A program made the position numbers and the translations under genes. This document shows positions 1 through 64,000 of a DNA stretch of 64,000 nucleotides, piece by piece (within the stretch, counting starts at the first letter, position 1; the number at the start of each line of letters is the position of its first letter). Location: the NCBI GenBank assembly GCA_963755675.1, contig CAVWLK010000087.1, forward strand, positions 14,238-78,237. The letters are read 5' to 3'. The notes beneath the pieces are model-generated. The model was not told the origin of the DNA and ran no database searches. It worked only from the letters and a program-made list of their open reading frames with translations. This DNA is from an uncultured Actinomycetes bacterium (lineage in GTDB: Bacteria > Actinomycetota > Thermoleophilia > Gaiellales > JAICJC01).

Positions 1-161
1 CGGCCTGTGCGACGATGGGGTCTGAAGAGAGGCTGGGCGAGGATCGCAGGCCGCTGTTGCAGGTGGCTCACCGGCCACCTCTGGTGTGCACTGAACGTAT
101 GACCCCTCCGTCGCCATCCGGGCGGCGGAAAATGGTCGTGCTGTCAGACGACTGCCTGAAC

Positions 162-277
162 GGGACCAAAGATTCGCCGCCCCGGCTTGCCTTCCGTCCC
201 CCAACCGAACCGTGTTTCGAGTCGCCTCTACGATCCGTCCGACTGGCTTCAACCTACTCGGCTGCCCTGAGCGGCGC
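162..277 (-). ncRNA. Mirror copy of structured RNA element C
   Basis: Reverse complement of 10887-11002; its promoter is mirrored at ~285-313. Confidence 0.5.
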
Positions 278-387
278 AGAAGGAAAGGTACGCGACCCGG
301 AACTGGAAAGCAAGCGAAAATATGCATATTCTCAACAGGCTACCGGCAACTGGGGCGAGTGCACGGGCTGACGCCTAGACTCACGCC

Positions 388-2058
388 ATGACCGACCTCT
401 CCCGACGGCTGGCCGTGGCGCGCGGCGACGAACCGGCCGTGTTGGTCCTGCGCGGCGGACGCGTGCTGTCGGTCCACACCCGCGAGTGGTTGGACGCCGA
501 CGTGGCCGATCTGGCGATGGCTGGGATTGCCGCAGTCGCCTCCTACGCCGGCCACCAGGCTCATCGAAGCCGGAGGTCGCCACGTCGCGGCCCGGGTCGG
601 ATCGACGCCCATATGCACCTGGAGTCGTCGCTGCTGCTGCCGGCCGAGTTCGCCGAAGCTGGTGTTTCCGTTCGGCACCACCACGGTGGTCGCCGACCCC
701 CAAGAGATCGCCAACGTGCTCGGCACCGAGGCGTGCACTGGCTGATCGACGCCTGCGAGAACTGCCGCTGGACGGTCTTCAGGGCCCCGCCAGCGTGCCC
801 GCCTCCAGGCTTCGAGTCGCCGCGCCGGCCCCTGACCAAGGGGACCTCGAGGGCCTCCTGCGGCGTCGGCGGGTGCTCGGCCTGGCCAAGATTGAACTTC
901 CCGGGCCTGATCGCGGGCGCTCCGTCCGAGCTGGCCAAGCTGGCCCTCCGGGGTGCGGCGCACGTCGACGGCCATGCCCCGGGCGTGCTCCGCCCGCTCT
1001 TGCAGGCCTACGCGGCCGCCGGCATCGGCTCCGACCATGAGTCGACCACAATCGAGGAGGCTCGGCAGCGTTTGCGGGCGGGTATGAGGTTGCTGATCCG
1101 TGAGGCGTCCGGCGCTCGCAACCTGGAGACCCTGCTGCCGCTGATCGGCGAGCTGGGCCCGGCCAGGATCGCGTTCTGCACCGACGACCGCGAGCCGTCC
1201 CAGATCGTCGGGGACGGCCACATCAACTCGATGGTGCGGCGCGCGGTCGAGCCGGGCGTCGACGCTGGACGCGCTCACGATCGCCTCCCGGAACGCCGCC
1301 AAGTGGCACGGCCTGTCCGATCGCGGCGGTCGCGGCCGGCCACCGCGCCGACCTGCTCCTGCTTCCCGACCTGGAGCGATTTCTGCCCGACCTGGTGCTG
1401 AAGGACGGCCGGCCGCAGGTCGCCGCGGCAGCGTGCCGAATGGGCGAGCCGCACCGTGCGCGTGCAGCCGATCTCCCCCAACGAGCTGCACACGCCCTCG
1501 GACGGCCCCCCGATCCGCGTGATCGGGATCGTCCCAGAGCCAGATCGTGACCGAAAAGCTGGTGGAGCGGCCGAGGCTGCGCGAGGCCTGGCGGTCGCGG
1601 ACGCGGATCGCGACCTGGCCAAGATCGCGGTGGTCGAACGGCATCTGGGCAAGCGGCCGGACCGGGCTCGGCTTCGTACGCGGGCTCGGCTTGCAGCCGC
1701 GGCGCAATAGCCTCACCGTCGCTCACGATGCCCACAACATCGTCTGCGTCGGCGTCGACGACGGAGACATGGCGGTGGGGCGCCTGGCCGAACTGGGCGG
1801 CGGCATGGTGGTGGTGCCGGCCGCGGCGTTCGCGCCGAGCTGCCACTGGCGATGGCCGGGCTCTTGTCGATTGCCGTCGGCGGCGTGCTCGAGGAGAGCC
1901 GGGTTGCTCGCGGCGGCGGCTGCGGACCTCGGCTGCGAGATCGTTGCGCCGTTCCACGCGATGGCTTCCTGGCGCTGTGGGTGATCCCTGCGTCAAGATC
2001 ACCGACCGCGGGACTGGTGGACGTGGAGCGGTTCGAGCTGGTACCGCTGGCCGGCGAA
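388..2058 (+). pseudogene. ade: Adenine deaminase, frameshifted mirror copy
   Basis: MTDLSRRLAVARGDEPA, IDAHMHLESS, DGHAPG, AFCTDD and AHDAHN occur across several frames; mirrors 9074-10765. Confidence 0.85.
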
Positions 2059-2067
2059 CCGCAACGT

Positions 2068-2180
2068 GAAAGAGATTCGCCGCCCCGGCTGGCCTTTGGT
2101 CACCCAGCCGAACGAACGTTCGAGTCGCCTCTACGATCCGTCTGCGGGGTTCACCCTACTCGGGTGCCCTGAGCGGCTCA
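2068..2180 (-). ncRNA. Degraded mirror copy of RNA element B
   Basis: Reverse-complement similarity to 8952-9066. Confidence 0.4.
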
Positions 2181-2355
2181 GAAGGAAACCTCGCAGGCCG
2201 GCGGGACTTGGAAAGCAAGGGATAATTCCCGCTGTTTCGCGGCTCAGAACAGCAACGAGGTAGCACCGGCGGAACGGGTGTGACCTTGGTCGCGGCTCGC
2301 GGAGGGGCCAGACTCGGTCGCTGCCACATGCGCCGTCGAGCTCGCGCGCTCTCAC

Positions 2356-2472
2356 GGGACCAAAGATTCGCCGCTCCGGCTGGCCTTTGGTCCCCCAGCC
2401 AACGAACTTTCGAGTTGCCTCACGTATCTGTTTCCGTCTGGCTTCAACCTACTCGGAGCTGCTGAGCGGCGC
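2356..2472 (-). ncRNA. Mirror copy of RNA element A
   Basis: Reverse-complement similarity to 8651-8766. Confidence 0.45.
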
Positions 2473-2549
2473 AGAAGGAAAGGTACGCGACCCGGAACTT
2501 GCAAAAGAAGTGGATAATTGCGGCTATTCAGCCCTGGCAACAGGCGCCG

Positions 2550-3150
2550 TCACGGCTGGTAGTAGGGATTGGTGCCAGCCGCGTGGTCGGTGACGTCGAC
2601 CACCGTGATCTCAGGCACCGCAGCCCGGATCGCGGACTCCACACCCTGCTTGAGCGTCGCGGCGGCCATGCCGCAGCCTGACGCACCGCCGCCGAGGCGC
2701 AAGGTGGCGCGGCTGTCCTCGACCGCCACCAGCTCGGCGCTGCCGCCGTGGGCAGCGATCGCCGGGTTGACCTGCAGCTCGAGCACTTGGCGCACGCGGT
2801 CGGCGACGGGCCCTGCAGCTCCGGCAGCGGCCCCATCCAAGCGCAGGGCTGGCCGGCATCGGCGCCTTGGGGTTGTCGATCACCAGGCCGCCGCCCAGCG
2901 CACCGTCCACGTCGATGGTGGCTGATCGAGCGCGGGAGCGTCCAGCCGCGGCACCACGATCGTCAGCCGGGCAGTTCGACCACGAGGTCGGTCTCGTCGA
3001 TCTCGTCGCGACGGAGGAACGACATGTCGTACTGATACGCGTTGCCGGCGACGCCGACGATCTCAACCCACAGGCGAGCTCGTCCGGCTCGTGCTCCTGG
3101 GCGCGGGCCTCGATCACCCGCTCGATCGCGGTGCGTACGGCGATCGCCAT
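2550..3150 (-). pseudogene. NfuA/NifU-family protein, frameshifted mirror copy
   Basis: VNPAIAAHGG...DVTDHAAGTNPYYQP; mirrors 7953-8564. Confidence 0.85.
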
Positions 3151-3173
3151 GCCCGAAGGATAGCCGCCGGGCT

Positions 3174-5514
3174 TCATGCTGCTTCGCGGCGAACGCATAG
3201 AGCCCCTCGATCTCTGCGCCGGACCGGCCGGCTGAACAGGAAGCCCTGGCCGAGCGGGCACCCGTGTCGATCAGGAAGCGGCGCTGCTCCTCGGTCTCGA
3301 TGCCCTCGGCGAGCGGCTGCAGGCCGAGGCCCTGGGCCAGCTGGATGATCGTCGCGACGAGACCGCCGGGCCGCGGTCGCCGGGCAGGTCGGCGATGAAG
3401 GAGCGGTCGATCTTGAGCGTCGTCACCAGCATCTGGTTCAGCCGGGCGAGCGACGAGTGGCCGGTGCCGAAGTCGTCGATCGCGAGTCGCAGGCCGCGTT
3501 CGTGCAGCTCGGCCAGCATCGGCTCCGAGCGCGTGCGGGTCGGACATCACCGCCGACTCGGTGATCTCCACCATCATGCGGTCGGCGCTCAGGCCGAAGC
3601 GCTCGATCGTCGCCAGCACCTGGCGCATCGCGGTCGGCTGCCAGAACGACGGCCGGCAGGTTGACCGAGACGTAGAGGTCGAGCCCGGCCGCGCGCCACT
3701 CGGCGCTCTGGCGGCAGGCCTCCTCGATCACCCAGTCCGAGATCGGCCCGATCAGGCCGGTGCGCTCCGCCAGCGGGATGAAGTCGCCCGGCATGACGAG
3801 CCCGCGCTCCTGGTCCGCCAGCGGATCAGCGCCTCGGCGCCGACGACCGCGCCCGACTCGCAGCGCCACCAGCGGCTGATAGTGCAGCATCAACTCGTCC
3901 CGCTCGACCGCCCGCCGCAGCCGTCCGGCCATCGACAGCTGTGCGCGTGGTCGTGGCCGCTGGCGGAGAACAGCTGGTAGCCGTCGCGGCCCGACTCCTT
4001 CGCCTTGTACATCGCGATGTCGGCGTGCTTCAGCAGGCTCTCCGCGTCCGACGCGTCTCCCGGATACAGGCTGATGCCGACGCTGGCGCTGGTGTAGATC
4101 TCGGTGTCCGGCAGCACCAACGGTCGCTGGAGCGCCTCGCGCACCTGCTCCGCGACTCGACGGGCGGCGTCGCCGACGTCGATCTCGCGCGCCGGCCTCA
4201 TCGGTCTCGACGTCGGCGATCAGGATCAGGAACTCGTCGCCGCCCTGACGCGCGACGACGTCGTGGCGCGAGTGGCGCCACGAAGCCGGGTCGCCACCTC
4301 GCACAGCAGCTGGTCGCCGGCGCTGTGGCCGAAGCTGTCGTTGACAAGCTTGAAATCGTCGAGGTCGACATAGAGCACGCTGACGCCGCGTCCCGTCGCG
4401 CTCGGCTCGGGCGAGCGCCACCTCGAGGTGCTCCTGGAACAGGATCCGGTTGGGCAGCGAGGTCAGCGGATCGTGGTAGGCCAGCCGCTCCAGCTCCAGC
4501 TCGGCCCGGCGGCGGTCGGTGATGTCCTCGCCGACGGAGGCGGTGCCGGTCACCTGGCCATCGGCGTCGCGCAGCAGCGTGTTGTTCCACGAGAACAGCC
4601 GCCGCTCACCGGCACGGGTGATGATCGAGCTCTCGTAGTGGGCCATGATCGACCCGGCGGCGACCAGGCGCTCCGCTCGCTGCTCGAGCTCCAGCTCGTC
4701 GGGTGGTGTAAAGGTCTCGTTCCAGAGACGGCCGATCAGCTCGTCTTCCCACCAGCCCGACAGCTCGGCCAGGTACTCGTTGCAGAAGGTGATCCGGCCC
4801 GCGGTGTCACAGGTAACAGCCGCCAGGCGGACGTTCTCGAGCATCTCGCGGAAGCGCGCCTCCGATGCCAGCAGCCCGGCCTCGGCCTCCTTCTGCTCCT
4901 TAACGTCCAAGATCACTCCCTGGATGAACTGCGGCACACCGGCCTCGTCACAGACGGCCACAGCGTCGTCGCGAACCAGCGGCGTGCGTCCATCCAGACG
5001 GATCATGCGGTAGGAGGCGCTGTAGGGGCGGCCGTTGCGACCGTGACACGGTAGTCGGCGATCGTGTGACGGTCGTCCGGTGCATCCGTTCTCCCACCCG
5101 TCGAAGCCGTCGAGCCATTCCTCGGCGGGAGCCCCCACCATCTCCACGATCTGCGGGCTGACGTAGTCGGCTGACGCTACCGGCCAGATCGACGTACGTC
5201 ACGGGGCAGGTTCTCGACCAGCGCTCCCAGCCGGCTCTCCGCCTTGCTGTCGTTCGGCCTGTAACACCGCGTCGTGGACGGCGGCCGCGACCACGTCGCA
5301 GAGCGCGCCGAAGAACTCCATGTCTTCGTCCCAGTCACGGTCACGGACGTCGGCGATCTCCATCAACCCGATCGGCTCGCCGCGCGAACCAGCGGCAGCA
5401 TCAGCATCGATCGGTAGCCGAGATTTTCCAGATCGTGCGTCGGCCAGGGTCGGACTGGATCGCCGGTACGGATGATGACCGGCGCCCCCTCCTCCATCAC
5501 ACGACGCGGATCCG
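3174..5514 (-). pseudogene. GAF-PAS-GGDEF-EAL protein, frameshifted mirror copy
   Basis: [25 protein letters not shown] and LAEGIETEEQ fragments in several frames. Confidence 0.85.
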
Positions 5515-5519
5515 CGCAC

Positions 5520-7929
5520 GCCGACGAGGGGAGTTCCGCTCGCCGGCTACCGGACTCCGCGGCGGGTGATGGAGGAGCGGGCGCCGGTCATCATCCGTAC
5601 CGGAGATTCCCAGGCCGACCCTGCGGAGCGCGCGATACTGGAAAATCTCGGATACCGATCGATGCTGATGCTGCCGCTGGTGTCGCGCGGCGAGCCGATT
5701 GGGTTGATGGAGATCGCCGACGCCCGTGATCGCGAGTGGGACGAAGACTTGAAATTCTTCCGTGCCCTCTGCGACGTGGTCGCTGCCGCCGTCCACAACG
5801 CGGTGTTACAGGCAGAGCAACAGCAAGGCGGAGAGCCGGGCTAATGAAGCGCTGGTCGAGAATCTGCCCGCCGTCACGTACGTGGATCTGGCCGGCAGTG
5901 GCGATCCGATCTACGTCAGCCCTCAAATCGCGGAGATGATGGGGATCCCCGCCGAGGAATGGCTGGACGGATTCGACGGGTGGGAGAAGCGCATGCGCCC
6001 GGACTACTGTCACACGATCGCCGAGTACCGTGTCAACGGTCGAGTACCGGTCGCCCCTACAGCGCCTCCCTACCGGCATGATCGGCCTTGACGGCCGCAC
6101 CCGCTGGTTCCGCGACGATGCCGTGGCCGTCCTGCGATGAGGCCGGTGTGCCGCAGTTTCATCCAGGGCGTGATCTTCGACGTTACGAAGCAGAAGGAGG
6201 CCGAGGCCGGGCTGCTCGCATTCGGAGGGCGCGCTTCCGCGAGATGCTCGAGAACGTTCGCCTGGCGGCTGTTACCTGTGACACCGCGGGCCTGGATCAC
6301 CTTTCTTGCAACGAGTACCTGGCCGAGCTGTCGGGCTGGTGGGAAGACGAGCTGCATCGGCCGTCTCTGGAACGAGACCTTTACACCACCCGACGCGCTG
6401 GAGCTCGAGCAGCGAGCGGAGCGCCTGGTCGCCGCCGGGTCGATCATGGCCCACTACGAGAGCTCGATCATCACCCGTGCCGGTGAGCGGCGGCTGTTCT
6501 CGTGGAACAACACGCTGCTGCGCGACGCCGATGGCCAGGTGACCGGCACCGCCTCCGTCGGCGAGGACATCACCGACCGCCGGCGGGCTGAGCTGGAGCT
6601 CGAGCGGCTGGCCTACCACGACCCGCTGACCGGCCTGCCCAACCGCGATCTGTTCCAGGAGCACCTCGACGTGGCGCTCGCCCGGCCGAGCGCGCGGCAC
6701 GCGGCGTCGCCGTGCTCTACGTCGACCTGGACGATTTCAAGCTGGTCAACGACAGCTTCGGCCACAGCGCCGGCGACCAGCTGCTGTGCGAGGTGGCGCC
6801 GCGGCTGCGGAGCGTCACCCGCGCCAGCGACGTCGTCGCGCGTCAGGGCGGCGACGAGTTCCTGATCCTGCTCGCCGACATCGAGCCGAGCGGCCGCGCG
6901 GAGGTCGACGTCGCCGAGTCGCCGCGGCGGATCGCGGAGCAGCGTGCGCGACGCGCTGCAGCGGCCGATCGATGCTGCCGGACACCGAGATCTACGTCAG
7001 CGCCAGCGTCGGCATCAGCGTCTATCCGCGACGACGCGGCGGACGCCGAGACCCTGCTCAAGCACGCCGACATCGCGATGTACAAGGCCAAGGAGGCGGG
7101 CCGCGACGGCTACCAGCTGTTCTACGCGCCAGCGGCCGCGACTCGCGTCGCGCAGCTCTCGCTCGCCGGCGCGGCTGCGGCGCGGCGATCGAGCGCGACG
7201 AGCTGCGTGCTGCACTACCAGCCGCTGGTCGAGCTGCGAGCGGCGCAGGTCGTCGGCGCCGAGGCGCTGATCCGCTGGCAGGACCGCGAGCGCGGGCTGG
7301 TCATGCCGGGCGACTTCATCCCGCTCGCCGAGCGCACGGGCCTGATCGGGCCGATCCGCGACTGGGTGATCGACGAGGCCTGCCGCCAGAGCGCGACGTG
7401 GCGCGCGGCCGGCCTCGACCTGTACGTCTCGGTCAACCTGCCGGCCGTGCTTCTGGCAGCCGACCGCGATGCGCCAGGTGCTGGCCACGATCGAGTCGCT
7501 TCGGCCTGAACGCCGACCGCATGATGGTGGAGATCACCGAGTCGGCGCGTGATGGCGACGCGCGCCGACTCGAGCCGATGCTGGCCGAGCTGCACGAGCG
7601 CGGGCCTGCGACTCGCGATCGACGACTTCGGCACCGGCGACTCGTCGCTCGGGCGGCTGCAACCAGATGCCGGTGACGACGCTCAAGATCGACCGCTCGT
7701 TCATCGCCGACCTGCCGGGCGACCGCGGCGCCGCGGTGCTCGTCGCGACCATCATCCAGCTGGCCCAAAGCCTCGGCCTGCAGCCGCTGGCCGAGGGCAT
7801 CGAGACCGAGGAGCAGCGCCGCTTCCTGATCGAGCACGGGTGCCCGCTCGGGCAGGGATCCTGTTCAGCCGGCCGGTCCCGGCCGGCCAGATCGAAGCGC
7901 TCTACCACGGCCGCCGCGAAGCGGCATAA
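5520..7929 (+). CDS. GAF-PAS-PAS-GGDEF-EAL diguanylate cyclase/phosphodiesterase; 5' end lost at the fold-back, several frameshifts
   Basis: GAF (LGYRSMLMLPL), PAS (YVSPQI; FSWNNTLLRD), YHDPLTGLPNR, RASD I-site, RQGGDEF, EALIRW, IDDFGTG, LKIDRSF, AEGIETEEQ. Confidence 0.9.
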
Positions 7930-7952
7930 AGCTCGCGGCTATCCTTCGGGCC

Positions 7953-8564
7953 ATGCCGATCACCATCACGGCACCTGCGATTGAGCGGGTGATCGAGGCC
8001 CGCGCCCAGGAGCACGAGCCCGACGAGCTCGCTCTGTGGGTTGAGATCGTGGGCGTTGCAGGTAGCGCGTACCAGTACGACATGTCGTTTCTTCGCCACG
8101 ACGAGATCGACGAGACCGACGTCGTCGTCGAACTGCCCGAGCTGATGATCGTGGTGCCGCGGCTGGACGCCCCGGCGCTTGATCAGGCCACCATCGACGT
8201 GGACGGTGCCCTGGGCGGCGGCCTGGTGATCGACAATCCCAAGTCGCCCATGCCGACCAGCCCTGCGCTCTCGATGGGGCCGGTGCCGGAGCTGGCGGGG
8301 CCCGTCGCCGACCGCGTACGCCAAGTGCTCGATCTGCAGGTGAACCCGGCGATCGCTGCCCACGGCGGAAGCGCCGAGCTGGTGGCGGTCGAGGACAGCA
8401 GCGCCATCCTGCGCCTCGGCGGCGGATGCGTCGGCTGCGGCATGGTGGCTGCGACGCTCAAGCAGGGTGTGGAGTCCGCGATCCGGGCTGCGGTGCCTGA
8501 GATCACGCGGGTGGTCGACGTGACCGACCACGCGGCTGGCACCAATCCCTACTACCAGCCCTGA
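7953..8564 (+). CDS. nfuA: Fe-S cluster carrier, NfuA-like (A-type N-domain plus NifU C-domain)
   Basis: Intact 203-aa ORF with VNPAIAAHGG and GGCVGC (CxxC). TATCCT lies 7 nt before the ATG (leaderless). Confidence 0.85.
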   Translation: MPITITAPAIERVIEARAQEHEPDELALWVEIVGVAGSAYQYDMSFLRHDEIDETDVVVELPELMIVVPRLDAPALDQATIDVDGALGGGLVIDNPKSPMPTSPALSMGPVPELAGPVADRVRQVLDLQVNPAIAAHGGSAELVAVEDSSAILRLGGGCVGCGMVAATLKQGVESAIRAAVPEITRVVDVTDHAAGTNPYYQP

Positions 8565-8614
8565 CGGCGCCTGTTGCCAGGGCTGAATAGCCGCAAACAG
8601 CGCCAATTATCCAC

Positions 8615-8643
8615 TTGCTTTCCAGTTCCGGGTCGCGTACCTT
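8615..8643 (+). promoter_or_regulatory. Sigma70-type promoter of RNA element A
   Basis: TTGCTT (8615-8620), 17-nt spacer, TACCTT (8638-8643). Confidence 0.7.
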
Positions 8644-8650
8644 TCCTTCT

Positions 8651-8766
8651 GCGCCGCTCAGGGCAGCCGAGTAGGTTGAAGCCAGACGGACGGATCGTAG
8701 AGGCGACTCGAAAGTTCGTTCGGCTGGGGGACCAAAGGCCAGCCGGAGCGGCGAATCTTTGGTCCC
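8651..8766 (+). ncRNA. Candidate structured small RNA, copy A (~116 nt)
   Basis: Closing stem CGCCGCTC/GAGCGGCG, internal stems, GAG-GCGA-CTC apex, own promoter, three copies. Confidence 0.65.
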
Positions 8767-8807
8767 AGTGTGAGCGCGCGAGCTCGACGGCGCATTCGCG
8801 CTTAACC

Positions 8808-8820
8808 GGGGTCTGACCCC
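8808..8820. repeat. GGGGTCTGACCCC REP-like palindrome
   Basis: The same 13-mer occurs twice more at 52535-52564. Confidence 0.6.
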
Positions 8821-8915
8821 CTCCGCGAGCCGCGACCAAGGTCACACCCGTTCCGCCGGTGCACTCTTCCTCCGTTGCCTGCTTCGGATACGCGCAAACA
8901 GCGGGAATACTCCAC

Positions 8916-8944
8916 TTGCTTTCCAGTTCCGGGTCGCGTACCTT
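8916..8944 (+). promoter_or_regulatory. Sigma70-type promoter of RNA element B
   Basis: TTGCTT-N17-TACCTT, identical to copy A. Confidence 0.7.
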
Positions 8945-8951
8945 TCCTTCT

Positions 8952-9066
8952 GCGCCGCTCAGGGCAGCCGAGTAGGTTGAAGCCAGACGGACGGATCGTA
9001 GAGGCGACTCGAAAGTTCGTTCGGCTGGGGGACCAAAGGCCAGCCGGAGCGGCGAATCTTTGGTCC
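8952..9066 (+). ncRNA. Candidate structured small RNA, copy B
   Basis: 8911-9066 is identical to 8610-8765 (301-bp period). Confidence 0.65.
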
Positions 9067-9073
9067 GGGTCGG

Positions 9074-10765
9074 TTACGCCTGCAGCGGTACCAGCTCGAA
9101 GCGCTCCACGTCGACCAGTCCCCGGTCGGTGATCTTGAGCGCCGGGATCACGGACAGGGCCAGGAATCCCATCGCGTGGAACGGGGCCTCGATCTCGCAG
9201 CCCAGCGTCCGCACCGCGTCCGAGAGCAGCCGGCTCTGCTCGAGCACGACCGCGAGCGGCTGATCGGACACGAGCCCGGCGATCGCCAGTGGCAGCTCCG
9301 CCCGCACGCCGCGGGCGTCGACCACCACCATGCCGCCGCCCAGCTCGGCCAGGCGCCCCACCGCCCGGGCCATGTCACCGTCGTCCATTCCGACGCAGAC
9401 GATGTTGTGCGCGTCATGAGCGACCGTTGAAGCTATTGCCCCACGCTGCAACCCGAAGCCGCGTGCGAAGCCGAGCCCGATCCGGCCGCTTCCCAGATGC
9501 CGCTCGACCACCGCGATCTTGGCCAGGTCGCGATCCGCATCCGCGACAGCCAGGCCGTCGCGCACGGTCGGCGTCTCGACCAGCGACTCGGTCACAATCT
9601 GGCTTTGAATGAGGCCGATCACGCGGATCGGCGATCCGTCGGACGGGGTGTGCAGCTCGTTCGAAGAGATCGGCTGCACGCGCACCGTGCGGCGCGCCCA
9701 CTCGGGCGCGGTGGCCGCGGCGACCTCGGGCACCGGCCGTCCATCCTTCAGCACCAGATCGGGCACAAATCGCTCCAGGTCGGGAAGCAGGAGCAGGTCG
9801 GCGCGGTGTCCGGCGGCGACGGCGCCGCGATCGGACAGGCCATGCCACGTGGCGGCGTTGTGGGAGGCGATCGTGAGCGCGTCACGAGCGTCGACGCCCA
9901 GCTCGACCGCCCGCCGCACCATCGAGTTGATGTGCCCCTCGCGGGCGATCTGCGACGGCTCGCGGTCGTCCGTGCAGAACGCGATCCTGGCCGGGCCCAG
10001 CTCGCCGATCAGCGGCAGCAGGGCGTCCAGGTTGCGGGCGGCCGACGCCTCCCGGATCAGCAACCACACGCCGGCCCGCAACCGCTCGCGGCCCTCCTCG
10101 ATTGTGGTCGCCTCGTGGTCGGAGCGGATCCCCGCCGCAACGTAGGCCTGCAGCCGCGGGCCGAGCACGCCGGGGGCATGGCCGTCCACATGCGCCGCGC
10201 CGCGGAGGGCCAGCTTGGCCAGCTCCGACGGGGCGCCGCCAATCACCCCCGGGAAGTTCATCATCTCGGCCAGCCCCAGCACCCGCCGACGCCGCAGGAG
10301 ACCCTCAAGATCCCCTTCGGTCAGGGGCCGGCGTGGCGACTCGAACCTGGAGGCGGGCACACAGGACGGGGCCATGAAGAAGACGTCCAGCGGCAGTTCG
10401 GCGCAGGCGTCGATCAGCCAGTGAACGCCATCGCTGCCAAGCACGTTCGCGATCTCGTGGGGGTCGGCGACGACCGTGGTGGTGCCGAACGGCAACACCA
10501 GCTTCGCGAACTCGTCCACCAGCAGCAGCGAGGACTCGAGATGCATGTGGGCGTCGATCAACCCGGGCACGACGTGGCGACCTCCGGCTTCGATCGTCTG
10601 GTGGCCGGCGTAGGAGCCGACTCCGGCGATCCAGCCATCGCAGATCGCCACGTCGGCGTCCAACCACTCGCGGGTGTGGACCGACAGCACGCGTCCGCCG
10701 CGCAGGACCAGCTCGGCCGGTTCGTCGCCGCGCGCCACGGCCAGCCGTCGGGAGAGGTCGGTCAT
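9074..10765 (-). CDS. ade: Adenine deaminase
   Basis: Intact 563 aa with DAHMHLESS, DPHEIANV, EMMNFPG, DGHAP, SDHE, FCTDD, AHDAHN. TAGACT lies 6 nt before the ATG. Confidence 0.95.
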   Translation of the reverse strand: MTDLSRRLAVARGDEPAELVLRGGRVLSVHTREWLDADVAICDGWIAGVGSYAGHQTIEAGGRHVVPGLIDAHMHLESSLLLVDEFAKLVLPFGTTTVVADPHEIANVLGSDGVHWLIDACAELPLDVFFMAPSCVPASRFESPRRPLTEGDLEGLLRRRRVLGLAEMMNFPGVIGGAPSELAKLALRGAAHVDGHAPGVLGPRLQAYVAAGIRSDHEATTIEEGRERLRAGVWLLIREASAARNLDALLPLIGELGPARIAFCTDDREPSQIAREGHINSMVRRAVELGVDARDALTIASHNAATWHGLSDRGAVAAGHRADLLLLPDLERFVPDLVLKDGRPVPEVAAATAPEWARRTVRVQPISSNELHTPSDGSPIRVIGLIQSQIVTESLVETPTVRDGLAVADADRDLAKIAVVERHLGSGRIGLGFARGFGLQRGAIASTVAHDAHNIVCVGMDDGDMARAVGRLAELGGGMVVVDARGVRAELPLAIAGLVSDQPLAVVLEQSRLLSDAVRTLGCEIEAPFHAMGFLALSVIPALKITDRGLVDVERFELVPLQA

Positions 10766-10850
10766 GGCGTGAGTCTAGGCGTCAGCCCGTGCACTCGCCC
10801 CAGTTCCGGTTGCCTGTTGAGAATATGCGGAAAATGCGAGAATTATCCGC

Positions 10851-10879
10851 TTGCTTTCCAGTTCCGGGTCGCGTACCTT
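10851..10879 (+). promoter_or_regulatory. Sigma70-type promoter of RNA element C
   Basis: TTGCTT (10851-10856), N17, TACCTT (10874-10879). Confidence 0.7.
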
Positions 10880-10886
10880 TCCTTCT

Positions 10887-11002
10887 GCGCCGCTCAGGGC
10901 AGCCGAGTAGGTTGAAGCCAGTCGGACGGATCGTAGAGGCGACTCGAAAGTTCGTTCGGTTGGGGGACGGAAGGCAAGCCGGGGCGGCGAATCTTTGGTC
11001 CC
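10887..11002 (+). ncRNA. Candidate structured small RNA, copy C (6 substitutions vs A)
   Basis: Same length and same predicted fold as A and B. Confidence 0.65.
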
Positions 11003-11025
11003 GTTCAGGCAGTCGTCTGACACAC

Positions 11026-11062
11026 GACGACCCCCGCCGCCCGGATGGCGACGAGGGGTCGT
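11026..11062. terminator. GC-rich hairpin between RNA copy C and the convergent permease
   Basis: ACGACCCC-CGCCGCC...GGCGACG-AGGGGTCGT inverted repeat just after the permease stop. Confidence 0.55.
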
Positions 11063-11076
11063 GGTAGCAGCGTCGT

Positions 11077-12705
11077 TCAGTCGCCAGAGGTGGCCGGTGA
11101 GCCGCCCTCGAGCGCGGCCTCGATCCTCGCCAGCTCCTCTTCGGAGCCCATCCGCACCGGGCCCTTGAACCACTTGTTGGCGGATAGCACCCACCAGCCG
11201 CCGAACAGCAGGAACGCGCCTCCCACCGTTAGCGGTGCGTAGTTGACGTCGATCCAGTTCACGTTCACCAGGAAGTGGTCACCGACCACCGCCCCGTTGC
11301 CCGGGATACCGTCCGGGAACAGCGGCAGCAGGAACAGGAGGCAGATCAGCACGATCCAGCCGATCGCGAGCGGGTCGATCCAGCGGTAGTGCTTTCCGAG
11401 TGTCCAGGCCCCAGGCTCGAAGCTCTTGCCCTTTCGGTAGCGCAGGATGATCGGCAGTACGAAGGCGATGTAGAGGCCGATCACGGCCACCGAGGTGCCG
11501 ACGGCATAGCCGACGACCGGGTTCTTCAGCGTCGGCAGCATCAGCGCCCACGACAGCACGCAGATCGCCCACACGGCGTTCACCGGCACGCGGTCCCGTG
11601 ACACCTTCTTCCAGAGGTTGTGCCCGGGGACGGCGCCGTCACGCGAGAACGCGAACATCATCCGCGACGCCGATGTGACCGAGGCCAGGCCGCAGAAGAA
11701 CTGGGCCACGCACGCGATCACCAGCAGGAACTCGGCCCACTTGTCTCCCATCGACGTCTGCCAGATGTACTGCACCGCGAAGCCATACTGCGACGCGGTA
11801 TCCCCGACCGGGCCGGGGATGGCGAACGTGACAGCGACCAGCAGGATGAATCCGAAGATCACTGAGACGACGACCGACATGACCATGCCGAGCGCGGCCG
11901 CGCGGGAGGCGTTCCGGGTTTCCTCGCTCATGTGCGCCGATGCGTCGTAACCGGTGATGGTGTACTGGGCCATCAACAGGCCGATGCCGAACACGAACCA
12001 GAATGCCGGGTTTGTGAAGCTCGCCCCTTGGAACCCGGAGAAGTTCTCCGTGTCCGTGAACACGAAGCTTAGCGACTTGTGGTGGTCGGGGACGAAGATC
12101 AGCACGCCGACGATGATCGCCACGCCCGCCATGTGCCACCAGGCGCTGATGTTGTTGAGCATCGCCAGCAGCCGCACGCCGAAGGTGTTGATCAGGCCGT
12201 GCAACGCGATGATGACGGTATACGTCAGGAACACGTGCCCCTTGGTCAGCGAGTAGTCGAACCACAGGCCCATCAGCGACGAGATGAAGGTCGCCGCGCC
12301 GAAGTCGATCGCCGCGGTGACGGCGATCTGACCGACCAGGTTGAACCAGCCCGTGAACCAGCCCCAGCCCGGGCTGCCGAGCCGTGACGACCAGTAGTAG
12401 AGCCCGCCGGCGGTGGGGTACTTGGACGCGATCTCGCCCATCGCGAGCGCTACCAGGATGCAGAAGCCGCCCACCAGCAGCCAGCCCCAGGTGACCGCCA
12501 CCGGGCCGCCCCAGCCGATCGCCAGGTAGTACGAGGTGAGACAGCCGGCCAGGATCGAGATGATGGTGAAAGAGATCGCAAAGTTCGAGAAGCCACCCCA
12601 GCCCCGCAACAACTCCTGGGCGTAGCCGAGCTCGTGAAGCAGTTTCTCGTCGTCGCTGAGATTGGCGGGAGGGGGGTTGGGAGCAGCTCCCGGTGACGTG
12701 TCCAT
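11077..12705 (-). CDS. APC-family amino acid/polyamine permease
   Basis: 542 aa, ~12 TM segments, FSNFAISF, YPTAGGLY, GYDASAHMSEET; AGGAGG RBS. Confidence 0.92.
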   Translation of the reverse strand: MDTSPGAAPNPPPANLSDDEKLLHELGYAQELLRGWGGFSNFAISFTIISILAGCLTSYYLAIGWGGPVAVTWGWLLVGGFCILVALAMGEIASKYPTAGGLYYWSSRLGSPGWGWFTGWFNLVGQIAVTAAIDFGAATFISSLMGLWFDYSLTKGHVFLTYTVIIALHGLINTFGVRLLAMLNNISAWWHMAGVAIIVGVLIFVPDHHKSLSFVFTDTENFSGFQGASFTNPAFWFVFGIGLLMAQYTITGYDASAHMSEETRNASRAAALGMVMSVVVSVIFGFILLVAVTFAIPGPVGDTASQYGFAVQYIWQTSMGDKWAEFLLVIACVAQFFCGLASVTSASRMMFAFSRDGAVPGHNLWKKVSRDRVPVNAVWAICVLSWALMLPTLKNPVVGYAVGTSVAVIGLYIAFVLPIILRYRKGKSFEPGAWTLGKHYRWIDPLAIGWIVLICLLFLLPLFPDGIPGNGAVVGDHFLVNVNWIDVNYAPLTVGGAFLLFGGWWVLSANKWFKGPVRMGSEEELARIEAALEGGSPATSGD

Positions 12706-12819
12706 CTGTCCTCCTTGGTCGTCAGGAACCGGCCTCTACTAATGGGCCGCCGATTATACGACTCTCAGGGGGAGTTTCGACCCGGCAGGACAGAACTCCT
12801 TGCCGACGAACTCAGCCGC

Positions 12820-13701
12820 ATGGGGTACCGGCCATCTCCGACGGCGGCGCGTCTCTGTGGCGTGGCGGCGCTGGTGGTCGCCTTCGGTGCCTTCCTGTCG
12901 GCCGAGAGCAACGACCTCTCGCGCAGACAGGCCGGTGCGATCGCGGTGGCCTTTGGGCTGATCATGATTGCCGTGCACGTGGCGGTGCTTCGGACGCGAG
13001 CCGATCAGGGCCGCCCCGCGGACGCGTCACTGGCCGCGCTGGTGGCGGCGCTCACCGTGACGCCCGGGTTGATCGCGCTCCTGTGGGATTCCGGGATCGG
13101 CAACGAGACCGGTGTCTTCTTCTTCGGCTTCTCGCGCGACGGGACGGGCAACGGCTTGATCGTGTCGGCTGTGGTGTTCGCCGTTGCCTACGCGCTTGCA
13201 CGCGACGCGCGCTGGCTGCTGATCGCGCCGCTTGCGCTGGTCGCGGGTATCGAGGTGCGCTTGCTGGGAAATGGCGAGGTGACGTCATTCAGCAGCGGTA
13301 GCTGGACGCGGTTTCTGTTCCTGATGGCGGCGTTGGCGGCGCTCACCGCCCTGGCGAGCCGGGTGCCGGCCGCCGAACGGCACAACCTGCTGCTGGCCGC
13401 AGCCCTGCTCGTGCCGTTCACGTTCGTCAGCTACCCGACGAGCGGGGCGAGCACGGTCCGCGATCTCGTCGGGGCCTCACTGCTCGCGGCACTGGCGCTG
13501 GTGACGTGGCCGCGGCTCACCCCTGGGATCGGGTTTGCCACCGTGCTGATGGCGACGTTCGAGGTGGGATCGCTTTCTGAGCACGGCAGAAGCCTCGGGC
13601 CGGCGGTGCTGTTCGCCGCAGCCGGCGTCGCCCTACTGCTCGCCGGTGGGATCCTCAACAGGCCGCGCTTCGCGGAACCGCCGGCCGCGGAGCCCTCCTA
13701 G
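12820..13701 (+). CDS. Hypothetical multi-pass membrane protein (start uncertain: 12742 or 12820)
   Basis: Long hydrophobic ORF with about 10 TM-like segments. Confidence 0.7.
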   Translation: MGYRPSPTAARLCGVAALVVAFGAFLSAESNDLSRRQAGAIAVAFGLIMIAVHVAVLRTRADQGRPADASLAALVAALTVTPGLIALLWDSGIGNETGVFFFGFSRDGTGNGLIVSAVVFAVAYALARDARWLLIAPLALVAGIEVRLLGNGEVTSFSSGSWTRFLFLMAALAALTALASRVPAAERHNLLLAAALLVPFTFVSYPTSGASTVRDLVGASLLAALALVTWPRLTPGIGFATVLMATFEVGSLSEHGRSLGPAVLFAAAGVALLLAGGILNRPRFAEPPAAEPS

Positions 13702-13705
13702 CCGT

Positions 13706-14839
13706 TCAGCCGAACGCCTGCTCCAGATCTTCGATCAGATCATCGGCCGACTCGATCCCCACCGACAGCCGCACCAGGTTGGTGGGCGTGGCGAACGGCG
13801 CATCGGCGGTCGAGGCGTGCGTCATCTGTGCGGGCGTCTCGATCAGGCTCTCGACGCCGCCAAGGCTCTCGGCCAGCGACCACACCTTGGTGCGCGCGAC
13901 CAGGTCGAGGGCCTGCTTCTCGCTCTCGACCAGGAACGAGATCATGCCGCCGAAGTCGCGCATCTGCCGGGCCGCGATCTCGTGCCCTGGGTGGTCGGGG
14001 ATGCCAGGGTAGAGCACCCGGTCGACGATTGGATGGCCGCCCAGGAAGCCCGCCACCGCACGGGCGTTCTCGCAGTGCTGGCGCATCCGCACCGCCAGCG
14101 TCTTCAGGCCGCGAAGCACCAGCCAGGCGTCGAACGGCCCCGCCACGGCGCCCAGCGAGTTCTGAAGGAATGCCAGCCGCTCAGCCAGCCCGGCGTCGCG
14201 TGTTGCGGCAAAACCTGACACCAGATCTGAGTGGCCGCCCAAGTACTTGGTCGCGGAGTGCACGACGATGTCGGCTCCCAGCTCGAGCGGCCGCTGGAGG
14301 TAGGGCGACGCGAACGTGTTGTCGACCACGACAATGGCGCCGAACGAGCGCGCTACCTTTGCCGCCGCGGCGATGTCGACGATGTTGAGCAGCGGGTTGG
14401 TGGGCGACTCCAGCCACAGCATCCGCGCGCCCTCCATGTGGTCGGCCAACTCGCTGTTGCACTGCTCGGCGGAGAGGTACGAGAAGCTGTAGCCCTTCGG
14501 CTGATAGACCTTGGAGAACAGCCGGTAAGTGCCGCCGTAGACGTCGTTCACCGACACCAGCCGCTCGCCGGGGTCGAGCAGGTGCATCACGGTCGTGGTT
14601 GCGGCCATGCCGCTCGCGAACGCGAACCCGTGCTCGGCGCTCTCCAGCGACGCCAGGCAGCGCTCCAGCGCGCGCCGGGTGGGATTGGCGGTGCGCGCGT
14701 AGTCGTAGCCATCCTTGAGAACTCCCACCGCTTCCTGGACGTAGGTGGAGGTCTGGTAGATGGGGACGGTGACCGCGCCGGTCGAGGGGTCGGGCTCCTG
14801 CCCGTCGTGGACCGCGCGCGTGTCGAACTGCTTGGTCAT
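13706..14839 (-). CDS. Cystathionine gamma-lyase/synthase (PLP)
   Basis: PIYQTSTY, YARTANPT, ESPTNP, DNTF, HSATKYLGGHSD, AESLGGVESL. Confidence 0.95.
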   Translation of the reverse strand: MTKQFDTRAVHDGQEPDPSTGAVTVPIYQTSTYVQEAVGVLKDGYDYARTANPTRRALERCLASLESAEHGFAFASGMAATTTVMHLLDPGERLVSVNDVYGGTYRLFSKVYQPKGYSFSYLSAEQCNSELADHMEGARMLWLESPTNPLLNIVDIAAAAKVARSFGAIVVVDNTFASPYLQRPLELGADIVVHSATKYLGGHSDLVSGFAATRDAGLAERLAFLQNSLGAVAGPFDAWLVLRGLKTLAVRMRQHCENARAVAGFLGGHPIVDRVLYPGIPDHPGHEIAARQMRDFGGMISFLVESEKQALDLVARTKVWSLAESLGGVESLIETPAQMTHASTADAPFATPTNLVRLSVGIESADDLIEDLEQAFG

Positions 14840-15975
14840 TCGCGCAGGATAGTCGAGCACCCGATGGCCGCGGAGAGCCGCTCCAGCGCTCGGTCAAGGC
14901 CATCGTCGTGGCGCGCGCCCCATCGCACCTTGGGCTCGCGGTGCACCGCCAGCACCCGCAGCGTCTCGCTGCTGCGGTCGTTGCGCAGGTCGACCCGGCC
15001 AACGATCCGGTCACCCAGGAGGAAGGGCAGCACGTAGTAGCCGTAGACGCGCTCATGCTCGCGCTTGTAGACCTCGATCAGGTGCGAGAAGCCGATCACG
15101 CGCTCGGCGAATGGCCGATCCCACAGCAGGTTGTCGAACGGCGAGAGCAGCACCGCGGCGGTGGTCGAGCCGCCACGCTCCGAGTTCGCCGGCACGAGCA
15201 CGGGCGCCCCGCCGTCTGCCACCTGCAGCCTTTCAAGCAGCCCTTCGGCGACCAACGCATCGACGTGCGACCGGATCCGGGCGACACCGCCTCGCAGGCG
15301 GTTGTGCTCGACGATCCCGCGCTCGGTGAGGACGCCGCGCGCCTCCACCGCGCGCAGCGAGAGCGTGCGCAGCATCTCGTCCTCGCTCGGCACCGGCGCG
15401 CCGAGCATGGCATCGGGGATCACGCGCTCGGGCAGGTCGTAGAACCGCTGGAAGCTCCTGCGCTCCGAGACCACCAGCCGGCCCGAGTTCCACAGCGCCT
15501 CCAGCACCCGCTTGGCCGGCTTCTGGCTCCACATCCCGGCACCGCTCTCACCCTCGAAGTGGCGTGATCCAAGCGGCCCGCGATCGCGGATCTCGGACAG
15601 CACGTGGTCGGCCAGGGCCGCTTCACGCTTGAGCACGTCGCCCCACCAGGGGTGGTCGTCGCTGCTCAGCATCACGTGGCGGTAGAGCGGCCAGTCGTCG
15701 ATCGGGATCAGGCAGGCCTCGTGCGCCCAGTACTCGAAGATACGGCCCTGCTTGAGCAGCTTCGAGACCGTGCCCCGCGGATAGGCGCCCACCCGGCTCG
15801 CCAGCGCGATCCGGTGGCTGCGCTCGACGGCCGAGATCGAGTCGAGTTGCACGGCTCCAAGGCGGGCGATCGCCGCCTCCACCTCGACCGCGCGCCCCCT
15901 CCGGGCGCGGGCGGCGTAACCCTGGGCCGCGACCGCACGCAGACGCACCTCCGCCAGTGAGGCCGGCGGACTCAA
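14836..15975 (-). CDS. ycaQ: YcaQ/AlkZ-family (HTH_42) crosslink-repair DNA glycosylase
   Basis: VQLDSIS (QxD), FEYWAHEA, LLSPFDNL, YGYYVLP. TTG start overlaps the cbs stop. Confidence 0.85.
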   Translation of the reverse strand: MSPPASLAEVRLRAVAAQGYAARARRGRAVEVEAAIARLGAVQLDSISAVERSHRIALASRVGAYPRGTVSKLLKQGRIFEYWAHEACLIPIDDWPLYRHVMLSSDDHPWWGDVLKREAALADHVLSEIRDRGPLGSRHFEGESGAGMWSQKPAKRVLEALWNSGRLVVSERRSFQRFYDLPERVIPDAMLGAPVPSEDEMLRTLSLRAVEARGVLTERGIVEHNRLRGGVARIRSHVDALVAEGLLERLQVADGGAPVLVPANSERGGSTTAAVLLSPFDNLLWDRPFAERVIGFSHLIEVYKREHERVYGYYVLPFLLGDRIVGRVDLRNDRSSETLRVLAVHREPKVRWGARHDDGLDRALERLSAAIGCSTILRE

Positions 15976-17372
15976 ACCCCGTTTCGCCGGTGGGCGAGGT
16001 ATTCGAGCAGGTCGGAGCGGGTCAGCATGCCGGCCGGGCGTCCGCCCCGCGCGACCACGACGGCAGGACTGCCCGCGGTCAGGTCGGCGAATACGCGGTC
16101 GATCGACTCGCTGGCGTCGATCACGTGCAGCGGCGGCTGCATCGCCTGGGCGACGCCCTCGTTGAGCGCGTCGGGGTTCTTGAACACGCGGTCGAGCAGC
16201 CCGCGCTCCTGGAGGGAGCCGACGACGTCGGCCAGCGAGTCGGCCGGGTTGGTGCGCACCACGGGAAGCTGCGAGATCGAGTAGCGCTGCATCAGCTCGA
16301 TCGCTTCGCCCACCTTGTGGCTCGGACTCGATCACGACCAGCTCGGGCAGCTCGTCGTGCTCTCCGCGCGTGTGGCGCAGCACCTCCTCGACCGTCGGAG
16401 CCGGGGCGCCGCGGTCGAGGAAGCCGTACTCGAGCATGTAGTTGTCGTCGTAGAACTTGGACAGGTAGGAACGGCCGCCGTCGGGGATCAGCGTCAGCAC
16501 GGTCGCGCCGGCGCCGATCGTGCGCGGCGACCTCGAGCGTCGCCCAGACGGCCGTGCCGCCGGATCCGCCCACCAGCAGGCCCTCCTCGCGCGCCATCCG
16601 GCGTGCGGTGACGAACGAGTCGCGATCGGACACGGTGACGAAGTCGTCGATCAGCGAGAGATCGATGGTGGTGGGGAAGAAGTCCTCGCCGATGCCCTCG
16701 ACCAGGTAGGGGTGGACGTCGTCGGGCTGCGAGTAGATCGAGCCCTCCGGGTCGGCGCCCACGATCCGCAGGTCGGGATTCTGCTGCTTCAGGTAGCGCG
16801 CCACGCCGGACACCGTTCCGCCGGTGCCAAGGGCGATCACGACCGCGTCAAGCTCGCCGCCGGTCTGCTCCCAGATCTCGGGCCCGGTGGTGCTCGAAGT
16901 GGGCCTGCGGGTTGGCCATGTTCGAGTACTGGTCGGGCTTGAAGCCGCCGGGGATCTCCTCGGCCAGCCGGTCGGAGACCGAGTAGTAGCTGTCGGGCGA
17001 CCCGGGCTCGACCGCGGTCGGGCAGATCACGACCTCGGCGCCGTAGGCGCGAAGCAGCGAGATCTTCTCCTGGCTCATTTTGTCCGGCATCACGAAGATG
17101 CAGCGGTAGCCCATGATGGCGGCGGCGATGGCGAGGCCGACGCCGGTGTTGCCCGACGTCGGCTCGATGATCGTGCCGCCGGGCTTGAGCTGCCCCTCGC
17201 GCTCGGCCGCCTCGATCATGCGCAGGCCGATCCGATCCTTCACCGAGCCGCCCGGGTTGAGGTATTCGAGCTTTGCGATCACCGTCGCGTCGATGCCGGC
17301 GGTGATGCGTTGGAGCCGCACCAGCGGGGTGTTGCCGACCAGGTCGAGCACGGTGGGATACGTGCGGGACAT
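15972..17372 (-). CDS. cbs: Cystathionine beta-synthase with C-terminal CBS domains (about 3 frameshifts)
   Basis: GNTPLV, NPGGSVKDR, PTSGNTG, GTGGT, YLVEGIG, YLSKFY, SQLPVV across consecutive frames. Confidence 0.9.
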
Positions 17373-17411
17373 CGGCGCGAACTGTACCCGGGAAGGCGAG
17401 CATGCGCCGCC

Positions 17412-18819
17412 TCAGCGCCACCTGCCGCTTCCGACCCCTACGGTCGACATACCCGATTGGACGCGTGTGGCGTGAGCGACGAAGTACACCATCTTGCCCG
17501 ATCGGTCGACGACTTCAAAGAAGCTGCCCTCGAGCTGGCTGTCATCGGTGAGCGGATAGCCTTTCGGCGTCCATCCGGCCTTCCCCGCAGCCGGGTCATC
17601 TGTGCGCGCGATCACGATCGGTGCGAGGTTGAACGGCCGTGCGAATCGCAGCGAGACGAGGCTGAGTCCTGCCTTCGTCACGTTGTTCTCGATCGTCGTG
17701 GCGAGCGCCACAGAATCGACGCCAGCGGTGGGGTGGGACGCGTCACTCGGGAACGTGCTGGTTTCCTCCTGGCCCGGGATGGAATCGGCAAACGACTGAC
17801 CGAATCCGGAGACGTTCGGGAGCCCACGCGAGTGCGAGAGCTCACGAAACGCGCCTGCAGCCAGCCATGTCTCCCAGATCCCGAACGCTGAGTCGTTCTT
17901 GAAGTCCAGACATGCGGAACGTCAGCCAGGCGCCGCCCTTCGCGTCGTACGGCGCCGGCGGCGACGCGATCTCGACCTTGGGGACGTCATTGGTGTCGAT
18001 GCCCCGCATGATGGATCGCAGTAGCCTTCGCTGGGCCCGCGTGCCGCCGGTGATCACGGCGTGGGGATCGTCGATGATGGGCGCGAACTCTTGCTGCGTT
18101 GGCAGCGTCCTGGCAACCTCGATCAGCCCCGGGAGTGTGTCGGCGCCGTATGCCCAGAGCGTGACCTTGAAACCGCCCCTGACGGTCACGACGCTCGCTG
18201 GGACACCGTATGTGCGCTCGGCGAGACGCAGCACGCCGAGAGGCTGCTCCTTGTTGAAGGCGGTTGGGTCGGAGGAATGCGCGATCGCAGGTGACCCGCC
18301 GATCGTGTACCTCTTGAAGCCCGTTGGAAACCGGCTGAAGAAGGAAGCGAGGGTGCAGTTGCAGTGCCAAGGCTCAACCGTCTCGACGATGCCGGACTTC
18401 CAGATCACAACCACGGCGCGGCGCGTCGCCCATACCGAGTCCAGGTTGCGTGACGATGCGAGCGGCGAGTTCAGCTGAGGAATCGGGAACGGAAGTGACG
18501 CGGCGCCCGGATACGGGCTCCACCCTGACCCCAGGATGAAGGACTTCCTCAGGACGGCGAGCTTCTTCGGCGAGGCAACGACGGCGGGCAGCCCGGAAGC
18601 CGGTTCGCTACGCCGCGAGTGCGCGGCCAGCGCCAGCGCCGCGACAACGGCCGCAACACCCATAGCGGCCATTGCCCAGCCGGCGGCCCGCGGCACGCGC
18701 CACCCTCGCGGCCTGGTCTGCAACCGAGCCTCCCGACCCTGCACTCGCTGACGCAGGTCGAGGGGCGGATCGGCCCGATCGAATCCTCGCAGAAGATCGC
18801 GCCAGGCCTCAGCCATCAT
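17412..18819 (-). CDS. Putative anti-sigma-like single-pass membrane protein (frameshift ~17900)
   Basis: Overlaps the ECF sigma stop. Short N-domain plus one TM helix; the shifted frame (DFKNDSAFGIWETW...) runs on into ORF 17412-17711. Confidence 0.55.
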
Positions 18820-19267
18820 GCGCTCCAACCGTCTCGAGCGATGCCCGCAGCGAGCGCCGGGCACGGTGCAGCCGCACCTTGACCGTCGCCGCCGGCGACC
18901 CCACCAGCCGCGCCACTTCCGCCACCGGCAGGTCGGCGTAGTAGTGCAGGAAGACGACCACCCGCTGGTCGGGTGAGAGCCGCCGCAGCGCGTCGGTCAG
19001 GTCGGATGGAAGCGCTGAGCCGGCTTCGAACGCCTGCTCCGCTGATCCCGCGGGAGACAGCACGCGGTCGCGCCGCAGCTCCTGACCGGCCAGCCGGAAC
19101 GCCATCCGAAACACCCACGGCACCGGCTCGCGCACGCTCTCGCGGTGGGCGAACAGGCGGGCGAACGCCTCCGCCGTCGCGTCGTCGGCGATCGCCGTGC
19201 GTCCGGCGCTCATCGCCAGCACGGCTCGCCACACCCGTCCCGCATGCGAGTGAAACACCGCTTCCAC
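18809..19267 (-). CDS. ECF sigma factor (true start perhaps 19298 via a frameshift)
   Basis: ADDATAEAF, PWVFRMA, LRRLSPDQR, TVKVRLHRAR (regions 2 and 4). Confidence 0.88.
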   Translation of the reverse strand: MEAVFHSHAGRVWRAVLAMSAGRTAIADDATAEAFARLFAHRESVREPVPWVFRMAFRLAGQELRRDRVLSPAGSAEQAFEAGSALPSDLTDALRRLSPDQRVVVFLHYYADLPVAEVARLVGSPAATVKVRLHRARRSLRASLETVGAHDG

Positions 19268-19314
19268 CTCGGCTCTGGTCGCGATCGGTGACTCCCATCA
19301 AGCGTCTGCTGTGA

Positions 19315-19342
19315 AGAGCGCGAAACCAGCCTAGAAGGTTCC
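19315..19342 (-). promoter_or_regulatory. Putative ECF-type autoregulatory promoter
   Basis: Minus strand GGAACC-N16-CGCTCT just upstream of the ECF gene. Confidence 0.45.
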
Positions 19343-19384
19343 ACTCGTGGTAGCCTTGCCCCGTCATGCCAGCCCGTCTCTAAT

Positions 19385-19565
19385 AGAACCGGCTTCAGAA
19401 TGACCGGCTGTTGCGGCTGGTTCGCGGCGACGGTGGCGGTGTCCCACGCCGCGTGCGGTGCTCAACGTGGCCTGCGGCCACGCCTGCGCTCCACTCGCGG
19501 CTCGATCCTTGCCACCACCGCCGCGCCCTGCGCCTCACGACGCCAGTCATCCTGAAACCGGTTCT
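19385..19565 (-). repeat. 181-bp imperfect palindrome (long hairpin; MITE-like or ncRNA)
   Basis: Terminal arms match at 21/24; inner 15-bp and ~20-bp arms; centre CGTGGCC-TGC-GGCCACG. Confidence 0.8.
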
Positions 19566-19616
19566 GGCCATCGTGCCGGCCCGAGCGCCGGCCCCCTTCG
19601 ATGACTGGAGCCTCGC

Positions 19617-20867
19617 ATGGTCCCTCGCCTTGACGCGCGACGTGTGTATCTGGGCTGGTGCGCGGTCGAGGGTCTCGGTTTCACCCTGATCGTCACCGTC
19701 AATCTCATCTATCAGGTCACCGCGGTCGATCTGACCGCGTTTCAGCTGGTGCTTGCCGGCACCGTGCTGGAGACCGTCTGCATGCTCGGCGAGGTGCCGA
19801 CCGGGGTGGTCGCCGACGTCTACAGCCGCCGGCTCTCGATCATCATCGGCGTTGCCTTGACCGGCATCGGATTCACGATCGAAGGGCTGGTGCCGTCGCT
19901 CGCCGGCGTACTCACCGGGTCGGTGCTGTTCGGGCTGGGCGCGGTGTTCTGCAGCGGTGCCGAGCAGGCCTGGCTGAACGATGAGCTGGGCGAGAGCGCC
20001 GCCGGCCCGGCGCTGCTCCAGGGTGCCCAGGCCTGGAACATCGCGCGCTTCGTCGGGATCCCGCTGGCCGTGGTGCTCGCGCAGATCAGCATCAGCTTCC
20101 CGATCGTGGTCGGCGGCCTCGTGATCGTGGCGGTGGCTGCCGCCCTGGCCATCGTCATGCCGGAGCGCAACTTCCATCGCACCCCCGCCGCCGAGCGGGA
20201 GACGTGGGGCGAGATGCGAGAGACGTTGCGCTCGGGCTCCGCGCTCGTCAGGCGCCGGCCCGACCTGCGCCGGCTGGTGCTGATCTCGGCGGTGGTCGGC
20301 GCATTCAGCGAGGGCTACGACCGGCTCTCCACGGCGCACTACCTGCGGGATGTCGGCGTTCCCGCCGGCCAGTCCCCCGTCGTGTGGCTCGGTGGGCTGC
20401 TCGCGATCGAGGCACTGCTGGGAGTGCTGCTGGCCGGCCGCCTCGCCCGCAGGTTGGAGGACCGGCCGTCCGGAGCGATGGGGCCGCTGGCCGTGGCCTT
20501 TGCCGTCCTGTCCGCAACAACAGCCGTGTTCGCGCTGACGCGCAGGTTCGGAGTCGCGGCCGCCGCCGGCGTCACCGGCGGCGTTGCCCGCGTGGTCGAG
20601 GAGCCGCTGTTCCAGTCGTGCCTCAACACCGACCTCGAATCGCGATCGCGCGCGACCGTGATCTCGTTTGCCTCGCAGAGCAACGCCTTCGGCCAGATCG
20701 TGGGCGGGCTCGTGATCGCGGTCGTCGCCTCGACGGCCGGCATCGCCGTCGCGATCGCGCTGGCAGCGGCGCTGCTGGTGCCGGTTCCGCTGCTGCTTCG
20801 CGGCGCCAACCGTGCGCGGCCTGCCGTCGAGGTGGCTGTGGCGGGCGACGTCGCCGCCGGCGAGTAG
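19617..20867 (+). CDS. MFS transporter
   Basis: EVPTGVVADVYSRR, SGAEQAW, RATVIS; 12 TM segments. Confidence 0.9.
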   Translation: MVPRLDARRVYLGWCAVEGLGFTLIVTVNLIYQVTAVDLTAFQLVLAGTVLETVCMLGEVPTGVVADVYSRRLSIIIGVALTGIGFTIEGLVPSLAGVLTGSVLFGLGAVFCSGAEQAWLNDELGESAAGPALLQGAQAWNIARFVGIPLAVVLAQISISFPIVVGGLVIVAVAAALAIVMPERNFHRTPAAERETWGEMRETLRSGSALVRRRPDLRRLVLISAVVGAFSEGYDRLSTAHYLRDVGVPAGQSPVVWLGGLLAIEALLGVLLAGRLARRLEDRPSGAMGPLAVAFAVLSATTAVFALTRRFGVAAAAGVTGGVARVVEEPLFQSCLNTDLESRSRATVISFASQSNAFGQIVGGLVIAVVASTAGIAVAIALAAALLVPVPLLLRGANRARPAVEVAVAGDVAAGE

Positions 20868-20877
20868 TCTGCGCCGC

Positions 20878-21057
20878 GTGACCGAGGATCAGCAGCACGA
20901 TCGCCGTCGCCTGCCCCTCTGGCTGTACTGGTTGATCGTGCTCGCCGTGGCGGTCGTGCTCGGTGTCGCCGCGCCGGCGCTGTTCCTGCTCGGCTTCTGG
21001 GAGATGGCCCCGCTCGTGCTGCTCGCATCCTGGCTGGGGCCGAAAGTGACGCGGTGA
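20878..21057 (+). CDS. Small membrane protein (59 aa)
   Basis: GTG start, two hydrophobic helices, stop overlaps the next start (GTGA). Confidence 0.55.
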   Translation: MTEDQQHDRRRLPLWLYWLIVLAVAVVLGVAAPALFLLGFWEMAPLVLLASWLGPKVTR

Positions 21058-21785
21058 GCTGGGCCGCACACGACCTCGAGCCGTACCTGTTCCGGGCCAA
21101 GATGGGCACGCGGATCAGCCTCGTGTTCTGCCTGCTGGGAAGCTACTCACCCGACGTGCTCACCAAGTGGGCGGTCTACGGCTTCGGCTTCTCGCACCAC
21201 GACGCCCTGCTCTCCAATCCCGTCCAGTTCCATCGCGGCTGGCCCGGCGCGGGTTTCACCCACAGCCCGTTCTACGGGCTGGTCATCTCCGGCATGATCC
21301 TCCTGCTGACGCGAAATCGGGTGTGGGCGTTCTCGTACCTGATCGGCGCCGTGGCGCACGACCTCTCCGACACGCTCGACTCGGTGGGCGTGATGATTCT
21401 CTTCCCGCTCAGCACGTGGCACCTGCACTTCGGCCTTTGGCAATACGTCGGCGAGGTCGGGCGCGCGCATGACGCGGTCGCGTACTACACCTCGCTGGGC
21501 GGCGTCTGGGACGCGTTCTGGGCGGTCTGGCTGCTGCGCTACTGGCGTATGTTCTCGACCCAGTACTTCCGTGACGAGATCGCTCCGACCGACCCCTTCT
21601 GGGCCTGGATGGGCCGCTACACCGGCGAGTCGGTGATGCTGACGGTGTATCGCAGCAGCGCCTTCTTTGGCTACGCATCGATCATCGGCTGGTACATCTG
21701 GGTGCTGTTCGTGAACACGTTCCACCCCCACCTGGACTGGTCGATCGGCGGTCCCCAATGGGCACCGAAGCAAGGCCCCGAGTAG
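21054..21785 (+). CDS. YdjM-like membrane metal-dependent hydrolase
   Basis: SPD, HRG..FTHS, HDLSD motifs. Confidence 0.75.
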   Translation: MSWAAHDLEPYLFRAKMGTRISLVFCLLGSYSPDVLTKWAVYGFGFSHHDALLSNPVQFHRGWPGAGFTHSPFYGLVISGMILLLTRNRVWAFSYLIGAVAHDLSDTLDSVGVMILFPLSTWHLHFGLWQYVGEVGRAHDAVAYYTSLGGVWDAFWAVWLLRYWRMFSTQYFRDEIAPTDPFWAWMGRYTGESVMLTVYRSSAFFGYASIIGWYIWVLFVNTFHPHLDWSIGGPQWAPKQGPE

Positions 21786-21971
21786 TCGCCGGATCTGCGA
21801 TTTGGGTGTAGTTCGCCTCCACGGATGGGGAGGCCGCTTACGCCGTTTCGGTGATGTCCGGTGCCGTGCGGCCTGATTAGGCTCAAGGGGTCTGCTTCAA
21901 GCTGTTCTCAATGGACCTGATGTCTCCTTAAGAATCCCGCTTACGCGCTGGTCTGGCGCGGTCTTCGCCAA

Positions 21972-23141
21972 GTGTTCGAGGGCGGCCCCGGCGCACAGCG
22001 TCGGGCCGTGTTGCTGTTCTACACCACACTCGGGCCGCTGACGATCGTGATGTCGGTTGTGATCGCGGGCGGCAACGACTGGCTGCGGATCGCCGCACCC
22101 AAGACCGCTGTGATGATGGGCGCGATCATCTGGCTCGCGATTCGCAAGCAGCCTCGCCGCTGGGAGTGGGTCATGGTGGCGGGCGTGCTGCCTGCCGCGG
22201 CGTTCACGATCTCTCAGCTCGCCGCCGGGCCGCAGTCGGGCGGCGTGTTCGTCCCCAATGTCCTGGTCGTCATCGCAACGCTGTGCGTGCTGTTTGACGG
22301 CGCGCTTGTGGCCGGTATCACCGTCCTACTGTCGATGGTCTACGCGGTCGTTCAGTTCCACTTCCACAGCCCGTTGGAAGCCGCGGTGGCAACGCTGGTG
22401 TTCCTGGGTGCGGCGACGACGACGGTCGCGTTGGTGCACGGCGTGGCGTCGTATCTCCGTGAGTCGCTCGGTCACGTCACCGCGTTGCACACCGAGATGC
22501 TGGTTGCCGCAGACCAGGAGCGGGTGCGGATCGCAGGCGAGCTGCATGACGACACCATCCAGGTGCTGGCCGCGGCCTCGCTACGGCTCGACGACCATGC
22601 CCGCCGCCTGCAATCGGGCGACGTCGAGGGCGCGCTCGAGTCGGCTGCAAGCGTCCGCGAGATGGTCGGCCAGGCGGTGGATCGCACCCGGCGCCTGAGC
22701 TTCGATCTGTACCCGGCAACACTCGAAGCCGAAGGGTTGGGGGCGGCTCTCGAGTTGCTCGGCAAGGACATCGAGTCGCAGGGGGTGTTCACGGTCACCG
22801 TCTCGGTGGGTTCCCGGCGCTTTCCGCCCGAGGTGGAGCGTCTTGCCTATCGCGCGGTCAAGGAGCTGCTCGCCAACGCCCAGAAACACTCGCGGGCCGG
22901 CAGCGTCTTCGTCTCCCTGTCCGGTGATGCGACATCGATCACCTGCGTCGTCGAAGACGACGGCGTCGGTTTCGATCCCGCCGCCCGCAGCAGTGCGCGG
23001 CGGAGCCATCACATCGGCCTGGACGCCACCACGGACCGCATCCGTCACGCGGGCGGCCGGCTGATTCTGGAGACCGAGCCAGGACGGGGAACGCGGGCCC
23101 GGTTCACGATCCCAACCGACGGCGTCCGCCTGGCCTCTTAG
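21972..23141 (+). CDS. Membrane sensor histidine kinase (HisKA_3)
   Basis: ERVRIAGELHD, ELLANAQKHS, DDGVGF, GLD, GRGT; no adjacent response regulator. Confidence 0.9.
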   Translation: MFEGGPGAQRRAVLLFYTTLGPLTIVMSVVIAGGNDWLRIAAPKTAVMMGAIIWLAIRKQPRRWEWVMVAGVLPAAAFTISQLAAGPQSGGVFVPNVLVVIATLCVLFDGALVAGITVLLSMVYAVVQFHFHSPLEAAVATLVFLGAATTTVALVHGVASYLRESLGHVTALHTEMLVAADQERVRIAGELHDDTIQVLAAASLRLDDHARRLQSGDVEGALESAASVREMVGQAVDRTRRLSFDLYPATLEAEGLGAALELLGKDIESQGVFTVTVSVGSRRFPPEVERLAYRAVKELLANAQKHSRAGSVFVSLSGDATSITCVVEDDGVGFDPAARSSARRSHHIGLDATTDRIRHAGGRLILETEPGRGTRARFTIPTDGVRLAS

Positions 23142-23845
23142 GAGAGCCGGGCCAGCACGGCTCCCGCGCCGTCGACCGTGACGGCTGTCGGTACCACGCC
23201 GACCCCGTACTTGCGTGCCAGGTCGGGTCGCTCGCGTACGTCAACCGTGACCACGGTGCGGCCGCTATCACGCAGGCTTCGCTCGAGCCGATGGCAGTCC
23301 GAGCAGAGCGTGTGGGTGAACTGGACGACGGTGTTCTGGGACAGCGCGCCATCGAAGTCGGCGGGATCGATCCGCTCGATGTGGCCGTGCCCGCGGCCGA
23401 GACCGCGCAGACGGGCCGAGATCTTGTACATCTCGCAGCCGGCGCAAAGCCCGGTGGCCGCGGACAGCAGCGCCAGCGTCGCCACCAGCAGGCCGAGCGC
23501 GGCCCCGAGTGGATCGAATCCGGCCAGGTAGGCCAGGGTGGCCGCGCCGAGCACGACCACGCCCACCTTGTTCGCGAAGCGCGGTGGGCGCGAGTCCTCC
23601 AGCGGCCCCTCGCCGAAGCGCGGCTGGATCAGCTCGAAGTAGGCGACGCAGGCCAGGCAAAATCGCCGTCCCAGCGTGAGGCCGATCGCGAGCTGGGCTG
23701 CGACCAGCGCGAGCAGCCACCACTGGCCGCTGACCACGCCGATCAGCGACAGCACGCCGACAAAAGCCTGATTCGCACGCGGGGCGCGGCCGTCGATCAC
23801 GTCGAGGTCGGTGTAGGGGTCGGCGGTGCGGTACGAGCTGTCCAT
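23138..23845 (-). CDS. DUF4395 membrane protein fused to a thioredoxin-like domain
   Basis: APRANQ, EDSRPPRFA, GLCAGCEMY; C-terminal CSDC and VVPT. Confidence 0.8.
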   Translation of the reverse strand: MDSSYRTADPYTDLDVIDGRAPRANQAFVGVLSLIGVVSGQWWLLALVAAQLAIGLTLGRRFCLACVAYFELIQPRFGEGPLEDSRPPRFANKVGVVVLGAATLAYLAGFDPLGAALGLLVATLALLSAATGLCAGCEMYKISARLRGLGRGHGHIERIDPADFDGALSQNTVVQFTHTLCSDCHRLERSLRDSGRTVVTVDVRERPDLARKYGVGVVPTAVTVDGAGAVLARLS

Positions 23846-23861
23846 AGTTTGGATCCAAACT
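23846..23861. promoter_or_regulatory. Perfect 16-bp palindromic operator overlapping the -10 and abutting the ATG
   Basis: AGTTTGGATCCAAACT; minus-strand TACAGT -10 overlaps its edge. Confidence 0.65.
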
Positions 23862-23876
23862 GTAGCCGTTGGGGCG

Positions 23877-25657
23877 TCAGGCCAGGATTGCGTCGCGTTC
23901 GACCAGCGCCGCGTAGCGGCCGCCGATCGCGAGCAGCTCGTCGTGCGAGCCGCGCTCGATGATCTCGCCGCCGTCGAGCACCAGGATCAGATCGGCGTCG
24001 CGGATCGTCGAGAGCCGGTGGGCGATCGCAATCGTCGTGCGCCCGGCGGAGAGACGCTCGAGCGCCTCCTGGACGGCGCGCTCCGTCTCGACGTCGAGGG
24101 CGCTCGTGGCCTCGTCCAAGACCAGTACCGGCGGGTCGCGCAGGATCGCGCGGGCGATCGCCAGCCGCTGTTTTTCGCCGCCCGAGAATCGATAGCCGCG
24201 CTCGCCGACCACCGTGTCGTAGCCCTCCGGCAGCGAGGCCAGGTGGTCGTGGATCTGGGCTGCGCGGGCCGCCGTCTCGAGTTCCTCGTCGTCGGCGCCG
24301 GGGCGGGCGAAGCGCAGGTTCTCGCGCACGGTGCCATGGAACAGGTACGTCTCCTGCGAGACGACGCCGACCGTCGCGCGCAACGAGTCGAAGCTGAGGT
24401 CGCGGACGTCCACTCCATCGATCGTGACCGATCCCTCGCTGACGTCATACAGCCGCCCGGTGAGGTAGCCCAGCGTCGTCTTGCCGCTGCCGGTCTCGCC
24501 CACAACCGCCACCTTGGTGCCGGGCGGCGCGACGAAGCTGATGTCGCGGAGCGTCGTGGCGCCGTTCTCCTCGTACCGGAAGCCGACATTTCGGAACTCG
24601 ACCTCGCCCCGCGTGGTGGTCGGGTCGAGCGTCACCGGATCGTCGCGTTCGTCGATTTCGACCGGCAGATCGAGGTACTCGAACACGCGGTCGAACAGTG
24701 CCGTCGAGGTCTGCAGGTCGGCCTGCACGTTGAGCAGTGAGCCGATGGGGAACAGCAGCCGCGTCTGGAGCGTGGTGAAGGCGACCAGCGTGCCGATCGA
24801 GATCACGGCGCCGCCGCGCGCCATCCCCAGTCCGGCGATGCCGTACATCAACGCCGGCATGATCGCGAACGTGGACTGGATCGTGGCCATCATCCAGCGT
24901 CCCGCCATCCGCTGGCGGAGCTCGAGGTCGGCCAGCCGCCGGCTCTCGTCGGTGAAGCGCCCGGTCAGCTCGCCGGATCTGCCCCATCGTCTTGCCAACA
25001 GCACGCCGGACACCGACAGCGACTCCTCGACCAGCGTCGAGATGTCGGCCAGCGAGCCCTGCTTGGTGGCCGTGATCGCCTGCCGCACCCGGCCCACCCG
25101 CCTGGTCATCCATACGAACAAGGGCAGGATCGGAAACGACGCCAGCGTCAGCCGCCAGTCGAGCAGGGCCATGGCGACGGTGGTGGCAAGCACGGTGGTC
25201 GCGTTCGAGACGATCGAGGTGGCGGTGGTGGTGACGACCGTCTGCACGCCGCCGATGTCGTTCGCGATCCGCGACTGCACCTCGCCCGTGCGGGTGCGGG
25301 TGAAGAAGCGAGCGAGAGCCGCTGGAGGTGGCTATAGACCGACGCTCGCAGGTCGTGCATCACCTGCTGGCCGATCAGGTTCGACTGCCAGGTCTGGGCG
25401 ACCCCGATCGCGCCCGTAATGATCGGGATCACGACCATGCCGCCGACCAGGATCGCGAGCCGGGTGGTGTCGAGTCGGCCCTGGGTGAGCACGTTGTCGA
25501 GCAGGTCTCGCAGCAGGAACGGCGAGATCATGCTGATCCCGGCCGAGACGATGATCAGCGCCAGGAGCGCCGAGAGCCGACCCCGGTAGGGACGAAACAG
25601 CGCCATGATGCGCCGACCCTGACGGGGCGGCGCCGGCTGGGCCGGCGCGTCGATCAC
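23877..25657 (-). CDS. ABC exporter, fused TMD-NBD (frameshift ~25310)
   Basis: GETGSGKTT, FSGGEKQR, LVLDEATSALD, IAHRLST. Confidence 0.92.
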
Positions 25658-25669
25658 GCGCTGCCGCCG

Positions 25670-26085
25670 TCATCGCGCGACCAGGATCTCGCGCAGCGCG
25701 CGCTGGTCGGCGGGAGAGAGCTGCTGATCGGCTCCGGCGCCTCCGAGAGCCGCTTGACGATCCGCCGCCGCACGCTGGCGCCGTCCTCGGTCACCACCAG
25801 CATCTTGATCCGGCGATCGCCCGGCGCGGCGTCGCGCCTCACCAATCCGCGCTCCTCGAGACGATCGACGATGCCGGTCACGTTCGAGGCATCGCAGCAC
25901 AGCTTGCGCGCCAGCGTCCGCATCGGCAGCGGGGCTCCCGGCTCGAGCAGGCGCAGCACGTGTGCCTGCATCGGGGAGAGCTCGAACTCGGCCGCCACGC
26001 TCGGAACGCGGCCGCGTTGGGACACGAACAGCCGGAAGAGGAGCGACCAGGCCTCGCTGGCATCATTACTCATGCGGCTCATCAT
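25670..26085 (-). CDS. MarR-family regulator (frameshift near the 3' end)
   Basis: LSPMQAHVL, CCDASNVTGIVDRLE, DRR; the alternative frame ends LSPADQRALREIL. Confidence 0.88.
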
Positions 26086-26120
26086 AGTCGATGCTTCGGA
26101 TATTTGACAACCTCGACCAT
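26084..26120. promoter_or_regulatory. Tandem imperfect palindromes (likely MarR operator) containing TTGACA, between marR and lon
   Basis: ATAGTCGA-N4-TCGGATAT overlaps ATATTTGA-N5-TCGACCAT; TTGACA at 26104-26109. Confidence 0.5.
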
Positions 26121-26139
26121 CGAGCTCAGACTGCTATCC

Positions 26140-28417
<2,278 letters not shown>

Positions 28418-28439
28418 GAGCCCCAGCGACAGCCGGAAG

Positions 28440-28473
28440 CGACGGGTGCCAGACTTCAGTCTGGCACCCGTCG
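28440..28473. terminator. Perfect 16-bp inverted repeat between convergent lon and peptidase genes
   Basis: CGACGGGTGCCAGACT-TC-AGTCTGGCACCCGTCG. Confidence 0.7.
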
Positions 28474-28536
28474 TGCCGGAGGCCCACAAGCAACTCCAAC
28501 GGTTTGAGCGACTGCGCCGTCGGCGGCGATTTGGGC

Positions 28537-30237
28537 CTACAGCACCACAGTGGCCCGGCACGTGCCGGCCCGGGGGTGTCGCGCAATCACGCCGACCCGT
28601 GTGCCGGCCGGAGCCTCGACGACCCACTCGTAGCGCGTCCGCTCGCTGCTCGGCTCGTTGGCCGAGCTCCATCCCAGCATGCTGATCGAGCGTTGCCGAC
28701 CCTCGAGCTGACCCAGCTCAATGTGTGGCTCGCCCGACGCGAGACGCACCCCATCGGGCAGCTCGATGTCGACCTCGAGCGGCCGCACAGCCTTTCGGTC
28801 GATCGCCTTCTGCGAGACGTTGGTGGGCATCCAGCCGGTGTTGTGCAACACCAGCACGACTCGGTGCGCGCCGCTTCCCACCGGCTCGGCGCGCAGGCTC
28901 CGCACCTCCAGCCGGGGTGAGATCAGAGCCAGCTGCACGGCCCAGTCGGAGTGCGGTGCGACCTCGCGCTCGAGCAGATGCAGCGGCGCGTTGCCGATCC
29001 CGCCCATGTAGTCCCAGCCGCCGATCTCAACCGCTCCCAGCTGTGGATGGTCGAACGGGTACCAGTCGACGTAGGCCGCGCCTCCCAGCTCACGGTCTGA
29101 CCACTCCAGCATCTTCACGTCGTCCTCGATCGGATGGTCCTTCCACCACTCGATGAAGCGCATGCCGATGTCCACGCCTGCCTGGCGCTGCGGGCTCCAG
29201 AACTCCGTCGTCCAGGCGAACACGCCGAGATGGTCGTACAGCCAGTCGTCGAAGGCGCCGCGCATGAACGTCTTGGGCTCGTACCGGAAGTGGTGGTAGA
29301 CCGACGCCGACGGATAGCCCGTGATCCTGGTCGCCTCGTCGCCGATCCGAGTCAGCACCTCCAGGTCGGCCGGCGGGTAGTCGTCGTCCGGCTTGGCGCT
29401 GTACGGCCGCAGGTGCACCCCGCCAAACGTGTGGTAGGTGACGGCGTGAGTGATGTTCGGGCGATCGGTGATCGCTTGCACGGCCGCCCTCACCTCAGGC
29501 TCGGATGTGGGGTAGGGGCCGGCGCCCTCCTGATCGCCGTGCGGCGCCCAGTCGTAGGGGAAGTTGCGGTTGAAGTCGAGACCCTCGAACGGCTTCGGCA
29601 CCTTGATGATCTCGCCGTCGTAGTCGACCAGGTGGCCCTCGTACAGCAGCCGGTAGTAAGGGCCGCGGTCGAATTCGTCGAACGGCCGCGGCACCAGTAT
29701 CCGCGGATGCGCAGGGTCGATCGTCCACTGCCCGGTCGGATCGGGGATCCGCATGGTCAGGATCCGCCCGTCGCCGTCCACGTCGGACTCGTGGAGTCCG
29801 GGCTGTGGATCGGCCAGCGGCCAGTGGCGCACGCCCGAGCGAACGAACTGCGGCCGATCGGCCAGCGCCCGCTCCGCGCCGTCCGGGTTGAGGCGCGGCA
29901 CGACGTAGAAGGCTCGGCTGTCGAGCGCATGCGTCACTCGGTCGTCCACGCCGTGGGCGGCCAGCAGGTGGTGCACAAGGTGCAGCGCGGCGGCCGCACC
30001 GGTCACCTCGGTGGCATGGATGTTGGCATCGATCCACACCGCCGGCTTCTCTGCGGCCGGGCCGGTGGCGCCGTTGGTGACGGCGCACAGCAGGATCTCG
30101 CGACCCTCGTGCGAGCGTCCGATCGATTCGACGGCGAGCAGTTCCGGGCGGGCCTGGGACCAGTCCTCGAGCAGCGCCGTCAGCTCGTCGTGGCGCGGCC
30201 AGTGATCGTAGGGCGGTGCTGTCAGTGCTGCGGCCAC
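28537..30237 (-). CDS. M14 zinc carboxypeptidase
   Basis: IHATE, NPDG, DFNRNF, SEPE, TYHT. Confidence 0.9.
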   Translation of the reverse strand: MAAALTAPPYDHWPRHDELTALLEDWSQARPELLAVESIGRSHEGREILLCAVTNGATGPAAEKPAVWIDANIHATEVTGAAAALHLVHHLLAAHGVDDRVTHALDSRAFYVVPRLNPDGAERALADRPQFVRSGVRHWPLADPQPGLHESDVDGDGRILTMRIPDPTGQWTIDPAHPRILVPRPFDEFDRGPYYRLLYEGHLVDYDGEIIKVPKPFEGLDFNRNFPYDWAPHGDQEGAGPYPTSEPEVRAAVQAITDRPNITHAVTYHTFGGVHLRPYSAKPDDDYPPADLEVLTRIGDEATRITGYPSASVYHHFRYEPKTFMRGAFDDWLYDHLGVFAWTTEFWSPQRQAGVDIGMRFIEWWKDHPIEDDVKMLEWSDRELGGAAYVDWYPFDHPQLGAVEIGGWDYMGGIGNAPLHLLEREVAPHSDWAVQLALISPRLEVRSLRAEPVGSGAHRVVLVLHNTGWMPTNVSQKAIDRKAVRPLEVDIELPDGVRLASGEPHIELGQLEGRQRSISMLGWSSANEPSSERTRYEWVVEAPAGTRVGVIARHPRAGTCRATVVL

Positions 30238-30319
30238 GGCGGGCCATCGTAGATGATCATCGACGCCGACCGTCGGTTGGGTGCTTGTGCTCGACCGCCG
30301 GGTCCGCTACGACTAGGGC

Positions 30320-31048
30320 GTGTCCCACGGCCCCGTACGCGTGCTCGTAATCGCCGCCGTCACCGTGGTCTGGATCCCGCTGGTGCTTGTCGCCGACGGC
30401 TCGGCGAGCATCGAGCTCCAGCGACTGCTCGGTGCGGCCACCTGGGTGCTGCTGATCGGGCTGCTTTGGGGGGAGCAGCGCTCCGTCCGGCTTCAGGTTG
30501 GCGCGGTGATCGTGGCGGCGACGATGCTCGAGTACTCGGCCTCGCCCCTGCTCGGGCTCTACACCTACCGGCTGCACAACGTGCCGACCTTCGTGCCGCC
30601 CGGCCACGGCCTGGTCTACCTGGCGGCCCTGACCGCGGCCGGCGCGATGCGGGCAAACCGGCTCGGCATCTGGTTCCCGCGGGTGGTGCTGGTCGTCGCC
30701 GCCGGCTGGGCGCTGTGGGGCATCACACTCAGCTCGCGTTCCGACACCGGCGGCGCGCTGCTCTACCTGTTCCTTGCCGCGTTCATCCTGCGCGGACGTG
30801 CGCCGCTCGTCTACGCCGCAGCCTTCGTCGTCACCGCCTACCTCGAGATCATCGGCACTCACGTCGGCAACTGGGCCTGGGCGGGCCACGACTTCCTGGG
30901 CGTGACGACGCTCGGCAATCCGCCCAGCGGCATCGCCGGCGGTTACTGCTTCCTCGACATGGTCGGCATCTACGTGGCCACCCGGCTGGCGACGGCGCAT
31001 CCGCACGTGCCAGAGGTGGCGATCGAGCCGGTCGCGGAACCGGCGTAG
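30320..31048 (+). CDS. Conserved hypothetical membrane protein
   Basis: Hydrophobic; YTYRLHNVPTFVPPGHG and GNPPSG motifs. Confidence 0.75.
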   Translation: MSHGPVRVLVIAAVTVVWIPLVLVADGSASIELQRLLGAATWVLLIGLLWGEQRSVRLQVGAVIVAATMLEYSASPLLGLYTYRLHNVPTFVPPGHGLVYLAALTAAGAMRANRLGIWFPRVVLVVAAGWALWGITLSSRSDTGGALLYLFLAAFILRGRAPLVYAAAFVVTAYLEIIGTHVGNWAWAGHDFLGVTTLGNPPSGIAGGYCFLDMVGIYVATRLATAHPHVPEVAIEPVAEPA

Positions 31049-31058
31049 AATCTGCCTC

Positions 31059-31858
31059 GTGTCCGCGACGCTGCCTCTTGACCTCGAGCGCTATCCGATC
31101 GACGACCTCGACCGGCCGTCTGCAGCCGAGCTGATCGCGAGCTGCCGGTCGCAGCTCGACCAAGCGGGGCTCTGTCTGTTGCCCGGCTTCCTCGGTCCCG
31201 ATGCCGTGTCGCGCGCGGCGGCTGAGATCCAGGCCGAGGTGCCGGCCGCGTTTCGCAAGGAGCGCGAGATCGTGGCCATGAACGAGTCCCAGATCGATCC
31301 GTCGCTGCCTGCCGACGACCCGGTGCGCACGGCGCACCGCCACTCGATGCGTCGATCGCCTACGACCTGGTCGACGCTGACTCCCCGATCCGCACGCTGT
31401 ATGAGTGGGACGGCATGACCAGCTTTCTATCGGCGGTGCTGGGCTATCGGGTCTACCCGTGCGCTGATCCGCTGATCGCTCTGATGATCTCGGCGATGGA
31501 GCCGGGTGGTGAACAGGGCTGGCACTTCGACGACAACGAGTTCGTCGTCTCGCTGCTGCTGCAGAAGCCGGCGGTGGGGGGCGAGTTCGAATACGTGCCG
31601 ATGATCCGCAGCGACGACGATCCGGCCACCGACCGGATCCGGCGGGTGTTCCAGGGGACCAGCGACGAGGTGCGGGTGGCGCCGCTCGAGGCAGGGACGC
31701 TGGCGCTCTTTCGCGGTACCCGGTCGCTGCACCGCGTGTCTCCGGTGGTCGAGGGGCCGACCCGGCTGATCGCACTGCTCAGCTTCGATCGTGAGCCCGG
31801 CATGGTGTTCCCGGCCAAGGCGCAGCTGAACAACACCGGGCGCACGACGCACGTGTGA
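31059..31858 (+). CDS. Fe(II)/2-oxoglutarate dioxygenase, HalD/BesD-like (frameshift ~31350)
   Basis: GWHFD, GGEFEY, GTLALFRG, LHRVSPV, RLIA. TAGAAT lies 7 nt before the GTG. Confidence 0.8.
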
Positions 31859-32532
31859 ACGTCGACGCCTACCTCGAACGAATCGGATACGAGGGGTCAC
31901 GCAGTCCGACGTTCGAGACGCTGGCCGCCGTGCACCGCGCGCACATGCTCTCGGTGCCGTTCGAGAACCTGGACATCCACCTCGGCCGGCGGCTGGTGCT
32001 GGACCGCGAGGCGAACTTCGAGAAGATCGTCGTCCGCCGCCGGGGCGGCTGGTGCTACGAGCTGAACGGTCTGTTCGGACTGCTGCTGGAGCAGCTGGGC
32101 TTCGCAGTCACCCTGTTGGGGGCGCGGGTGGTGGGCGAGCGGGTGGGCAATGAGCTCGGGCACCTGATGCTGCGGGTCGAGCTCGACCGGCCGTGGCTGG
32201 CCGACGTGGGCTTCGGCGAGTCCTCGCTGGCGCCGCTGCCGCTCGGCGAAGGGCCGGAGCAGGTGGTCGAGGCTGACGGCCTGCGCCGCGAGTTCACGAC
32301 GGTGCCGCGGCGGTTGGAGGAGTTCGAGGCGATGTGCGAGTTCAGCCAGACCTCGCAGGACATGATCTTCACGCAGCGCCGGCTGTGCACGCTTGCCACC
32401 GCCACCGGCCGCATAACGCTCTCCGACCTGCGACTGATCGAGCGCGACGGCGACCGGGTGACCGAGCGTGAGCTGGCCGGCGAGGAGCAGTGGCGGAGCG
32501 TGCTGCGGGAGCGGTTCGGGGTTGTCCTCTAG
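31855..32532 (+). CDS. Arylamine N-acetyltransferase
   Basis: YLERIG, VPFENL, RGGWCYELN, H...DVGFG triad. Confidence 0.92.
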   Translation: MNVDAYLERIGYEGSRSPTFETLAAVHRAHMLSVPFENLDIHLGRRLVLDREANFEKIVVRRRGGWCYELNGLFGLLLEQLGFAVTLLGARVVGERVGNELGHLMLRVELDRPWLADVGFGESSLAPLPLGEGPEQVVEADGLRREFTTVPRRLEEFEAMCEFSQTSQDMIFTQRRLCTLATATGRITLSDLRLIERDGDRVTERELAGEEQWRSVLRERFGVVL

Positions 32533-33362
32533 CCGGGGATATCGCGGAAGAACGTGAAGTAGAACTGGCGCCACGCCGTCCACCAGTCGTCCGCACGTGA
32601 GAGCAGCGTGCGGCCGTCGGCGATCTCGACCACCGGGTGGTGCCGGTAGCGCTCGATCTCCTCGCTCGTCGTCAGCTCGATCCGGATCTCGCACGGCTTG
32701 CCTGGGTCGTACGGTGGCACCGCCTTCAGGTTGGACAACGCGCTGGTGGCGGCGGCCTCGATCAGCTCACGGGCTCGGATCGGCGAGATGTGGCGGGCGC
32801 TGAATCGGCCCAGCCCCTGCTTCACGGCCACCGTGGTCAGCCCGGTCCCGAGCAACGCCTCCGCCTCGCGACAGCTGGCGCGGTCGCCCGTCACCATCAG
32901 CACGGGGCAGCCCCAGGTGCCGCACAGCGCGGCGTTGATGCCGGTCTCACCGACCAGGGTGCCGTTGAAGGTGAGGTTGCGCCAGCCGGTGCCGGAGACC
33001 GTGTGGTTCATGACCCCGTCCGGCGTGCCGGCCATCGCGTGCATGCCGACGAACAGGGCGGCGTCGCAGCCCTGCTCGAGAAACTCCGTGTACTCGGTCC
33101 ACTCCTGCTGCACGACGAAGTCGCAGCGGGGATCGAGCTGATCGGGGATCAGCGAGTTGAACGTCCAGCCCTTGCCGGCGCCGTGGCAGTCCATTACCAC
33201 CACCTCGGTTGCCCCGGCCGTGTAGGCGCCCCGCACGGCGGCATTGATCTCCTCCGTGTACAGCCGCGAACGGTCGGCGTGCAGCGGCTCGCCGCCGTCG
33301 GTCTCGGCCCACTTGGTGACGCCGGCGACCCCCTCCATGTCGCTGATCACAAAGACGCGCAT
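32529..33362 (-). CDS. dppA: M55 D-aminopeptidase (DppA family)
   Basis: ISDMEG, DCHG, GMHA, HT, GETGINA, VTGD. Confidence 0.85.
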   Translation of the reverse strand: MRVFVISDMEGVAGVTKWAETDGGEPLHADRSRLYTEEINAAVRGAYTAGATEVVVMDCHGAGKGWTFNSLIPDQLDPRCDFVVQQEWTEYTEFLEQGCDAALFVGMHAMAGTPDGVMNHTVSGTGWRNLTFNGTLVGETGINAALCGTWGCPVLMVTGDRASCREAEALLGTGLTTVAVKQGLGRFSARHISPIRARELIEAAATSALSNLKAVPPYDPGKPCEIRIELTTSEEIERYRHHPVVEIADGRTLLSRADDWWTAWRQFYFTFFRDIPG

Positions 33363-33367
33363 CGCAC

Positions 33368-33374
33368 TACCCTA
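33368..33374. promoter_or_regulatory. Bidirectional -10 element for two leaderless divergent genes
   Basis: TACCCTA gives TACCCT (+, 7 nt before GTG 33381) and TAGGGT (-, 6 nt before ATG 33362). Confidence 0.6.
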
Positions 33375-33380
33375 CCGTGG

Positions 33381-33980
33381 GTGGAGGGAGAACTTCTGCG
33401 CGAGGAACTGCTGGCGATGGCGGCCGACGACGGCGCGGTTCGCGAGCGGCTGATCGAGGACGGAAGTCTGTTCGACGGCTACAGCCCGCTGATGGCGATC
33501 GTGCACCGCCGGAACGGCGATCGCCTGGGAGAGATCGTGGACGCTCACGGCTGGCCAGGCGTCTCGCTGGTGCAGGAGGACGGGGCGGCGGCGGCGTGGT
33601 TGCTGCTGAAACATGCCATCGGCGATCCGGCGCTCCAGCGCCGCTGCCTGCCGCTGGTCGAGGCGGCCGCCGCGGCCGGGGAGGTGCCGCCTTGGCAACC
33701 GGCGACGCTGCTCGATGGGATCTGCTTCTACGAGGGTCGGCCGCAGGTCTACGGCAGCGTGTTCGATTGGGATGAGCTGGGCGAGATGGCTCCCTGGCCG
33801 ATCGAGGACGCAGACGGCGTCGACGGCCGCCGCGAGGCAGTCGGGCTTCCGCCCCTGGCAGAGCAGGCCGAGAGCGTTCGCGCGGCCGCCACGGCCGAGG
33901 GCGAGCCCTCACCTGCCGATCCGGCCGCACGCCGACGCGAGGCCGAGGTCTGGGCGCGCTCGGTGGGCTGGCGGGAGTAA
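33381..33980 (+). CDS. DUF6624-like protein
   Basis: ELLAMAADD, HGWPG, AWLLLKHA, PQVYGS, VDGRREAVGL. Confidence 0.75.
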   Translation: MEGELLREELLAMAADDGAVRERLIEDGSLFDGYSPLMAIVHRRNGDRLGEIVDAHGWPGVSLVQEDGAAAAWLLLKHAIGDPALQRRCLPLVEAAAAAGEVPPWQPATLLDGICFYEGRPQVYGSVFDWDELGEMAPWPIEDADGVDGRREAVGLPPLAEQAESVRAAATAEGEPSPADPAARRREAEVWARSVGWRE

Positions 33981-33987
33981 CAGCACC

Positions 33988-34506
33988 TCAGTCCAGGAAC
34001 TGCGTGTAGACCTCGCGCTCGTCGCGGGCGGGAGCGGCCCACTCGCGGTCAGCGAATCCCAGGTGCAGCAGTCCAAGGACGTACTCGTCGGCGCCGATGC
34101 CGAGCGCCTCGCGACCGGCCGGCTCGCGCATCGCCTGCGGCGTCCGCCAATAGGTCGCGATGCCGCGCTCGTGGGCGGCCAGCATCACCGCGTACACGGC
34201 ACACGCCCCGGCGCAGATGTCCTCGGCGTTCTGCAGCTCATCGCCGGTCTGAAGAACCGAGCAGGCGACCAGGGTCGGGGCGCGGTCGAGCTTGGCTGCG
34301 CCGTCCGGAGCGGCTTGCTTTAGCCGGTCGAGTGACGCCGGCCCGAGCACGCGGAACCGCCATGGGTTGGTCAGGTGGTGGTTGGGAGCCCAGCGCGCCA
34401 GCTCCAGCAGCTCGTCCAGCGTCTCCCGTGAAACCGGCTCAGATCGGTAGATCTTATGCGTGCGCCGCGAGCGGATCGCGTCGGCCACGTGGCGGTGGTG
34501 GGCCAT
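33988..34506 (-). CDS. Nitroreductase-family protein
   Basis: IRSRRT, WAPNHHLTNPWRF, MLAAHERGI. Confidence 0.88.
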   Translation of the reverse strand: MAHHRHVADAIRSRRTHKIYRSEPVSRETLDELLELARWAPNHHLTNPWRFRVLGPASLDRLKQAAPDGAAKLDRAPTLVACSVLQTGDELQNAEDICAGACAVYAVMLAAHERGIATYWRTPQAMREPAGREALGIGADEYVLGLLHLGFADREWAAPARDEREVYTQFLD

Positions 34507-34532
34507 GGTCGGGAACTGTAGACTCGCCCGCC

Positions 34533-35639
34533 ATGAAGATTCGCGCAGCCGTGCTGGAGCAGTTCGGACAGCCGCTCGTGGTGCAGGAGGTCGACCTCGC
34601 TGAGCCACGTGCCGGCGAGGTGCTGGTGCGCCTGGTCGCCTGCGGCGTCTGCCATACCGACCTCTACACGGCATCCGGCGCCGATCCGTCGGGTTACGCG
34701 CCGACTGTGCTCGGCCACGAGGGAGCAGGCGTGGTGGAGCGTGTCGGCGAGGGAGTCAGCCTGGTCGCGCCCGGTGACCACGTCGTCACCCTGTTCTCGC
34801 CTCAGTGCGGCACGTGCGTGCACTGCCTCAGCCCCAAGACCAATCTCTGCCTGGCGATCCGGGACATGCAGGGCAAGGGTTTCCTACCGGACGGCACCGC
34901 CCGGCTGTCGCGCGACGGCGAGGCGATCCGTCACTTCATGGGCACCTCGACGTTCGCGGAATACACCGTGATGCCCGAGATCGCGCTGGCGAAGATCTCG
35001 CCGGAGGCCCCGATGGATGGCGCGGCGCTGTTTGCCTGCGGGCTTTCGACCGGCCTCGGCGCGGCCATCAACACGGCCAAGGTGGAGCCGGGGTCGACCT
35101 GCGTCGTGTTCGGCGCAGGCATGGTCGGGCTGGGCGCGGTGGCCGGCTGCCGGCTCCAGGGCGCAGGGCGGATCGTGTGCGTGGACATGTCTGAGCAGCG
35201 GCTCGAGCTGGCCCGTGGACAGGGCGCGACCGACACCATGATCGGCGGCGACGATGCCGTCGAGCGGATCGTCGAGATGACCGGCGGCTTCGGTGCCGAC
35301 TACACGTTCGAGGCAACCGGCAACGTGGCTGTCATGCGCCAGGCGGTTGAGTCGGCGCGCATGGGCTGGGGGCTGTGCACCGTGGCCGGGGTGGCAGGCA
35401 GGGGCGAGACGCTCGACATCGTGCCGCGCTTTCTGATCACGGGCCGGCGGGTGGCGGGCAGCTCCTTCGGCGGAGTCAAGGGCCGCGACGGCGTCCCGCG
35501 CCTGATCGAGCGCTGGCTGGCGGGCGAGATCGACGTCGACCCCTTCCTCTCGCATAGCATCACGCTCGATGAGGTCAACCGCGGCTTTGAGCTGATGGAG
35601 GCACAGGATGGCATCCGAAGCGTGATCGGGTTCGCATGA
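34533..35639 (+). CDS. Zn-dependent class III-like alcohol/formaldehyde dehydrogenase
   Basis: GVCHTD, SGADP, GHEGAG, CxxCxxC...C, FMGTSTF, GAGMVG. Confidence 0.9.
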   Translation: MKIRAAVLEQFGQPLVVQEVDLAEPRAGEVLVRLVACGVCHTDLYTASGADPSGYAPTVLGHEGAGVVERVGEGVSLVAPGDHVVTLFSPQCGTCVHCLSPKTNLCLAIRDMQGKGFLPDGTARLSRDGEAIRHFMGTSTFAEYTVMPEIALAKISPEAPMDGAALFACGLSTGLGAAINTAKVEPGSTCVVFGAGMVGLGAVAGCRLQGAGRIVCVDMSEQRLELARGQGATDTMIGGDDAVERIVEMTGGFGADYTFEATGNVAVMRQAVESARMGWGLCTVAGVAGRGETLDIVPRFLITGRRVAGSSFGGVKGRDGVPRLIERWLAGEIDVDPFLSHSITLDEVNRGFELMEAQDGIRSVIGFA

Positions 35640-36340
35640 TCGTCGCCCGCAGCGAACATCCGCAGTGGACATCCAACGCCTACCTGGTTGCCGACGGGCC
35701 CGGTGGTCACGGCGTGTTGATCGATGGAAACGGCGAGTCTGCCCCGCTTCTCGAGCGCGTGGAGCGCGACGAGATCACCGTCACGCACCAGCTCGTCACG
35801 CACGGTCACGGCGATCACGTGGTCGGCGTCGAAGAGACGGCCGAGCGGTTCGGGGTGCCGTTGCTTCGCTGGCCGGATCTCGGCGACGGCGACGAGGTGA
35901 CGTCCGGCGACCTGCGGATTCGCGCCCTGTACACGCCCGGGCACTGCGACGACCACCTCGCGCTGGAGGTCAGCGGCACGGACGTCTTCACCGCCGACGT
36001 GTTGTTCAAGGGAACGCTGGGCGGCACATCGGGCGGCGGGCCGAACGGTTTCAGCAACATCAAGCACTCGGTGATGGAGCGGCTGATGACGCTCGATCAT
36101 GCGACCCGGGTTCACCCCGGCCACACGCTGCCCACATCGATCGGCGATGAGTGGGAGTCGAACCCCTTCATCCGCATCTGGCGCGGTGTGGACGACGAGG
36201 GCGACAATCCCTGTCTGGTGCGCGGCGAGCCGGCCACGCTGATCCTGTGGGCACCCGACTACGACGGCACCAACAAGGCCTGGGTGCGATTCCCCGACGG
36301 ACGCGACATGATCATCGGCGGCTCGCAGGTGCAGCGCTGA
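35636..36340 (+). CDS. MBL-fold hydrolase (glyoxalase II-like)
   Basis: THGHGDH, TPGH, TAD, PGH. Confidence 0.88.
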   Translation: MIVARSEHPQWTSNAYLVADGPGGHGVLIDGNGESAPLLERVERDEITVTHQLVTHGHGDHVVGVEETAERFGVPLLRWPDLGDGDEVTSGDLRIRALYTPGHCDDHLALEVSGTDVFTADVLFKGTLGGTSGGGPNGFSNIKHSVMERLMTLDHATRVHPGHTLPTSIGDEWESNPFIRIWRGVDDEGDNPCLVRGEPATLILWAPDYDGTNKAWVRFPDGRDMIIGGSQVQR

Positions 36341-36735
36341 TGGGCTGGCGGCTGGAGCAGCTCGCCGAGGTGCCCACCACGGCCGCGCCGGGATTCTGGG
36401 ACGAGTGGGCGCGTGAGCCCGACTACGGCGAAGGCTGGCACTCGATCGGAGATCACCTCGGCATCACGGGATTCGGCATCAACGCCTACCAGGCGGACGC
36501 GGGCCGCGAGCTGATCGTGCCGCACAGTGAGACCGAGTTCGGCGGCCAGGAGGAGCTGTACATCGTCACCTCCGGCCGGGCCCGATTCACCTGCGACGGT
36601 GAGCCGGTCGAGGTAGCCGCCGGCGGCCTGCTGCACATCACGCACGAGGTGTCGCGGGAGGCTGTCGCACTCGAGGACGGCACCGCCGTCATCTGCGTGG
36701 GCGGCGTGCCCGGCAAGCCCTACACGCCCAGCTGA
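36340..36735 (+). CDS. Cupin-domain protein
   Basis: PHSE...QEELYIVTSG; TGATG overlap with the upstream gene. Confidence 0.8.
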   Translation: MGWRLEQLAEVPTTAAPGFWDEWAREPDYGEGWHSIGDHLGITGFGINAYQADAGRELIVPHSETEFGGQEELYIVTSGRARFTCDGEPVEVAAGGLLHITHEVSREAVALEDGTAVICVGGVPGKPYTPS

Positions 36736-36745
36736 ACCGCTGGCT

Positions 36746-37528
36746 CTAAGGCTCGCGGCGCTTGCGCCGGCTCAGCCATGTCGAACCCGAGGGTTCGTCC
36801 TCCTCCTCGGCCATCGTGGCCATTCCGCGCAGCGATGTGAGGTCGAGGCCGGCGGAGCGCGCATCGGGTTCGCGGCCGCCGTTGAGGATGCGGTCGATCT
36901 TGGCAACGCTGCCCTCGTCGATGTCCAGGAAGCGGCAGCCGACGATCGTCTGGCCCGGCACGGAGGCCGGGCGAACCGAGGCCACCCGCACCTCGCCGCG
37001 GATCGAGTCGGCGAAGAACCGGCCGTGGAACAGCAGCCTGTCACCGACCCGCAGCACGCGCGCGGTGGTGAACGAGACACCGGTGCGGGAGAGATCCTCG
37101 AGCGTGCCGTCGACGCGATCGCGGTCGACCACGTCCTGGCAGTTGACAGCCTCCAGCCACGCGATGCCTCCGATCGGAACCCGCTCGGCCACTCGGCGGC
37201 TGTCGTCCACGCCGACCGCCGTCGGATGCATCCGCAGCATCGCCAGGTCGGGCGTGTGGTAGGCAGCGTCATCGACGTGCAACGTCAGCTCCCATGGCCG
37301 GCCGTCGGGGCCGACGATGCGGCCGGTCAGCACCATACCGGTGGCCACCGAAAGCCGCGGGGCGGTCGCCGTCACGTGCTCGCCGTCGACCAGGATCCGG
37401 CGGACGCGCAGCGCTCCGCCACCGGCGAGCTCGAGCTCGACGTCCGATGTGCAAAACAACAGGGACACGGCGTCCACCGGCGAGAGCGGCGACATGCCGC
37501 ATATATCGGTACTCCCGCGCTCTGGCAT
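36746..37528 (-). CDS. PilZ-domain protein (c-di-GMP receptor)
   Basis: RRVAER (RxxxR) and DLSRTG (DxSxxG); start uncertain. Confidence 0.8.
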   Translation of the reverse strand: MPERGSTDICGMSPLSPVDAVSLLFCTSDVELELAGGGALRVRRILVDGEHVTATAPRLSVATGMVLTGRIVGPDGRPWELTLHVDDAAYHTPDLAMLRMHPTAVGVDDSRRVAERVPIGGIAWLEAVNCQDVVDRDRVDGTLEDLSRTGVSFTTARVLRVGDRLLFHGRFFADSIRGEVRVASVRPASVPGQTIVGCRFLDIDEGSVAKIDRILNGGREPDARSAGLDLTSLRGMATMAEEEDEPSGSTWLSRRKRREP

Positions 37529-37546
37529 TAGCGAGGAAGCCTCGAG

Positions 37547-38440
37547 TCAGAGCACCGTTGCGATCACGGCGATCGCGATCGGCAGCACGAACCAGGCCAG
37601 GGCGGTGAGAGCGATGGCGGCTACGGCGATGGTCGAGCTCTCGTCCTCAGGCGGGTTACCACAGTGGCCGATCGTCTCGTAGAGCGCCTCCAGCGACGGC
37701 CGCAGCGCGACCTTGATGCGCCGGTGGGCGAGCCCGGCTCCCTGAAGCAACACCCACGCAAGGCCGGCGAAGACCAGCACCAGCAGCACGCCTCCGCCGA
37801 CGATCGGGATTGGCCCGGCGCCCTTCAGCGCACCGAACCGGCGTGCCACCGATGCCAGCACCGGCACCGCGGCGCCGCCGATCAGTACCGTCGGCAGCGG
37901 GAAGTTCCCACCTTTGTAGCCGAGCGCCAGCCGGTCGGTCTGGATGCGCGCGCGGGCGAGCATGTGTCGTTCGGTGCTGCCCGGCAGGGATTGGCTCTCT
38001 CGACGCGCGTAAAGGCGCGCCAGCGCGCGGACGATGTCCGCCACGTAGCCCCGCACGATCGTACGGGCGACGAACTGGATCGCGTACTCGGCCGCCCCGG
38101 ACAGCGGACCCAGCCGGCGCAGCTTGGGGTGCTTCCAGCCGTCGCGGTCGAGCACCTCGAGCGCGCGCATCGCGAGCCTGTGGCTCTGCTCGAAGCGGTC
38201 GCCGTGGGCGAGCGGCCCGGCGGCTGCTATCTCGCTCAGCAGAGCGGCCTCGGCGCGGTTGTCCACGCCGATCTCGGCGAACGCCCGCTCCGCCGCCTGG
38301 TCGGGATCGCCGCTCAGCAGGCGGAAGGTGGTCGCGAGCTGGTCGGTGACCTCATCCAGGATCAGGTTGTCGTCGTCAGGAGGTGGGGTATCGACCATCG
38401 CGACAACGGTAGCGAGCGCACCGGCCGGGATCGGATCCAC
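37547..38440 (-). CDS. Hypothetical membrane protein
   Basis: 297-aa ORF with three C-terminal TM segments. Confidence 0.7.
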   Translation of the reverse strand: MDPIPAGALATVVAMVDTPPPDDDNLILDEVTDQLATTFRLLSGDPDQAAERAFAEIGVDNRAEAALLSEIAAAGPLAHGDRFEQSHRLAMRALEVLDRDGWKHPKLRRLGPLSGAAEYAIQFVARTIVRGYVADIVRALARLYARRESQSLPGSTERHMLARARIQTDRLALGYKGGNFPLPTVLIGGAAVPVLASVARRFGALKGAGPIPIVGGGVLLVLVFAGLAWVLLQGAGLAHRRIKVALRPSLEALYETIGHCGNPPEDESSTIAVAAIALTALAWFVLPIAIAVIATVL

Positions 38441-38475
38441 TCATCTCCGGCCCGGTCGCTGTCGATCTCTGGAGG

Positions 38476-39468
38476 GTGAGGCGCGTGCTCCCGACCTGGC
38501 TGCTGGTCGTACTCGCCGCGCTGGCCGGCGCGGCCAGTGGCGATGCCCGGCCGGCCCGGCCGCATGTCGAGGCGCACACCACCCAGCCGCTCTGCGGCGC
38601 GCTGGCGGGCCGGCCATCGGCGATCAGCCACGTGATCGTGATCGTGATGGAGAACCACAGCTACGGCGAGCTGATCGGCCCGCCCGGCTCGGCCGCCTCC
38701 ACCCGCGCGCCGTACCTGAACGGCACGCTCAAGCAGCGCTGCGGGCTCGCCACCAATTATTACGCGATCACCCATCCGTCCCTGCCCAACTACATCGCGA
38801 TGGTGTCCGGGTCGACCGGCGGCATCAGCTCGGACTGCACCTCGTGTACGACCTCGGCCAGCAGCCTGTTCGGCCAGCTTCGCCGCAACGGTCGGGGCTG
38901 GAAGGTGTTCGCGGAGTCGATGCCGTCCCACTGCTCATCCACCGGCACCAGCCGCTACGTGAAGCGACACAACCCGCCGACCTACTTTCCCGGCCTCGCG
39001 GCGGACTGTGCCGGCTGGGACGTGCCGATGGGCGGTGCTCCCGGCGGCCGGTTCGCGACCGCGCTCGCCAACGGCTGGCTGTCCGCCTTCACGATGGTCG
39101 TGCCCGACATGTGCAACGACATGCACGACTGCTCGATCGCGACCGGCGACCTGTGGCTGTCGCACTGGATTCCACGCATCGCCGCCACTGCCGACTACAG
39201 GCTGGGGCACACCGCGGTTCTGCTGACGTGGGACGAGGGCGAGGGTGCCGGCTATGCGGGATCGGTCGATTGCCTCGCCCACCTCGCCAACCCGAGTTGC
39301 CATGTACCTGCGCTGGTGCTGTCGGCGACAACCCCCGCCGGGACCCGGTCGGGAGTGCTGTTCTCGCACTACTCGCTGCTTCGAACGACGGAGGCGCTGC
39401 TGGGGATGCCGACGTTCCTGGGCCGGGCGGCGACGGCGGCGAGCATGCGGGGGCCGTTCGACCTCTGA
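38476..39468 (+). CDS. Secreted phosphoesterase/acid phosphatase
   Basis: Signal peptide, VIVMENHS, HPSLPNY, KRHNP, NDMHD, TWDEG, HYSLLRT. Confidence 0.88.
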   Translation: MRRVLPTWLLVVLAALAGAASGDARPARPHVEAHTTQPLCGALAGRPSAISHVIVIVMENHSYGELIGPPGSAASTRAPYLNGTLKQRCGLATNYYAITHPSLPNYIAMVSGSTGGISSDCTSCTTSASSLFGQLRRNGRGWKVFAESMPSHCSSTGTSRYVKRHNPPTYFPGLAADCAGWDVPMGGAPGGRFATALANGWLSAFTMVVPDMCNDMHDCSIATGDLWLSHWIPRIAATADYRLGHTAVLLTWDEGEGAGYAGSVDCLAHLANPSCHVPALVLSATTPAGTRSGVLFSHYSLLRTTEALLGMPTFLGRAATAASMRGPFDL

Positions 39469-39477
39469 TCGCTTCGG

Positions 39478-39687
39478 TCAGCCGCCGAACATTGCCTTGA
39501 TTCTGTCCCACAGGCCCTGCGAAGCGGGGGCCGGCTCGGGTGGGGCAGGCTCAGCGGCCATCGGCGGAGGTGGCGGAGGCGGCGAGGCGGCGGGCGCCGA
39601 GCCCTCGGTCTCCGGCTCTGGCTGCTGCTGGGCGGGTGGGGACTCCGGCTCGCCGGCGGGTGGATTCATGGTGTCGTCGTCTCGCAT
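39478..39687 (-). CDS. Small Pro-rich protein (69 aa) with C-terminal amphipathic helix
   Basis: GAAGGAG RBS before ATG 39687; ends GLWDRIKAMFGG. Confidence 0.6.
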   Translation of the reverse strand: MRDDDTMNPPAGEPESPPAQQQPEPETEGSAPAASPPPPPPPMAAEPAPPEPAPASQGLWDRIKAMFGG

Positions 39688-39766
39688 GCCACGCTCCTTC
39701 GTCGGGTGGGCTCCGAGGCGAGCATACGGCAATATCGGGCGCGATGCGGATAGCGGTACCTCGGAT

Positions 39767-39795
39767 TTGACAGGGTAGTGAGTCTTCACTAACCT
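39767..39795 (+). promoter_or_regulatory. Sigma70 promoter containing a TetR-type operator
   Basis: TTGACA-N17-TAACCT, 6 nt before ATG 39802; palindrome TAGTGA-GTCT-TCACTA at 39776-39791. Confidence 0.85.
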
Positions 39796-39801
39796 GCCCC
39801 G

Positions 39802-40422
39802 ATGGTCGTCGAACCACGCCAGCGCCTCAGCTTCGACGTACGTCGGCAGCTGATCCTCGACGCCGCTCGCGCGGTGTTCGCGCGGCACGGCTTTCACGGC
39901 GCCGGCACGTCCGAGATCGCCCGCCGCGCGGGCTGTTCGGAGCCGATGCTCTACAAGCACTTCGCCTCCAAGCAGGCCCTGTTCGCCGCCGTGCTGGACG
40001 ACGCCACGACCCAACTCAAGGCGCGCATTCACGCCATGCTCGAGGAGTGCGACAGCGAGCTGGAGGGGATCGCGGCGATGGTCGGGAAGCTGGCACACGA
40101 CGACCTGATGATCGAGGTGTCGCGGCTGCGCATGCTCGCGATCACGCTCACCGACGATCCCGAGATCCGCTCCGCTCTCGAGCGCAGCGTGTCCGAGATG
40201 CGAAAGAGGGTCGTGGCCGCAGTAGTCAGCATGCAGGAGCGTGGCCTCGCCCGAAACGACGTGGACGCCGACCAGATCGGGTGGCTGTGGCTGGGATTCG
40301 TCCTCGTCGGCGGCTTCCGGCTGGCCCTCGAGGGCCCGGAGGTCGCCTCCGAGCTGCCCAAGATTCCTCAGACCCTCCTCGCGCTGTTGCGTGATCCAAC
40401 ACCTGGAGATGCGGACCGATGA
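39802..40422 (+). CDS. TetR-family regulator
   Basis: ILDAARAVFARHGF...LYKHFASK. Confidence 0.93.
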   Translation: MVVEPRQRLSFDVRRQLILDAARAVFARHGFHGAGTSEIARRAGCSEPMLYKHFASKQALFAAVLDDATTQLKARIHAMLEECDSELEGIAAMVGKLAHDDLMIEVSRLRMLAITLTDDPEIRSALERSVSEMRKRVVAAVVSMQERGLARNDVDADQIGWLWLGFVLVGGFRLALEGPEVASELPKIPQTLLALLRDPTPGDADR

Positions 40423-41963
40423 CCAACGAACATCCCAACCACAAGTGGTGGACGCTGTTTGCGATGTGCTTCGCGCTGTTCATGATCATGCTCGACAACA
40501 CGGTCGTGAACGTCGCGTTGCCCTCGATCCAGCGCTCGCTCAACATCACGAATCCGGAGAACCTCGAGTGGACGGTGAACGCCTACATCCTGACGTTCGC
40601 GGCCCTGATCCTGCTGGGCGGCAAGCTCGGCGATAGGTTCGGCCGCAAGCGGATCTTCCTGGTCGGCCTGGCGATCTTCACCCTGGCGTCGGCCGCCTGC
40701 GCTCTGGCAACGACCGACAGCCAGCTGATCGCCGCCCGTGCGGTGCAGGGCGTCGGCGGCGCGCTGCTGAACCCGCTGTCACTCTCGATCCTGGTCGCGG
40801 CGTTCCCGCGCAAGCAGGTTCCGACCGCGATCGGCATCTGGGCCGGCATCTCGGGACTTGGTCTCGCGATCGGCCCGCTGCTGGGCGGCTTCCTGGTCGA
40901 GCACGTCTCGTGGTCGGCCGTGTTCTGGATCAACGTGCCGATCGGCGTGATCGCAGCCGGCGTGGCGCTGTGGGCCGTTGTCGAATCGAGCGACACGACC
41001 ACCCGTGCCCTCGATGTGATCGGCGTGGCGCTGATCACGGCCGCGCTGTTCACGCTGACATGGGGGCTGATCAAGACCGGCAGCCACTCCTGGACATCGC
41101 TCTACACGCTCGGCTTCCTGGCCGCCTCGGCCCTGCTGGGCGCCGCCTTCGTCCTTCGCGAAGCGCGCACGGCCGAGCCGATGCTGCCGCTGCGATTCTT
41201 CCGGAATCGCGTGTTCTCGACGTCGAGCGTGGTGGTCGCACTGGTCGGCTTCTCGATGTTCGGCATCTTCTACTTCGTCACGCTGTACTTCCAGAACGTG
41301 CTCGGCTACTCCGCGCTCGAGGCCGGCGTGCGTTCGCTGCCGATGACGATGATGGTGATATTCGTGGCGCCGCTGGCCGGTCGCCTGAGCGGCAAGATCG
41401 GGCCTCGCTATCAGATGACGGTGGGCATGCTGATGATGACCGCCGGCCTGCTCATGCTTTCGCGGCTGGAGGTGGACACGTCGTACAACATGATCTGGCC
41501 CGCATACGTGCTCGCCGGTGCCGGCATCGCGATGACCATGCCCGCCGTGTCCGCTGCCGGCATGGGCGCCATCGAGCAGGCCAAGGCGGGTGTTGCCTCC
41601 GGAGTCATCAACTCGTCGCGCCAGGTTGGTGGTGCGCTCGGCGTGGCCGTGCTTGGCGCCGTTGTCGCAACCCGCGTCGGCAACGTTTGGACGGGCAATC
41701 CGAAGCTGGAGCCGCTGGTGACCGGCGGCCAGGGTTCCAAGATTCATGAGATTGCGCTCAAGGCGGGTGCCTCCGACCAGGTCGCCTCGGCGCTCGAGTC
41801 GCAGGCTCTCCAGTCCTTTGTCCACGGCGTGCAGGGCGCGATGCTGGTCGGTGCCTGCCTCGCCTTCCTGGCCTCGATGACCGCGTTCTTCGGGCTCAAG
41901 CACGCCCCGATCGCAGCACAGCAGCCGAGTGAGGCGCCGGCACAGGTGCCGATCGAGGCGTAG
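40419..41963 (+). CDS. DHA2/EmrB-family MFS efflux pump
   Basis: LDNTVVNVALP, GKLGDRFGRK, WSAVFWINVP; 14 TM segments. Confidence 0.93.
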   Translation: MTNEHPNHKWWTLFAMCFALFMIMLDNTVVNVALPSIQRSLNITNPENLEWTVNAYILTFAALILLGGKLGDRFGRKRIFLVGLAIFTLASAACALATTDSQLIAARAVQGVGGALLNPLSLSILVAAFPRKQVPTAIGIWAGISGLGLAIGPLLGGFLVEHVSWSAVFWINVPIGVIAAGVALWAVVESSDTTTRALDVIGVALITAALFTLTWGLIKTGSHSWTSLYTLGFLAASALLGAAFVLREARTAEPMLPLRFFRNRVFSTSSVVVALVGFSMFGIFYFVTLYFQNVLGYSALEAGVRSLPMTMMVIFVAPLAGRLSGKIGPRYQMTVGMLMMTAGLLMLSRLEVDTSYNMIWPAYVLAGAGIAMTMPAVSAAGMGAIEQAKAGVASGVINSSRQVGGALGVAVLGAVVATRVGNVWTGNPKLEPLVTGGQGSKIHEIALKAGASDQVASALESQALQSFVHGVQGAMLVGACLAFLASMTAFFGLKHAPIAAQQPSEAPAQVPIEA

Positions 41964-41970
41964 CGGAGTC

Positions 41971-42003
41971 GGTCGGGCGTCACCCGCGAGGGGGCGCCCG
42001 GCC
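41971..42003. terminator. Hairpin between convergent genes
   Basis: GGTCGGGCGTC...GGCGCCCGGCC. Confidence 0.5.
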
Positions 42004-42004
42004 G

Positions 42005-43021
42005 TCAGTCGATCAGCTTGACGTGCTGCGTGCCCGATCCGCTGTCGACACCGCCGAGCACACCACCTGGGAAGTCGGCGTAGGTCTGGATCATGATCGC
42101 GTTCACCTGGCCGGGTGAGGGCGTGTTCCAGTCCACGATGTACACGAGCGCAAAGGCGACGATCCGCACGTCGGTGCCGGATCCGTTCGGCCAGTCACTG
42201 AGGCCGCTGTTGTTGTTGACGACGATCGGCATCACCACCAGCCGGGGGCAGCTGGGGTCGAGCAGCTTCGAGAAGCCACCGTTGGGATCGGGCTGGACGA
42301 CGTCGAGAAAGCCCTGGGCGTTTGAGCCGATCCGCTGCGCGAGGTCGTCGGTCGGGCCCTTCATGGCGCCGGTCTTGACCGGCAGCACATCGTTCACGTG
42401 AAGGTCACAGACATCGAGATTCCCCGCCATCAGGTCGGACCAGTAGCCGGCGCCTGACTGCGGCACACAGCCGTACTGCTCGGCCGGCAGCGCCACCGCC
42501 CCGAAGTTGCCCTTGCTGGAATTGCCCAGCTTGGCCGGAAACTCCTGGCCGAAGCCGTAGCTGGTGGCGTCGTCGCGCATCAGAGCGATCGGCACCATCT
42601 TGTTGGTCTTGATCGCGGTGTAGGACTGGGCGAGCGCGGTGGCGCTGGTGTTGATATCGAACCCGCCGATCCCGAACAGGCGGGAGAAGTACGGCGTTCC
42701 CGGCGAATGGGTGCGCACCGTGACAGTGTCATACCCGGTGCTGGTCGGGTCGGTCTGTCCGAAGCTGACGTCGGCCGAGCTGGCGCCGTTCTGGGCAGCC
42801 GTGGCGTGGGCCACGCCATTCGCCTCGCCGGCATGATCGGGCAGGTAGGCGGCGGCCGCGAGCGCCGCAGCGTCGGCCGCGTTCTGCATGTGGCCGCGCT
42901 CCGTGCGCCACACGCCGACATCGATGACCAGCGCAACCATGCCTATCAGCGTGGTCAACGAGACGATGGTGAGAATCGCGGCCTGGCCGCGCTCACCTCT
43001 GCGCGCGAGGGGACGGAGCAT
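42005..43021 (-). CDS. TadG-related Flp pilus assembly protein
   Basis: ERGQA plus hydrophobic segment, IDVG, MQNAADAAALAAA. Confidence 0.85.
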   Translation of the reverse strand: MLRPLARRGERGQAAILTIVSLTTLIGMVALVIDVGVWRTERGHMQNAADAAALAAAAYLPDHAGEANGVAHATAAQNGASSADVSFGQTDPTSTGYDTVTVRTHSPGTPYFSRLFGIGGFDINTSATALAQSYTAIKTNKMVPIALMRDDATSYGFGQEFPAKLGNSSKGNFGAVALPAEQYGCVPQSGAGYWSDLMAGNLDVCDLHVNDVLPVKTGAMKGPTDDLAQRIGSNAQGFLDVVQPDPNGGFSKLLDPSCPRLVVMPIVVNNNSGLSDWPNGSGTDVRIVAFALVYIVDWNTPSPGQVNAIMIQTYADFPGGVLGGVDSGSGTQHVKLID

Positions 43022-43103
43022 CGTTCACAGTGTCCGGCGGGAACGGGGTATCCATCCATCCCCCGGAGGGGTGAACGCTGGAATCATCATCTAGGATCGC
43101 CGG

Positions 43104-44450
43104 ATGAGTTGGACGATCTCTCCCGACCGCGCCACGGCCGTGGGCGTGCGCGGGATGGTCGCGACCAGCCAGCCGCTCGCAGCCGCCGTCGGCGTGCGAG
43201 CGCTTGAGGCGGGCGGAAACGCAGCCGACGCGGCGCTGGCCGCGGCGGGGGTGCTGGCGGTCACCGAGCCGAACCAGTGCGGCCCGGGTGGCGACCTATT
43301 CGCGATCGTGTTGCGCGACGGCGAGCGGCCGGTCGGTCTGGATGCCAGCGGTCGATCGCCGCGCCAGCCAGGAGATGCGGTTCCGGAGCTGTTCGGGCCG
43401 CGCAGCGTGACGGTTCCCGGCTGTCCGGCCGGGTGGACCGACCTGGCGCAGCGATTCTCCAGGCTGGGCTTGGAGCGGGCGCTGGCGCCGGGCGTCGATC
43501 TGGCGCGGCGAGGGTTTGCCCGCGCCCCCAAGAACGCACGCCGGTGGGCGGAGGACTGGGTCGATCTGGCGGGCGATGCAGCCGAGCTGTTCCGACCCAC
43601 CGAGCGGCATGCGAACCCGGGCATGGCGGACACGCTGGAGCAGATCGCCGCCGGTCGCTACTACGACGGGCCGATGGCCGAGGCGATCGCCGAGGTGAGC
43701 TGGCTATCGCGGGATGACCTGGCGGCGCACGAGAACCGGTGGGTCGACCCGGTCGAGTTCCCGTATCGCGACCATGTGCTGCTGGAGATGCCGCCCGCCG
43801 GACAGGGATCGATCGCCGGATGGGCGCTGGAGTCGCTGGCCTCGCCGTCAGCCTCTGACCAGGTGGTGGCGCTGGCGGCTGCCTACGAGCGGGGGTACGC
43901 CACGATTGGCGGCACGGCCTACGTGTGCGCGGCGGACGGCGACGGCATGGCGGTCTCGCTGATCCAGAGCATCTTCTACGGCTTCGGCTCGCAGGTGGTC
44001 GTACCGGGGCACGGCTTCATGCTCCAGAACCGGGGATCGGGATTCGTGCTGGAGCCTGGTCACCCGAATGCTTTTGCGCCCGCAAAGCGGCCGTTCCACA
44101 CGATCATCCCGGCCGCCGTGTTGGACGCCGACGGCCGCTGGGCGGGCGTGTTCGGCGTGACCGGCGGGCAGTTCCAGCCGCAGGGCCACGTGCAGGTCAT
44201 GGTCAATCTGCTCGACCACGGCATGCCACCACAGGCCGCGCTGGACGCGCCCCGTTACCGGCTGGAGGAGGACGGCAGCATCTCACTCGAAGTGCCGCTG
44301 GCCGGCCTGGTCGATGCCTTCGACAGGCCCGCTGCGGTCGTTGACGACGAAGGCAACTACGGCAACGCCCAGCTGATCTGGCGCCGCCCGGACGGGCTTC
44401 TGCTGGGCGCCAGCGAGCCCCGCCGCGACGGCATCGCGCTGGGCTTGTAA
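43104..44450 (+). CDS. ggt: Gamma-glutamyltransferase-family protein (compact)
   Basis: GMVATSQPLA, GGNAADAA, GGTAY (nucleophile Thr), GFGS, KRPFHTI, QPQGH. Confidence 0.88.
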   Translation: MSWTISPDRATAVGVRGMVATSQPLAAAVGVRALEAGGNAADAALAAAGVLAVTEPNQCGPGGDLFAIVLRDGERPVGLDASGRSPRQPGDAVPELFGPRSVTVPGCPAGWTDLAQRFSRLGLERALAPGVDLARRGFARAPKNARRWAEDWVDLAGDAAELFRPTERHANPGMADTLEQIAAGRYYDGPMAEAIAEVSWLSRDDLAAHENRWVDPVEFPYRDHVLLEMPPAGQGSIAGWALESLASPSASDQVVALAAAYERGYATIGGTAYVCAADGDGMAVSLIQSIFYGFGSQVVVPGHGFMLQNRGSGFVLEPGHPNAFAPAKRPFHTIIPAAVLDADGRWAGVFGVTGGQFQPQGHVQVMVNLLDHGMPPQAALDAPRYRLEEDGSISLEVPLAGLVDAFDRPAAVVDDEGNYGNAQLIWRRPDGLLLGASEPRRDGIALGL

Positions 44451-44451
44451 C

Positions 44452-44632
44452 ACCCGCCACCCAATTATTGGAGTCAAACACTCATGAGGCGGGCGTTGCT
44501 CGAATTGTGGCAGCTTTGTTGCACTCTGCCCGCGTGGTTGAGCCAACTCCTCCGCGCGGCCAATTATTGGAGTCAAACACTCATGAGTTGGGCTGCGCAG
44601 AAACGTTGCGGGATTGTGACGGTTTGGCGGGT
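44452..44632. repeat. Intergenic element: two identical 28-bp direct repeats inside 8-bp terminal inverted repeats
   Basis: CCAATTATTGGAGTCAAACACTCATGAG at 44461-44488 and 44560-44587; ACCCGCCA (44452-59) and TGGCGGGT (44625-32). Confidence 0.8.
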
Positions 44633-46203
44633 CAGGCGGCGGGCTGCTGGAGGTCGCCCACGTGCAGAACGCGGTCGCGGCCGGACTGCTTGGCGCGGTA
44701 GAGGGCGGCGTCGGCCTGGGCGATCAACTCGCCTCGCTCGTCGGCATCGTTGGGGTACACCGCCCAGCCGATCGACGCGGAAAGCCGGCGTCCCACCGAA
44801 GGCTCCACGCCGAGCGCCTTGACCGCCTCGCGGGCGCGTTCGAGCAGCTCCGTCACGCCCTCTCGGTCTGACGTCTCGAGCATCAGCGCGAACTCCTCGC
44901 CACCAACCCTGAACACGCGGTCCGAGCCGCGCAGCACCCCGCGGATCGCCTCGCCGGAGCGTCGCAGCACCGTGTCGCCCTCGGGATGGCCGAACGAGTC
45001 GTTCACCAGCTTGAAGTGGTCGAGGTCGATCATCGCCAGCGTGAAGCCGAGCCCGCGGCGCTTCGACAGGCCCACCCGGCGACGAAGCTCGGCCTCGAAC
45101 GTGCGCCGGTTGGGCAGTCCCGTCAGCGCGTCGTGGCCGGCGGCCCGCTCGAGCGCCTCCTGCCTCAGCACCGTGCGCCACAGCGCCGCGAGGTGGCCGA
45201 GTAGCAGGTCGAGCGCATGATGGTCGTGCTCGTCACCGCGATCGGGCGCGAAGCAGACCGACACGTGCAGACCGACGCCGGCGTCGTCCACCTCGATCGC
45301 CAGACGCGGCTGTGCGTGCGACTGGTGCGACGGCGCTGCCCCCTCGGTGAGGATGAAGCAGGTGGCGCCGATCGCGTCCTTTGGCGCCATGTGCGCGAAG
45401 CCGATCAGCTGGCTGCGGGTGGCGGCGCTCTTCGCCCTCACGCTCCACGCCAGCACTGACTCGATCTGGCTGCTCCAGCGCGCCTCACGCTCGCGTCTGG
45501 CGTCGGCCTCACCGGCAAGCGTGTGGGCGCGCCGCAACAGCCGCACGCCGCCTGCGAACAGGATGATCAGGCCGATCAGCGTGGCCGCTTGGCGGACGAT
45601 GTCGGCGATGTGAGCCCGGTGCCGGGTGTTGGCGACGGCGACGCGCGAACCGTCGCTCAGGGCAGCTTCGAGCTGCGCCAGCCGTTGCTCGAGTGCCGGC
45701 ACCGCCGCCTCCGTGGCCGTGCCCGGCGGAGCGAGCCCGCCGCTGGCCGGGTGCCCGGAGAACCGGATCGACACTCGGTCGTTCCAGGTCGTGATGGCCG
45801 AGACAGCGTCGCTCAACAGCGCCCGCTCCGCCCCGCTTGCGTCCGCCGCGCGGGCCGCCCGGCGAAGTGCGGTCAAACCCGCCTGCGTGGTCGCCGCATC
45901 GGCCGCGTACTGTTGGCGATACACCGCGTCGCCGGTGAGCCGGTAGCCGAGCACGTCGGTTGCCTGAGCCTGCACCGACGCCTGTAGCCGGGCGACGGCG
46001 AGCTGCGCCTCGGTGGCCGCCCGCGAGCGGCGGCCGGCGTCGTCGCGGTAGCGCGATGCGAGCACGCTTGCGATCGCCACGAACAGCAGCACGCCGATCG
46101 AGGCGGCGATCCAGAGCAGCGCGAAGCGGCGGATCTGCGCAGAGATCCGCTCGTGCTCGCGCACGGCGGACCGATCCGCGCGCGCAGAGGCGTGGGACTT
46201 CAT
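44632..46203 (-). CDS. Membrane diguanylate cyclase (CHASE3-like sensor plus GGEEF)
   Basis: Two TM helices, GYRLTGD, HDALTGLPNRR, DLDHFK, RGSD I-site, GGEEF, ADAALYRAK. Confidence 0.9.
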   Translation of the reverse strand: MKSHASARADRSAVREHERISAQIRRFALLWIAASIGVLLFVAIASVLASRYRDDAGRRSRAATEAQLAVARLQASVQAQATDVLGYRLTGDAVYRQQYAADAATTQAGLTALRRAARAADASGAERALLSDAVSAITTWNDRVSIRFSGHPASGGLAPPGTATEAAVPALEQRLAQLEAALSDGSRVAVANTRHRAHIADIVRQAATLIGLIILFAGGVRLLRRAHTLAGEADARREREARWSSQIESVLAWSVRAKSAATRSQLIGFAHMAPKDAIGATCFILTEGAAPSHQSHAQPRLAIEVDDAGVGLHVSVCFAPDRGDEHDHHALDLLLGHLAALWRTVLRQEALERAAGHDALTGLPNRRTFEAELRRRVGLSKRRGLGFTLAMIDLDHFKLVNDSFGHPEGDTVLRRSGEAIRGVLRGSDRVFRVGGEEFALMLETSDREGVTELLERAREAVKALGVEPSVGRRLSASIGWAVYPNDADERGELIAQADAALYRAKQSGRDRVLHVGDLQQPAA

Positions 46204-46276
46204 GCTCTCAGCATCGCCACCGCCGCCGCTGGGCGGCATCCCCCAGAGGCGGGATAGAGGCTCTTTCGGGCGGGAG

Positions 46277-46981
46277 CTAGGGCGCCTTGCGGTCGTTCGC
46301 CACGAACGCCGCGTGCGTGATCGGCATACGGCTGGCGAACAGGCTCTCGACTGCCTCGGCGAAGCGGCGGATCTCGCGCTGCGCCGTCTCGGCGTTTCGC
46401 AGCGAGACGAAGTTCATCAGGCTGCGGGCGTTGACCGTCCAGTAGAACTGGGTATAGATGGCGACCGGCAGCACGTTGCGGGCGATCTCCTTCGCGACGC
46501 CCTGCTCGATCATGCTCTGGTAGGTGGCGTACGCCTGCTGGTAGACGGCACGTTGCGCTTCGCGCACGCCCTCGGCCGTCTCGGCGTCCAGCTGCTCGAA
46601 GGTATAGGCGCCCGGCTTGCCCACCTGCGTCCGCACGTCCTCGGCCTCGGGTACGTAGAACTCGGGCTCGAGCTGCGAATAGCGCGCCGACCACTCGTTG
46701 AAGGAGCCGATCCGGTGGCGTTGCCACTCCCGGCAAACGAAGATCGGGCACTTGATGTGGTAGCGAAATGCGTTGTGCTCGAACGGCGTGCCGTGGCGCT
46801 CCCGCATCAGGAACCGGATCAGCCCCTGGTCGCGCTCGCCCAGCTCGTCGACGTGCTGTGCGAACGAGACGCGGGCGGCGTTCACCACGGAGAGGTCGTC
46901 GGCCATCGACGCGTCCAGCCGCACGAACCCGTGATCGAGCACGTCGATCTGATCCGCCGCCGCCACGCTGTCGTCCACCAT
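46277..46981 (-). CDS. thyX: FAD-dependent thymidylate synthase
   Basis: RHRIGSFNEWSARY motif, HGTPFEH, EIARNVLP, AQREIR. Confidence 0.96.
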   Translation of the reverse strand: MVDDSVAAADQIDVLDHGFVRLDASMADDLSVVNAARVSFAQHVDELGERDQGLIRFLMRERHGTPFEHNAFRYHIKCPIFVCREWQRHRIGSFNEWSARYSQLEPEFYVPEAEDVRTQVGKPGAYTFEQLDAETAEGVREAQRAVYQQAYATYQSMIEQGVAKEIARNVLPVAIYTQFYWTVNARSLMNFVSLRNAETAQREIRRFAEAVESLFASRMPITHAAFVANDRKAP

Positions 46982-47027
46982 CGTCACGCCTCCAAGCATA
47001 CGTCGCGCAGCGGTCGGAACCGGCGGC

Positions 47028-47747
47028 TCACCGCAGCAGCCTGCCGCCGTCCACGATCAGGTTCTGGCCAGTGAAGAAGTCGGCCTCGATGCAGTAGCGG
47101 ATAGCCTGGGCGACGTCGGCCGGCGCGCCGATCCTGCCCAACACCGTCTCCTCGCTATTGGCGGCCACGCCCTCCGGCATCAGTACCGGACCGGGCGCCA
47201 CCCCGCAGACCCGCACCGCCTCGTCACCCCAGTCGGCGGCCAGGCACTTGACCAGCTGGATCAGCGCCGCCTTGGCCGCGCAGTGGGCGGCGAACCGGGG
47301 CCATGGCTGCAGCCCGGCCACGTCGGTGATGGCGACGATCACCCCGCCCCGGCCGCGCATGTGATGGAACGCGGCCTGGGCGGCGAACATGAAGCCCTTC
47401 GCCGTCGAGTCGAGCGCGGCGTCCCACAGCGCTTCGTCCACATCGTCGGCCGCCCGCGGTTCGAAGCCGCCCGACGGCGCGTGCACGTAGACGTCGAGTC
47501 CGCCCAGCTCCTGCGCCATCCCGTCGACCAGCGATCGCATCTGCTCCGGCCGAGCGGCATCCGCCTGCGCGACGGCGGATCTGACGCCCAGCGCGCGGAT
47601 CGCCTCCGCGGTCTCGCGCGCGGCCTCCTCTGAGCTGTGGTAGCTGATGCCGACGTCGGCGCCGCCGGCCGCCAGGTCGAGCGCCACAGCCCGGCCCACG
47701 CGGTGGGATCCGCCAGCCACCAGCACGCGCGCTCCAGCGAGCTTCAT
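47028..47747 (-). CDS. SDR oxidoreductase, pteridine reductase/FolM-like
   Basis: GGSHRVG (Arg typical of PTR1/FolM), ISYHSS, APGPVL, TGQNLIVDGG; HxxxK in place of YxxxK. Confidence 0.75.
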   Translation of the reverse strand: MKLAGARVLVAGGSHRVGRAVALDLAAGGADVGISYHSSEEAARETAEAIRALGVRSAVAQADAARPEQMRSLVDGMAQELGGLDVYVHAPSGGFEPRAADDVDEALWDAALDSTAKGFMFAAQAAFHHMRGRGGVIVAITDVAGLQPWPRFAAHCAAKAALIQLVKCLAADWGDEAVRVCGVAPGPVLMPEGVAANSEETVLGRIGAPADVAQAIRYCIEADFFTGQNLIVDGGRLLR

Positions 47748-47804
47748 GCCGTCATCATCGGGGTATGCTAACCCTCTCTACCAGGACAGAAGGAGTGAGC
47801 CACC

Positions 47805-48427
47805 ATGGCCTATGAGGTCCCCCGCTTCCCTACGACTACAGCGCTCTGGAGCCGCACATCGACGAGCAGACGATGCGGATCCACCACGACAAACATCACC
47901 AGGCGTACGTGGACAAGGCGAACGCCGCACTTGAAGGCACCGAGTGGGCCGACCGCCCAGTCGAGGACGTGCTCAAGAATCTCTCGTCGCTGCCGGCCGA
48001 CAAGCAGGGCCCGGTGCGCAACAACGCCGGCGGCCATGCCAACCACAGCTTGTTCTGGACGGTGCTCGGCCCGGATGGCGGCGGCTCGCCGTCGGGTGAG
48101 CTGGGCGACGCGATCGCGTCTGCGTTCGGCGGGCTCGATCAGCTCAAGACGGCCATGAGCGACGCCGGCGTCAACCGCTTCGGCTCCGGCTGGTCGTGGC
48201 TGGTTGTTGACGGCGGCGAACTCAAGGTCGTCAGCACCGCCAACCAGGACTCGCCGCTGTCCGACGGTCAGACGCCGATCCTGGGCATCGACGTGTGGGA
48301 GCACGCGTATTACCTGAAGTACCAGAACCGCCGGCCCGACTACCTGGCCGCGATCTGGAACGTGGTGGATTGGAACGCCGTGGCCGAGCGCTACGCCGCG
48401 GCCCGCTCCGCAGCGGCGACGGTGTAA
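47805..48427 (+). CDS. sodA: Mn-type superoxide dismutase (frameshift ~47820)
   Basis: [40 protein letters not shown]. Confidence 0.93.
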
Positions 48428-48443
48428 CAACGTGCAATCAGCA

Positions 48444-48479
48444 GAGGCGGGGGTGGGCGAGATCGCCCGCCCCCGCCTC
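48444..48479 (+). terminator. Terminator-like hairpin after sodA
   Basis: GAGGCGGGGGTGGGCGA-GA-TCGCCCGCCCCCGCCTC. Confidence 0.7.
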
Positions 48480-48502
48480 GCCGTTTCTCGGAGAGGAGAA
48501 GG

Positions 48503-49780
48503 GTGAGCGCGAAGACGGTGGTGTTCTTCCCGGAGGGCGCGTTCGGGCCGACCAACAATTGCGTCGGCATCGGCGAGCAGCTGAAGGCGCGGGGTCACCG
48601 CGTTGTGTTCATCCTCGAGCAGTCGTTCGCGGGCACCCTGGAGGCGCGAGGCTTCGAGGAACGGCTGATGCGGCTGGGCCCGCCCCCGGAGGTCGAGGAG
48701 GCGCCGGGCCAGTTCTGGAAGGACTTCATCCGCGAGACGGCGCCCGTCTTTCGCACCCCCACCATCGAGCAGCTGGAGTCGTTCATCGCGCCAACCTGGC
48801 AGGCGCTGCTGGACGGCTCGCGCTACGTCGAACCACGGTTGCGCGAAATCTTCGCTGAGCTCGCGCCGGACGTGATCGTCGAGGACAACGTGCCCTGCTT
48901 TCCGGCCGTTGTCACCGCAGACGCGCCATGGGTGCGGATCGTGTCCTGCAACCCCTGCGAGCTGAAGGATGCCGACGTGCCGCCCGCGTTCTCGGGCTAC
49001 CCGGCCGGCGATCGCGGCGAGTGGGAGGCGTTTCGGACCGAGTACGACCGCACGCACAGGCCGATGTGGCAGGAGTTCGACGAGTTCGTCCGCTCCCAGG
49101 GCGCGCCCGGCCTGCCCGATCTGGAGTTCATTCACCGCTCGCCGGACCTGAACATGTACCTGTATCCGGCTGAGGCCGACTACGCGCGGGCGACCCCGCT
49201 CGGCCAGGACTGGCACCGGCTCGATTCCTGCGTGCGGGCCGTCGACGGTGACTTCACGCTGCCCGACGCGCTGCGCGACGGCCCGGGATCGCTGATCTAC
49301 CTCTCGCTCGGCTCGCTGGCCTCGGCGGACGTGGCGCTGATGGAACGGCTGGTCGAGGCGCTGGCCGAGGTGCCGCACCGCTTCATCGTCTCGAAGGGGC
49401 CCCAGCACGACCAGTACCAGCTCGCCCACAACATGTGGGGTGAGGAGTTCCTGCCTCAGCCGGCCATCCTGCCGATGGTCGATCTCGTCATCACCCACGG
49501 TGGCAACAACACCACCACCGAGTGCTTCCACCACGGCAAGCCGATGATCGCGATGCCCGTGTTCTGGGATCAGTACGACAACGCCCAGAGGGTGGACGAG
49601 ACCGGGTTCGGCGTCCGCCTGCCGACCTACACCTTCGCCGCCGCCGATCTCACCTCGGCCATCGACCGGCTGCTGGGCGATCGGGCGCTGCACGACCGGA
49701 TGGCCACGATCGCCCGCAGGCTGCAGGCCGCGCCGGGAACCACGACCGCGGCTGACCTGATTGAACGTCTCTCTGCCTGA
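48503..49780 (+). CDS. GT1/MGT-family glycosyltransferase
   Basis: YLSLGS, FLPQ, ITHGGNNT, WDQYDNA. Confidence 0.88.
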   Translation: MSAKTVVFFPEGAFGPTNNCVGIGEQLKARGHRVVFILEQSFAGTLEARGFEERLMRLGPPPEVEEAPGQFWKDFIRETAPVFRTPTIEQLESFIAPTWQALLDGSRYVEPRLREIFAELAPDVIVEDNVPCFPAVVTADAPWVRIVSCNPCELKDADVPPAFSGYPAGDRGEWEAFRTEYDRTHRPMWQEFDEFVRSQGAPGLPDLEFIHRSPDLNMYLYPAEADYARATPLGQDWHRLDSCVRAVDGDFTLPDALRDGPGSLIYLSLGSLASADVALMERLVEALAEVPHRFIVSKGPQHDQYQLAHNMWGEEFLPQPAILPMVDLVITHGGNNTTTECFHHGKPMIAMPVFWDQYDNAQRVDETGFGVRLPTYTFAAADLTSAIDRLLGDRALHDRMATIARRLQAAPGTTTAADLIERLSA

Positions 49781-50975
49781 CGCCTCGGCGCTGGCCGAGG
49801 AGATCGCCGTCGCGCGCTGGTACGGCGGCAAGGGCGCCGCCATCAGCGATGTCAGCGAGGAGGACAGGCTGGAACTGGACGCGGGGGTGGCATTGCACGT
49901 GCTGCGGGTGGAGTGCGACTCGCGCCCGCCGGAGCGCTACCTCTACATCAGCGGCGAGGCGGAGGTCGGGGCGTCGGTGCTGGAGGCGATCGTCGAGGGC
50001 CGGCAGGTGGGGCAGTGGTCGTTCGAGCCCGGCGTCGTGCTGCCGGGGCTGATGCCGTCCAACCGTGAGCAACGGCCGATCGGCCTCGACCAGTCGAACA
50101 CCACCGTGATCGTGGGCGAGCGGCTGGCGCTGAAGCTGTACCGCCGGCTGGAGCCCGGCCCGCACCCGGACATCGAGATCGGGCGACACCTGACCGAGCA
50201 CGCCAGCGTCGCCTTTGTGCCGGCGTATGCCGGATGCCTGCGGTGGGGGGAGTACGCGGTGGCGATGCTGCAGGCCTACGTCTCGGACGCCGAGGACGGC
50301 TGGTCCTGGGCGTCGCGGGCGGTGGTGGAGGGCGACGTCGCCGACATCGCGCGGCTCGGCGGCAACACCGCGATGCTGCACGGCGCGCTGGCGCAGCTCC
50401 AGTCGCGCCGGGCATCGCGCGAGGAGATGGCCGGGTGGCGGCGATCCGCGGGAGCCCAGCTCGACAGGGTGCTCGATCTGGTGGGAGGGGACGCCGGGGA
50501 TGAGCTGCGCGACTTCGAGCCGCGGCTGAGAACCGAGTTTGAGGCATTCGAGCGGGTGGCGCCGCCGATGCTGACACGCGTGCACGGCGACTATCACATC
50601 GGCCAGATTCTGCGCTCGGCGGACGGGCTGCGGGTGGTGGACTTCGAGGGAGAGCCGACCAAGCCTCTGGCGGAGCGAAACGCGCCGGGCGTGCCGCTAC
50701 GCGACGTAGCAGCGATGCTGCGTTCGTTCGATCACCTCGCCCGCTACGTCGATCGTGATGTCGAACCCGGCAACACACGCGACATCGAGAACTGGATCTT
50801 CGAGGCCCGCAACGCCTTCCTCGACGCATACGGCGAGCATGACGCGGCGCTGCTTCGCGCGCTCGAGGTCGAGAAGGAGTGCTACGAGTTCATCTATGCC
50901 GCCACCTTCCTTCCGGAGTGGATGTACGTGGCTGAGGCGGGCATGCGCTGGCTGATGGGGGCGCGGGCGCAGTGA
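49761..50975 (+). CDS. Maltokinase/glucosamine-kinase-like phosphotransferase
   Basis: RWYGGKG, DQSNTT, KLYR, HGDYHIGQ, DFEGEP, RDVAAMLRS. Confidence 0.82.
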   Translation: MNVSLPDASALAEEIAVARWYGGKGAAISDVSEEDRLELDAGVALHVLRVECDSRPPERYLYISGEAEVGASVLEAIVEGRQVGQWSFEPGVVLPGLMPSNREQRPIGLDQSNTTVIVGERLALKLYRRLEPGPHPDIEIGRHLTEHASVAFVPAYAGCLRWGEYAVAMLQAYVSDAEDGWSWASRAVVEGDVADIARLGGNTAMLHGALAQLQSRRASREEMAGWRRSAGAQLDRVLDLVGGDAGDELRDFEPRLRTEFEAFERVAPPMLTRVHGDYHIGQILRSADGLRVVDFEGEPTKPLAERNAPGVPLRDVAAMLRSFDHLARYVDRDVEPGNTRDIENWIFEARNAFLDAYGEHDAALLRALEVEKECYEFIYAATFLPEWMYVAEAGMRWLMGARAQ

Positions 50976-51907
50976 CCGTCGAGGGCTTTGAGGCGGACAT
51001 CCTGTGCGAGCCGGAGGCGTTGTCTCGGGTGGCGGCGCGATACGCGAATGCAGGCCTGGAGCGGTTGCTGTCAGCGCGGCGGGTGCTGTTCATCGGCATG
51101 GGCAGCTCCCGCTTCGCGGCCGACACGGCGGCGGCGATGCTGCGAAGCCGGGGCGTCGATGCTTACTGCGAACCGGCGTCGACGGGGACGCCGCAGCCGG
51201 CATCAGGCGATACCGTAGCGGTGGTGATCTCGGCCTCCGGTGGCTCGCACGAGACGATCGAGGCGCTGCACAGGCACAAGGGCACGAGCCGCGTGGTCGC
51301 GATCACCAACCGCCCGGACAGCGATCTGGCCGGGGCGGCGGACGAGGCCGTTGACGTGCTGGCCGGCCCAGAGCAGGGCGGTATCGCGTGCCGCAGCTTC
51401 GCCTGCACGCAGGCGGTGCTGGCGTTGATGTGCGGGGCCGGCGGCGAGCCGGTGGAGCGGGCGGCGGAGTCGGCGCAGGCGCTGATCGACGCTCGCGGCG
51501 AGTGGCTGGCGCCGCTGGCCGACCTGGTCGAGGGGCGCGTCGGAGTATGGGTGTCGGGCCCGGCCGAGCGGTTCGGGTCGGTTCAGCAGTCGGCGCTGAT
51601 GCTGCGCGAGGCGCCGCGGATCATCGCCGACGCGTGCGAGACCGGCGACTGGCTGCACGTCGACGTCTACCTGACAAAGCGGCCGGGATACGCGCTGCTG
51701 CTGCTGCCGGGGTCGCGGTTCGACGACGAGCTGCTGGGCTGGCGGGCGCAGCGCGACTTCGAGGTCGTCTCGGTCGGTCGCGCCTTGGAGGGCGTATCGA
51801 TGGCGGTGCCATTTCCCGGCGCCGAGGATCACCTGACCGCGACGCTGGTGGAGACGATCGTCGCCGAACTGCTGGCGGCCGAGCTGTGGCGCCGGCACCC
51901 GATCTGA
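50972..51907 (+). CDS. Double-SIS-domain sugar-phosphate isomerase/deaminase
   Basis: DILCEP, GMGSS, ISASGGS.ET, SALMLRE. Confidence 0.85.
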   Translation: MTVEGFEADILCEPEALSRVAARYANAGLERLLSARRVLFIGMGSSRFAADTAAAMLRSRGVDAYCEPASTGTPQPASGDTVAVVISASGGSHETIEALHRHKGTSRVVAITNRPDSDLAGAADEAVDVLAGPEQGGIACRSFACTQAVLALMCGAGGEPVERAAESAQALIDARGEWLAPLADLVEGRVGVWVSGPAERFGSVQQSALMLREAPRIIADACETGDWLHVDVYLTKRPGYALLLLPGSRFDDELLGWRAQRDFEVVSVGRALEGVSMAVPFPGAEDHLTATLVETIVAELLAAELWRRHPI

Positions 51908-52515
51908 TGCGACAGCCACTGATCATCGGGGAGGACGGCCTGGCCCGCTGCTGGTGGGGCGGCTCGACACCTGACTACGCGCTCTACCACGACAGGGAGT
52001 GGGGCCGGCCGGTGACCGACGACCGCGGGTTGTACGAGCGGCTCACCCTGGAGGCGTTTCAGTCGGGGCTCTCCTGGCTGACGATTCTGCGCAAGCGCGA
52101 GGGCTTCCGGGCTGCGTTCGCCGGCTTCGAGATCGAGCGGGTGGCCGCGTTCGACGAGCGCGACATGGCGCGGCTGATGGCGGATGCGGCGATCGTGAGA
52201 AACCGGCTCAAGATCGACGCCGCGATCGCAAACGCCAGGGCGCTGGCGGCGATGCACCGGGCGGGCGAGACGCTTGCGGAGCTGGTATGGGCGCAGCGCC
52301 CGTCCGCGGCGTTTCCCACGCCGACCACGCTCGACGACCTGCCGGCCTCGACACCCGGCTCCAAGGAGCTCGCAAAGCAGCTCAAGGCCCGCGGCTTCCG
52401 CTTCGTCGGCCCCACCACGATGTACGCCGCACTGCAAGCCTGCGGCGTCGTCAACGACCACCTGCTCGGCTGCCACGTGCGGGACGAGGTGGAGGCGCTG
52501 CGGCAATCGGTGTGA
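51907..52515 (+). CDS. tag: DNA-3-methyladenine glycosylase I
   Basis: RCWW, YHDREWG, LEAFQSGLSW, IVRNRLKI, FVGPTT, NDHLLGC. Confidence 0.95.
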   Translation: MRQPLIIGEDGLARCWWGGSTPDYALYHDREWGRPVTDDRGLYERLTLEAFQSGLSWLTILRKREGFRAAFAGFEIERVAAFDERDMARLMADAAIVRNRLKIDAAIANARALAAMHRAGETLAELVWAQRPSAAFPTPTTLDDLPASTPGSKELAKQLKARGFRFVGPTTMYAALQACGVVNDHLLGCHVRDEVEALRQSV

Positions 52516-52534
52516 GGCCGCGTCGCCGCCGGCC

Positions 52535-52564
52535 GGGGTCTGACCCCGAATGGGGTCTGACCCC
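52535..52564. repeat. Tandem pair of GGGGTCTGACCCC palindromes
   Basis: GGGGTCTGACCCC-GAAT-GGGGTCTGACCCC. Confidence 0.75.
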
Positions 52565-52636
52565 TTTCACGCCTCGCCATCGGCGGTCGGCCGCCGCATC
52601 GCCAGCGTCGTAGCAGCACCCGGTAGGCTGTTTGTC

Positions 52637-53164
52637 GTGACCTTGCCAAACTGGCTTTCGCTTGGCCGTATCGTGCTGATTCCCGTGTTCATGGTCGCGC
52701 TGCTCGGGAACATCCAGCACGGTGACCTGATCGCGGTGATCGTGTTCAGCGTTGCCGCCGCGACCGACTCGCTGGACGGCTATCTGGCCCGCTCGCGGCA
52801 CGCCGTCACCACCGTCGGCAAGCTGCTCGACCCGCTCGCCGACAAGCTGCTCGTCTCGGCCGCGCTGATCTCGCTGGTCGAGCTCAACCGTCTCGCGGCC
52901 TGGGTGGCGATGGTGATCATCGCTCGCGAGTTCGCGGTCACGGGTCTGCGACTGATCGCCGCTGCGCAGAACATCGTGATCAGCGCCTCGCCATGGGGCA
53001 AGGTCAAGACCACAACGCAGGTGGCCGCGATCATCGCCCTGATCCTGGACGATCCGCCGCACCCCGCCACCACGGTACTGGTCGCCTGCGCGGTCGCGGC
53101 CACCATCTGGTCGGGCATGGAGTACTTCATCTCGAGCCGCGACGTGCTGCGGGAGCCGGCATGA
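52637..53164 (+). CDS. pgsA: Phosphatidylglycerophosphate synthase
   Basis: LPNWLS, DSLDGYLAR...GKLLDPLADK, GKVKT. TAGGCT lies 7 nt before the GTG. Confidence 0.92.
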   Translation: MTLPNWLSLGRIVLIPVFMVALLGNIQHGDLIAVIVFSVAAATDSLDGYLARSRHAVTTVGKLLDPLADKLLVSAALISLVELNRLAAWVAMVIIAREFAVTGLRLIAAAQNIVISASPWGKVKTTTQVAAIIALILDDPPHPATTVLVACAVAATIWSGMEYFISSRDVLREPA

Positions 53165-53754
53165 ACACGCTGCTCGCGGTCGTGATCGGCTACCTGCTGG
53201 GCGCCTGCACGTTCGGCTACTGGGCGGGACGGCTGCGCGGCATCGACCTGCGCGACGAGGGCAGCGGCAACACCGGCGGCACCAACGCGGTCAGGGTGCT
53301 GGGGGCGAAGGTGGGGATCCCGGTGATCGCGCTCGACGTCCTCAAGGGGACTGCGGCGGTGGTGATCGCCGGCCAGCTGGGCGGCACCGGCACCGAGGTG
53401 CTGGCCGGGACGGCGGCCGTGTTGGGCCACACCTTTCCGCTCTTCCTGCGCTTCCGCGGCGGCAAGGCGGTCGCCACCGGTGCCGGCGCGATGCTCGGCC
53501 TGGCGCCGTGGATCGCCGTCTGCGTGATCGTGCTGTGGATCGCGCTCGGCCTGGTCACGCGCTACATCTCGGTCGCCTCGATGCTGTCGGCGATCGCGTT
53601 CATGCTGCTGGCGATCGTGACCGACGAGCCCTGGCCGGTGATCGCGTTCACGGTGTTCGGCTCCGCGGTCGTGTTCTGGCGCCACCGCGGCAACCTGGCC
53701 CGGCTGCGCGACGGCACCGAGAACCGCCTCAACCTGCCGGCGCTGCGCCGGTGA
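53161..53754 (+). CDS. plsY: Glycerol-3-phosphate acyltransferase
   Basis: GSGNTGGTN, GHTFP, GGKAVAT, HRGN. Confidence 0.95.
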   Translation: MNTLLAVVIGYLLGACTFGYWAGRLRGIDLRDEGSGNTGGTNAVRVLGAKVGIPVIALDVLKGTAAVVIAGQLGGTGTEVLAGTAAVLGHTFPLFLRFRGGKAVATGAGAMLGLAPWIAVCVIVLWIALGLVTRYISVASMLSAIAFMLLAIVTDEPWPVIAFTVFGSAVVFWRHRGNLARLRDGTENRLNLPALRR

Positions 53755-54848
53755 GCGCGCTTCGGGCAGCGGTCTTCACCGGCGTCGACGCGCCGTTGGC
53801 GCTGGAGACGCTGGAGGCCGAGGCGCCGCGTGCAGGCGAGGTGGCGGTGCGGGTCGAGGCCTCCGGTCTCTGCCACTCCGACCTCCACGTGCTGATGGGC
53901 GAGTGGTCGGAGCGGCCGCCGATGGTCATGGGACACGAGGGCTGCGGCGTGGTCGAGGCGGTGGGTGACGGCGTGAGCCACGTCGCCCCCGGCGACCGCG
54001 TCGTCCTGAGCTGGTTCGCGCACTGCGGCACCTGCGCCCGTTGTCGCGACGGCCGGCCGTGGATCTGTCTCCGATCGCGGGCCAACGAGAGCCTGATGGC
54101 GGACGGTGGCACGCGGCTGCGGCGGCCGGACGGCGAGGCGGTGCGTTCCTACCTCGCGGTCGGCTCGCTGGCTGAGCGCGCGGTCGTCCCGGCCACCGGC
54201 GCGGTGTCGGTGCCATCCGCGCTGCCGCCGGATGCCGGCGCGCTGATCGGCTGTGCGGTCGCCACCGGGGTGGGAGCGGTGCTGAACACCGCCGCGGTGC
54301 GACCGGGTCAGACCGTCGTTGTGATCGGCTGTGGCGGCGTCGGCCTGTCTGCCGTGATGGGGGCGGTGCTGGCCGAGGCCGCGGCGATCGTGGCCGTGGA
54401 CCTGAGCGACGAGAAGCTCCGGCTGGCGTCGGACGTGGGGGCGACCCACGCGGTGCGCGCCGGCGATGCGGCCGGCGCCGAGCTGGCTTCGATCCTGCCC
54501 GACGGTCCCGACCACGTGTTCGAGGCGATCGGCCTCGTCTCGACCATCGAGTGGGCGATTCGCCTGCTGCCTCCCGGTGGCACGGCCACCCTGGTCGGCA
54601 TGACGCCCGAGGATCAGCGGATCTCGATCGATCCACTGCCGTTCTCGAGCGGCGGCCGCACGCTGCTCGGCTGCACCTACGGCTCGTGCGTCCCCGAGCG
54701 CGACTTCCCGCTCCTCGCCAAACTCCACCTCGACGGGCGGCTGCCGATCGACCGTCTGATCTCAGACCGGATCGCCTTGGACGACGTCAACCGCGCCTTC
54801 GACCTGATGCGCGCCGGCGACGGGGCCCGGAGGGTCGTGATCTTCTAG
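53751..54848 (+). CDS. Zn-dependent alcohol dehydrogenase
   Basis: GLCHSD, GHEGCG, CxxCxxC, GCGGVG. Confidence 0.9.
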   Translation: MSALRAAVFTGVDAPLALETLEAEAPRAGEVAVRVEASGLCHSDLHVLMGEWSERPPMVMGHEGCGVVEAVGDGVSHVAPGDRVVLSWFAHCGTCARCRDGRPWICLRSRANESLMADGGTRLRRPDGEAVRSYLAVGSLAERAVVPATGAVSVPSALPPDAGALIGCAVATGVGAVLNTAAVRPGQTVVVIGCGGVGLSAVMGAVLAEAAAIVAVDLSDEKLRLASDVGATHAVRAGDAAGAELASILPDGPDHVFEAIGLVSTIEWAIRLLPPGGTATLVGMTPEDQRISIDPLPFSSGGRTLLGCTYGSCVPERDFPLLAKLHLDGRLPIDRLISDRIALDDVNRAFDLMRAGDGARRVVIF

Positions 54849-54858
54849 GATTGGCGGC

Positions 54859-54939
54859 ATGAGCGGCGCGACTGTCGTTACGGCGATCCTGTTGATCGTC
54901 GCGCTGGTGCTGATCGCTCGGCGATTCGGCCGGAGATAG
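54859..54939 (+). CDS. Candidate leaderless 26-aa single-TM micropeptide
   Basis: MSGATVVTAILLIVALVLIARRFGRR; TAGGAT lies 7 nt before the ATG. Confidence 0.55.
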   Translation: MSGATVVTAILLIVALVLIARRFGRR

Positions 54940-54947
54940 CCGCTCGC

Positions 54948-55931
54948 CTACTGTGATTCCAGCCAAGCCCGGGCGGTGGTGTGCTCGGAGTGCGCCTCCT
55001 CACCGGCCAGCTCGGCGCGCAGCTCGCGTACGACGCCGTGGCGCTCGGCCAGCACGTCGTGGTTGTGGATCGTCTCGAAGTTGACCTGCCGTGCCAGCAC
55101 GAAGCAGCCGTCGGACAGATCGGCGTAGTGCTCGAGCGTCCCGGCGACCATCAGCCGCACCGAGTCCTCGACGAAGCGCGGATGCAGGTGGGCCTGCTCG
55201 ACCACGTACAGCTCGTCGGGCCGCTTCAGCAGCTCGAAGATGGGCGCGCTCATCGACCGCTCGGCGATCCCGATCAGGTCGCGGGCGTCCACCTCGCGGG
55301 TGGTGCCCAGCATCAGCGTCGCCTCGGCGCGCTGATTGTGGGTTGCGGCCGGAAGCAGCGAGAAGATCTCGTCGATCTGGGCGGTCTCGTAGCCCGCCTC
55401 GCGCAGCCGCTCGTTGGCCCGCTCGCGCACGAGCCCCTGCGCGCATGGGCAGGCGTTCAGGCCCCGGACCTCGACGCCGACCATGCGGCGGGCGGAGCTG
55501 CCGTTCACCAGCGCCTGTCCGATCAGGGTGTAGATCTCCTGCGTGGGAAGGTCGCTGACCGGCGTCCGCCGCGTGACCGGGAACTTGGCCTTGATCGTGA
55601 CCTCGCTGCGCACCGCCTCCTGGCGCTCGACGATCTGGGCAGCGATGTGCTCGGCGAGGTCCTCGACGTGCAGCGATTCGCCGATCACGACCCGGTCGAT
55701 GGCCTCGGCCACCGTCTCGGGGAAGCGCGACATGTGGACGCCCTTCTGCGACGGATCGAGGTCGACGAAGGCGTCGATGTCCGCGTAGTAGACGAGCTCG
55801 GTGCCGGCGTGGGCGATCCGGATCACCTTGTGCACGCCTGTCACGCCGGCCCGTGTCAGCGCCAGGTGCACCTCTGGCTCGGCCGCCTGCAGATCGTGGG
55901 TGAACGTCTGTCCCTCGAGCATTGCGCACAT
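54948..55931 (-). CDS. folE2: GTP cyclohydrolase IB (FolE2/MptA family)
   Basis: DLQ, KGVHMSRF, NACPCA, THNQR, LKRPDE, PRFVED, ETIHNHD. Confidence 0.92.
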   Translation of the reverse strand: MCAMLEGQTFTHDLQAAEPEVHLALTRAGVTGVHKVIRIAHAGTELVYYADIDAFVDLDPSQKGVHMSRFPETVAEAIDRVVIGESLHVEDLAEHIAAQIVERQEAVRSEVTIKAKFPVTRRTPVSDLPTQEIYTLIGQALVNGSSARRMVGVEVRGLNACPCAQGLVRERANERLREAGYETAQIDEIFSLLPAATHNQRAEATLMLGTTREVDARDLIGIAERSMSAPIFELLKRPDELYVVEQAHLHPRFVEDSVRLMVAGTLEHYADLSDGCFVLARQVNFETIHNHDVLAERHGVVRELRAELAGEEAHSEHTTARAWLESQ

Positions 55932-55947
55932 GGTAGTTGCCTCCTCC

Positions 55948-56790
55948 TCACTCCCGCAGCAGCCGGGAGAGTCGCCGGTCGGCCAGCACCCGCCCATCGG
56001 TCTGGCAGGTGGGGCAGTAGTAAAGAGTGTGTTCGTCAAACGAGACGAATCGGATTTCATTCCCGCATCTGGGGCATTCTTCGCCGGCGCGATCGTGAAC
56101 CGCGTAGCCACGCGCCGCCTTGGTGGCCAGGCCGGCTCCGCTGAGCGGCACCAGCCGCTCGACGGCGTCAGCCAGCAGGCCCGTGATCGCAGCGTGGAAC
56201 CGGATCAACTCCTCGTCGGACAGGGTCGCGCTGCGGGCGTAGGGCGAGAGCTGGGCGGCGTGCAGGATCTCGTTGGCGTAGGCGCGGCCGATGCCGGCGA
56301 TCGCCCGCTGGTCGCGCAGGAAGGCGTGCAGCTGGTGCGGGTGCTCGGCCAGAGCGCGGCGCAGGGCGTCGACCGTGAACTCCGGATCCAGCGGCTCCGG
56401 GCCGAGGTGGGCCAGCTCGGCCTCGACCGCCTGCGGCGCGAGCAGCCATGCCCCGGCGCGCCGCTTCTTGCCCGGTTCGCTCATCGCCAACTGGAGGCCG
56501 TCGGTGAAGGCAACCGCGAGCATCGCCGAACGGGGGCGGGCGTCGCCCACCGACAACCGCCCGGCCGACATCAGGTGCAGCATCAGCACCGGGCCGGAGT
56601 CGGTGTCGAAGAGCAGCCGCTTCGCCCGCCGGCGCAGGTCCACGAACCGGCCGCCGGCCAGTGAGGCGATCGGCGGGTCGATCGTCTTTACGGTCGCGAA
56701 GTGGGCGACCGGTACCGACTCGATCGGGCTGGCGCACAGCCGCTCGCGCTGGGCGCGGACGAAGGCCTCCAGTTCGGGTAGCTCGGGCAT
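55948..56790 (-). CDS. Fpg/Nei-family DNA glycosylase
   Basis: MPELPE, HLMSAG, GIGRAYANE, C-terminal CxxC..CxxC zinc finger. Confidence 0.92.
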   Translation of the reverse strand: MPELPELEAFVRAQRERLCASPIESVPVAHFATVKTIDPPIASLAGGRFVDLRRRAKRLLFDTDSGPVLMLHLMSAGRLSVGDARPRSAMLAVAFTDGLQLAMSEPGKKRRAGAWLLAPQAVEAELAHLGPEPLDPEFTVDALRRALAEHPHQLHAFLRDQRAIAGIGRAYANEILHAAQLSPYARSATLSDEELIRFHAAITGLLADAVERLVPLSGAGLATKAARGYAVHDRAGEECPRCGNEIRFVSFDEHTLYYCPTCQTDGRVLADRRLSRLLRE

Positions 56791-56812
56791 CTCCCCGTTA
56801 GGGTATGCGCTG

Positions 56813-57733
56813 ATGAGCGTCACCGCCGTCCGCGGCGGCCTCGAGGAGAGCCGTCACCAGGTGCACGTCGCGGTCGCCGGAGCCGACGGCGAGCTGGTGG
56901 CGTGGCACGGCGACCCCTTGCGGGTAACCACGCTTCGATCGGCGGCCAAGCCGTTCCAGGCCGAGCCGCTGGCCGAGTCGGGGGCGCTGGAGGCGTTCGG
57001 CATCGACGACGAGACGCTGGCGGTGTGCTGCGCCTCGCACGCCGGCAGTGACGCCCACGTCGCCGCCGTGCGCCGCGGTCTGGATGCGGCCGGGGTGGAC
57101 GCCGAGCGGCTGCGAAACACGGCCGGCTCTGTCGATGCGCGGCTCCGCCACAACTGCTCTGGCAATCACCTCGCCTTCCTTGCCCTGTCCGCCCACCGCG
57201 GCTGGGAGCTCGACGGGTATTGGGAGCCGTCGCATCCGTCCCAGCGGGCGGCGCTGCAGGCGGTCTCGGCGGCCGCGGGCGTGGCGGCGGAGGACGTCGG
57301 TACCTGCGTCGACGGCTGCGGTGTCGTCTGCTTCGCGCTGCCGCTGGCCACGATTGCGTCGATGTACGCGCGGCTGCCGCGCCTGCTGCCGCGACAGTAC
57401 GCCGCGATGCGCGCGCACCCCGAGATGGTTGCCGAGGATGGCGACTTCGACACCGAGCTGATGCGCGCCCTGGGCGGCGCGGTCGCCAAGTCGGGAGCCG
57501 AGGGGCTGGGCTGCGTCGGCCTTCCCGCGGCCGGACTGGGAATCGCCGTCAGAACCGAGGACGGTGCGTCGCGGGCGGTCGCACCGGCCCTGATCGACGT
57601 GCTCGGTCAGCTGCTGGCGTGGAAGCGGCCGCCGGAGGCTCTGATCGGATTCGCACAGCCCTCGCTGCGAAACTCTCCCGGCGACATTGTGGGATTCCTC
57701 CGCGCAACCGTGCCGCTGGACCGGGTGTCGTGA
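56813..57733 (+). CDS. Class 3 (Rhizobium-type) L-asparaginase II
   Basis: RSAAKPFQ, CASH, HNCSGNH, DGC, AKSGAEG. Confidence 0.85.
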   Translation: MSVTAVRGGLEESRHQVHVAVAGADGELVAWHGDPLRVTTLRSAAKPFQAEPLAESGALEAFGIDDETLAVCCASHAGSDAHVAAVRRGLDAAGVDAERLRNTAGSVDARLRHNCSGNHLAFLALSAHRGWELDGYWEPSHPSQRAALQAVSAAAGVAAEDVGTCVDGCGVVCFALPLATIASMYARLPRLLPRQYAAMRAHPEMVAEDGDFDTELMRALGGAVAKSGAEGLGCVGLPAAGLGIAVRTEDGASRAVAPALIDVLGQLLAWKRPPEALIGFAQPSLRNSPGDIVGFLRATVPLDRVS

Positions 57734-57936
57734 CCGAAATCGGACGCCACGGGCTGGTGAAGAAACTTGCATCGGTTGGTGAAAATTTGGGTCGCGCGGC
57801 GAAAAACCGCGGGTATACTCCGGGCGTCTGCGCTTCATTCTGCCGTCGCTGACGGCGGCCGCGGGCGGCCCGTACGCCGTCTCGGTCGGGTCGGCGGCGG
57901 AGTCCTTCATCCATACCGACGTCATACGAGGGTGCC

Positions 57937-59025
57937 ATGCTGACTGTCGACATCTCGCTGCCCGACATCGAGGAGCTGAAAGCGCTCGTCACGGAGGGTC
58001 AGGAGAAGGGCTATCTCACGTTCGACGAGGTGGCCACGGCGCTCGAAGAGATCGAGCTGACGAAGGAGCAGCTGGAGGACTTCTACACCTACCTGCTCGA
58101 GCACAACATCGAGCTGCTGGACGGGGAGTCGAAGCAGCAGGCCCAGCAGGATCGGCTGATCCACGGCGAGAAGCCGCCCGAGCTCGACCTCACCGTCGAG
58201 CCCAGCCTCGACTCGCTGCGGCTCTACCTCCGCGAGATCGGCAAGGTGCCGCTGCTGACCGCCGACCAGGAGGTCAGCCTGGCGAAGCGGATCGAGCGCG
58301 GCGACATGCGTGCGAAGCAGCAGATGATCGAGGCCAACCTGCGCCTGGTCGTCTCGATCGCCAAGGGCTACCTGGGCCGCGGGCTGAGCTTCCTCGACCT
58401 GATCCAGGAGGGCAGCCTGGGGCTGATCCGCGCGGTCGAGAAGTTCGACTACCGCAAGGGCTACAAGTTCTCCACGTACGCGACGTGGTGGATCCGCCAG
58501 GCCGTGACGCGGGCGATCGCCGACAAGGCGCGCACGATCCGGATCCCCGTGCACATGGTCGAGAAGCTGAACCGCGTCGTCCACATCGAGCGCCAGCTGG
58601 TGCAGCGTCTGGGTCGCGAGCCGCGCCCGGACGAGATCGCACGCGAGCTCTCGATGACCGCTGACGAGGTGCGCGACATCTTGCGCATGGCGCAGCTGCC
58701 GGTCAGCCTCGAAAAGCCGATAGGCGAAGAGGAGGAGTCCGAGCTGGGCGACTTCGTGCAGGACGAGCAGGCCGTCTCGCCGTTCGACTCTGCCACGATG
58801 ACGCTCCGCAAGGAGGACATCGAGCGGGCGCTCGACTCGCTGCCGGAGCGCGAGCGCAAGGTGATCGAGCTGCGGTTCGGCCTCAAGGGCGAGCACCCCT
58901 GCACGCTGGAGGAGGTCGGGCGCGCGTTCGGCGTCACCCGAGAGCGGATTCGCCAGATCGAGAACAACACCCTCAAGAAGCTGGAGAGCCTGCCCGAGGC
59001 GCAGGCGCTCCGTAACGCCGAGTAG
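57937..59025 (+). CDS. RpoD/SigA-family sigma factor with region 1.1
   Basis: [50 protein letters not shown]; upstream TATACT at ~57814. Confidence 0.93.
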
Positions 59026-59098
59026 GGCGGCGCTCTCGAGGTCGATCGATCAGTGCTGCTGCCGCGCGCCGGCCGCACGGTAGAATGGCACTCGCCTC

Positions 59099-59180
59099 GG
59101 GGGGGTGTCCGAGTGGTTAAAGGAGACGGGCTGTAAACCCGTTGGCTCTGCCTACACAGGTTCGAATCCTGTCCCCCCCA
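59099..59180 (+). tRNA. tRNA-Tyr (GTA), CCA not encoded
   Basis: G7/C7 acceptor stem, ACGGG-CTGTAAA-CCCGT anticodon arm, long variable arm, GGTTCGAATCC; TAGAAT upstream. Confidence 0.96.
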
Positions 59181-59244
59181 TCGCCGTCGTAACGATCACC
59201 GCCGCGGGGTACCTATCCAACAGCAGGCCCCGTAGACTCATCGC

Positions 59245-62200
59245 GTGGCCATCTGCCTGAAATGCGGCCAGGATAACCCGGACGGCTTCCGGTTCTGCGG
59301 GGCTTGTGGCGTTGCGCTGACCACCACCGTCGTCAGCGAAGAGCGCAAGGTGGTGACGGTGCTCTTCGCCGACCTCGTCGGCTTCACCAGCCGCAGTGAA
59401 CGCATGGACGTCGAGGACGTGCGCGGAACACTCGCCCCTTACCACGCGCTGCTCCGCGAGCAGTTGGAGCATTACGGCGGCACGGTCGAAAAGTTCATCG
59501 GCGACGCGGTGATGGCGCTGTTCGGTGCGCCGGTCGCCCACGAGGACGATCCTGAGCGCGCGGTGCGTGCAGCGCTCTCGATCCGGGCTGCGATCGCGCG
59601 GCTGAACGACGAAGAGCCCGGCCTCGACCTGCACGTTCGCGTGGGCGTGAACACCGGCGAGGCGCTAGTCGTCCTCGGTGCCGATGCTGCTCGCGGCGAG
59701 GGCGTGGCATCCGGGGACGTCGTCAACACCGCGGCGCGGCTGCAGGCGTCAGCCCCGGTTGACGGCATCCTCGTCGGCGAGACCACCTACCACGCCACCA
59801 ACCGCGCCATCACGTACCGGGAGGCGGAGGCGGTCGTTGCCAAGGGCAAGTCGCAGCCGCTGCTCGTGTGGGAGGCGGTCGAGGCGCGGGCGAGGCTGGG
59901 CGTGGATGTCGTGCAGCGCCCGACCACGCCGCTGGTGGGGCGGAGCGAAGAGGTAGACCTGCTGCTGGACGCGCTCCGTCGCTGCCGCTCCGAACAAACC
60001 GTGCAGCTGGTCACGCTGGTCGCGGCGCCCGGTATCGGCAAGTCCCGGCTGGTCTGGGAGCTGATGAAGGCGGTCGAGCGCGACCCCGACTTCATCACCT
60101 GGCGCCAGGGGCGATCGCTGCCGTATGGCGACGGTGTCACCTACTGGGCGCTGGGCGAGATGGTGAAGGCACAAGCCGGCATCCTCGACTCCGACACCGC
60201 GCAGCAGGCCGAGGACAAGCTGCAGGCCTCGGTGGCTGATCTGATCCACGATCCCGCTGAGGCGGCTTGGGTGATGGAACACGTACGCGCGCTGGCCGGC
60301 CTCGAGGGAGCGGGCCGGCGGAGACCGCCACGCCGAAGCGGTGGGCGCGTGGCGCCGGTTCCTGGAGGCGCTGGCCGACCGGAGTCCGCTGGTGCTGGTC
60401 TTCGAGGATCTGCATTGGGCCGACGAGGCGTTGCTCGACTTCATCGACCACCTGGCCGACTGGGCTCGTGATGTGCCGATGCTGGTCGTCTGCACGGCCC
60501 GCCCCGAGTTGCTGGATCGTCGTGCCGGCTGGGGCGGCGGCAAACGGAACGCCCTCACGGTGGCGCTGTCGCCCCTGGCCGACGCAGACATCGCGCGGCT
60601 GATCGGCGCCCTCCTTGAACAGGCGCTGCTGCCGGCCGAGACGCAGGTGATGCTGCTCAGCACGGCGGAGGGCAACCCGCTCTACGCCGAGGAGTACGTG
60701 CGCATGCTGATCGACCGCGGCCATCTGCAACACGAGGGCGGTCGGTGGCGTCTCGAGGTCGGTGCCGAGCTGCCCCTCCCGGAATCCGTGCAAGGGCTGA
60801 TTGCCGCTCGGCTCGATGACCTGCCGGGCGATCAGAAGCGACTTCTGCAGGATGCTGCCGTGCTGGGCAAGGTGGTCTGGCTGGGAGCGCTTGCCGCGAT
60901 GAGCGGCATCGATCGCCACCTTGCGGAGACGCATCTGCATGGGCTGGAACGGCGGGAGATGCTGCGGCGGGAGCGGCGCTCGACGGTGGCCGCCGACACG
61001 GAGTACGCGTTTCGCCACGTGTTGATGCGCGACGTCGCATACGGGCAGATCCCGCGGGCCCAGCGTGCCGAGAAGCACCGGCGGGCGGCGGACTGGATCG
61101 AGTCGCTGTCGGTCGACCGCGGCGACGCGTCCGACATGCTCGCGCACCACTATGCGCAGGCGCTCAAGTACGCCCGGGAAACGGGGCAGCCGACCGACGA
61201 GCTCGAGCTGCGCGCACGTATCGCGCTGCGCGATGCGGGCGACCGGGCGCTGGCACTCAGCTCGCTGACTGCCGCTCAGCAGCATTACGCGGCGGCCCTG
61301 GCGCTGTGGCCGCGGGACGACCCGGACTGGCCGCAACTGGTGATCGCCACCGCCGATGCCGGCCTGAGCATGACCAGTGACGAGATGAGCGAGGCCCTGG
61401 AACAGGCACGCGACCGGCTGGAGGCTGCGGGCGACCTGGCCGGCGCCGCCAAGGCCGAGATGCTGAACGGGTACCGCTACTGGAACGAAGCGCGGAGCGA
61501 GCGTGCGCTGGCCGCCTTCGCGGCGGCGCGGAGCCTGATCGAGCGGGCAGAACCATCCGCGGCGATGGCTCACGTTGCCGCCAGGTTGGCGATCCAGTCG
61601 ATGCTGCGCAGCGAGTACGACGAGACGTTGGCCATGTGCGAGCGCGTGCTTCGCATCGCCGACCAGCTCGATTCGGACGACCTTCGCCTCCACGTCCTCA
61701 ACACTCGCGGCGTCGCTCGCGTCGTGCAGCGGGGCGATCTCGGCGGACTGGCCGACATGGAGGAGAGCATCGCGATCGCTGAGCGGTCGACCATGGTCGA
61801 AGGGATGATCCGAGGCTACAAGAATCTTGGCAGCACGCTCTGGGAGCTCGGGGAGCTCGATCGCGCGGTGGATCTGGAGCGCCGCGGCGCGGAGGTGGCG
61901 CGGCGCTTCGGCATCGACTTTCAGGTGGCGTGGTTCGAGACCGAGCTGGGGGCCCTCGCGTATCTCGACGGCGACTGGGAAGGTGCGATGGAAGCGTGCG
62001 CCAGCCTCGACCGATGGGTGGCGCGGGTCGGGCCGCACTACATGGAGGCGGGCATGCTCGGCACGCGCGGGTTGATCCTTGCCGCACGCGGCGACCCGGG
62101 CGCCCAGTCCTGCATCGATCGCGCGCTTGACTTCGGCCGTCGTTCGGGCGAGGCGCAGGTGCTGTTCCCAGCTCTCGCCGAGGCCGCCCTGATCGCCGCG

Positions 62201-62617
62201 GCGAGCGGTGGCACCGATGCCGCCAAGCGCGTCTCGGAGCTGTTCGACGAGCTGGTCGAGATCGCATCAGACGGTGTCCAGGCCAGCTACTGGTCGGCCG
62301 AGTTCGCGCTTGCGCTGGCGTTGTCCGGTCAGGCGGAACGCTTCGCGCGGCTCGACGTGACCGGCCCGTCGCGGTGGCTGCCCATCGCCCGGCGGATCAT
62401 CGCAGGCGAGTATGCCGAGGCCGCGGACGGACTGGCAGAGATCGGCCACAAGCCCGCCGAGGCGCTTACGAGACTCCTTGCCGCTCGTGGCGAGATTGGT
62501 CGCGGCAACCGCGAGGCCGGCGAAGCACAGCTTCGACGCGCAGAGGAATTCTGGGTCGGAGTGGGAGCGAAGCGGTACCACGAGGCCGCTGCGGCGCTGA
62601 CAGCGCAGACGGCCTGA
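59245..62617 (+). CDS. Zinc ribbon + class III nucleotide cyclase + AAA/STAND ATPase + TPR-like protein (frameshift ~60310)
   Basis: CxxC..CxxC, FADLVGF, KFIGDA, VVNTAARL, PGIGKS, FEDLHWAD, GNPLY, FRHVL. Confidence 0.9.
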
Positions 62618-62635
62618 GCCGGGCATCAAGGCTCC

Positions 62636-63100
62636 TCATTCAGGTCCGCCGCGTCGAGTGGCGTAACGCGGGCCGCAACCGCAAGCACCGCCCCATCCGT
62701 AACCACCGCCCCACGAGCGCCAGAGAAGCGGGCGCACGACGAAGAGGAAGAACACCGGGATGGCGAGCCAGAAGAGACGACCGCCGCTCAGCGCGATCGC
62801 TGCGATGAGGGCCAGTGGCAGGAGCGCGAACGGCCACGGACGCCGGCCCCACGGCCGGCTCATGGCGTGTGTCTCGCCCGGATCTCCAGGGAAGTCGCTG
62901 ACGAGTTGATCGAGGTCGGCGTAGGTCTTTGCCGCCATGCAGCGGTCGAGGCGCTCTTCGAACTCAGTGCTGTCGATCCGGCCCGCTACGTGTTGTTCGC
63001 GGAGGATGTCGGCGACCGCTTCGCGATCGCTGTCGGCGGCCCGGAGGTTCCGGTCGCGCGGTCCTCGATGACGCTCGTAACGTTTGTCGTTGTCTGGCAT
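62636..63100 (-). CDS. DUF1707 (SHOCT-like) membrane protein
   Basis: LRAADSDRE, GRID..EFEERL, DL..L..DFP, then TM helices. Confidence 0.85.
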   Translation of the reverse strand: MPDNDKRYERHRGPRDRNLRAADSDREAVADILREQHVAGRIDSTEFEERLDRCMAAKTYADLDQLVSDFPGDPGETHAMSRPWGRRPWPFALLPLALIAAIALSGGRLFWLAIPVFFLFVVRPLLWRSWGGGYGWGGACGCGPRYATRRGGPE

Positions 63101-64000
63101 GTCGGTCCTTTCGTTGGGGGTGCGCTGCTGGGCGGGACATCGGGGCCTTTCAGCGGTACCTCGCTGAGCAGGAGAATGATCGCCAAGGCCAGGGCGGCGA
63201 CTGGCGCCGCGACGATGAAGACCGCCTGGACGGCGTGGATGATCTCGGTGCGGGCTGCCGCGTTGACGTCGCCGAGTCCGCCGACGGCCGCGGACGCCGC
63301 AGAGGTTCCGACGCGTGCTGCAAAGACGGCGCCCAGGAGAGCCGCGCCGACAGCGCCGCCCAGCCCGCGAGAGAAGCTGGTGGTGGCCATGGCCACGCCG
63401 AGCTGCCGTCGGTCGACGTCGTTTTGGACGGCGACGATCAGCACCTGCCCAACCATGCCGAACCCCAGGCCGAATACGGCGAGGCCGACGCCGATTGTGA
63501 CCCGCGACGGGTTCGCAGCAACCACGGCCAGCTCCACCAGCGCAACGGTCATGAGTGCTGCGCCGGCCACGGGGAACCGCTTGTATCGGCCCGTGCGGGC
63601 GATGCTGCGCCCCGCGAGGTTGGTCGAGATGGCGATGCCGAGCATCATCGGCGCGAGCAGCAGCCCAGCTTGCGTGGGGGTGGCGCCTGTGGTCGTCTGC
63701 AGGAACAGCGGCACGAACACGTTGATGGCAAACAGCGAGGCGGTGGTGAGAAACAGCGCCGCGCTTGCGATCGCCACCGTGTGGGAGCGCAGCAGATCGA
63801 GCGGAACGATCGGGTCGGCCACGCGTCGTTCGCGCACCACGAGCGCACCGACCAGGATCACCGTCAAACTGATCAATCCCAGGATCTCCTGCGAGTCCCA
63901 GGCGTAGCGCCGGCCGCCCCAGACACAGGCGAGCATGAATCCGATCGTGGCGGCGGCGAGCATGACTGCACCCACGGCGTCCAAGGCTTGGCGGGTACGG
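62986..64000 (-). CDS. EmrB/QacA-like MFS transporter, 5' truncated by the window (3' end probably ~63100)
   Basis: DPIVPLDL, PLFLQ, TGRYK, AVQN, RGLGGAVG. Confidence 0.85.
   Translation of the reverse strand, partial: RTRQALDAVGAVMLAAATIGFMLACVWGGRRYAWDSQEILGLISLTVILVGALVVRERRVADPIVPLDLLRSHTVAIASAALFLTTASLFAINVFVPLFLQTTTGATPTQAGLLLAPMMLGIAISTNLAGRSIARTGRYKRFPVAGAALMTVALVELAVVAANPSRVTIGVGLAVFGLGFGMVGQVLIVAVQNDVDRRQLGVAMATTSFSRGLGGAVGAALLGAVFAARVGTSAASAAVGGLGDVNAAARTEIIHAVQAVFIVAAPVAALALAIILLLSEVPLKGPDVPPSSAPPTKGPTCQTTTNVTSVIEDRATGTSGPPTAIAKRSPTSSANNT

Follow-up and report, generated by a model that had tools for sequence, protein, structure and literature searches.

A multicopy, rod-shaped RNA with a predicted kink-turn in the bacterial order Gaiellales

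Several described RNAs and motifs resemble parts of the element reported here. The RNA of the bacterial signal recognition particle (SRP) is a rod that ends in a 4x4 internal loop, three base pairs and a GNRA loop. RsmX/Y/Z and CsrB/C are decoy RNAs encoded by multiple genes, which have an activator dyad and titrate a protein. 6S and Ms1 are decoys of the RNA polymerase type, and Qrr1-5 and the csRNAs are sibling sRNAs. Loop E, or the sarcin-ricin motif, is formed by AGUA opposite GAA. A standard kink-turn is expected to adopt a 50-degree kink in Mg2+ or when L7Ae binds. The available part of a publication on kink-turns (PMC8191799) defines the standard motif as a bulge of three nucleotides with G.A and A.G pairs in tandem after it, lying between two helices, and states that a G:C pair at position -1b:-1n impairs its folding in ions alone. 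The core of the ClgR operator is given as CGC-N5-GCG in the accessible text of PMC3613350.

Here we describe a real, uncatalogued RNA family from the Gaiellales, one of the common soil bacterial orders. It was found in a 64,000-nucleotide stretch of DNA from an uncultured bacterium, referred to below as the window. At the gathering score of Rfam 15, the window matched only a tRNA, and the region 8500-9150 produced only chance matches with E-values of 5.9-6.4. Nineteen loci of other families gave no match at the gathering score or with a meaningful E-value. The absence of known families from the RNA loci in the Rfam search is in line with the novelty suggested in an earlier note on this DNA. 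A literature search, whose coverage ended at subscription journals and supplements, found no paper describing the RNA, and the main texts of two motif surveys (PMC11109978, PMC8632094) do not name these taxa.

Gene copies in the window and RNA-library contigs

Three copies of the RNA gene, A, B and C, are located on the forward strand of the window. The earlier note placed them at 8651-8766, 8952-9066 and 10887-11002, with A and B identical at a period of 301 nt and C carrying six substitutions, and these observations were reproduced. The identity of A and B extends over 156 nt (8610-8765), and the six differences between C and A are within the RNA. We assign the RNA of copy A to 8651-8754 (approximately 104 nt), based on covariation, on RNA-library contigs that end at 8754 at adapter, and on the minimum free energy (MFE) fold of the 104-nt span, which is a rod. 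Correspondingly, copy B occupies 8952-9055 and copy C 10887-10990. Judged from its sequence, each repeat is a separate, complete gene with its own predicted promoter for a rod-shaped non-coding RNA. A coding gene was considered and rejected: homologues have no conserved start codon, and the sole open plus-strand frame contains stops in 15 of 76 copies.

The gene encoding adenine deaminase (ade, 9074-10765, reverse strand; homologue L036 matches PF13382) lies between copies B and C and is not led by the RNA. Copy B ends 19 nt short of the ade stop at 9074, and copy C stops before the permease terminator, in both cases without overlap. No sense gene in the window is led by any RNA copy, and the gene layout confirms the convergence of B on ade and of C on the permease terminator described previously. 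The genome contains five real copies, two of which are on another contig, C33. The first 39.7 kb of contig C87 are a fold-back, the halves of which align in inverted orientation with 92.5% identity and 390 gap openings. Because window positions 1-5605 duplicate the region that adjoins them downstream, three look-alikes at 160-2500, which belong to the inverted duplicate, were discounted; they are most likely an assembly artefact.

Twenty-four RNA runs share a few words with the stretch, all in small shares; contig evidence comes from four of the 24. A single contig of run X16 covers 8662-8754 with 0 mismatches at a depth of 453 and is flanked on either side by adapter-like sequence. Contigs of run X12, from another study, stop at 8754 and at 9055, the end of copy B, at adapter-like sequence. 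We take this flanking sequence to be adapter; the A at its start could also be the final base of the RNA, which places the end at 8753 or 8754. The intervals 8562-8642 and 8778-8912 are covered by no run. Low-depth contigs from runs X1 and X10, two of the four, have 10-17 mismatches and run through the promoter or the flanks. Contigs as such are no proof of strand, ends or level, and these runs contain relatives with differing flanks. The RNA ends thus rest on metatranscriptome contigs from two studies, which hint at a discrete RNA of about 104 nt whose end is probably the base of the closing helix. Coverage of exactly this stretch by the contigs is in line with the stand-alone RNA proposed earlier, while the length of 116 nt proposed for it is not supported.

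Fold and structural motifs

The RNA of copy A (8651-8754) is predicted to consist, in order, of closing helix P1, short helices, a loop-E-like loop, a kink-turn, a 14-bp helix, a 4x4 loop, three base pairs and a GNRA loop. In the alignment of 76 distinct copies (ungapped rows), 96.5% of cells in the rod are paired and 17 of 32 pairs have changes on both sides, which was equalled by none of 500 shuffles, a test inflated by relatedness among the rows; slid controls reached at most 44.9%. RNAalifold returned the same rod without guidance. G-U wobbles and compensatory changes are seen in the stems, with 16 both-side changes at pair 52-59. When divergent members are included, both-side changes affect 30 of the 32 pairs, in an alignment fitted to the model. 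The rod proposed in the earlier note is supported by these changes, and covariation among homologues, which it named as a check, holds. As a single sequence, the 116-nt span has a three-hairpin MFE fold, but its 3' hairpin is not conserved (at least eight of ten pairs in 26 of 76 copies), and the 104-nt span alone folds as the rod in 75 of 76 copies. The length is 109 model positions in all 76 rows of the host's family and in 33 of 69 others.

A GGU/ACC helix proposed earlier within the rod did not survive: only 57.9% of its cells are paired and 406 of 500 shuffles scored as high. Its bases fit a standard kink-turn instead. The 5' strands of the predicted loop E and kink-turn are at 8669-8681 (GAGUA at 8669-8673, then G-GUU-GAAG at 8674-8681), and the 3' strands at 8728-8736 (GGGAC at 8728-8732, followed by CAAA here and GAAA in 60 of 76 homologues). 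The three-nucleotide bulge is followed by G.A (76/76), A.G (75/76) and A.G (76/76) in the host's family, and by the same pairs in 64, 67 and 55 of 69 copies outside it. The RNA is thus predicted to carry a standard kink-turn, the definition of which is matched at the sequence level. Position -1b:-1n is G:C in 74 of 76 copies of the host's family and in 62 of 69 others. By the published rule this pair impairs folding in ions alone, so that the kink would depend on a protein or on tertiary contacts for its folding. One G-C pair away is the loop-E-like motif, with AGUA in 74 and GAA in 61 of 76 copies (47 and 60 of 69 in other families); the match to the consensus is imperfect in the window, where A and B have CAAA and C has GGAA. 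The apex (8696-8713) comprises a CGUA/GAAA 4x4 loop, a GAG/CUC helix and a GCGA tetraloop of the GNRA type at 8703-8706. In the host's family the apex is a purine-rich 4x4 loop, three base pairs and a GNRA loop, the last of these in 76 of 76 copies; elsewhere the apex is more variable, including UUCG and inserted hairpins.

Conservation is concentrated in these three-dimensional motifs, without an open seed. The most divergent paralogues, from families f2 and f4, retain the closing helix, rod shape, promoter and dyad and have no recognisable kink-turn or loop E. The kink-turn is therefore not universal among members of the family; common to all of them are the closing helix and the rod shape.

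The density of three-dimensional motifs is reminiscent of riboswitches, and a structured RNA that functions without protein, by binding a metabolite or ion or by self-assembly via GNRA and kink-turn contacts, is an alternative that we consider unlikely. It would agree with the uniform GNRA apex of the host's family, with the adenine-related neighbours (ade in the window, apt in family f3) and with the report, in the accessible part of a preprint, that short RNAs and a kink-turn construct make cages and filaments (bioRxiv 10.64898/2026.07.01.735769). The known kink-turn binders of the L7Ae/YbxF family were found in 0 of 101 genomes of the order (control, 7 of 14), which also fits. However, the fold contains no junction or pseudoknot pocket, the apex varies outside the host's family, most neighbours are unrelated, and the G:C pair at -1b:-1n predicts poor folding in ions only. 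A Y RNA was rejected as well, since the Ro60 (TROVE) protein occurs in 7 of 101 genomes and the single one of the host genome is on another contig.

The earlier note also raised the option of a CsrA/RsmA sponge, the chance of which we now regard as close to negligible. GGA words are present, multicopy activator-driven genes resemble those of Rsm RNAs, and one divergent copy gave a weak RsmY match (E 0.044; 25 bits, where the cut-off is 57). However, csrA was found in 22 of 81 genomes of the order, in none of six genus relatives (of which four are 92-99% complete and a fifth is 95%) and not in the host genome. CsrB and Rsm RNAs feature several GGA motifs in hairpin loops; here, GGA is in the apical loop of 1 of 76 copies, and the invariant GGA is a strand of the predicted kink-turn.

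Predicted promoters, a putative shared operator and distribution

The sequence TTGCTT-N17-TACCTT precedes all three copies, and G8651, G8952 and G10887 follow the -10 box by seven bases. In copy A this predicted housekeeping-sigma promoter spans 8615-8643 (TTGCTT at 8615-8620, 17 nt, TACCTT at 8638-8643); those of copies B and C are at 8916-8944 and 10851-10879. The pattern TTG-N17-YANNNT is located 5-6 nt before model position 1 in 73 of 74 copies of the host's family and in 64 of 69 from other families, compared with 0.3% of random places, and the spacer sequence of homologues varies freely. Independent promotion of each copy, as the earlier note had it, is thus supported in 3 of 3 copies and in homologues. 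The closing helix is followed by at least four U in 9 nt in 72 of 74 homologues of the host's family and in 59 of 69 elsewhere. In copy A, this U-rich tail (8755-8766) is outside the conserved rod and is predicted to be a terminator or processing tail; its pairing to the core is not conserved. A generic promoter and terminator scan missed the RNA promoters and found no terminator.

Upstream of the promoters is a dyad, CGCAAACAGCG at 8592-8602 in copy A, a predicted activator site 12 nt before the -35 box. The dyad of copy B is at 8893-8903, and copy C has an imperfect version, CGGAAAATGCG, at 10828-10838. The form CGCW-N3-WGCG is found at a gap of 10 or 12 nt from the -35 box in 57 of 73 promoters of the host's family, and at 20-23 nt in 50 of 64 promoters from other families. 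We infer that this shift of one helical turn marks an activator site. A matrix scan of this genome identified five in-phase sites, four of which are RNA genes, and one off-phase site. By count, the strict dyad-plus-promoter pattern is not enriched in 13 genomes (38 matches versus 48 for a backwards control); of the 38 matches, 25 are at RNA genes and three before one small gene. An extra dyad promoter on contig C40 (position 90733) was discarded, since it is not broadly conserved.

The dyad fits the CGC-N5-GCG core of the ClgR operator and is likewise situated upstream of the -35 box, as in the ClgR regulon described in the accessible text of PMC3613350. The dyad-plus-promoter pattern was found before clpP at 0 of 29 loci, which is a weak test because most clpP genes follow another gene closely. 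The gene after cinA, where clgR is presumably placed, was recA or a gene before recA in 5 of 5 genomes, also a weak test.

The small gene behind the dyad promoter encodes a protein of approximately 60 residues, four of which are invariant cysteines. In the promoter of this gene, the dyad is present at 21-22 nt in 13 of 21 Gaiellales and in 0 of 9 from other orders, with a control of 0 of 20,000 for a pattern that was relaxed after these promoters had been seen. The protein is more widely spread than the RNA. Searches against Pfam, NCBIfam and PDB sequences and a fold search returned no match for it, and its structure model is weak (pTM 0.40). The operator of the RNA also draws attention to a small, uncharacterised protein that would belong to the same predicted regulon.

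Several copies that share one predicted activator site would also be expected of sibling sRNAs, similar to Qrr1-5 or the csRNAs, which regulate mRNAs by base pairing. This is quite improbable here: the RNA is almost wholly paired, its stems vary by compensatory change, and its conserved unpaired bases fit internal-loop motifs.

According to homology searches, the RNA family is present in all five families of the Gaiellales. BLAST identified the element in 36 of 36 genomes of the host's family and in 0 of 24 from other families. A covariance model built from the 76 distinct copies matched 45 of 45 genomes in the host's family (f1), 42 of 45 in f3, 7 of 14 in f4, 4 of 9 in f5 and 0 of 37 in f2, and f2 and f4 yielded divergent rods in which promoter, dyad and closing helix are the same. 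A wider model detected 2-7 copies, often in tandem, in each of 23 of 23 f3 genomes, and none in 125 sampled genomes from other orders of the class. Of 150 other genomes in the phylum sample, one had a match; its contig ends at 2,952 nt and is probably a binning stray. One genus, g12, gave 0 of 3 matches by pattern and 0 of 27 by model. Among the 80 titled matches listed in a pattern scan, 78 have Gaiellales, Gaiellaceae, Thermoleophilia or other Actinomycetota titles; the two remaining titles name other taxa, yet in these matches, too, the element and its promoter seem to be present.

The copy positions vary between genomes, and A and B are a recent tandem duplication, as could be expected of a MITE-like or REP-like mobile DNA repeat. 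Such a repeat is extremely unlikely and this reading is largely refuted: genomes have only 1-7 copies, the G-U wobbles and compensatory changes are signs of an RNA, the flanks have no excess of direct, target-site or inverted repeats, and two patterns gave 0 matches in viral contigs. The hallmarks of a MITE (terminal inverted repeats, target-site duplication and high copy number), a possibility considered in the earlier note, were not seen. For 55 of 63 copies the closest copy lies in a different genome, and together with the clean flanks this pattern suits paralogues that are old and were inherited vertically, with a local duplication now and then.

Neighbouring genes differ in identity and orientation among loci, with no fixed downstream gene and none found to be conserved across families. 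One locus is surrounded by thrS, response regulator and NUDIX genes, another by cysK, metB, nfuA, ade and a GGDEF gene, and loci in other families by uppP, apt, a sigma-70 gene and tRNAs. Four f3 neighbours looked up in the host genome were absent or elsewhere. That the RNA acts in cis, as a leader or riboswitch for the gene that follows, is very unlikely, even though at one locus in the host's family a copy lies upstream of an OmpR-type regulator that has the same orientation, and the next ORF is on the same strand at 105 of 155 loci, according to a crude ORF caller whose picks include frames that overlap the RNA. No window copy leads a sense gene, a 5' position before related genes was not found, tandem copies each have their own promoter, the closing helix is followed by the U tract, and homologues do not conserve the alternative 3' hairpin.

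In other families, a sigma-70-family gene often lies next to the RNA (23 loci), which would suit a decoy that mimics a bent duplex and is aimed at RNA polymerase or a DNA-binding protein, in the way of 6S or Ms1. The closed-end rod of fixed length is compatible with such a decoy, and the 6S model (RF00013) matched nothing in 5 of 5 genomes, four of them from the host's family. We find this reading rather improbable, because a separate 6S-like RNA of about 160 nt is present in 11 of 15 f3 genomes that also carry the RNA (it was not found in four f1 genomes), and the rod has no open central bubble and no 6S or Ms1 match in Rfam. For the same reasons the RNA was not assigned to 6S itself.

Proposed role and comparison with known RNAs

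Based on the conserved fold, the shared operator and the copy number, we propose, with a probability of roughly one half, that this is an induced, dosage-amplified RNA recognised by its shape by a protein. A shape-reading protein fits better than a base-pairing sRNA, riboswitch or mobile repeat because, besides its closed fold, the RNA has a fixed length, its invariant bases belong to three-dimensional motifs and its copies are predicted to be co-regulated. A dimeric activator would bind the phased dyad and switch all copies on together, and the several copies likely raise the dose of the RNA. The RNA, bent at the central kink-turn, may adopt a V shape whose two arms are similar in length. A protein other than L7Ae/YbxF, Ro60 or CsrA would bind the kink or the closing helix, and would be titrated or scaffolded by an RNA that likely acts in trans. 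The protein or ligand sponge suggested earlier remains a hypothesis, and our search found no partner or ligand for it. A more specific scenario, which we regard as doubtful, is that the activator-induced RNA is highly expressed across the order and part of a new ribonucleoprotein, in which a kink-turn binder without relation to L7Ae, perhaps the four-cysteine protein, recognises the kink-turn, forming a two-part regulatory switch of RNA and protein.

Few stand-alone bacterial RNAs match the order-wide conservation of length, fold and promoter seen here, and those similarly conserved (6S, SRP, OLE and raiA) have central or still open roles. The predicted kink-turn occurs in bacteria in which no known kink-turn-binding protein was found. 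Since the RNA has defined ends, a shared operator and a predicted kink-turn, its partner and inducing signal can be sought directly.

In its apex and length, the rod resembles the bacterial small SRP (4.5S) RNA (RF00169), with the same succession of 4x4 loop, three base pairs and GNRA loop. It was not identified as SRP RNA, because RF00169 had no match at the RNA and a canonical SRP RNA is encoded elsewhere in 5 of 5 genomes, including that of the host. With the RsmX/Y/Z and CsrB/C decoys, the RNA shares several paralogous genes, an upstream activator dyad and likely protein titration, but it differs in having neither GGA-tipped hairpins nor co-occurrence with csrA. OLE RNA, which associates with OapC/YbxF according to the available part of PMC9723947, is also a bacterial non-coding RNA in which a kink-turn is the protein site; however, it is approximately 600 nt long and its partner belongs to the family missing from the 101 Gaiellales genomes. 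The drum RNA motif (RF02958), as outlined in accessible parts of PMC5737381 and PMC8191799, is similar in its length of about 110 nt, in the A:G pair at 3b:3n of its kink-turn and in being followed by a terminator and not forming a 5' leader. Drum differs by C:G at -1b:-1n and by a linked protein gene nearby, a counterpart of which was not found for the RNA. The drum model was also tried and rejected, as 0 of 5 genomes scored over the cut-off and none at RNA loci, with one match of E 0.054 elsewhere. The raiA motif RNA, in the available text of PMC12968392, has a pseudoknotted core and extra stems, in contrast to the simple multicopy rod with no Rfam match described here, but it is likewise a structured trans-acting RNA of Actinomycetota whose closing helix P1 is strongly conserved.

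Further copies and variants of the RNA

The source genome contains two additional copies of the RNA on contig C33 (47144-47260 and 47738-47848; locus L031), which flank a NUDIX gene and have an OmpR-type regulator, near thrS, downstream. The tail that follows the RNA (positions 8755-8766 of the window, and homologues) contains GGWCC in 26 of 74 copies from the family of the source genome, f1, and in 28 of 69 from other families, with TTAA as the alternative in 35 of the 74. Three ~104-nt rods in a tandem array (L344:1500-2110) have the promoter, dyad, ends and U tract of the RNA and lack a recognisable kink-turn; they were missed by model R2.

Dyad sites at other genes

The dyad, a predicted activator site, is phased as at the RNA genes in the promoter of a small four-cysteine protein gene (C30:43092-43238; L371:1492-1638, minus strand) in 13 of 21 Gaiellales. 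The protein contains CxxC-x7-C-x7-C, often with a C-terminal AA, and family and fold searches gave no match. The highest-scoring dyad-plus-promoter (C40:90733; L352:1501-1551) has no RNA behind it; a winged-helix-like ORF lies ~220 nt downstream, and conservation of the site is limited to a few genus relatives.

Contig start and other genes

The start of the window's contig (C87:1-39685, including window 1-5605) is an inverted fold-back duplicate with many indels, in which ade, nfuA and GGDEF-EAL genes are each present twice and frameshifted. The fold-back is most likely an artefact of long-read assembly. A ~200-residue uncharacterised cysteine-motif protein encoded beside apt (L186:380-988, L196:2058-3032) adjoins the RNA in 28 loci, and a search of the source genome did not find it. 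That genome carries a TROVE/Ro60-like gene (C62:198458-199258; L128, L129) and, at window 59099-59180, a tRNA gene with a GUA anticodon (Rfam RF00005). A search for 6S-like RNA found none in four f1 genomes; family f3 has such RNAs of ~160 nt (L421-L425), mostly under the Rfam cut-off.
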